Below, piece after piece: positions 1 to 64,000 of a DNA stretch of 64,000 nucleotides. Source of the DNA: Squalus acanthias. Its lineage: Eukaryota. Position numbers and translations under genes: made by a program. The stretch spans positions 137,950,001-138,014,000 of the forward strand of contig CM059428.1 of assembly GCA_030390025.1 (NCBI GenBank), in the 5' to 3' direction. A model generated the notes under the pieces. It made no database searches and was not told the origin of the DNA. It saw only the letters and a program-made list of their open reading frames with translations. The first letter of the stretch is position 1. Every line of letters starts with the position of its first letter.

Positions 1-715
1 GAGGCCTGGACTAATGATTCAGAGACGTGAGTTGAAATCCCACCACAGTAGCTGGAGAATTTAAATTCAGTTAATTAAATAAATCTGGAATAAAAGGCTA
101 GTAACAGTAATGGTGATCATGAAACTACTGGATTGTTGTTAAAAACCCATCTGGTTCACTAATGTCCTTTAGGGAAGGAAATCTGCCGTCCTTACCTGGT
201 CTGGCCTATATGTGACTCCAGACCCACAGCAATGTGGTTGACTCTTAACTGCCCTCTGAAATGGCCTAGCAAGCCATTCAATTGTACCAAACCGCTACGA
301 AAAACAATAATAAGAATAAAACCGGACTGACCACCCGGCATCGACCTAGGCACCAGCTTCGGACACAACAACTGCACACCCAGCCCAGTCGATCCTGCAA
401 AGTTCTCCTCACTAACATCTGGGGACTTGTGACCACATCGAAGGACAAGGGCAGCAGGCGCATGGGAACACCACCACCTCCAATATCCCCTCCAAGTCAC
501 ACACCATCCTGACTTGGAAATATATCACTGATCCTTCATCGTCGCTGGGTCAAAATCCTGGAACTCCCTCCCTAACAGCACTGTGGGAGTACCTTCACTG
601 CACGGACTGCAGCGGTTCAAGAAGGTGGCTCACCACCACCTTCTCAAGGGCAATTAGGGATGGGCAATAAATACTGGCCTTGCCAGCGATGCCCACATCC
701 CAGGAACAAAAAAAA
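1..715 (+). mobile_element. Internally deleted non-LTR element (tRNA-like head, first codons of APE endonuclease, LINE 3' end and A tail); 5' end cut by the window edge
   Basis: B-box-like GTTGAAATCC at 30-39. About 120-430 is homologous to 8384-8670 in this window and reads LLTNIWGLV (endonuclease N-terminus). The sequence then jumps to a LINE 3' end finishing in GCCCACATCCCAGGAAC plus an A run. Confidence 0.75.
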
Positions 716-2126
716 TCTGTTCCAACCCCTCTGCCAGTGCTAGAAGATTATTAACACTGTCATTGTTGCTCTTCTCCTTACAATGCACTAGCCAGAGCTG
801 GGCGTTGCTCCTAATTATTGAAAATAACAGCAGGAAACTTGTAAAAGTTTTATTTGAAAGTTTTATTTACATTGATATTACCGGCAGAGCCCTGTATTTA
901 GTACGAGGCTATGACACCCAACCTACAGTTAGTTCTCAGCAAGGTATGCTAAAGTATACTTTACTGTTGCACTTATAAACTTGGACCTAAGATCTTTTTG
1001 CAAATGATGCCTTACTATATACTAACACCCCATACAAACCAAAATCTATTTAACTTGTTTTTAGGATGAGTCAGCAGAGTTTACTGTTAACTGTGGTTAT
1101 TAAGGAACCGTATCACTGAATCTCATCTGACAACTGGATAACCCGGTCATAAACCTTCCAGAAGATATGTCAGCTTGACTCTCTGCATGGGATTATTACC
1201 TTGTGACTGATTCACAATTATTAACTACTTTTTTGCCAAACTAAAACTATGTCTAAAGTTCAGTAAAATGTGATGTAAATGTAATGTTATGAGATATGCA
1301 GGAGCAGATCAGGATCATTTTCTTTCCTTTCTTATGAGAAAGAGCACAACCTCTGCTCTGCATCTCCCTCTGATGACACAGCTGAAATCAGAGTTTGCAT
1401 GTAGAGAACTGAAGAACAATTCCCAGTCCTACCCTTCATTTAAACAGTACCTTGGTACAATAACAGGTTCTATCTTCTACCGATAATACTATACCACCTT
1501 CTACCTACTACTCTAAACACAATACAGTAATTCTATCCAGAAACAAAATGAAATATTCCAAGTCTAAGTCTATTTTCCTCTAGTTCTGCAAGCACTTTGC
1601 CAGGGTCTGTTCTGGACGTGTCTCTTGCTGCCTATACTTGGGGACAATCAGAAAATGAAACATTCTAGCATGCTCATTTTACCGGTTTCGAATGCTCTTT
1701 TCCAGTATCCTGACTTACAGGTTTTACTGATCTTGACAGAGCCATGATGTGGCTGCATTCCTCTAGAATGTTAAAAGATTCCAAGTTAGGCGCCAGCACA
1801 CTAAATGGAAGATAGTTAACCACCTCAGCTGTAGCTTTTACTATCGGATCTCCCAATTTTTTTAACTGACCTATTTTCTAAAAAATTTTTGAGTCTGAGC
1901 CACACATCATCCTGATTGAGAAAACAGATGGGAATCCTCTTACCTCAGCCAATGCTAATCTGTGTTTTCTGCTTGGTATGGAATGATGGCCCAAGATAAT
2001 TGGCTTTCCCGTGTTTCCTTTCACCCTGTGGGAAATGCCCAGCCTCTCCATTCTGTGCCCTCCCACTTCTGCTGGAACAAATTACCTCAAAAGTTCGCAA
2101 TGTGGCGAAGATGCAGAGCAGAGGTT

Positions 2127-2639
2127 GCCATGGAAGGAGTTCAGCGAAGATTCACAAGGCCGATACCTGGGATGGCAGGAATGACATATGAGGAGAGATT
2201 GGGTCGATTGGGCTTATACTCGCTGGAGTATAGAAGAATGAGAGGGGATCTCATCGAAACATAAAATTCTGACAGGTCTGGACAAACTAGATGCAGGAAG
2301 AATGTTCCCGATGGTCAGAGAGTCCAGAACCAGGGGTCATAATCTAAGGATAAGGGGTAAGCCATTTAGGACAGAAATGAGGAAGAATTTCTTCACCCAG
2401 AGAGTGGTGAACCTGTGGAATTCTCTACCACAGAAGGTAGTTGAGGCCAAGTCATTAAATATATTCAAGAATGAGTTAGATATATTTCTTAAAGCTAAAG
2501 GTATCAAGGGATATGGGGAGAAGGCAGGTACAGGGTACTGAGTTTGGATGATCGGCCATGATCGTATTGAATGGCGGAGCAGGCTCGAGGGGCTGAATGG
2601 CCTACTCCTGCTCCTATCTTCTATGTTTCTATGTTTCTA
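2127..2639 (+). mobile_element. 5'-truncated CR1 LINE (RT C-terminus and 3' UTR)
   Basis: Translates EGVQRRFTRPIPGMAGMTYEERLGRLGLYSLEYRRMRGDLIET...FFTQRVVNLWNSLP, homologous to 14088-14507. Ends in the CR1 tail repeat TTCTATGT. Confidence 0.93.
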
Positions 2640-2814
2640 AGTGCAACTGCCAGTCATATCTTTACCATTCCATAGCATAGCAATGTGCTACTTCCAGATC
2701 AGACGAGTGGTATAATGGAGTCAGGGATCACATGATGGTTATCATGGCAATTGAAGTCATTATGCATATCTCTCATTCAGCCACTACACTTCTGCCTTCT
2801 GGAATTCTCAGATC

Positions 2815-3008
2815 TTTCTGCGTTGGCACCTCCCTCCTTGCTTTCAAAAATCTCTTTAAAACCATACTCTTTGACTGTGTCTTCGGTTTACCATCCAGCT
2901 CCTACATTCCTTTCCCTGTTCCCCATGGTTGGTGCTCACGGTATCCTTTTCCTCAGTATTGTGAACATCTTCCTGCACGCGAGGAGTTCTATATAAATGA
3001 AAGTTGTT
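2815..3008 (+). mobile_element. Decayed L2-type LINE 3' tail
   Basis: CTCTTTAAAACCATACTCTTTGAC...CTATATAAATGAAAGTTGTT resembles 8075-8230. Confidence 0.55.
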
Positions 3009-4322
3009 CTTTCTCTCCATGATCCATAACCATTCACCACAGCAGTTCTCCACCTCTGACATCCTACACCTAAATTTACTTGCGGCTTGAGGCACATTCC
3101 CAGTGTAAATTGGCTGGGAGTACAATATAGGGGAAGTGAAATCAAGTGGGACCCATATATGCCAGGTCTCCTCCCAGGCTGACAGTATCCGATGGGGCCC
3201 GGGACAGCTGGAAGTTCCATCCACTGCAAACATGGCTACCTGACACAAAAGGTGGAGGAGATGGCAGGAGGGATATCCCACACCAGAATTCCCTTGGCTC
3301 CTGCTTCCCATCCATCCTGTGATTTGATTGCTGGGAAGAATCCGACATCCAGGTCACTTGAGCAGAAGAAACAGACCAAAGTAATGGCCTGAAAGACCCT
3401 GAAAATGCTGCCAGCATTTTCTCTTGATTGGCCTTATTATAGGGATAGGGGTGGGGTTGATCAGCGATAGAGTTTCCACTTTTGGAGCGGCCCCACCAGT
3501 GGCACTCCCAGCCAGCTATCTAGCACTGCATCTTCACCCACACCTCCCTGCAGACACCTAAGATGCACTCATACTAGATTGGAATGTCCACCGACAATAT
3601 CAAGGTGAGCTGACTTTGCCCTGACCCCGGATGCTCCAGTAGGCTCAGGAGCGAAGGTCGGCAGCACCCACTCTGCCACTTATGCTTGCGGAGTGGACCC
3701 AAGAATTTTCAGAGACACTATCTTCACCTTCAAATTACAGTGGTATCACACTCGTTGGGAACCTGTGCCACTGACCCCGGCAGATTTTCCAGGGTCAGGG
3801 CAGAGGTTCCCTATTTTTCACACTGATGGTGGGTACCCACACCATTAGAGGCACATTTCGGGTGCCCACCTGCCCAATTCGCAGGGAAATTGGATGATTG
3901 GTACTGTGTCTCAAAAAGAATGCAGATGTCCCCTCTGTCCCCTTTGCAAGGGGATCGCATTTAAATAACAATAAAGCTGCTTACTGTTTTACTTGGAAAT
4001 CCAGACCACGTTTCTGGCCTGGACATTCCAGGTGGGGCCCAAATGTGCCTTTCAGTGGGCCAGTACACTATGTCTAACCAGGTATACTGCTCCCAATCTT
4101 ATGCCGGTCTATCCGAGAGCCAATGATGCTGGAACTCCAGATGTTGTTCCCTCCAGCCTAATTTCCGACTCACTCCTGCTTGAGTTACATTTGGACTGTA
4201 CCAGAAGGACCAAGGATTTTCATCTGCCATGTGTGAGCCTGGGCAATGAATATTAGCGAGCTATTTCATCTTTGGCAGGGGGACGAGTCACACATGAGTC
4301 CAATCTGTCTTATACCCATACA

Positions 4323-5305
4323 AAATTGAGAGGTCGCACAACACCAGGTTATAGTCCAACAGTTTTATTTTAAATCACAAGCTTTCGGAGTTACAACTCC
4401 TTCGTCGGGTGAAGTGAGGAGATACAGAATCGTCAAAGCATATATAGATACAGAACAATGCATGTGTAACTTACAATTGCAGACAACTAAATTCAATCAT
4501 CCTGACTGTTTATCTGCCGAGGTGTGATAAAGTTAATCAGGTCAGCCAGGAAGGTACCACATCAAAGACATAGCAAGATACAACTGAGACAATGAAGTGG
4601 AGTCGCATGGGGTCTAACGTGTCAAAAGCTGCCGTCTGTATGTAAAACGATTAACTTTAAAATTTTTACTTTTTTACTGGGAATCACATCTGTGAACAAG
4701 CCAACGACGACTCGAGTCCGGATCACGTCATGTATCGTGACATAAACCCAAGATCCCGATTGAGACCGTCTTCATGAGTGCGGAACTTGGCTATCAGTTT
4801 CTGCTCGATGATTTTGCGTTGTCGTGTTTTCCTAAGGCCGCCTTGGAGAACGCTTACCCGCAGATCCGAGGCTGAATGTCCTTGACTGCTGAAGTGTTCC
4901 CCGACTGGGAGGTAACAATCCTGCCTGGCGATTGTTGCACGGTGCTCGTTCATACGTTGTCTCAGTGTCTGCATGGTCTCGCCGATGTACCATGCCGCGG
5001 TGCATTCTTTCCTGCAACGTATGAGGTAGACAACGTTGGCCGAGTCACATGAGTATGTACCATGTACCTGGTGGGTAGTGTCCTCACGTGTGATGATGGT
5101 ATCTGTGTTGATGATCTGGCATGTCTTGCAGAGTTTGCTGTGGCAGGGTTGTGTGGTGTCGTGGTCACTGTTATCCTGAAAGCTGGGTAATTTGCTGCGA
5201 ACGATGGTACTTCTGAGGTTAGGCGGCTGTTTGAAGGCGAGTAGTGGAGGCGTGGGGATGGCCTTAGCGAGGTGTTTGTCGTCATCGATGACATGTTGAA
5301 GGCTG
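4323..5305 (-). mobile_element. 5'-truncated Penelope-like element (Neptune type) with a 12-bp TSD
   Basis: TATACCCATACA is duplicated at 4311-4322 and 5306-5317. Contains a GIY-YIG reading frame and a pseudo-LTR end at 4323-4420 that is shared with 17135-17330. Confidence 0.92.
4723..5305 (-). pseudogene. Penelope polyprotein C-terminus: RT thumb, Cys-rich linker and GIY-YIG endonuclease (no genuine start codon)
   Basis: PPLLAFKQPPNLR, CHSKLCKTC linker, VVYLIRC...WYIGET...LRQRMNEH...IEQKLI...GLNRD. The frame is uninterrupted to the stop at 4723. The ORF-track start (MHVWVY) lies in the TSD and flank. Confidence 0.9.
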
Positions 5306-5425
5306 TATACCCATACATGCATAGCTTCCAGCAGGAATAACTGAGTAGGTAGCAGGAGTAGGAACCTTTACTGACTTAACCCTGAATAACACTGGGGCAC
5401 TAAGAATAACTGCAATGACCTTATT

Positions 5426-5785
5426 GTCAGCCTTGGCTCAGTGGTCGCACTCTCACCTCTAGTTCAGAAGGTTGTGGGTTCAACCCCCACTCTAGAAACT
5501 TGAGCGCTTTGGGACATCCTGAGGTCATGAAAGGCACTATATAAATGCAAGTCTTTCTTTCTTTATAATCTAGGCTGACACTCCAATGCAGACCTGTGCG
5601 AGGACTGCACTGTTGGAGGTACTGGCTGTCGGATGAGGTATTAAACTAAGGCCCATCTACCCTCTCAGATGGATGTAAATGATCCTGTGGCACTATTTGA
5701 AGAAAGGCACGGGAGTTCTCCTGGTGCCCTGGCCAACATTACCCCCCAACCAACACCACCAAAAACAGATATTTATCTCATTCCT
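5426..5785 (+). mobile_element. DeuSINE (SacSINE1/AmnSINE1-like) with a tail fragment inserted in its 5' part
   Basis: A box TGGCTCAGTGG and B box GGTTCAACCCC. Deu-domain-like core GGATGAGGTATTAAACTAAGGCCC...GATCCTGTGGCACTATTTGAAGAA. Tail motif GCGCTTTGGGACATCCTGAGG...AATGCAAGTCTTTCTTT at 5503-5564. Confidence 0.8.
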
Positions 5786-6839
5786 GATTATAGGACTATG
5801 CTGTATAGGTACTATACAAGTGGAATTTCTTTCTTGTCACAATCCAGGCTGAGATCAGCACAGACTGGGAATTGAACCTGGTCTGTGTGGCTCAGTTTTG
5901 TAACGATGAAGCACTTACCAACTGAACCATCAATGACAAAGAAAAAATTATTAAAGTGATTAGTTAGAATGAACAAGACATTTCAAAAGAATAAGGCCAA
6001 AATCAGTACAGTGAAAATAACAGAAATAGGAGAGAGAGAATTGTGAAAAAGGAAAGAAAGGGCAGTCAGTAGTAAGATGTTTACAATTTTCTGTCCTTGC
6101 TTAAATTGTTGTAAGTGTTTATTTTATAGTATAGGTTGATAGTCTGACAAGCTACTGCTAACATGTGAGAAACTTTGGGTCTATTTACATTGCAAGTTTG
6201 CATTTACATTGAAGAACCTACACCAAATTTGCAGTCTGTGTCCAATCTAACTCTGGAACAAAGCTGAACAGGACTCCCTCAGACTGGTAGCTGCAGTGTA
6301 AATGGACATTTTAATTAATGTAATATTTCAGTGGTGCTGTGCAGGTGCTGACAACTTTTTTTAAATGGTCACTTTAGGGAACCTGGAATTCCGTGGAATT
6401 GCTGACGGTCTCAGGATTAAAATTGCCTGTAAAGAAAATCTTCCCTTTTACTATTACAGCGTGCTTTGCTGGAAGGCTTATCAGCAAACATAAGATAAGC
6501 ACCTCTACTAACTGAGAAGGTAAACATATTAAATTACAGAATCACTTTATATTTAAAGAATAAAAAAAGTGAGTTTGCAATAGTTCAACATTTTCTTCAC
6601 AATAACAAAATGTAGTGTGTGTGTTTGTGTGCATGCATATGTGTGTCTGTATGGAGGAGGTTACTGGAGCCTTCCACTTCCAACGATGAGGCAACTTAAA
6701 ATCAATTTTAAAATTCAGTCTAACCTAGCCTACCAGGTGTACTTAATCTATTTGAGAAGCAAAGCTCTCAGTAAATAGATTGCCTCTGGAAAATAAACAG
6801 AACTTTCAAAAGAGACACAATTAAGTACATAACATACAG

Positions 6840-7470
6840 AGTGAGATTTTTGAGGCCTCCTGCCAGGTGGAAACAAGGCGGTAACGCCCCGGAAATGGTG
6901 GGGTATGACTTACCTCTTGTTTCCATCGACGGTGCTATCTTCCCATGTGTCTACTGCTGGGCAGCAGAAGCGCCTGCCTGAGTCAGGCAATAGAGCCTTT
7001 TAATGTGTGAATCGGGGTCTTATAACCTACATAGGACCCCAACTGCCATTTTAGGACTCAACTGGGCAGATGGTGCGCTGTGCACGTTGCGCACAGTTTC
7101 AGCTGGCGATCCAACCAAAAAGGAGCCCAGAAGGTAAGTAGTCATTTATTTTTTGGGGGCTGGCAGGATCAGGAGTGGTTCTTCAGGCTCCAAAATAACA
7201 ACCTGGCCCCGTCACACTTATCTTCTGTTACACGTCAAACGTCAGACTTTAGCATATCCTTTGACTCACTGTGAGTAATGTCACAGGAAATATGAAACTA
7301 AATTTTCCTGTTCTAAAGCCTTTTTGGGGAAAATTCAGTGGAGGGACTTCGTGCCAAACTCCGCTGGTCCGCTGGTCCAGAGGAGTTCTGGCATGTTCTT
7401 CTACCCCTACTCTTAGTCCTCCGCTGTGCCTAATGAAAACATGCCCCCACCATTAAAATCCTTGCGCAAT
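6840..7470. mobile_element. Probable decayed non-autonomous DNA element (MITE-like)
   Basis: GC-richer block bounded by GATTTT and AAAATC ends, similar in style to the MITEs at 16256 and 16904. TIRs are poorly preserved. Confidence 0.35.
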
Positions 7471-7639
7471 GAGTGTGCAACATGCAGCACTTAATTTCCT
7501 TCTCCCTGCACTGGTTTACCGTGCCCAAAAATTTACACCAGTTTATCAATGGTGTTGCAGGCTGCTAGAAGTGCCAGCAAACTGGCAGCACTGCTTTGGA
7601 CTGATTTAACTTAATTTATCTAATTGCTTTGGAAGTTAT

Positions 7640-8254
7640 TTGTGTCTAGATTTGACTATTCCAACACACTCCTGGCTGACCTCCCACATTCCACCCTACA
7701 TAAACTTGAGGTCATCCAAAACTTGGCTACCCGTGTCCTAATTCGCACCAAGTTCTGTTCGCCCATCTCCCCTGTTCTCGCTGACCTACACTGGCTCCCG
7801 GTTAAGCAGCGCCTCGATTTCAAAATTCTCATCCTTGTTTTCAAATCCCTCCATGGCCTCACCCCTTCCTATCTCTGTAATCTCCTTCAGCCCTACAACC
7901 CCCCCCCCCCCGCCACCCCGAGGTATCTGCGCTCCTCTAATTCTGCCCTCTTGAGCATCCCTGATTATAATCGCTCAAACTTTCGTGGCCGTGCCTTCTG
8001 TTGCCTAGGCCCTAAGCTCTGGAATTCCCTGCCTAAACCTGTCCGCCTCGCTACCTCTCTTTCCTCCTTTAAGACGCTCTTTAAAACCTACCTCTTTGAC
8101 CAAGTTTTTGGTCACCTGCCCTAATTTCTCAGGTGGCTGGATGTCAAATTTTGTGTCTTAAAATACTCCTGTGCAGCGTCTTGGGATGTTTTATTACGTT
8201 AAAGGCGCTATATAAATACAAGTTGTTGTTGTGGTTGTTGTTGTTGTTGTTGTT
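7640..8254 (+). mobile_element. 5'-truncated L2-clade LINE
   Basis: SRFDYSNTLLADLP...ISPVLADLHWLPVKQRLDFKILILVFKSLHGL...LWNSLP...FKTLFKTYLF, then the tail GCGCTATATAAATACAAG and (GTT)n at 8222-8254. Confidence 0.92.
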
Positions 8255-8383
8255 AAGAATTGCTAACCTTGGACTTTGTTCACTACAGGAATGTTGCAAG
8301 AGGATTTTCTTGTGCCTGCTCTTGAATCTGGCAGCTATTACCCCAACAATGCTCTTTTCCCTAGGTATAAGTAAAAGTGCAAA

Positions 8384-9649
8384 ATGAAGCTGTCGGATTG
8401 TCGTAAAAACCCAAGTGGTTCACTGATGTCCTTTCGGGAAGGAAACATGCCATCCTTACCCAGTCTAGCCTATATGTGACTCCAGTACTACACCAATGTG
8501 CTTGACTCTTCACTGCTCTCTGAAGTGGCATGAAACCTCTACAAAGAATAAGAAGAATAAAACCGGATGCACTACTCAGCTGTGATGTAGGCATCGAATT
8601 GGGACATGATAAAGACACACCCAGCCCAGTTGACCCTGCAAAGTCTTCCTCACTAACATCTGGGGACTGGTACGAAGTTGGGAGAGCAACAGCCTGACAT
8701 AGTCATAGTCACAGAATTATACCTTTCATCCAACGTCCCAGACTTCTCCATCACCATTCCTGGGTAAGTCCTCTCCCACCAGCAGGATACACCCATCAGA
8801 GGTGGGGGCACAATGTTAAAGTCAGGTGGGAGTGGCAATAGGAATCCTCAACATTGACTCTGCACCAAATAAAGTCTCATGGCTTCAAGTCAAACATGGG
8901 CAAGGAAGTCTCCTGCAGATTACCACTCACTGCCCTTCTTCAACTGATGAATCAGTACTTTTCCATGTTGACCACCATTTGGAGGAAGCACTGAAGATAG
9001 CAAGGACACAGAATGTACTCTGGGTGGGGGACTTCAACATCCATCGCTATGAGTGGCTTGGTAGTACAAACACTGAACAAGCTGGCCAAGTCCTGAAGAA
9101 TATAACTGCTTGTGGCAGGTGATGAGAGAACCAACACGAGGGAATAATCTACTTGACTCTGCTCTGTCCTCACCTGTCATAGGTCCCTCTGTCCATGACG
9201 AGATTGGTAGGAGTCACCACCGTACAGTCCTCGTGAAGACGAAGTTCTGTCTTCACACTGAGGACACCCTCCATCACACTACCACTGTGCTAAATGGCAT
9301 AGATTAGCAACAGATCTTGCAGCTCAAAACTGGGCATCCATCAGGCACTGTGGGCCACCAGCAGAATTGTATTCCAACACAATCTGTAACCTCATGCCAT
9401 ATCCCTCACTTGTCCATCACCATCAAGTCGCATAACTAACTCTGGTTCAATGAGGAGTGTAGAAGAGTATGCTGGGAGCAGCACCAGATGTACCTGAAGA
9501 TGAGATGCTAACCTGGTGAAGCTACAACACAAGACTACATGCATGCTAAACAGTGGAAACAGCATGCTATAGACAGAGCTAAGCGATCCCATGACCAACC
9601 GATTAGGTCAAAGCTCTGCAGTCCTGCCACATCAAGTTGCAAATGATGG
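8384..9649 (+). mobile_element. Old LINE (same family as 1-715), 5' part with a degraded APE endonuclease
   Basis: Homologous to 120-430. Frames read LTNIWGL...QQPDIVIVTELYL and NVLWVGDFNIH, with many frameshifts. The element continues after the CR1 insertion at 14700. Confidence 0.85.
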
Positions 9650-9814
9650 CTTTTACAGCGGCGGACCTGGGCGAGAAGTGAGTGGAGCAGCGAGGCTATA
9701 AAGCCTGCGGTATCCAGGTAGGCCCCTCTTTTACAGCGGCGGACCTGGGCGAGAAGTGAGTGGAGCAGCGAGGCTATAAAGCCTGCGATATCCAGGTAGG
9801 CCCCTCTTTTACAG
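9650..9814 (+). repeat. 78-bp tandem repeat (2 copies plus 9 bp) at the CR1 5' end
   Basis: Units start at 9650, 9728 and 9806 with one mismatch. Each unit has CTATAAA, GTGAGT, CAG/GTAGG and CTTTTACAG. Confidence 0.95.
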
Positions 9815-9972
9815 GGTGATTGCTTTAATAGTGCGGGTCGCAGTGGTTGCTGGGTAAGTGTTTTTTTTTTACCTGTATATAAGTTGGGCGGTTTCTAAAC
9901 CCGAGACACTACACTTGTAGTGTCCCCCACCCTTCCACCTCCTCTAACCTAAAGGGGGTGAGTGTATATCAG

Positions 9973-10329
9973 GAGGCCCGGTGAGTATCTAAACTCACTT
10001 TCGCGGTTTTTTTTTTTTTTTTCCAGAGGCTGGTGTCGGGAGCGGAGAGAGCCGAGGCCCGGTGAGTATCTAAACTCACTTTCGCGGGCTTTTGTTTGCA
10101 GAGGCTGGTGTCGGGAGCGGAGAGAGCCGAGGCCCGGTGAGTATCTAAACTCACTTTCGCGGGCTTTTGTTTGCAGAGGCTGGTGTCGGGAGTGGAGAGA
10201 GCCGAGGCCCGGTGAGTATCTAAACTCACTTTCGCGGGCTTTTGTTTGCAGAGGCTGGTGTCGGGAGCGGAGAGAGCCGAGGCCCGGTGAGTATCTAAAC
10301 TCACTTTCGCGGGCTTTTGTTTGCAGAGG
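9973..10329 (+). repeat. 75-bp tandem repeat (4 full copies plus 1 partial) in the CR1 5' UTR
   Basis: Units start at 9973, 10054, 10129, 10204 and 10279. The first unit has a poly-T expansion and the rest are nearly identical. Confidence 0.97.
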
Positions 10330-10615
10330 TTTATCAATCTCAGACCGGCGGCGGCGTTCCAGAGCCACGTCACGATTCAAAACGTGACGTGGGCAGGAGG
10401 GAGCGGCTGATTGGGTGAGTACGGCAGGTTAGTATTTATACTACTTTATAGTTTGATAGTTAAGGTTCATAGTTTATAAAGTTTCAAAGATCTTAATTTT
10501 GTGATTATAATTTCTAGTGCTAGTAACCAAGGGCCCTTGAGTAATTCATTTAATTGAGTGAAATTGGTGGTATTGATTTGATTTAATTAAAGTTCAATTA
10601 ATTAAAGGGTAAGTC

Positions 10616-11563
10616 ATGGCAGGACAGCCCAGCCCCGTGTTATGCTCCTCCTGCTCTATGTGGGAAATCAGGGACCCTTCCAGTGTCCCTGACGACCATG
10701 TGTGCGGGAAGTGTATCCAGCTGCAGCTACTGACAGACCGCATTGCGGCGCTGGAGCTGCGGCTGGATGCATATTGGAGCATTCGCGATGCTGAGAACCT
10801 CGTGGATAGCACGTTTAGAGAGTTGGTCACACCGCAGGTGAAGGGTGTACAGGCAGGAAGGGAATGGGTAACCACCAGGCAGAGTAGGAGGTGCAGGCAG
10901 GTAGTGCAGGGGTCCCCTGTGGCCATCCCCCTCTCAAACAGATATACCGCTTTGGATACTGTTGGGGGTGATGACTTAGGGGAAGGCAGCAGCAGCCAAC
11001 TTCCTGGCACCATGGGCGGCTCTGCTGCACAGGCTGGGAGGAAAAAGAGTGGAAGAGCTATAGTGATAGGGGACTCAATTGTAAGGGGAACAGATAGGCG
11101 TTTCTGCAGCCGCAACCGAGACTCCAGGATGGTGTGTTGCCTCCCTGGTGCAAGGATCAAGGACGTCTCGGAGCGGCTACAGAACATTTTGGAGGGGGAG
11201 GGCGAACAGCCAGCTGTCGTGGTGCACATAGGCACCAACGATATAGGTAAAAAAGGGGATGAGGTCCTAAAAGCAGAATATAGGGAGTTAGGAGGTAAAT
11301 TAAAAAATAGGACCTCAAAGGTAGTAATCTCAGGATTGCTACCAGTGCCACGTGCTAGTCAGAGTAGAAATAGGAGGATATTTCAAATGAATACGTGGCT
11401 AGAGGAATGGTGCAAGGGGGAGGGATTCAAATTCCTGGGACATTGGAACGGGTTCTGGGTGAGGTGGGACCAGTACAAACCGGACGGTCTGCACCTGGGC
11501 AGGGCCGGGACCGCTGTCCTAGGGGGAGTGTTTGCTAGTGCTGTTGGGGAGGATTTAAACTAA
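10616..11563 (+). CDS. CR1 ORF1p: zinc finger, coiled coil/leucine zipper and SGNH/GDSL esterase domain
   Basis: CSSCSMW...CGKC, LTDRIAALELRL, IGDSIVRG, HIGTND and DGLHL motifs. Intact 315 aa. Confidence 0.93.
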   Translation: MAGQPSPVLCSSCSMWEIRDPSSVPDDHVCGKCIQLQLLTDRIAALELRLDAYWSIRDAENLVDSTFRELVTPQVKGVQAGREWVTTRQSRRCRQVVQGSPVAIPLSNRYTALDTVGGDDLGEGSSSQLPGTMGGSAAQAGRKKSGRAIVIGDSIVRGTDRRFCSRNRDSRMVCCLPGARIKDVSERLQNILEGEGEQPAVVVHIGTNDIGKKGDEVLKAEYRELGGKLKNRTSKVVISGLLPVPRASQSRNRRIFQMNTWLEEWCKGEGFKFLGHWNGFWVRWDQYKPDGLHLGRAGTAVLGGVFASAVGEDLN

Positions 11564-14507
11564 TGTGGCAGGGGGTTGGGAACCTGAGCAGGGAGACAGA
11601 GGAAAGCATGTCAGGAAGGGACAGAAGGTATGGAGTAAAAGGTAAAGTGTTAAATAAGGAAAAAGCAGGAAGTAAGTGTCGCAAAACACATTTGAAAGTT
11701 CTTTATCTGAATGCACGTAGCATTCGTAACAAAATGGACGAGTTAACGGCACAAATAACTACGTATGGGTATGATCTTGTGGCCATTACAGAAACATGGC
11801 TGCAGGGTGACAACATCTGGGAATTAAATATGCCAGGGTATTTAACAATCAGGAAGGACAGGCAGGAAGGAAGGGGAGGGGGGGGGGTGGCTATGTTAAT
11901 AAAGGAAGGAATCACTGTAATACAGAGAAATGATATTGGGTCAAAAGATCAGGATAATGAAACAGTTTGGGTAGAGATAAGGAATAATAAGGGGAAAAAA
12001 ACACTGGTGGGCGTAGTATATAGGCCTCCTAATAGTTGCAACTCTGTTGGAAGAAGTATTAATCAGGAAATAGTTGGGGCATGTAATAAGGGAACAGCTA
12101 TAATTATGGGGGATTTTAACTATCATATTAACTGGACAAATCAAATTGGGCAGGGCAGCCTTGAGGAAGAGTTTATTGAGTGTCTTAGGGATGGATTTCT
12201 TGAGCAGTATGTAACTGATCCTACAAGGGGGCAAGCAACCTTGGACCTGGTACTGTGTAATGAGTCAGGATTAATTAATAATGTCCTAGTTAAGGATCCC
12301 CTTGGAATGAGTGACCATAACATGGTTGAATTCCATATCCAATTAGAGGGTGAGAAGGTTGGTTCTCAAACAAGCATACTGAGCTTGAATAAAGGAGACT
12401 ATGATGGTATGAGAGCAGAATTGATTAAAGTGGACTGGGAAAATAGATTAAAGGGTAAGACGGTACATGAGCAGTGGTGTTCATTCAAGGAGTTATTTTA
12501 CAACTTTCAAAATAAATATATTCCACTGAGGAAAAAAGGGTGTAAAAGAAATGACAGCAATCCATGGCTAAGTAAAGAAATTAAAGAAAGTATCCAACTA
12601 AAAACAAGGACATATAAGGTAGCCAAAGTTAGTGGGAGGATAGAAGATTGGGAAGTCTTCAAAAGACAACAAAAAGTAACTAAAGGATTGATTAAGAAAG
12701 GGAAAATAGACTATGAAAATAAATTAGCAAAAAATATAAAAACAGATAGCAAGAGTTTCTATAGTTATATAAAAAGAAAAAGGGTGGTTAAGGCAAACGT
12801 AGGTCCCTTAGAGGATGAGACCGGGAAATTAATGGTGGGAAACATGGAGATGGCAAAAATGCTGAACAAATATTTTGTTTCAGTCTTTACGGTAGAGGAC
12901 ACTAAGAATATCCCAACACTGGACAAACAAGGGGCTCTAGTGGGGGAGGAGCTAAATACGATTAAAATCACTAAGGAATTGGTACTCAGTAAAATAATGG
13001 GACTCAAGGCGGATAAATCCCCTGGACCTGATGGCTTACATCCTAGGGTCTTGAGGGAAGTGGCAGTAGGAATTGTGGATGCTTTGGTAATAATTTTCCA
13101 AAACTCCCTGAACTCAGCAAAGGTCCCGGCAGATTGGAAAACTGCTAATGTAACACCCTTATTTAAAAAGGGTTGTAGGCAGAAGGCTGGAAATTATAGA
13201 CCAGTTAGCCTAACATCTGTGGTGGGTAAAATTTTGGAGTCTATTATTAAGGAGACAGTAACGGAACATTTAGATAAACATAATTTAATAGGACAAAGTC
13301 AGCATGGCTTTATGAAGGGGAAGTCATGTCTGACAAATTTGCTCGAGTTCTTTGAGGACATAACGTACAGGGTGGATAAAGGGGAACCAGTGGATGTAGT
13401 GTATTTAGACTTCCAGAAGGCATTCGACAAGGTGCCACATAAAAGATTATTACTCAAGATAAAAAAATCACTGGATTGGGGGTAATATTCTGGCATGGGT
13501 GGAGGATTGGTTATCTAACAGGAAGCAGAGAGTTGGGATAAATGGTTCATTCTCGGACTGGCAACCAGTAGCCAGTGGTGTTCCGCAGGGGTCGGTGCTG
13601 GGTCCCCAACTCTTTACAATCTATATTAACGATTTGGAGGAGGGGACCGAGTGTAACATATCAAAGTTTGCAGATGATACAAAGATGGGAGGGAAAGTAG
13701 AGAGTGAGGAGGACATAAAAAACCTACAAGGGGATATAGACAGGCTGGGTGAGTGGGCAGAGATTTGGCAGATGCAATACAATATTGGAAAATGTGAGGT
13801 TATGCACTTTGGCAGGAAAAATCAGAGAGCAAGTTATTATCTTAATGGCGAGAAACTGGAAAGTACTGCAGTACAAAGGGATCTGGGGGTCTTGGTGCAA
13901 GAAAATCAAAAAGTTAGTATGCAGGTGCAGCAGGTGATCAAGAAAGCCAATGGAATGTTGGCTTTTATTGCTAGGGGGATAGAATATAAAAACAGGGAGG
14001 TATTGCTGCAGTTGTATAGGGTATTGGTGAGACCGCACCTGGAGTACTGCATACAGTTTTGGTGTCCATACTTAAGAAAAGACATACTTGCTCTCGAGGC
14101 AGTACAAAGAAGGTTCACTTCGGTTAATTCCGGGGATGAGGGGGTGGACATACGAGGAGAGGTTGAGTAGATTGGGACTCTACTCATTGGAGTTCAGAAG
14201 AATGAGAGGCGATCTTATTGAAACATATAAGATTGTGAAGGGGCTTGATCGGGTGGACGCGGTGAGGATGTTCCCAATGATGGGTGAAACTAGAACTAGG
14301 GGACATAATCTTAGAATAAGGGGCTGCTCTTTCAAAACTGAGATGAGGAGAAACTTTTTCACTCAGAGGGTAGTGGGTCTGTGGAATTTGCTACCCCAGG
14401 AAGCTGTGGAAGCTACTTCATTAAATAAATTTAAAACAGAAATAGACCGTTTCCTAGAAGTAAAGGGAATCAGGGGTTACGGGGAGCGGGCTGGAAATTG
14501 GACATGA
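11563..14507 (+). pseudogene. CR1 ORF2p (APE endonuclease plus reverse transcriptase), broken by two single-base insertions
   Basis: YLNARSIRNK, ITETWL, MGDFN, SDHN; NYRPVSLTS, QHGF, YLDFQKAFDKV, GVPQGSVLGP, FADD. Frameshifts at the A7 run 13461-13467 and TT at 14119-14120. The start overlaps the ORF1 stop (TAATG). Confidence 0.93.
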
Positions 14508-14699
14508 GTTTGAGTTCGGATCGGTCAAGGCCCTGTGGGTGGCGGAGCGGGCCCAGGGGCCGAGTGGCCTGGTCCTGCTCCTACTTCTTGTGTTCTTTAG
14601 AGTTGAGGTTGGATCAGATCAGCCATGATCTCATTGAATGGCGGAGCAGGCTCGAGGGGCCGATTGGTCTACTCCTGCTCCTATTTCTTATGTTCTTAT

Positions 14700-15370
14700 A
14701 AGCAACTAATGGGAGGTGGAAGCTCCATGAACATCCCTATCCTCAGTGATAGCAGAGCTCAGCATATGAATGCAAAAGCATTGAGTGGATGATTCTTCTC
14801 GGCCTCCTCCTGAGGTCCCACCATTTAAGAGGCCAGTCTTCAGCCAATTTGATTCACTACATGTGACATCAAATATGGCTAAGTGAAGTGGACACAACAA
14901 AGGCTACAGGCCCCAACAACATTCCAGCTGTAGTGATGAAAACCTGTGCTCCAGAACTAGCCACACTTCTAGCCAGGCTAATCCAATACAGCTACAGCAC
15001 CGGCATCTACCCGACAATGTAGAAAATTGCCCAGGTATGTCCTGTCCACAAAAAGCAGGGCAAACCCAACCCAGCTAATTATCAGCAAAGTGATGGAAGG
15101 AGTCATTAACAGTGCTATCAAGCAGCATTTACTCTCCATTAACCTGCTCACCGATGCTCAGTTTAGGTTCCACCAGGACCACTTGGCTCTAGACCTCATT
15201 AAAGCTTTGGTCCAAATATAATTCCAGAGGTGAGGTGAGAGTGACTACCTTTGACATCAAGGCAGCATTCAATCATGTGTGGCACCAAGGAGTCCAAGTA
15301 AAACTGAAGTCAATGGGAATCAGGGGGAAAACTCTCCAGTGCCTGGAATCATACCTGGCTGGCACAAAGG
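14700..15370 (+). mobile_element. Continuation of the old LINE at 8384-9649 (degraded RT N-terminal region)
   Basis: Reads KATGPNNIPAVVMKTCAPELA, IISKVMEGVINSAIKQHL and FDIKAAFNHVWH. Interrupted by an antisense CR1 at 15376. Confidence 0.85.
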
Positions 15371-16255
15371 GTTTAATAAGAACATAAGAAATAAGAGCAG
15401 GAGTAGGCCATACGGTCCCTCGAGCCTGCTCCACCATTCAATAAGATCATGGCTGATCATCGACCTCAACTCCACTTTCCCGCCTTATCTCCGTATCCCT
15501 TGATTCCCCTAGAGTCCAAAAATATATCTATCTCAGCATTGAATATACTCAAAGACTCAGCATTCACAGCCCTCTGGGGCAGAGAATTCCAAAGATTCAC
15601 AATCCTCTGAGTGAAGAAATTCCTCCTCATCTCAGTCTTAAATAGCCTACCCCTTATCCTGAGACTATGCCCCCTAGTTCTAGACACTCCAGCCAGCGGA
15701 AACAACCTCTCAGCATCTACGCTGTCAATCCCCTTCAGAATCTTGTATGTTTCAATGAGATCACCTCTCATTCTTCAAAACTCCAGAGAGGAGACACCCA
15801 TTCTACACAATCTCGCATCATAGGCCAGCCCTCTCATCCCAGGAATCAATCCAGCGAACCTTCGTTGTACCGCCTCCAAGGCAAGTATATCCTTCCTTAG
15901 ATAAGGAGACCAAAACTGTGCACAGTACTCCAGGTGTGGTCTCGCCAAGGCCCTGTACAATTGTAGCAAGACTTCCTTACTCTTATACTCCAACCCCCTT
16001 GCAATAAAGGCCAACATGCCATTTGCCTTCCTCATTGCTTGCTGCACCTGCATGCTAGCTTTCTGTGTTTCTTGCACAAGGACACCCAAATCTCTCTGAA
16101 CACCAACATTCGAAACTTTCTCACCATTTAAAAAATATTCTGTTTTTCTATTCTTCCTATCAAAGTGAATAACCTCACATTTCCCTACATTATACTCCAT
16201 CTGCCACCTTACTGCCCACTCATTTAGTCTATCTATATCCCTTTGCAGACTATTT

Positions 16256-16672
16256 GGGGGGAATTTTGCCAGTGCTCAGGGGGTGGCTTTGGAGGCGGGA
16301 CTGCTGGCAAAATTGCATAGATTGACAGCGGGTCCCGAACCCGCTGTCAACCCACCTCCATACAATCTTCCCAAGTGTCGGGTCCCCGATTTGCGCAGGG
16401 ATCCGACATCTCAATGCTGTTAAACACTGAAAAATCATCTGTCAGAAAAAATGAGCGTGGCCCCTTTAAGAAAACCGGCAGATGATGCATCATCAACGGA
16501 CGTCATCTGACACCGGCTTACTGTTAGTTGGCCGGCAAGCCCGCAGGGCGGGCTTTAGAAAACCAATTGACATAAAATTACGTCTGTGCATCGGGCGTCG
16601 TTGGGGGCGGGATCGGAACCTGCAAGTTAGCTGACCCGCTCCCAACTCGCACCGAGAGGTAAGATCGCACCC
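16256..16672. mobile_element. MITE with imperfect TIRs and a 3-bp TSD (PIF/Harbinger-like)
   Basis: Interrupts the CR1 RT. TTT is duplicated at 16253-16255 and 16673-16675. Ends are GGGGGGAATTTTGCC and GGTAAGATCGCACCC (10/15 match). Internal 12-bp hairpin at 16322-16350. Confidence 0.75.
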
Positions 16673-16903
16673 TTTCTGTTCTCCTCACAGCTTACTGTCC
16701 CACCTAGCTTTGTAGCATCAGAAAACTTGGATACATTACACTCGGTCCCTTCATCTAGGTCATTAATATAGATTGTGAATAGCTGAGGCCCCAACACTGA
16801 TCCTTGTGGCACCCCACGAGTTACAGCCTGCCAACCTGAAAAAGATCCGTTTATCCCTACTCTCTGTTTTCTCTGTTAACCAATCCCCTATCCATGCTAC
16901 AAT

Positions 16904-17856
16904 GGCCCAGAAATTCCGTTCGCAGCCCTCCCGCGGGCGGAGGGCTGCGATTTGGAAAAATCTGCGCCTGGACCGGAGGGCTCCTGGGAGGCGCAGAATT
17001 CCGTTGCTGTGCCTTTTTAAACTGCCGGTGTGCAGTGCTTGCGTATCCCAGGGGCACAGCTAGTTCGCAGCGTCCCTGGGATCACATGGGCCATGGAGAG
17101 CCAATCAGAGCAGGGAATCTCCATTCATAGATTTGACAAAAATGAGAAGTCGCACAACACCAGGTTATAGTCCAACAGTTTTATTTGAAATCACGAGCTT
17201 TCGGAGCGCTGCTCCTTCGTCAGCGCTCCAAAAGCTCGTGATTTCAAATAAAACTGTTGGACTATAACCTGGTGTTGTGCGACTTCTCATTTTTGTCCAC
17301 CCCAGTCCAACACCGGCATCTCCGCATCATAGACAGGAAGACCTGTCAAATCTATGAATAGAGATCAGCCCCAAAACATAAGTAAAACTTCAAATAAAAA
17401 TTTTTTTTTTTAAATCATATTTTTAAAATTACTATAAATTACATAAATTAACTATTTTAAACAAAAATTTAATTTTTTTTAAAAAATTAAAGTTTTTAAC
17501 AGGGCTAAAAATAAACTTACCTTTCTTTAAAGTATTTTAAAATGATAAATCAGTGGGAATTTTTTTTTTTTACTTTCTTAAACTATTAGCCTGCTAAAAG
17601 CAGGCCTTGCGCTGCTTTTCTAGGCGCAGCTGTTCCCGACTTACCTGGACTCAAGCCAGTGTGAAAAAAACGGAAGTTTCTAACGTACGCGCTGCCTATC
17701 CGGCGCAGGCGTTTGACCTGGGAAGCCCTTTCTGCAGAGAACGGAAGTGCCGGTTTCTAGCGCATGCGCAGTGCATGCTTAAAACCAGCACTTCCATTGG
17801 CCCTACGGGTGAGTACACAGCACGTACACACCCGTAGGAAACGGAATTTCTAGGCC
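16904..17856. mobile_element. MITE with 17-bp TIRs and a 3-bp TSD (PIF/Harbinger-like)
   Basis: GGCCCAGAAATTCCGTT (16904-16920) vs AACGGAATTTCTAGGCC (17840-17856), 16/17 match. Flanked by AAT and TAT. CR1 sequence is contiguous across the insertion. Confidence 0.88.
17135..17330. mobile_element. Penelope pseudo-LTR end in inverted arrangement (77-bp hairpin)
   Basis: 17135-17211 is the reverse complement of 17221-17297 with 1 mismatch. Sequence matches 4321-4410. GACA is duplicated at 17135-17138 and 17332-17335. Confidence 0.9.
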
Positions 17857-20343
17857 TATATTACCCCCAACCCCATGAGCCCTAATCTTGTGTAATAACC
17901 TTTTATGTGGCACCTTATCGAATGCCTTTTGGAAATCCAAATATACTACATCTACTGGTTCCTCTTTATTCCTGACAATTTAAAAAAAAATTCATTCTCA
18001 GGATTTGTACATCACTTACAAAAAAGGTAAATTAATGCTTTGGGTAGAGGCAGTCCTCAAAACTGTTATACACGGGCATGGGACCCTATTTATACACATT
18101 TGTGCATTGTTCTCCACACCGCTCTCTATTTTGGTCAGTACATCGCATTTTTTGATTCCTTTGTGGGAATTCTTAGCTATATGAGATGAATTGGATGCAG
18201 CCTTCAGTTGGAGCAGCAAAATGTAATTCTTCAGTTGTTAGAAGCTTTTTAATGGCGTCCTTTTGTTGTGGGAGATTTATGAGTTGAAGAAGACTTCACA
18301 GATTTTGCAACATCTGGAATGTTTTGATAGCTGTCCAGTGCAATTAAATGTTCACAGTATAATTCAATTTGAGATCAGTGGGTTGTATTTTTCACATACT
18401 CACGGTATCATTTTTATTCTTACTGCTGTGAAATACTATTGGGAGGGACTGTAGACATAACAGCAACATTTTTTGTTTAGACCATGAGTGTTGATGACAT
18501 CAGTGGTGGACTACTAGCTTAAAGGAATTACTGTGAATTAACATGCAAAGTTGAAATAGCAGTCTCTGACTTACTATGCTGACATTAATTCAGTCCCTTC
18601 ATACCATCAGATTCAATTGTTTATCCAAGACAGTTTCTCCTGCTGATGTAATCAGCACTGTTTAAACATAAATATTCAAAGGCCTTCGTAGAAAGATATA
18701 AAAAGCATATTAAAGTTAATTGTAAATCTTTGTGACTGTTGTTCTATTTTTAAAGGAAGTGTTGACAGTGAAACTCAGTTATACAAAACAAGTTTACTTT
18801 TTCATGTTGACTGATTTAAATATCTTTTCATTCTTGTTATAAAAATGATAGTTCAACATAGATAGAAGCTGTGAAAAAACAGCTAATGTAATGTATTAAA
18901 TTGATTGTAATTATACTATAGTGGTTTTTTTTTAATATCTTAAACTGCCTGCACAATCATCAATTCAAATCCCATCAGCAATTGCTCAAGGGCTATAATT
19001 ATAAGCAGTGTGATGCACATTTCATGCTTAGCCTATTCATGTGTATATATTTTCAAATGTAAGAATAGTTTAAATATGAAAATAAGTAACCCAATCACTG
19101 TAGTTATATACGCCTACAACACATAGTGGTATCTACTCAGTTTAAGCAGCTCTCAGATATGTAACTTATAGGGGAAAAACCTGACAGTCTGTCAGTGGGA
19201 TCACATGGATGCCTTCTTGATCCTAACTACTAATCTACAAAGCAGCATATGGGTCAGAATTAAATAGTCTTTTAGGCATGGATGACATAGATGCAGGATG
19301 CTGCTGCAGTAATGGTGATAGATATCAAAGAGATTGGAAATTAACGGAATAGAAACGCAATTGCTGAAATACAAGGTGCAATGAACGCGTTACATTGTAT
19401 ATTAAATGCAATTACATATACCTTATGGGCTGAAATTTTGGGATTTAGACAAAGTGCCATAAAATCATCTGAATGCTGTTTAGTTTCTTTGTGTATTAAT
19501 AACAGCATGTAAAAATAAGTATTGACAAAAAGTAGCTTAATGCTTTTTACAGCAACGGGAACTTAGTACAATAAAACACAAAGTGATTTAGAGAAGGGTT
19601 ACATATAGACGAATATATAATGACAGCAGTAGTAGTAAAAGTTGGTACGGTGCAACTGCAAACTGAGGTGCGGCTGATCGGTAAAGTTTGCGAGCAGAGA
19701 ACAGCAGCACCTGTATAAAGGCGTTACATCTTAGAATGGTACGTGTATTAGAAATCAGACTACATCAGACTTAAAAATTACAGAGAAGATTATGGTTTTG
19801 ATAATGATCAAATATACATTAATATGAATATTTAAATAGTAATGCTGAGATTTGACGAGCGGACGTGTTAAACCCTTCATCTTAAATTCCAAGAAACTGC
19901 TTTGATTTGCTCTTCCCTTTCAGATGGATGCTTCAAAGAATGCACACAACAAAGATCGGAATGTAATGAAAATCGGCGACTCGAAATTGTTGGGGGTAAA
20001 ACTGCACTGGAGGGAAAATGCATCTTCTGTCATAGCTCACGTGGACAATAAATATATCTGACAAACGTACAAGATTATCTAAAGTACACACAACAGAAAG
20101 AAAATGTACTAAAATGCCGCGTATCCTTTAGCTGTTAACTAGTACGGTTCATGCAGCATTTGTGCATGTTGCATGTACAAGCTGCATTTCGACAATGCAT
20201 CAAACAAGGCAGTTAAAGGGCTCGAGTTACAATTTTTCAGGAGGGGGGTGATTATCGCATTTCATATCAGCTGGGTCATTTATTTACTTTTACCGTCGAT
20301 AATATTTATATGTTTACTTTCGAATGTTTAATGTATTGACTGC

Positions 20344-20403
20344 GAAGCGCGTTGGGGTCTCGAGGACACGAAAGGCGCTATACAAGTGAAAGGTCTTCGT
20401 CCT
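20344..20403 (+). mobile_element. SINE/L2 3' tail remnant
   Basis: AAGCGCGTTGGGG...GAAAGGCGCTATACAAGTGAAAG resembles 5503-5564. Confidence 0.55.
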
Positions 20404-22239
20404 TTGCCAACTTTATGCCTCCTGAAATAGGAACGTTCTTGCTATAAAGTATGCTTTTAATATAGAATTTCTCAGCGTGATCTAATTTAGCCTGGAGGCA
20501 CTACTTGTGTGATACTGTGATCTAATGTGTCAAACAGTTGCTGCCAATAAATCTCGGTAATGTGTCTAGCTAGTGATTTTGTATGCTCAGTAAAATACTG
20601 TCTCACGAAATATCTGATCTGTCAAAGCACCCCTTACTGTATAATTATGTTCACAGTTTGAAATGAAATAATTAAATAAACTAGAAATAAGATGCCTAAC
20701 AGTCAATATCTGCTTAAGTTTCTCAGTCGGTGTGTTCTAAATGATTTAAACCTGTGAAGATTTGTACGCTCTTCCTCTCAAATAATTAAATTCTTAGGAT
20801 ATAAGGGATGAAGACGTCTTAATTTTTGTACTATTTGTGTACTAGTTCCAATTAGTTTCGTCGCCATAACCCCATAAATGCTGAACAATTTAAGTGATCT
20901 GTAATCAATATCCCACGGCCTCTTCGATGGTACCTGAATGGGAGTGTTCGCCAAATCACGTCCTCCCCTATCAGAATGTTAAAATATGCAACTGGAATGC
21001 CAAGTCTCAAGGGAGTTAATTACCGGAAATGCTGTCTGGGAGGTGAAAAGTGTGGCATGTTGAAGCACTCTTCATGCTGCATTTCACTGATTCCGTTTGC
21101 TGCCCATGGCGTGAGACACTTTTAATACTGTAGTCCTCTGTTAAAGTTAACTTCTTATACACTGCGAAGACTAGTAGTTTAGATTGATGGTAGACGGACA
21201 GAGACAAGGTGGATATACACACACACACACACACACACGTGTTTTCCCTCGCACTCGCAAACACATAAACGCACATGGTGAACTGGAAGTCCTTGGATTT
21301 ATATGTGGATTGAGATTAATTGACTTTTCCGGATGGCTGTTTTGCAACGAAAAAGCAGCTTTCTTCAATATATAAATTGCACCCTTTCACTTCTATGTAT
21401 ATAGAATGTATGTATAAATCTAGTTTTCTTTTCCCACCTGAATAATAGTTTGCAGTTGCTTGGGTGCCTGGGTGCAGTTGTCAAGCCATTGCGAAATTAA
21501 TCTTCAGGTAAATGGAGGGATCACAAGATGTGCACTCTAGCCGGAAAGCGTCCTATCGAAAAGATAAAAGGGATTTGAAATAAATTGAACGCTTAGGAAG
21601 CATAAACAGGAGACCATGCTCCAGAAATTCAGGAAAAAAGAAACGTGATTTTTTTTAAACTCTTGCTTTTATTTCTTTGACTGTTCGTGAAGCTCTTGTA
21701 AGTATTCAATCAGTTCATTTGTTAAACTTGTATTGAGTAGCTCAGAATATTAATCAACTAATATTCAATTAGCAAATAACATCACGATTACGTAGAAGTA
21801 TATTTGATAATCTGTGGTATTTAATTGTAAAAATGAAGACTTAAGAAATATATATTTATATTAGAATGTGATCGAAAGCGTTATTATTTATAGTCATCTA
21901 TCTGCAACTAAAATACGCCATCATTTTCTCTGTTCAGGTGATAGCTGAAGCTAAGGAAAAATAATTGGAAAAATCTCACACAACCCATGGAGTAAACTAG
22001 AGCCGAGCCTTGGCTTTAAACTTTCTAAATGTAATGTCCTATGCTTTATCTTAACATCTCCCCTATTATTAATAGTCAGCCAATTACGTGTTTGAATGTC
22101 ATCACAGAAAATATTAGAATTTAACTACCATCAACGCGATGTAGATTGTTTTTGTTTCGATGTAGTAACAGTGTAGTCTTTAATGACGAATAAACACCAA
22201 ATTACTGTTTTAGACCAGACTTTGATTTCGAAGAGAGAC

Positions 22240-22355
22240 CGCAAGTGCTGGAAATCTTGCATTAAAAAGAGAACAGGAAATATTGGAAATGCACCTTCAG
22301 CACCTGAAAGAAAAGTACAGGTTAAGGTTTGGAGTGTGACCCTTCCTCAGAACTC
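22240..22355. mobile_element. Decayed Penelope-derived short repeat
   Basis: TGCTGGAAATC...GGTTAAGGTTTGGAGTGTGACCCTTCCTCAGAACT. The reverse complement carries a degenerate CTGAnGA...AAAC hammerhead-like core. Confidence 0.5.
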
Positions 22356-36079: not shown

Positions 36080-36390
36080 AACCTCCAATAGCCATTCATT
36101 CTTCATCAGTGAGAGTAGACAGTGAATGGTGTTGCCAGCCATTAAATGGGCATCACAGTACAGCTTGATTCTATCTCTGTTCTCACTCAACATTTCCAAA
36201 TTTGCACTTTCCAGCCGGAGTCACTGGATCGCAATCAAAATCAGGGCCCTGGATGATTTTCTCCCTCCCCCAGCTCAGGGGTACAGAAGCCAATTATAGC
36301 ACCTATTGTGCTGCTCCAGTTGAGAATGGAACTTTTAATCTATGAAATGGTACATCAGGTGCCTTTAACACAAGGCCATCTAGGTAGCCC
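36080..36390 (-). mobile_element. Ancient tRNA-derived SINE (family of 4205-5935)
   Basis: GCCATTCATTCTTCATCAGTGAGAGTAGACAGTGAATG...TTTCCAGCCGGAGTCACTGGAT...GCCAATTATAGCACC, similar to 4215-4310 and 5325-5420. Confidence 0.55.
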
Positions 36391-37389
36391 CTCTTTTTAT
36401 TTATCTCCTTATGTCATGCACCATTTTCAGTTAAGCTTGGCAAGTTTGCTATGTGCACCAAAGTGTTTAACTTTATCTGGTATCTGGATAATATACTATA
36501 AATGAATATAATATACATGAAAAAAAATTAGAAGTTGTCAAATGACCTGTCCCACACTTCCCAATGCCTACTTTTAGAGTGCTGCCTGATTTTTTTCTTC
36601 ACTCACTCTGGGGAGGCACTTAGCCTCTGCTTGGGATCCCCAGCATCCAAATATCAGATAAAGTTAAATCCCATGGAGTTGTTCCCTATAGGATTACCAT
36701 ACAGTACAAAACAGTTGCTACATACATCAGTAAAGGCACTGCTGAAATACATCAGACTTTGTTCCTCACATTTTAGATGCCATAGAGGGAATTTATATCT
36801 CTTGTAAAATTACTTTTACAATAGTTTGCATTATAGTCTTTCTAATGATCTGTTTGCATCTTAGATCCAAATTTACTTCAGCCTTACTGATACATATTTA
36901 ATTCTGCATCGTGTAATCTAGTTTAATAACTCACTTTTTAGTGAATTCTTGTGTTTATCAGGGATTGGGGAGTCAGTGCTAGAGAATGGAATTCATTTCT
37001 GTTTTGACACAAGTGCAGGTCAAGCAAAACACAGGCCTAATACAGAATAAAGCCTTAATTATACTGCATTTTTGGCATCCATAGCACAATCTTTTGCACT
37101 GAAAAAGTGGTCTTGCAATGGGCAGCACTCAGCATCCGCTGAAGCATAATTAAAGTTAATGCAAAGTTAACTTTTTAAATGTTAACCCTTAAATTTCTAA
37201 TAATAGAAAAGAGCTGACTATCTTGTCAGCACTTTATGATTGAAAATGTCACCAGCAGTCAGATGCTGCTGATGAGTGGAACTCCATGCATGCATTTGAG
37301 TGCACATGCATGGAGCTCTGGTTTCTTCTATTTAGCATCAATATGAGTATATAGTATAAACGTGGTTATCCACTCACAATGATATTTTA

Positions 37390-37695
37390 ATGCAGCCAAC
37401 ATTGCATCGTATAGTGTAAATGGGGCATGAAGCTCCTCTACTTTGTTTCAACAAAGTGCTAACTTAAACTTCAAGAAACAACCCCTACTGCAGGATAACT
37501 TTTTCCCCCTATTTTCCACACCTGCTCTCCTTATGGACTGTCAGAGTTTTATTGCCAATTTGAGCTAAATTGTGGACAGATTCGGCTGTAGCTCCATGGC
37601 TTGTTTGCTTAGGATCCTTACAGCTAACAAAGAAAGATTTTCATCCCATCAGTCTGAGCCAGATTTGAACCAGATAAAAGGACCATATGCTTACA
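37390..37695 (-). mobile_element. LF-SINE-like element, decayed
   Basis: The reverse complement CTGGTTCAAATCTGGCTCAGACTGATGGGATGAAAATCTTTC...AGCTGTAAGGATCCTA matches the + copy at 37995-38061. Confidence 0.5.
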
Positions 37696-37940
37696 AAAGA
37701 ACAACAGCAGGCAAACAGCAGAAGACAAAAAAATACAAAGAGTAAAAAAGAAAACAAAAACACAAACTGACCTAACACACTATCAAAATCAGCAGTCCAA
37801 CAAGCATATGCAAATGTAATGAACCGGGGTCAAACATCATTCATAGACTTGGTCTCACAACTTTAAGGTTTTAATTTTCAAATATTATCATGATTAATTA
37901 ACAACCAGTTTTGAACCAATTGCAATCACAAAATCATTCA

Positions 37941-38370
37941 TGGAGTCTAGATGGCACAATGGGTTAGATAGAGCATTTTCTTTCACTTCTGGGCTGGGTT
38001 TAAACTCAGCCAAGATCAATGAGATGAAAGTTTCTTCTCTATTATAGCTGAAAGCATCCTACAGAAAACTCAGCTCCTACTGTACACAATTCTGCAACAC
38101 AAAAGCAGTCCTGTCCATTATTCAGTACTGGTGAAACAATGTCACTGAGATGGATGGTAAGTGTGGGAAATGAAAATATCACACTAGGAGCACACTAGCA
38201 CTCCTACCAGCACAATAGAAGTACTCACCTCCAGTTGGGGTTAAGGCAGTCAGTCCCCTATTATAGAGAAAAGATTGCTTTACCATGTATCTAATCTGGC
38301 CTATAACTGATCTGACAGTGCTCGATACTGCCACCAAATACAAAGAAAGCTGAGAAAAGTGATAAGTACA
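37941..38370 (+). mobile_element. LF-SINE-like element, decayed
   Basis: AGATGGCACAATGG, CTTTCACTTCTGGGCTGGGTTTAAACTCAGCC, CACAAAAGCA and CCTCCAGTTGGGGTTAAGGCA follow the order of motifs I recall from the LF-SINE consensus. Confidence 0.55.
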
Positions 38371-38829
38371 TCAGCCATGTGATCTGTTTTGGATTAACAC
38401 AAAAGACTATGATTTTAAATTTATATAAAATACAATTAAAACTGATTTGGGGATTGGTTTTATTTTATCACTTACTGCTTCAGTGCATTTTGGCTAATAT
38501 ATTTGAGGGGTGGTATGATTAAAGTTATTTTGCCACTTTATCTCCCTCTCATCATGAAGGTAATCCCTCATGTAGGGATACCATTTCATTGATGGTACCA
38601 CACACGCCCACATTGAGCTTAGACATTGAATGTTGGTAGATAACTCAACCTTAGGAACATCACAACTGTCCTTATCCAAAGCCATCCAGCAGTGGTCATT
38701 GGATAGAAATTAGGAGTGAGAATCCTGGTTTCACAACTACCTCTGTGTTGTCAGACATCGAGTCATGGATGAATATGAATTTCCTCTAACTGAACTTCAT
38801 CTTAAACTTCACTCCACAACGCTGGCCTC

Positions 38830-39345
38830 TTATTTGGCCCACGGCTGAGCTTCAAATGCCACATCCTACCCATCAGCAAGACCACTTACTTGCACTTCCA
38901 CTAAATTGCCTATATTCAGCCCGATCTTATCCCGCAACTGCTGAAACCCTTATCTATGCTTCTGGACTCAATTTCTACAATGTCAATCTCGGCAACCTCC
39001 CACCCTCTACCTTTCATAAACTCCAACCTGTTCGAAACCTCAGATATCCACACTAAGTTCCATTTGCTCCTCCTCACTGACCTACTATATCACCATGTCC
39101 CCCAAAGCATTAAATTTAAAAATCTCATCTTTAAATCCCTCCACAGTCTCAATTCAACCTACCTCTGCAATCTCCTCAGCCTTATACACCCCTCCTGCAC
39201 CCTTTGGTCCTCCAGCTTTGGCCGTCTATGGATCTCCATCTCCCTTCACCGGTCATTGGTCGCAAAGCTTTGGCTTTACCCTCCATTTCTCTCTCCACCT
39301 TTAAAAATCTCTCATCGCCATCCTTTTGCCCAAACTTATGACTCA
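38830..39345 (+). mobile_element. Old L2-type LINE RT fragment
   Basis: ATAETLIYA...NLPPSTFHKLQ...QSIKFKNLIFKSLHSL...YLCNLL, a degraded homolog of 7640-8124. Confidence 0.75.
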
Positions 39346-40329
39346 TTGTCCATTATATCAGTCACATCCTTTCAAGGTTAAATAGTCCAAGCTTGTCTAG
39401 TTGTTCCTCATAACTCAATCCTCCAATTGTAGAGATCAGTCTTCTGTCTCTTTTCTGCATTGCAAGTCATATATATGTTCACCTAACCATACCATTAAGG
39501 CAATGTTCAGCTCAGTGGTCTCCAACTATTAGATAGGTGGTGTTGCTCTGGTTGTGGTTATACAGCAGCTGATGAACACCACTGAATAAATGTTGGCTCA
39601 ATACGAGTTCCACAGAGTTATAATATTGTTTTCTGATGGTGCAATGTAGGGGAAAACCACATTGAACAAACACAAAATGTACAGCATAATTAAATGATTG
39701 GCCTATTACACCTAACTCAGTACTCTCAATTTAGTACTGGTACTGATACTGGATAATTGGCTGATATTTGATATATTGCTAGAAGTACTTAATTAATTGC
39801 ACCAAAGCCAATAGCTGATAAATGGTTAGTACTAGTAAGGGGAAAGAAAATATAAAGATCCTGTTAAGCGAACGTAGACAGTTCATTTCAGTACGATAAC
39901 TACCTAACTGGCCACATTCACTTACCGCATCGTGCTCTCTACAGCGGCTGCAGTAAAATACACGATTACATTTACTATTACATACAATTTATATATAGAA
40001 GTTACACTGATCAGCTCCAGATTGATCCTCTCCACGTAGTAGTAAATGCTATACTCATGGAGGTAAATTTGCTTATAAATGTTTAATTGTTTCAATTAAC
40101 AATAAAATTGGCATTTAATCTCTTCTATTTGTTGCCTCTTTGCATTTTAAAACTCTGCTTTAAATGTTCCGTACGATGACACAGTAATGTTGGACTGGTC
40201 TTAATTTGTGAAACGCTTTGCGGAAATAGTTTGCAATTATTTTCACAGTATTGAATAAACCATTACGCCTCTGCATTTTGCAAACTGTTTATATTTCTGT
40301 ATGAATGGCTACCAAGTGAAAGCAATTTC

Positions 40330-40467
40330 GTGGTGAGCAGGTTTTTCACTTGCTGGAGGAGAGCGTGCTGATATTCTGCAGCCTCAGTTCATTGCTAACA
40401 CTGTCACATCCGCGTGGATCAGCTGAGCTCGATCACGTGGCTCCGTGTCGAAGGTCAGTCCAGCACA
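40330..40467 (+). promoter_or_regulatory. COMMD3 proximal promoter and 5' leader
   Basis: CpG-containing region directly upstream of the ATG, with E-box CACGTG at 40434-40439. Confidence 0.55.
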
Positions 40468-43400
40468 ATGGAGCTGCCAGAGTATGCACTGAAAGGGTTG
40501 CAATTGCTGGCCGATCCCAGCCACTTCTCCAACAAAACATTCCACATTTTAGTGGAAGCGGCTTTCGAGAGCCTCATAAACCCACAAACAGACGGAGCAA
40601 CATTAGGTGAGCGCGTAGTTTCGAGCTGTTTGCGGAGGGTGGGAGGACGAGGGCTGCTGCTACTGTTGCTGGCTCTTTTAGTGATTTAATGCAGGAAGGA
40701 CACGGTCGGGCCGTTCCTTTGCAAACGGCTCTGTGTCGCAATGTTCCCGAATCCAGTTATAAATAACATTTGCAACAGTGTGTTATTTGCCAAATGCGTT
40801 TCTGTTGACTGATTCCTTGTTTTTTGAGCTGTCGACTTGACGCGGAATGCATATTGAGTCTGGATGTTGTTCATTGTTGTGGACGAATATCCTGGGGCCT
40901 AATGCATCAGGGTTGCCGACTGAACATCTGCTTTATCTGGGTTGCTTAACAACTATTTAAAGTCCCAATATATTTAGTGTAAGTAAAAGCAGGCAAAAAA
41001 TAACACTCTTGTAACAGACTATGTACTGTAGGCGTAAAAGACTATGTACTGTAGGCGTTATCATTGAAGTCACTATGTCAAAATAATTCGGTATAAACAA
41101 AGAGTAAAATGTTTTGCCTAATTTTCCGAGAGGTAACTGTCATTTTTTGGTTTATAAAGTGGTAGACAAAATAATGACAAATGTCATGTATGTCCTGAAC
41201 CAGACGCAATACTCTAATAGGTGGCAAGCTTTACGTTTTATGTGGAAATCGTATTGAGAATCATTATAATTTACTATTGTTATGCAGATCATGTAGAGCT
41301 GGGAAATTTGGACTTGACTTTGCTGAAACAATGCCATGTAGCCATCGCAACCTGTGTATTGGAGGCAGGAAAACAAAATGCTGACAAATCAACTATAAGG
41401 TTACAACATGTCCAAGATTTATGAATATTGTGTATTCAGTTCAACATTTTTTTTGGGTGTAGAGGTATTTTGTAACTGATGTTCTTTAATTTCAGCACAT
41501 TACTTGAAGACTGTAGATTTGGAGGAGAAAGAATAGACATATTTTGCACAGCATACCAGGTTTGGTGTCTATTACATACCATACTTTGCATTTGTAAAAT
41601 TGTTGGGATTACTGCAATTTAGGAAGAGTTTGCCACAAAAAGAATGCGAAGCAATGCAACCAGGCAAATGGTTGACTTTGTTTTATTACAACCAATGCCC
41701 TGACTTTCTAGTGTATAGCTGACAATGTAGATCACTGGTTTGTTTAAGAAGGTGTTATTATAGGATTGTGATCTTGTAGTTCCTTATGGATTTGTCAGAA
41801 CATGTTTACACAGGTAAAATACTGACACAAACACCTACATTTTATACGTTTACTGAAAATATATTAACTGAAGCCAACATTGTAGCTTTGATAATGTGGC
41901 TAAGTTCCTGTGTTTCCTTTTGATATTTAGAAGAACAAAGATAAAGTGGAAACCTTACTAGGAGGGTAAGTGTTAATTACATTTGTGCAGCTAGTCTACA
42001 GTATATAACTTCAGGATCTTGTGTGTGTGTGTGTTGCATTTTGGGTGCAATATCTATAAACTGCAATATGTTTTAATTCCTTTTTATATAAAATCAGTTT
42101 GGATCATGCTTATGTCTGTCATAAAATCATTCAATTGTCTACCTTAAATGCACAAAGTTCTACTACAAGTAGCTTAGTGAAAGTTTACAGTACAATTTAA
42201 ATACTTCTAAAACTATGTTTAGACTTGCCTTGGTTCAACTGATATATAGCATGCACAACACTGAATAATTTGATAAATATCATTGGCTTAAAACTGTACT
42301 TGTTGCCTCTGGATCATAAATTCTATTAATTTGTTTTGATGCTTTTAATTATTTTAACACCATTCCAATCTATAGCTGAATGTGGATCTGTGGAGGGATT
42401 TTGAATGCCTTCTCACTCCATAATCTAGAAGAGGGATAAAGTCTTCTTTCCCCATGCACCTCGGCAGCACGTGCTAATAACACTTGGAAAAATTAAGGAA
42501 AGCAAGAGCCAGGAATCTAAATAAACTGTCGAATTATTTTAATAAATCAGCACTTCTATCCTTGCTAATTAATCTTTGTCCATGTTCATACAATACATTT
42601 AGTGTATTGCCTGCAAAATAAAGGTTTGTCAAGTTTATTAGAAAGGTGAAGTTTTTGAGACTCGTGTTTACAAACTAAAAGATACATATACAGTGAATTC
42701 GACTTCTAATTCGACATCCTATTTCCATTGATGTCAACTTTTATTTTTACCCGCTCACTTTTTGTGTTTATACGCGGAAAGATTTTCGCTCTTTCACAGT
42801 GAACAGTAGTATCTCCACAACAACGCAACATCAGACTTGGTTTAAATTGAGTTTTTGTAAAATTTGAGCCAAAATTACTATTTGGATGAAACCCTGTTGT
42901 TGTTAAACTCCTACTGACTTTGGAAGGGTGAGATCTGATGCATTGGGAGAAGGCAATAATAGGAATAGTGTTTGGTATTTTTGTCCAGTGTGTTAATTTT
43001 TATTCCTGTTGAATGTCTTGCAGCATAGGAAGATTTCCTTCTCACATCACTGATGCTTCTTGGCGCCTGGAATATCACATTAGGGTAAAAAGTGCAAAGT
43101 TTCATGCTTGCCTTTCAGAATAGCCGGGCACAAACTTTCCTCCAATTATTTTCATATTGTATACCTCCCACTAAACTTTTTTTTAATGTATTCCAGAATA
43201 ACCATCTTCACAAAGTCAATCAGCCAGCATATTTATTAACCTTAAATGTAGAGGTAAGGGTTAAAACAAGCAGACACTGCGTTTTGCATTTGAATTGCTT
43301 ATTTAGCACGGCTTAATATTGTTTTAACCTTTTTACAGAATGGTGAAACCCGGCCAGCTCAGGATGTTACTTTCAGTTGTACAATGGAGCAATTACAGGT

Positions 43401-44910
43401 ATTCTAGCAAAACATTACCTCCTTTACAAAATATAGGTGCTTTCTCACCCAGATGTCAAGTCTGAAATTCTTTTACTGACGCTTGTTGCATTTTAGGCCG
43501 AATTGTAAGAAGATGTTAGACTTTACATGTGGTTAGTTGGACTGATGCCATAAGTGTCAGTGACTCACTGTTTCTGGAACGCAACTTCAATAACAAATGG
43601 CTTATTGGAAGACAAAGTACATTGTGGGATCACCTAAAATGCAAGCTACATATTGGCCAGAGATCAATTTTCATTTGAGTCTCTTGTTCATAAAGATACA
43701 AACTAGAGTTTAAAATTTCAACTACATTGATTTTAAGAACCACCACTTTTTGTACACTGACATTTGTTCTTATTCCTTCCTGTTTGTGACGATTTTTATT
43801 GACACTTTACTCCCATCTATTGAAAGAGAAAAATCCAAACTTCATTATTTGCTATGCAATTTTTTCCAGGAATAGATTAACCCTTCACTGAATTTACCTC
43901 ACTGCATTTTGCAACTCTTTTAAAGTGTTCTCTAAGTTTAAATTGCATCTCATGCAAATATCAGTTCTAATAAATTTTTATATACTTAATTGTTTTAATT
44001 TACAATTGTAGCGAGCAAGAGAATCCTTTTGTGGTTTAGCCTGGTGTTCTCTGATGGCTTTGATTGTATTTATATGGGCTGTCTTTAGCAACTAATGTGA
44101 AACACCTGTATGATTCTATGGAAACTTTAATGTAAATAACTTCAAGTTTCAATGTTATTATTGCTAATGCCGTTTGTCACATTTTGTAATGTTCAGTAGC
44201 GGCCCTTTTTTGAATTTACAAAACCCTGCACATTGTGTTAAGAGCCACAGCAGTCGGCATTTTTGCTAGAGGTATTTTACGAATTTTTTTTTTAATGCTA
44301 AATGTTATAAAGCACCGCGAATTTTACTACCTTTTACAATGTAAATTTTGTTGCCGGCATGACCCGATTGCTCAGTGAAAAGTTTAGCAAAATTGTTTTC
44401 TTTTAATCTTTGTAGCCGGAAGCTTAGATTTAAAAGAAAAAGTCTAATTATGGATTTCTAAAGCTTGGCACAATTGTGTGCTTTAAAAAAAAACTTCAAC
44501 TTTTTAAAGTACCGAAAAAGAACCAGTCCATGTATTATGGCGGTTAAGAATCGACGCCAACCCTCAACCCTTCGAATTGCTTTTGCTTTAACAGGGGAAA
44601 ACACTACTGTATGATTACAAAGTCACTAAATATGTTAAACTTTTAAAATATTTTGTTTGCATTAAAAAAGTTACATTCCGATGTGCAATGCCTTTTAGTT
44701 CGCGAGTTTATTCCTGGAAAAAGATCTAACATGACCTTCTATAATATAAAATAATTCCCTTCCCCACCCTGTCGGTGAAGTAGACTTCTGACTCCCTTTT
44801 TAAAAAATATATAATGTATATTATTTTAAAAATCTGTTTTCCCTTTGCAGGATCTTTTGGGGAAGTTGAAGGACGCAGCTAAAAGCATGGAGAAGGCGAG
44901 TCAGATGTAA
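40468..44910 (+). CDS. COMMD3: COMM domain-containing protein 3 (195 aa, 8 exons)
   Basis: Exons 40468-40606, 41288-41399, 41496-41559, 41931-41965, 43024-43084, 43197-43253, 43339-43398 and 44851-44910, all GT-AG, summing to 588 nt in an open frame. Reads MELPEYALKGLQLLADP...HITDASWRLEYHIR...FSCTMEQLQDLLGKLKDAAKSMEKASQM*. COMM domain, directly upstream of BMI1. Confidence 0.97.
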
Positions 44911-45086
44911 TTGATGGAGCTGTGGGGACCGCGATTGAACTCGAGGCTGTGGGTGGCATAAAAGGAATCCGCCTAAACCTGCGTGCTTCCAGCTTCTCTG
45001 CAAGAGTCGTGAACAACAGTCAATCCATAAATGGTTCAAACGTTGCATTTGGCGAATGTATAAAATTCCGCTTTGTACTTGAAATG

Positions 45087-45203
45087 AATAAAATGCTTGT
45101 GGAAGTGGAGAGTTTTGCTGTATTAGACTTGTATATTTCTGCAGTAACTAAAATTTTGTACTTTGTTCGCGTTTGACTGTATATACCACTTTTCTATAAT
45201 AAA
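45087..45203 (+). terminator. Candidate COMMD3 polyadenylation signals
   Basis: AATAAA at 45087-45092 and 45198-45203, followed by U/GU-rich sequence. Confidence 0.55.
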
Positions 45204-46429
45204 GAGATGCTTCCTACAGTCTGAGCTATCATATTTGGTGCTTTGCATTTTTTTTGGTTTTAAATCATTTCACGTTTATTTGCCATTTCCTAGATACGCT
45301 AGATTTTGTATGTATTATTTTGACATGGCAAATGTAAGCCTGTTCTTAACCGTCTGCCATATTCGAATTTATCCCGACCCCTCAAATAAAACAACCCAAC
45401 ATTTTGAAGAGATCTCTAATTCTCCTGACGTTCAATAAGCACGTTCATCTATAACTGCCAGTGGGGGGTAGTGGTGTGTGTGTGGAGGGGAGAAAGACTA
45501 TGAACTCAATCTAATGTTAAAAAATATTACCGAATAATTACATATAATTGTCCATTATTCACATCTTAGAAGTCGTTTGGCGGTTATTGTCTTCTGTGTG
45601 CGTGGTAACTGGAATTTGCTTACACGACTTGCTAGGAAATTAGGAAACTAATAAAGTCAATGCAAAGACAACTTTTAAATTGCGTTTGGAAGCGCAACGC
45701 AGGCTTGTTTCTGTCCCTCGCGTGAATACTTTCTTAAACTTTTAATAAACGTGTTTACAAAATGTCTGTCAGTCCGTTCAGTCGCAGATGTATAAAACTG
45801 CTACGTCTAACCTTGGGGTTTGCCCCCAATGGAAACCCATTTGCATCTGTTTTTGTTGGCCAAATTTAAAAAGAACGCGAGAAAGTAGATTTTAGCGGGG
45901 AGTCTGCGGTGCGACAGCACGGAGAGGTGGGATTTGTGAAGTGAACCGGTTTCAGGAACTCGTCCACGTTCTAGTGCCCGTAGGTTTTTTTTCTGTGCTG
46001 GCAAGAATCATGACGGTGTAAACAATACAACAAATATCTCAAATGAAAAATTGGATCAAAATAGGGTCGCCTCTCTTGCCAATCCCCAGCCACGACCCAA
46101 TGAAGTTTCTATGCATAATCGTATAGCAGCAATCTACTCGCATGATATTCAACCGATACTTTAAAAATACCAGCGTACAGATCTATAGGAAGGAAAGCTT
46201 TCATTTGATCTCTTGGCTAAGATTTATTCTCAAATGTGATCCGAGACTCTGAAACAAAGTTTGCCCTCATATGTTATTATACAGTAACCTCTTTTTGTAT
46301 CGAAACCACTGGCCTTTTATTGTGCCGGGCGATATGTATAGATTATTTTTAAAGCGTGTTATTGGTGGAATGGAGCTGGAGCTGATGTGCGGAGCTGGTA
46401 AAGGGTGCATTATTTGGTGGTATTTTTTG

Positions 46430-46620
46430 AAGGGGTGGGTGGGGAGGGGAGGGGAGGGGAAGGGGGGTCGGCTCTGGTTACACCGACTCTAATTCCCAGG
46501 CCACCCTTAAGGAATGAGACCACGTGACGGAGCGGGGCGGTCGAACTCGAGCCATTTTGGGGACGGTGTCAGTTTCACGGCACCCATCACTGGGCTTCGG
46601 GGGTGGTTTTTTTTCCCAAC
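46430..46620 (+). promoter_or_regulatory. BMI1 promoter core in a CpG island
   Basis: G-run cluster at 46432-46468, ACACCGACTCTAATTCCCAGGCCACCCTTAAGGAATGAG, E-box CACGTG at 46521-46526, GC box GGGGCGG and YY1-like GCCATTTT at 46551. Confidence 0.8.
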
Positions 46621-46760
46621 TTCTACCACCGGGAATAAGCCCAGCCGCCTCGCCGCCTCGGAACCAGGTAGAATGGGCTGAACAAATATTGCAAGAGTGC
46701 GGATCGGGTCCTGCCAGGGTGGGTGCGAGGGTTGAAGGGCCGGCGTTTAACGAATGTTAT

Positions 46761-46770
46761 TTCTCTCTCG

Positions 46771-46804
<34 letters not shown>

Positions 46805-46805
46805 G
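46761..46805 (+). repeat. (CT)n microsatellite; a second one at 47057-47120
   Basis: Imperfect CT dinucleotide runs flanking the BMI1 non-coding exon. Confidence 0.9.
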
Positions 46806-46824
46806 CTAAGCTGCAGCCTCTGCG

Positions 46825-46998
46825 ATTGCAATTGACAGCGTCTGCAGTTCATGCAAGATGGCCGCTTGGCTGCGATTCATTTTTTCCCCCTGATCTACAA
46901 CTTTCATTGTTTTCCGCGGGGTGCAGGCTGTGGCCGGGAGTCGCCGTGCCCCGGGCATAGTCTCTCCAAGACTGGACTGTCTGGAAAAGATCTGCCAG
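46825..46998 (+). other. BMI1: BMI1 non-coding first exon (conserved 5' UTR block; TSS not defined)
   Basis: ATTGACAGCGTCTGCAG...CAAGATGGCCGCTTGGCT...AACTTTCATTGT resembles the mammalian BMI1 5' UTR as I recall it. Candidate donor CAG/GTACAT at 46998/46999. Confidence 0.7.
46858..46893 (+). CDS. Upstream ORF in the BMI1 leader, MAAWLRFIFSP*
   Basis: AAGATGG strong Kozak context, 11 codons, then TGA. Translation is not demonstrated. Confidence 0.5.
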   Translation: MAAWLRFIFSP

Positions 46999-49900
46999 GT
47001 ACATTCCGGCCGCGGCTTGAGGCCGATTTCGCTGTTTGAAATGCACCCGGTGCTGCCTCTCTCTCCCTCTCTCTCTCTCTCTTTTCTCTCTCTCTCTCTC
47101 CTCTCGCTCTCTCTTCTCTCGCTCTTAAGGCTGACAGCAACTCAGCGGCTCGTCGCCCTCCTTATTTCCACTCAGTTTCGTTACGCACTTCATTTGCAAA
47201 ATTTTTGTTCGATACTCCGCGGCGCTCGGGTCTGCGACCTTTCTGCCCGTTTGCATCGAGGGAATAATATTTATACTTTCGATCGTTGCAAGTTGGGAGG
47301 TTCGAAGTGTCGCGGATTTTTATTTAGATTTCTTTGAAATTTGACCATGGTGGAAATTTGCTGCTGCACCACCGAAGCGTTATTAGTCAACTCAGATACA
47401 AAGGTATATTTTGACATCAAACGGGGCACCCAGTGGAACGATTTTATAGAGTTAAGATCCACACAGGGTAGGGAATGTGCTCGTGTGACTGTTTGGGTGA
47501 AAAGTCGAGTGTGGTGTGTTTTCTGAACTTAAATTCTTAAGAGTACTTCTTCGGATTTGGACGGTAAACATGGCGGTTGGTGGCGGTGCCCCTCGTATCC
47601 CTGCACAGTGCTTGTGGTGTCAGAAGCAAATAAACAAACAAGAAACATGTAAAGCTTTGTCATAACCGACTATCAAGACGCTGAGATGTTCTTTTCATGC
47701 GTGTTTTGTGGACATGTTCTACTTTTCTATAATTGGTAACCAGAACTGTATCAGATTGACAGCAATGATTTTCCAGGCAGAGCACGAGGTTTGCTGGGTC
47801 TGGGTATGAGTGGGAGTGAGTGAGTGTTTTCCCCTTTTTGTCCAGTTAGATTTATTAGTGGATTCCGAGAACGTGTTGGCGGCGGGTACTGTTCCAGTTC
47901 TGTGTTGTTTTGTTGTTGTTAATAGTGAAGATGGTGGTAGTGGTGGGGAAGGGAAGGGAAGGAAAGTGGGGGGGTTGGTGAAGAGCTGTTATACAACCTG
48001 ATTATGTTTTGCTTGTAGATACAGAATGTATGTTGAGCAAGGAGCCATTGATGGCCTTGGTAGCAAATCCTTTTTGGTTTATTCCAAGCAAGCAGCAACT
48101 GACAAGGACAACTGAAACTGCATGAGAGTACACACACAAAATACGTGTTTCTAAACCTGTCCCTTCCGCCAGATAGGCTTTTATTAATATTACAGAGTGG
48201 TCTCTGCTGTGATGTACTTAAGCGAACGTACTGGGAACAGGAATTTGAGAGCAGCTAAGAGCTCTATGTAGACAAAAAAAACTTTGTTTCTCTTCTAATG
48301 GTATGATTGCTCCAAATCAGAATGCCCATTAAAAGCAAATGAAACAGTCCAAATGACAGTGCTCCTTTTACCCTTATCATTGATTGTAGCTATGACAAAC
48401 GTTATTTTAGTTAATAACCTAAAATTATTATGTTTTGAGCTGTAGTTCAGATTTAATGTAGTTTTCAAAAATGGTGTTTGTGTGCCGGTGGTGGTGGCGA
48501 TGTTGTGATTGGGTCTGATTTTAGATTTCTTTTTAATATACATGCACAGTTGGTTATATTGTAGTAGACCGTACTTTTTCTCAGTATCACTGTTGGATAT
48601 CCTGGAATATTTTATGCATTTTTGAGATATGGGTGCTCTTTCTTATACAGTATCTTGAAGATCCATGAGTCAAACAGTATACGTTGTTTGTTGTACTTTA
48701 TGCAGCTTTAAAATGGATTTCTTTGTTGCTTTGGGATGGTGTGAGTACAATGTCATAAAGGTTAATTGTTTACCCCGCTGATAATAAAGAACATCAGGCT
48801 TAAAAAATAAATCAGGGAGACACAAAGTTCCACAGCTGAAATGAATTATCCAGCATAAACGGAAGCCCACGGGTATGTGAAATAAAACACGTGTGTTTAC
48901 ATGGATAGATATACCAGGGTAGAGTTGTCTGTCCTTGATGAAGGTTTCACTGATGAAGTAGTTAATCTATTGATCAGCTAAATCCACACCCGTTCTGTTG
49001 ATCTGACTCTGATAAGAGGGGCCGATCACGAGTCTGATGGTGAGAGTGGAGCGTTGTGGAACACGTGGTTTGTTTTTATTTTCCTTTTTATCTCTCTTTC
49101 GCGGAATGGGTCTACGCTACTTGATAGTGAGAGTCCGCTAAAAGCCCATGTGCGGACTATAGACGGATAAACGTGCCGCGATTCCTGTGACTTCCAACTA
49201 AATGAGAAAACAAGGTGCTTTTTGTGAGATTCGGGGCACGAGTGGAGTCAGGACATCCGTATAAAACGGTTAGTCGCCAGTAAATAAACGGAGAACTAGC
49301 ACTGAGTTCTGTTTGTTGTGTTAGACTGCCTGAAGGCGTAATGACTGGAACTCCACTGAAGTCTGTATATCGTTTGTGTGTGTGTGTCTCAACGCCAATT
49401 GCAATATAAAAAAAAATAGAAATGCTGATTGTTTATGACCTGATGTTGTAGTTTGATTACTTCGAAACGTCGCGCGTCGGCGCTGTGGGTAAAATTTGCT
49501 TTCCTAAACCTAATATACATGAACTGTAATGAATTTATTTATTTTAACAGTATATATACTGTAGTAGGTACTGTAAATAAGTGCGACAAATAATCACTTT
49601 TTTCATCTGGCCGGCAGTGTCTGCTGTTTATTTGCCCTGGCTCGTTCTGAATTCTGTGCGTCACATAGTTATTTGCATGTTGTCAGTTTCTTGCTGGTTT
49701 CTTAAGAATAGCAAACTGTTTCCTTTTTTTACGTTTTCTGTGGGCAACAAACCCGACAAAGTTTGGCGAGACACTGAATCTTTATTCATTCCTGTTTTCT
49801 GATCACTTATTAATTAATTATTAATCAATAGGCGTGCTCTCTATCAAAGTGATCCTCTGTTGGGGAACCGCAGCTACCCATTCGCCGCTCTGGAAAGGAG

Positions 49901-51380
49901 AGAGGCGTTTGCAGAAGAAAATCGTGTGATCACAAAAGCCACTACTTAAAGCTAGTGTCGACGTGGAGACTATCTCAAGGAGAGCCGAAAAACGATGATG
50001 TGCGCTGTGTTAGGGCTCATTTGAAATGGCGGTGAGATTTGCATGTTTAGATTGCTCAGATCGTCCTCCGATCGTGATTGCGTTGTAGGTTTTAAATTTG
50101 CGATATTTCCACATGACCGCCGTGGTTCCCCCACAGAAGCTCGCTCTATTTTCGGTCCTTTGGCAAAATGCCAAGTGTAACCCAAGTTGCTATAGTAACT
50201 GCAAGAATTGCCGAGTATGGGCACCAGCAGACGTCAATTTGCCTTTTTGATCATTAAGAATGGACCTCGTGTAGTACACGAGCATTATTTTATTTATTAA
50301 ATTTGTAACGGGTCAGCTTTGGTAATCTGCATCGCATCACATTGCACCCCGATGTTCATTAAAATATTTCCAACGAACATGTAATTGCCGGAAATGGCTT
50401 TATAGAACACAATTCTTCCTGTTTCGCTTTACGCGGGGCTATAGAATCGTCGGTTTAATGTCAGGCATAAAACGCGTGATTGCAAATCCAGATGCGATGA
50501 TCCCTGTAATACAAAAGTGTTCTGCTAAATAAATAGTCGCTTTGTCCTATTACAAATTTTCATCTATTCCGACGCGTCTGAAAACGGCGTAAATATGAGC
50601 CCAAAGGCATGTGGGTTTCACGGAAAGAAGTGTGTTTTGATACAGCCGCCTTGTATCTGGAAGTAAAGTCTAGAAAAGGCGGTTTTGTTATGCTTAAACA
50701 TGAAGGAAACAAAGCCAACAAGAACGATCGGGAGTGCTATTCAAAATTCATTGTCATAAACCTGCATGTGGTTGGTTTGTGGTTTTTTATTATTAATCAC
50801 CGTGGAGGTCAGAGGAAAGGTGGTCTGTATAAGATCATCTTAAAGTCTGTTTGATTACGAAAATGATTCACTGTGCCTTTCAATGGATTCGCCACTTTGC
50901 ATTAATTGGGTGCGATTTGGCACATGCAGTACGGTTTTTACAACTCTTCATATACAACTCCTGTGCTTCAGCTTGTCAGTATTTCAGTAAAAGCGATTCT
51001 TAGCTTTGGGGATAGCAATATTTTTACAAAGCGGTTTTGTTTTACAAATTTGCCAATTAAGACTAAGTCAACCGAGGGACGAGAAATGCCAGAATATTGA
51101 TTCCCTGATACTTCGCGCGAACATTTTAAGTTAATGTTGTTTCATAAATTATAAATTGTTGATCATTGTGGTTTAAAAAAAAATTGTATCTTGCTATTGT
51201 GGATACGAACAGTTGTTTAGCTCAATGATTGTATCCTACTTATAATGTGGGCCAATTACAATAAACCAAGCCAGTGAACTTAATATGGAGTGGAATTCCA
51301 GAATAGAGAAAAAACTATTCCTTTTACACGCGCGTTATATTTCTGTTCAGCTTTCAGAACGCGGCCATTTTAGTCAGAAA

Positions 51381-54300
51381 ATGCACCGAACAACACGAAT
51401 CAAAATAACAGAACTGAATCCTCATTTGATGTGTGTGTTGTGTGGAGGATACTTCATAGATGCAACAACCATCATTGAGTGTCTACATTCATGTAAGTAT
51501 ATTGACACGCTGCAGCTCAGCAGGCCGCTTGCTTATGTTAGGAATGAGAAAACAGCACTATTAAGTATTAACGTATATCAACAAAGGTGTCACAGAACGT
51601 TTCTTGTTACCAAGTCAACCACTGCAACCGATTTATGTATAACCGCACACGATTCCTGCTTTTATTCACAGTTTGCAAGACCTGCATCGTCCGTTACTTG
51701 GAAACGAGCAAGTACTGTCCTATTTGCGATGTGCAAGTTCACAAAACTAGGCCCCTTCTTAACATTAGGTATGTATCCGTGTACTTATGGTGATCATAAT
51801 ATTTGATTACACCGTTAAATGTGTTGCTGTGGGAAGTGTGATTGAACTACTGTACTACACGGAGCTGATATACGTGTTAGATTGACAAAAATACAATTAT
51901 CAAACTACACACATGATACGTATTTGTAATTGTATGTTGGTTAGTGAGACAATTTCACGTAATACATTTCTAAACTGCAGGGCCTGTCGTGCAGTACTAC
52001 TTGAAGATAATGAATGTGCTTTATTAAACGTTTATCATTTGATTATCTCACCCACTTATTATGGATATTTTGTAAACTGGAATCTAAGAAAATGGTAATT
52101 CTGTTTTATTGGTATTAAAACTTCTCATTTGAAAGTAGTTGACAATAATTGAATAAAGAATGTGGGGTTTTTCAAATTCTGTTTTGATACAAATACACAA
52201 TTTGGAAAACTTTGGCAGTAGCTCCAAGAATTGAGATCATATAATGCTCAGTGATAATATTCAGCACTATTCTAGAAATACCGTACAGTCATTTCAACCG
52301 AATAAGTGGATGTTTCTGCTGAGTGAACTGAACTTGGAAATGTTTGCCTTTTTTAGTTATGTTAACTGATAATTAAAAAGAATAACTGAATAAATTTGCT
52401 GCAAGTTTTGTTAAAGTGAGCACCTTTTGCTCAAGTTGCCCAATCAATCAGGTTTACTAATTTGAAACATTTTATGAAAAAAATCTCCAATTACAGTCCA
52501 AAGTAAGCATGGAACAGTGCCACAGGCTTTATTCTGCCAGTTCTTACAAAGTTTAGACAAAACCATGGCAAACTTGATTCACTAAATTTAGTTCTACTAT
52601 TACTCTACTAAAAGAAAATGATATTGAATATGTGATAGAAAATGTTCCTGTGGCATTGCAAAATATATCTAATATATATTTAAAACTTTTATAGGTCGGA
52701 TAATATAATGTATAAATGAATAAACATGATGCAAGGCTCAATATTTTTCTGATCTGTTCTAAAAATACAAATCGTTCCACCCCAGTTACTCAATACACAC
52801 ATCTCCAGAACTGAAATTGAAAACTCAGATATATATCTAGTTGCTCCAGTTAATAACTACATAAGCAATCAATTATCAATTGAATAAACCTTATAAATTC
52901 CTGTTAAGTGAACACTTTTCACCAAAAATGACAGCATTTACTATGTTTACAGACTACATAGCTCCACTTGTGTAGTATTTCTATAATCTAACAAACGACA
53001 ACATATGTAAAGGACCAAAAGTGAGAAATAGTTTGCATTTTGGAATACTGTTGTGTTCAAATAAAGTGAACAGTTATTTGGCATTCACATAAATTAGTTC
53101 TACTATTACTTGTGCAGATAGAAGTGGTATTGATGAATGCTATGTGGAATAAAATGACGTGGAATAAAATCTTTCTGTAGTGTTGTAAAATATGACTGTT
53201 GTGATGATAATTGATAATTAATTGACTGTTGTGATCAAATCCTTTTTAGGTCAGATAAGACTTTACAAGATATTGTGTATAAATTAGTTCCTGGCCTTTT
53301 CAAAGGTAAGCACAGTAGTCTGTTTATAAGACAAATTTACATTTGAATTGAATTCCTCTTTCTGTCAATTAGATGACTAATAGGCTTTTGTCTTTATAGA
53401 TGAAATGAAACGTAGAAGGGATTTCTATGCTGCTCATCCCTCTGCTGCTGGTTAGTGTGTGCTACGAAAATGTAGTGATTTTTCCCTAACAAACATAATA
53501 CTAGAATATTTTTGAAAAAGGATAGGTTTTAGTCACCAGTAGAAATATTCAATTGTTTTCACAAAATAGTAAAGTGATACTTTTTTAAAGATTTTCAGCA
53601 TTTATGTCGGTGTGGTGCATTTCTTCCACTAATTTTTGTTATACATTTTGTAAATGGTTTTTAGTTTTGAAAACTCTTAACTTTAGAGTGTAGTTGTTGC
53701 TATCATTTTTAAAAAATCTATGTCTAATCAGATAAAAATGAATTTATAGTTGCATTGGAGACTATTCTGCTTAGGCCCACACTTGTGTTACATTTTTACT
53801 TTTTCTGTTAAGTTGGTACATATCAGGATAATTTTATGCTGTTATTCCTTTAGAGTTCACACCAAAATTGTCAGTATGGCAAAGTTAATCTTTCAGTTAA
53901 TACCAGTGTAATTTACTCTCTGCTCTTAGAACTGTTTAAACTGTCTTAAATGAAATCTAAAATAGCATGCTTCCTAGCTGCTAAAAGTATAAAATATGTG
54001 AAAAATGAGCCACGGATTTAAGTGTTTTCTAATGTACAACTTTCCTTTGACACCTTGTAGTCCCAAAATAATATAAGAATTATATTTGCTGATGATTTAT
54101 GTTCTAAATTAGTATTGAAGCATTGATTAATTGGCTCTAAGTACATGAAAATATTCTGAAATCATTGCTTCTTTAATATTCAAAATTGTACAGCAGCAAA
54201 TGGCTCTAATGAAGACAGGGGAGAAGTTACAGAAGAAGAAAAGAGGATTATAACAGATGATGAAATCATTAGCTTGTCAATAGAATTCTATGAACAAAAT

Positions 54301-56273
54301 AAGTAAGTACAGTAATCATACAAAATAATATGTACATTGTATCAAACTTTTTTGATTTTGCATTTTTTCTTATTAATAAATGGAGACTGTCTTGTATAAC
54401 AGGACTGAACGAAAAGGAGCTGCAGAAAAAGAAAAGACAAAAGATGAGGTGATGTAACTATGGTCAACTGTGACTCCTTTACATTTATCTGTTTTGCACA
54501 AACATACTTAATTTTAGCTGGCATTAAACAAGCAAAGATTAACTAATTAAATAGAAAGAAATTTCATATTTATAAAGTCAAGGCTGCTACTAATTTTAAA
54601 GTAACTGAAATATTCACTTTATCAACAAATGCAATGCCACTATATCTCAAATCTTGATTTTCTTTCTCTCTAGATGAATGACAAGAGATATTTGCGGTGC
54701 CCGGCAGCCATGACAGTGATGCATTTAAGGAAATTCCTGAGGAGTAAAATGGACATCCCTCATACCTTCCAGGTACATTGAGCTACACTTTATTAAAGTT
54801 ATAGAGGGATGATGATTTCTAATAAAGAATAAATAGGGTTCTATCTGAGAAGGAAACTATTTGTGCTATGTTCTAATATTAAAAATAATCTTGAAAGATT
54901 TTATTTCCTTACTGGTTTTGTTTGGGAGGCAGAGCATTCAACTATGTATTTGTTTATTTATTCTGCCACAATACAGCTCTGAAATATTGTATGTAAAGAG
55001 ATTTGGAGGCCTCTGTACACACACACATATAAATTATATGCATACAGTTTTGAATGGGGTATATTTTATTACTACAGCACAAATAGTATTGTGAAATGGA
55101 ATTTAAAAAATGGTAGTTGAATCTGTTTTTATTTTAATAAATGTAAGTTACTTCAAGGTGTTGCTGGAGATGTTTTCAAAGTTATTCATTTTTCCCATCC
55201 AGAACACTTTTGAACTCATTTAAATAGTTTACCACTGCCATCCAATTTTAATAAATATTTAAAAAAATCAAACACATCTGTGGTGTTGAGAAGGATCTAA
55301 TCATTGAGATAGGGAAGAGCTTCTACCGACCACAAAGGATCAGATGTAACAAAAAAACCCAGAAAGGGACAATGAGAGCTTGTGAATAGAGGGATAAATA
55401 CGCAGTAGTTATTTGCAAGTTGACAAATTGTTTTATTTCTTGTCAATCCTGGCAAGTAAATCATTCATGACTGAAAGGCAGGTTAAATTTTCTCATCTGG
55501 CTTCAAAGTATATTCATAGTTACTTAATTTTGTTGGATTCAATTATATGTTGTTGTGACTTACTATGAGTTACTAAAACAATGCATATAACTTGTAGTGT
55601 AATGTGAACTTATGTATTTTGCTTGTTTCATTCTTTACAGTGATGCATTGTTATTTGTATAAACCTACAATGAGTTCTGAGAAGTGTGTTATATTTTGTA
55701 ATGATCAAAGAAAGCAGTTGGGTAAATATTACTGTTTTTAATATATATGTTATTCTTCTATTCTTTTCACTTTTTAGATTGATGTTATGTATGAAGATGA
55801 ACCATTGAAAGATTATTACACTCTTATGGATATTGCCTACATTTACACATGGAGGAGGGTAAGTCCAATCTACCTATTCTAATGGTCAAGGAAAATTTAA
55901 TCTCAGACCTTCAATCCTTACTAGTGTATCTAACATTTTATTTCAGAATGGACCACTTCCTTTAAAATATCGAGTGCGGCCAACGTGCAAAAGAATTAAG
56001 ATTGGTCATCAACAAGATGGATTAAATAACACCAGTGGAGAGTTAGAAAGTGACTCTGGGAGTGACAAGGCTAATAGCCCAGCTGCTGCACCATCCACAT
56101 CATCCTCACTGCCCAGTCCCTGTACTCCAGGGCAGTCTCCACATCCACACTTTCCTCATATATCCACTACCATGAATGGCTCCTCCAACCCCAATACCAA
56201 CCATCAGATCCCATTCAGCAACAACAGAGCACGCAAATCATCTGTCAATGGCTCATCAGCATCATCAGGCTGA
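51381..56273 (+). CDS. BMI1: Polycomb complex protein BMI-1 / PCGF4 (325 aa, 9 coding exons)
   Basis: Exons 51381-51492, 51672-51768, 53250-53305, 53400-53450, 54194-54302, 54403-54448, 54674-54772, 55778-55858 and 55947-56273, all GT-AG, 978 nt. [51 protein letters not shown] domain ([26 protein letters not shown]) and a Pro/Ser-rich tail. Confidence 0.98.
52563..52720 (+). pseudogene. Decayed duplicate of the BMI1 intron 3 end and exon 4 (pseudo-exon)
   Basis: Similar to 53078-53290: shared TTAGTTCTACTATTACT, and acceptor TTTTATAG/GTCGGATAA vs TTTTTAG/GTCAGATAA. Confidence 0.7.
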
Positions 56274-57760
56274 CAGTATTTGCCAAATAGATGGTACAAT
56301 ACATATATTCGAAGACCTGTTCATACCATGCGATAATATATAGATATAGAGAATGCTTAGCATTGTCACCATCATTAACATCACTACTTTGTAGTGACTT
56401 GTACATTTGGTTCAAAGCAAGAAACAATACGTGGCTTTACTACAAATGGGTTTGACAACACCTTTTGCTCTGCAAGACAATTTTCCAATTTCTGGGAATG
56501 CAAATTAGTAAAGGATCTACATCACTGAAATGCGTACTGCAAAGATTTGAGGATATTTACACCTAACGGCGTTGGATTTAATGTCTCATTGACTGTGAAG
56601 GAGACCATGTTCACAGAATGGAAAATGAAGGAAGGAAAGCTGAGCGGGACATTATTGTAAAGATGTAAACGTTGGAAGATATTTTGTATAACTGTGTTTA
56701 ATCGAATTGAAGTTTACTATATCTGTATATCAACATACTTTTAATTTGCCGGTAATAGGCATTGTGATATTGGCTGTACAGATTAAATATAAAAGGCTAG
56801 TGATTTTTCACAATGACACCCACTGAAAAGGAATTTAAGAGAAATGAAAATTAGAAAGATGTATTCTTTGTAGCCATTTCACTGTGAAAACTGATTGACA
56901 GTAGATGTTGACATCTTTGGTTGTTAAATGTTTTCCTGCAGCATTAGTATACATACTATAAGAAAGTACTGAATTGATGAACCCGAAATAAAATTGTTTT
57001 AATGATTTATCATTTTAGACCTAAAATGGGTATGAAGTAATTGAATTGCCTGTAAAACAATAATATTTACTATACATGGTGATTCCATTGACTAATTAAG
57101 TTTCTGGATCTCAGAAATGCTTAAGTAAATTCAAAGGTGCAGTATGTACATATGGATGCCAAACATCCAATATATTCAGTATGAAAAATATATATACTAT
57201 ATATTAGGCACATACTACCCCTGAGAATTCAAATAATTATTTTTGAGAATTCCACCCCTGTATATTACCACAGGCAAATAATGTGTATTAAGCTATATAT
57301 AAATGTTTTACTTGAAATGTTCATTTCATTGTTTTCATTTAAATTGAATACACCGTCTGAATTACTATTAGCAAACTTTTTAAATTAGACAAGCCAAGGA
57401 TCTCTTGTTCAAATTGTAATATTTAAAGATTTAAATATACTTTAAATGATATTTTCAAATTAATGTTCCTCTTATTTGCAATGGATTTTTCCACTGATAC
57501 TGTCATAGGTTGAATCTTGGTCAGCATTGAGCCTGATATTGTCTGTTCAACCCATGCCAGAGAACACAGTGTTGGTAAAGATCTATTTATACCTTTTTAA
57601 AGTTCAAGATTTTTGAATTTTCTAACAGTGCTGTTTTCAGATACTCACTAGTTGCCATTTTTATTAAAAAGTTGTGGTTGACCATCTTAAACAGAATAGT
57701 TTAAGAACATTACACACAACGTTTTCATCCCATAGCAAATAAAAATTAAATCTCAGACAC
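56274..57760 (+). other. BMI1: BMI1 3' UTR (3' end uncertain)
   Basis: AU-rich, TE-free sequence after the stop. AATAAA near 56987 and 57738. miR-128/27 seed match CACTGTGAA at 56880-56888. Confidence 0.6.
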
Positions 57761-60700
57761 TCAACTGACAACATTTGGACCACCACAGAGTAAATTAACA
57801 CTAGGCCCATAAGTAATAAGCTTCAGGTAATTGAAAAGGGTAGCTTCCATCAAAACGGTTACATATGACTATAGGAGTCATTTTCTACTCTAGAATTATC
57901 AACTGTCCCCAATCATACTACAAATCAGATTTATAAATGTATGATTTTCTTGCAAAAATCTCTTCTGCTACATTTTTTTCTGTTTTGATAGACGTAAACA
58001 CGAACCAGTGAAAGGTGTGCATTATAATACAAACTAATTTATGCTGGGGAAATGAAAGCTACAGCTTCCGTTTTCATGTTAACTTCTTGGCATTGTCGCA
58101 GGTTCACATTTAACGCTGCTGGTTAGAGTTGACTTCTAATGGCCTTCTTGGGGGAAATGTATTGGTAAATTTAAACTATAACAAGAAGATAGATTGCAAA
58201 GGATATTGGAGCTTTAATCTTTGATGGTACTATGTATTAAATAAGTCATATTGTTTTAAGTGATGTCTTAAAGGTATAAGACGTGCCACGATACATTATC
58301 ATCCGTTTATCTACTTATGTCTACCTACACATGAACAATGATTGTCTAAGTTAGCCTTATTTCATCGTGGCCGGTCCAAACTCCGTCTCTACAGGGGCTT
58401 GGTAACAATTTCTCCTCTATGATGGTCAAATTGTGTTTGTAGGAAAACACGAGGCAGTACTTTTGTCTGTATTTTGGCACTGTTCTACTGTCGCTGATAT
58501 TGTACATAAACCGGCAAGTAAACAGTCCAGTTATTTGCGCCCCCAAATTGGAAAAGCACAATGCAACTCGTGCTTTAATTTTCTTATAAGGTCAATTAAA
58601 ATTAATGATTTTGCATAAGCTCTTAGTATTCACTTTATGTTTCCTATTTCTTCCTAATATGCTAGTGCTTGAGGAAGTATGGTCAGAGGTTGCAGATATA
58701 TTTCAGTAGCAATAATAATCTGCAATTTTGTAAATTCAACAAAACTCGTCCAATAACAGTCTTGATGTGTTGCGTATACACATCCAAAACAATGTCGATG
58801 CTTTATGAAAGATTTTCACAATTGCTGATGTAATCAAATAATCCTCACTGTGCAAGCTAGAGAAGGGTTAATACTAAAATTGTATTTCTATAAAATTACA
58901 TTCCGTAATAAATTACTATGGCGATGTTATGGTTTTTCATAAGGAAAGCGCCATGACTTGGTGCTGAATCTCATAAAAATGAAAGCGGGTAGAGATAGTA
59001 TGTAACAAGATGAGATGTCATGGAGGAGACAATGCTATACGCCAATTAAATCTCATTAATCTAGTACCCTTGGGGTGCAATTATACCCCAACGTTTACGT
59101 AATGACCAATGATTTCGGGTGCGCGTCAACAAAAGTGGTAGACCAACTCCCGAGTCAGATTTCCATCTAAAGCCAACAAGTGTGAGATCCCCTAAAGAAA
59201 GCCCTCTCTCAGTGCTTGGCCTGTACTACATATGAAATATAATTCGAGTCTTAACCCTCTCATCATTGCAGCCAACTGTATTTTGAACAATCCCAAGCTT
59301 TATCTCTTTACTACCCTGTCTAGTGAATCGTTCCAAATATATATTCCTGTTTGAGAAAATAAGTTCCCTTTGTACTTAGCTCTCCCCCAAACAGGATATT
59401 GCAATACAGTAGAACTGGAAATGGATCTCTAGAATAATCTTTTGAAACTTAAAACGTTACACATAATCCCTCTGCTTTCTTTTAAAATGTTTCAAATGTG
59501 TTTCTACGTTTTAGTTTTCTGGACATAGCTTATGGTACTACCTCCAATAAATACACCACAAAATAGACAAAGAAAATGTTTTCAAAACAGGCGCCGTGTA
59601 AGATTATGTTTATCGACTTTCCTTCATTTTCACTCCTTAAAACAAGAGAGAACGCTAAGTAACACCCAATACTTAAATCGAATCTCCCTATTCACCGGTA
59701 ATCAAATCTGTTTCGTTACTCTGACATCTACAATTGAAAGCAGCTGGGAATAAGGTGAATGATGTATGGGGCAATCATGATATGAATACACCAGTATCGT
59801 GTTGTTTTTGATATTAATTGATATGAATTCCATAGCGAGTAAATGTTGTTGACTTTGTATGTGGATTACATTAATGGGGCCGCATTTGCTCTGGTTTGAA
59901 CACATATCTAAATACTGTAAATCATCGTCTTTGCAGTAAGTATTTCATTGAACATGAATGCATTATTTTTCAAAGTTCACTTCACTTGCACAAAAGTACA
60001 AAGCAATCAGCATATCTCCTGAGCAGCAAATCTCTACTAAGGGCGATCATTCCTGTTGCTTTCACGTGGACAGGAAAACTTTCTCTCAGAACCAAATCAA
60101 CGTAGCTGTTGGAGGATGGCATATTCTCCAGTGTGCAGAGTTAAATAAAAAAGCTTTACTTTTTCGTCTTCCCTAGATTATCATTTCTTCATGAGAGGCT
60201 AAGAAAAGAATTTCCCTTAACTTTATACACGGAGGAAATATGCCCCTTTGCGTTGAAGGTAAGATAACGGTTAACAACATTCTAGGTAAAGCAAACAAAA
60301 CACTGGCTCAGGTAATTAAGATACTTGTAATATAACTGCGTTAACAGTGCTTTTCTGACAGTGAGTACAAACAGGCTGAGAAAGGCCCACGGGCATCAGG
60401 CCAGCACAAACCTTTTAGGTTTGCATTGACATGGGTAGATTAAAAAAAACCTCTTCCATTAGTGTGCTTAGACAACTGATTATTTTGAGAGGGATCCATG
60501 AAAGTTTTTGCCACCAGAACTGGAGCTCCCCTTACTTCCTATACCCATTTAGCACACTGAGTGGATCAGATAGTTCCCACTTGGCAAATTCTAAGTACCT
60601 TAATCTTTAATTCACAAAAGTAATCTCTCCCATCGCTATACAAGTGTGACATTCCCATATCATCTTTATGGCCTTTTCAGACAATTGAGTGAATGTTGCA

Positions 60701-62159
60701 TTGTGAATTCAGCATTGGACTCACTGGACTCATTCTCATATAAATTTATGGGCAAAGGGGAAAGGGGGAAGGCAGAGGTTTGGGGAGAGGGAGAGTAGTC
60801 GGACGAATTTGTTCAAATATTCTGCTCTTGATTTGAATTCGGGATGCAAAGGTGAACGCCAGAGATGTGACGGCACTGCCTCCCTAGTTCCAATATGATC
60901 AACAAAGGCAATTTTACCGAAATAAGTAAATACACTATTTCCGACCTTATAGTCACACTTCCAAACGGCGAATACCGTACCCACCGTCATCCAAAGTCTC
61001 TTCCTGATCTGTACTCTTTTTAAGGTGTTCTGTAAATGTTTTAACAGATACGCAGTTATCATAGTTGTTTTGAAAAATACGTATATGATCTAATGTATTA
61101 CTTCCTGGCCTACAAAAAGGAGCAGCTTGTCCAGGTGTTTAAGGTTCCACCAGGTTGTCCATGCCTCACGGTAATGTCAGCTAATCAAATAATACAAAAA
61201 GATCCAATATCAATGTGTTAGTTTAAATGTAAACGTCGGTGGCGTCTCTGAAAACAATCCATGGCCTTATGGTGCACCTTTGAAAACTAGATATAAATAC
61301 AGATCAACGTTACAATCTAAGTTTAACACACGTTTTCTTTGTGCTAAAAAAGTAAACGTGACTATGCAGAGTTCTTAAACGCGACAATACTCGCTGAGCG
61401 ATCCTTTAGATAGTACAAAGAACTCATTTAATTTAACGCAGGCTGGTGTTCCGACACTTGAAAAACGAGTGTAAACTAGATTTATACTTTAATTCGGAGA
61501 GGTCAGGAAGTGCGCCCTTTATTATCAATATTAAGATCTTTTATTGGGGTTCATAGGTATATTGAAAATATCATAAGTTAGGTGTCATTGTGACGTTAAC
61601 AAAAACATACAAGTGTTTCATGAGTACCTTAAAAATATTACATCAAAATTCTAAGTAAATGTTTTAATCAGATAACTGCTTCCTGTTTCCGTTGTCAGTG
61701 GTGGGTAACGTTCTTGTCTCCTGCATGATCTTTTTTAGCTCTTTGCTCAACGAGCGGATTTCCTTTTCTCACAAACAAGCAGTTTCTTTTTGTAACTTGT
61801 ACAAGAGCTGAGTGAACGGTTAGTGGTAACATGCCATGTATGTAGAACGTTTTTCAGGTAGTAGCAGCTTTTTATTTTCTCGCCTTGACATTTCGTACCA
61901 GCGTTTCACATTTATATACCCTGGACAGAAAGGATTTGGTTTGAAATCGCACATACAGAAAGCACCGAGTATTTGGCGTTGGAAATAACGTTAGCATTGA
62001 CTCTAAACGGTCACGCTCAGTGTTTCAATCACATGACGACAGTCAGCCGAATTTGCTTCAGATGTTTTACGGGCTCGTCAAATTGTGTTTGCCTTATTTT
62101 CACATGTTATGAACTAGCTGTATTTTTCACCTAATGCATCAGGCAGGCAGACTGGCTTA

Positions 62160-62470
62160 TGTTCTACCTACGCGTTCCCCTCTCTCTTATCTTCCCCTTC
62201 CCTGTATTGAATGACAAAGGAGGGCAGGTTTTTGCAGCCCGCAGAGCGGCTGCTCGCCGCCCACGTGACTCTTTTGGCGGGCGCTGTTGTCGGCTCGCGC
62301 GCTTGAACCCTGTTGGGAAACGCCGAAGCGCGCCTGCGCGCCTCGGTGCTTCCACCACAGAGTGCAATGGTCAAACCTCAGAACAACTTGAGCACATGCC
62401 TTGCGTGTAGCGTTAGTCACCGCAGCCACGAGCAAATCCCAGCCTGCTTTCAATTATTGTCGCAACGGAA
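62160..62470. promoter_or_regulatory. CpG island, probable promoter of the next gene (SPAG6 by vertebrate synteny)
   Basis: Dense CpG, E-box CACGTG at 62262-62267, NRF1-like GCGCCTGCGC near 62330 and E2F-like TTTTGGCGGG. No coding exon identified inside the window. Confidence 0.6.
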
Positions 62471-64000
62471 CAAATGTAAAATGTTTAGCGATGGTCTGTG
62501 TAATACGTGCACATGCTGAAGTTCTGCTGCAAAAAGTAGCGCGTCTCTTGTCCTTTCTCTCCCTCCCTCACTCCCGAATTTCAATATAGCCATCGAGGGC
62601 ATTGAAGCCAATGTGGAGAAGCCAGCTTGTGTATAGCAAATATTTTTGGATTTTGTGCCATCGGAAATCTTAACCGCCGCAATTTTAGAAACTTAATGGA
62701 ACCGTGCAAAATGATACAATTCTTCTCGGTGTACATTTACAATGTTTACTACTGCTGTGATGCGGTTTTGGCTTGGCGTCGTGCTAAACTTGTGTAGGGC
62801 GCTAAGGCCCGAACTGAATCCAAACTGTCCGATGTCAGGTAGAGCCCTGGTGCAGATTCAGGGTGTATTTATCCTATACCGTATAGGATAAATGCTCCTG
62901 TGCACAGTGCCTGTGCAAAGCCAAACTGATTCGCACGAACGGTACAGTTGTGTAATTGCACCTTCAAACCGCTGAACCGTGTTCGAAGTCATATTCATTA
63001 GGTAGAACAGCCGAGATGTGAAAAAAATGCAACCCAGGCTTCAAAGCCAACTAACCATTATCCTCAAATCGAAAACACCAGAATTTCAGCTTCTATTAGA
63101 ACTTGTTAAAATTTCCTTTCTAAACCCCAAGATCAAATGATGTCATACTGTAAACTCTTAGCAAACACTAATGTTATCATCTGTAGGCCGGAGAAACGGA
63201 GCAATGTTGTGGTTAACAACACACTTGTCTAAAGTATAAATCAGGTGCTTTTAAATCCCATATTTTAACGCAATTTGCAGATTCTTCTGTAATTGGTAGC
63301 GGTAATTGTTTTTGTATGTCCTTGCAAATTATTTTTAATCCCTTATTCTAGGCATCTGACTATTCATTTAGAAATTTACTTCTACTAACTGCAGAATAAC
63401 AAATTAATGCTGGTTTGATATTTGGGTAGGCATAGAGAGAATGTAAATTAAACATGACACCTTGCTCACAATAACAATTAACATAGTCATAAATAGTTTA
63501 TTGTTTATTAATGAAGAATATCACATTTGATACCCATCAAACGCTGCTGCATTTAAACTTTTACTTTTAAACAATTACATTCAGTTTTCAGAGGAACTAT
63601 TCTATTTTCTGTTACTAAGTGAACCAAGCAAAGGTGACAGATGTGACGAAAACCTGATTAATACTTTACAAGAATGTGCAGTATTATAAACCAGAACATC
63701 GTTCGAAATGCTGGTGGTTTCTCTACAGATTGTAACATTAGGATTTGCTAAATGTGTGCAGCATAACTTTTATAAAGATAAACGGAATGAGAATGAAGTC
63801 TACAACGCAATCTGTTTACTTTTTTTTACCTTTTTAGAATAAAGTTGAAGTATGCCTCTTTAACGTTATCTCAATTTCAGTTGGAACTTCAGGGCGTTTT
63901 TAATGAGCATTTAGAGAAAAACAAGTTTGCACCAGCCTTATGCTTGCAAATATGTGATTATTTGATGTTGCTACCGTGTTTGCATTAGATTATTATGAAA

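Follow-up and report, generated by a model that had tools for sequence, protein, structure and literature searches.

Tandem monomers with 5' splice sites in the leader of a CR1 retrotransposon of Squalus acanthias and their apparently spliced genomic copies

The leader of a CR1-type LINE in Squalus acanthias carries an array of splice sites that, judged from the sequences of its genomic copies, appears to be real, family-wide, and used. Because 14 independent copies hold 16 exact donor-to-acceptor junctions, drawn from four different donors, the splice signals are likely to function; such copies had been foreseen in the original prediction, which also called the signals non-productive, a description that sites spliced in genomic copies contradict. 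The sequence features of the leader units favor a reading as tandem promoter monomers over one as mini-introns.

The element lies on the plus strand of the window (the whole 64,000-nt stretch analyzed), is near full-length (9650 to ∼14699), and is nested in an older repeat. Its 5' boundary at 9650 is supported by an empty-site-like copy of that host repeat in locus L195, relative to which ∼8 nt of target were lost upon insertion and no target duplication was made. Pfam matched both apurinic-type endonuclease and reverse transcriptase domains in ORF2, and these domains, together with a resemblance to CR1 elements, suggest the assignment to CR1. The window copy itself is unspliced, and its ORF2 is frameshifted over three frames. 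The stop of ORF1 overlaps the start of ORF2 in a TAATG at 11561–11565, an arrangement that suggests stop-restart translation. Elsewhere in the window, a 199-aa ORF at 4723–5322 (minus strand) has a weak GIY-YIG match slightly under the Pfam cutoff and a resemblance that we take to be Penelope-like. A second CR1-like ORF2 fragment at 15775–16200 (minus strand) is similar by eye to positions 13685–14170 and had no match in a Pfam search. The ORF at 51285–51806 (plus strand), likewise with no Pfam match, has one stretch that we take to resemble the start of a BMI1/PCGF RING protein and probably represents a host-gene exon, ∼36 kb downstream from the CR1 element.

Table 1. Features of the CR1-type element (window coordinates).
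Feature	Position	Strand	Evidence or remark
A monomers, 78 bp x2.1, comprising a likely initiator, a first exon of ∼30 nt, and two donors with a TATA box between them	9650..9814	+	Tandem-repeat analysis; 5' ends
A1 donor GAA/GTGAGT, repeated at 9756	9678..9683	+	Exact join to B acceptor in L046
TATAAA box, repeated at 9775	9697..9702	+	5' ends of copies 29–40 nt downstream
A2 donor CAG/GTAGG, repeated at 9793; most used donor	9715..9722	+	8 copies joined to B acceptor
Pyrimidine run + ACAG, inferred initiator/start region	9726..9736	+	5' end clustering; no junction into site
C donor TGG/GTAAGT, then complementary stretch (weak predicted hairpin)	9854..9859	+	B-acceptor junctions in L063, L087
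D donor GGG/GTGAGT	9958..9963	+	No junction among 80 loci
B monomers, 75 bp x4.7, with a donor, the TATA-like TATCTAAA, ACTCAC, a pyrimidine tract, a CAG acceptor, and an exon of 35 nt	9973..10329	+	Repeats, junctions
Regulatory-motif-like stretch	10366..10414	+	Read from sequence
E/E2 donor doublet (GTGAGT; CAG/GTTAGT)	10415..10433	+	E2 is GTAAGT or GTGAGT in related families
F donor AGG/GTAAGT, immediately upstream of ORF1 ATG	10609..10614	+	Present in family 3 too
ORF1, GDSL/SGNH esterase, 315 aa	10616..11563	+	PF13472, E=8e-13
ORF2, endonuclease + reverse transcriptase	11563..14504	+	PF03372, PF14529, PF00078
3' UTR + short repeat tail	14505..14699	+	Older host repeat resumes beyond

The 966-nt leader (9650–10615) contains 11 GTRAGT motifs and no ATG, together with CAG/GTAGG twice (CAGGTAGG at 9715 and 9793) and CAG/GTTAGT (CAGGTTAGT at 10425); the original prediction had listed these motifs and the lack of ATG, and all 11 GTRAGT positions were verified. 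Against 5000 dinucleotide shuffles, 0.73 donors and 8.7 ATGs would be expected. Because five of the 11 donors are tandem-repeat copies, only six are distinct (six in sense vs. one in antisense), and the enrichment remains significant even when the repeats are collapsed: in the resulting 620-nt leader there are 6 donors vs. 0.56 expected, a number that none of the 5000 shuffles reached, and 0 ATGs vs. 6.2 expected (P=0.0004). The 4075-nt element body has only two donors. The absence of ATG could reflect ordinary selection for scanning to ORF1. In the stretch upstream of the E donor lie what we take to be CRE- and E-box-like motifs and a reverse CCAAT-like motif. In the 75-bp unit, every donor has its reverse complement, ACTCAC, downstream, giving a weak predicted hairpin (z −1.3 to −1.8); predicted folding of the leader's donor hairpins did not go beyond that of shuffled sequence, and masking of donors by hairpins was set aside for that reason.

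The unit repeats and splice motifs stand much as first described, except that the segment of the first 75-bp unit is 46 nt long (9981–10026) and ends in TCCAG, rather than being 40 nt and ending in TGCAG; what had been overlooked are the TATA boxes and an organization resembling promoter monomers. A leader/ORF1 query of the genome gave 3537 candidates, of which 40 were scored (98–100% identity), the exact donor pattern of the 75-bp unit gave 281 matches, and leaders of the window element's family (family 1) were parsed in 80 loci, one per element. These leaders consist, in order, of variable 78/79-bp A monomers, a unique C stretch, variable 73/75-bp B monomers, and a tail. Among the 57 copies that start in an A unit, the A monomers vary in number (0–6 exact A-donor matches per copy), as do the B units. 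After six were dropped (two duplicates, one gap, one inverted end, and two in the last partial unit), 35 of 51 copies were found to start at A positions −2 to +9, i.e., 29–40 nt past the TATA box of the preceding unit (binomial p 2e-17), with the mode at TATA+36, later than a canonical start. The A1 donor follows 28–30 nt after this start region, whose pyrimidine run and ACAG we take to fit the TCT initiator motif. The 78-bp unit had been thought to pair its donor with an acceptor; as copies start there and none of the 80 loci has a junction into it, this site is more likely an initiator.

The same spacing is seen in two further families. Family 3 is a related subfamily whose 30 loci have no A units and start inside a diverged B array. 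After exclusion of the query itself, a locus that was badly anchored, and four duplicates recognized by their flanks, 24 5' ends remained (one read by eye), of which 17 fell within −7 to +4 of the B acceptor, which is 29–40 nt past the TATA-like box (p 4e-9), with the mode at +32. This box overlaps the donor and is a poor TATA (TATCTAAA in the window; TATTTGAA 72 times and TATTTAAA 23 times in family 3). TCACTTT of the 75-bp unit was dropped as a candidate initiator, the family-3 5' ends being at the acceptor register instead. The family-2 leader has only a 32-nt AT-rich patch in common with family 1, and its 294-bp monomer carries motifs that we label CCAAT-like, AP-1-like, and TATAAAAA; 18 of 30 loci start at TATA+32 to +41 of this monomer, with a GTAAGT donor at ∼+66, and a further six have one chimeric flank in common. 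The 5' ends thus fall in one monomer register in families 1, 2, and 3. Because the TATA-to-5'-end spacing is the same in the ancestral 75-bp-type and the 294-bp units, the "acceptors" are likely initiators, and the B monomers are likely an older promoter monomer. Equating a common truncation point with the start site follows the method used for mouse L1 monomers, where, in the cited part of that work, it was checked with CAGE (PMC6454616).

A contig of 66 kb (G000:C775; L118, L119, L248, L249) was composed, in all stretches sampled (1–6000, 24000–30000, and 48000–65985), of head-to-tail 78-bp A monomers of noisy sequence, with no element body within 48000–65985; such a contig could represent a satellite of promoter monomers or else an artefact of assembly. 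Groups of different loci have a foreign 5' flank in common (L002, L003, and L006; L142, L143, L149, L157, L165, and L166), which suggests chimeric subfamilies with a swapped 5' end.

The donor motifs occur family-wide and are seen again in leaders belonging to other CR1 families. A generic pattern (TATAAA, 20–40 nt, two donors) was not enriched genome-wide over a reversed control (440 vs. 590). Among its first 30 matches, six lay in sense 190–680 nt upstream of a CR1 ORF1 and none in antisense; 16 further matches were picked by eye as recurring or similar, of which eight were likewise upstream of a sense CR1 ORF1 and five (L232–L236) represent one repeated family that is not CR1. The ORF1 of the CR1 families with donor-bearing leaders is 30–63% identical to that of the window. 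With the pattern-selected donors excluded, these leaders hold six more vs. 1.8 expected (p 0.01) and none in antisense, and they hold three ATGs vs. 19 expected; for family 2 alone the donor excess is borderline (3 vs. 0.89, p 0.053). Across families, two positions repeatedly carry donor doublets, one following the first exon and one preceding the AT-rich tail, and GTAAGT and GTGAGT are interchanged at equivalent positions, a change that pairing with U1 tolerates. Some of these leaders look like mosaics of common modules and thus do not represent entirely independent origins. In L213, the donor doublet past the TATA box has grown to a GAGT tetranucleotide run with ∼20 consecutive GTGAGT.

Most junctions were recovered by genome patterns. 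A pattern that asked only for the B acceptor yielded the eight A2-to-B copies; after a B donor, six of seven genome-wide matches hit the acceptor register exactly (five independent, one duplicate), and one of four A1 matches was a junction, the other three being noise in a long monomer array. Both C-to-B junctions came from fetched loci, having escaped the pattern search because substitutions broke the pattern; the 24 matches of the C-donor pattern were rejected, as 20 were unrelated sequence when viewed and the other four lacked a B exon continuation. L035 and L037 have two junctions each. The junctions involve both monomer subtypes and different acceptors, the spliced copies are dispersed on different contigs with different flanks, and the 3' end of the element is reached in six of the seven fetched at length, the fetched stretch of the seventh being shorter. 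Junctions from B to B fit the removal of 40 nt or of 40+75n (115+) equally, and unit-type strings do not discriminate between these, while all other junctions each remove ∼170 nt or more. In an unselected set, drawn without regard to junctions (45 elements among the first 100 of the 281 matches, 38 of which, including two flank duplicates, retain A or C sequence), 6 of 38 copies were spliced (∼16%).

The remaining donors gave no such copies: the E-donor pattern had no match for a spliced copy, no D-donor junction occurred among the 80 loci, and none of four F-donor matches was a spliced family-1 copy, so a spliced subgenomic ORF2 message is unsupported. With L030, a natural copy with few repeats, as reference, one contig in one of four runs (X1, depth 18.7), taken from seven runs in two studies that were all only presumed to be RNA (best share 0.42), contained the A2-to-B junction and runs X2, X3, and X6 contained none; because the joined form exists as DNA too and the runs are unverified as RNA, we give this contig no weight. 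Within-family spliced copies were found neither in family 2 nor in 30 family-3 loci. In L170 (G000:C2, ∼113303700, minus strand), the first exon of family 2, spanning the stretch between its inferred start and its donor, is joined exactly to a family-3 acceptor; this is a possible inter-family spliced chimera. It is a single case, and family-3 copies often start at that acceptor anyway.

We consider it fairly probable that the leader is a stack of tandem promoter monomers whose 5' splice sites, close to the promoter, bring in U1 and thereby keep elongation going. With start sites taken from the 5' ends of copies, we infer promoter activity and the retention of donors by U1. Each monomer would place a TATA or TATA-like box 29–40 nt before its likely start and a 5' splice site ∼30 nt after it, the TATA at the end of monomer n firing the start of monomer n+1; copies would thus lose upstream monomers, and duplication would refill the array. 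The 78-bp units may be a newer promoter placed upstream of the older 75-bp units. Once the 75-bp unit is arrayed in tandem, its pyrimidine-rich initiator would serve as a 3' splice site too, the 40-nt "intron" amounting to the donor plus the TATA-to-start spacing, and part of the RNA would therefore be leader-spliced and then retrotransposed. Spliced retrocopies would be the cost of keeping donors, which may be retained because U1 near the start shields the intronless transcript from early termination (Restrictor, premature cleavage). According to the cited portions of two studies, Restrictor is blocked by a sense 5' splice site close to the start in a way that does not require splicing (PMC12211998), and the U1 motif is a directional promoter motif that acts after initiation (10.1101/2023.06.27.546584); sustained elongation of this kind would suit an intronless 5-kb transcript. 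Against a role for U1, the B and C donors may be partly hidden in predicted hairpins. That the array makes the RNA look spliced, as originally proposed, and so evade HUSH is disfavored, because spliced stuffers with splice sites gave no protection in the experiments cited from PMC8770142. A broader proposal, for which the chances seem to us slightly short of even, is that the CR1 promoters of this lineage are built by repetition of a host-like module, made up of a TATA, a start, an exon of 30 nt, and a U1 site, that gives U1-dependent transcription of an intronless genome, with inter-module splicing that remodels leaders and can graft first exons between families, as in L170.

The junctions themselves could be reverse-transcriptase jumps or short-homology recombination instead of splicing. 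The commonest, A2 to B, has a 3-nt overlap (CAG), and in the unselected set six non-splice deletions (L016, L066, L089, L093 twice, and L105) make such events about as frequent as splice junctions; the deletion in L105 also ends at the B exon start, via 6-nt homology. However, the A1-to-B junction has no overlap and the B-to-B and C-to-B junctions have at most 1 nt, the non-splice deletions are all different whereas the splice junctions recur, and neither the exact acceptor register of six of the seven matches after a B donor nor the two copies with two junctions each would be expected of such jumps, which we thus hold to be a very improbable source.

If the junctions are splicing, the leader might contain a selected, productive intron, with spliced RNA as the main ORF1/ORF2 mRNA, unspliced RNA as the genome copy, and repeats and hairpins tuning the ratio. 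Several points would fit: every junction leads into a B acceptor that precedes ORF1, none removes the ORF1 start, spliced copies are frequent, and families 1 and 3 have both retained the branch-like CTCAC, the pyrimidine tract, and the CAG. An intron of this kind nonetheless seems unlikely to us, as four donors and several acceptors are used rather than one intron, several other CR1 leaders have donors and no evident acceptor before ORF1, and in family 3 the 5' ends of copies fall at the acceptor, whose presence then needs no selection for splicing. Conversely, the donors might be by-products of DNA elements, either transcription-factor half-sites or the inverted repeat at the TATA-like box, and their splicing accidental. 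Tandem amplification would inflate any motif, GTGAG and CTCAC do flank the box of the 75-bp unit, and the conserved donor of human L1 lies inside a RUNX3 site, as noted in the cited part of PMC5860796. This we find decidedly unlikely, because the six distinct sense donors (vs. one in antisense), together with CAG/GTAGG and CAG/GTTAGT, lie in contexts unrelated to one another, GTAAGT and GTGAGT replace each other from family to family, and monomers that differ in sequence have the donor at a fixed distance after the inferred start.

CR1 is the dominant retrotransposon in most vertebrates, according to the cited part of a 2026 survey of CR1-group elements (PMC13343379), and how its intronless RNA initiates and escapes early termination is little described. 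The 78-bp unit, with TATA, start, and donor, offers a minimal natural test object for U1-dependent elongation, and the tandemly repeated promoter would illustrate how one sequence can serve as both initiator and splice acceptor. The large proportion of retrocopies that are spliced provides a fossil record of germ-line splicing in a lineage that is hard to study.

In the open-licence literature we found no account of spliced CR1 copies, of CR1 leader splicing, or of CR1 monomers with TATA plus donor. A zebrafish LINE study reportedly describes working splice sites in a fish LINE, presumably ZfL2 elements of the L2/CR1 group, and would be a precedent for splice sites in LINE leaders; its likeness to the present CR1, judged by title alone, bounds any claim to novelty. 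The element resembles canonical vertebrate CR1 in its esterase ORF1 and endonuclease-reverse transcriptase ORF2, and the cited parts of the 2026 survey describe subunits of 100–500 bp that repeat near the 5' UTR in certain elements lacking ORF1 and make no mention of splicing, promoters, or monomers (PMC13343379). Our proposal likens the leader to promoters at which, in the cited passages, a sense donor soon after the start favors productive elongation without splicing (PMC12211998; 10.1101/2023.06.27.546584); those are human and mouse promoters and reporters rather than a LINE, to which the effect would here be extended.

The leader array, which its copies suggest to be real, family-wide, and used, is thus of kinds known from human L1 SpIREs, mouse L1 monomers, and zebrafish LINE splice sites. 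Like the mouse L1Md monomers, as described in the cited parts of PMC6454616 (where splicing is not mentioned), it has variable tandem 5' monomers with a common truncation point equated with the start, duplication offsetting loss; unlike them, its units are of 74–79 bp (294 bp in family 2), and in each a donor stands at a fixed spacing from a TATA or TATA-like box. As in the human L1 SpIREs, to the extent described in the cited parts of PMC5860796, copies of RNA spliced in the 5' UTR appear to have been retrotransposed, and a conserved donor lies near the start. The element here is a CR1, with four donors in use, a repeated acceptor, and donors built into tandem monomers; its spliced copies, in contrast to SpIREs, keep monomers, and they make up 6 of 38 copies vs. 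∼2% for human L1.
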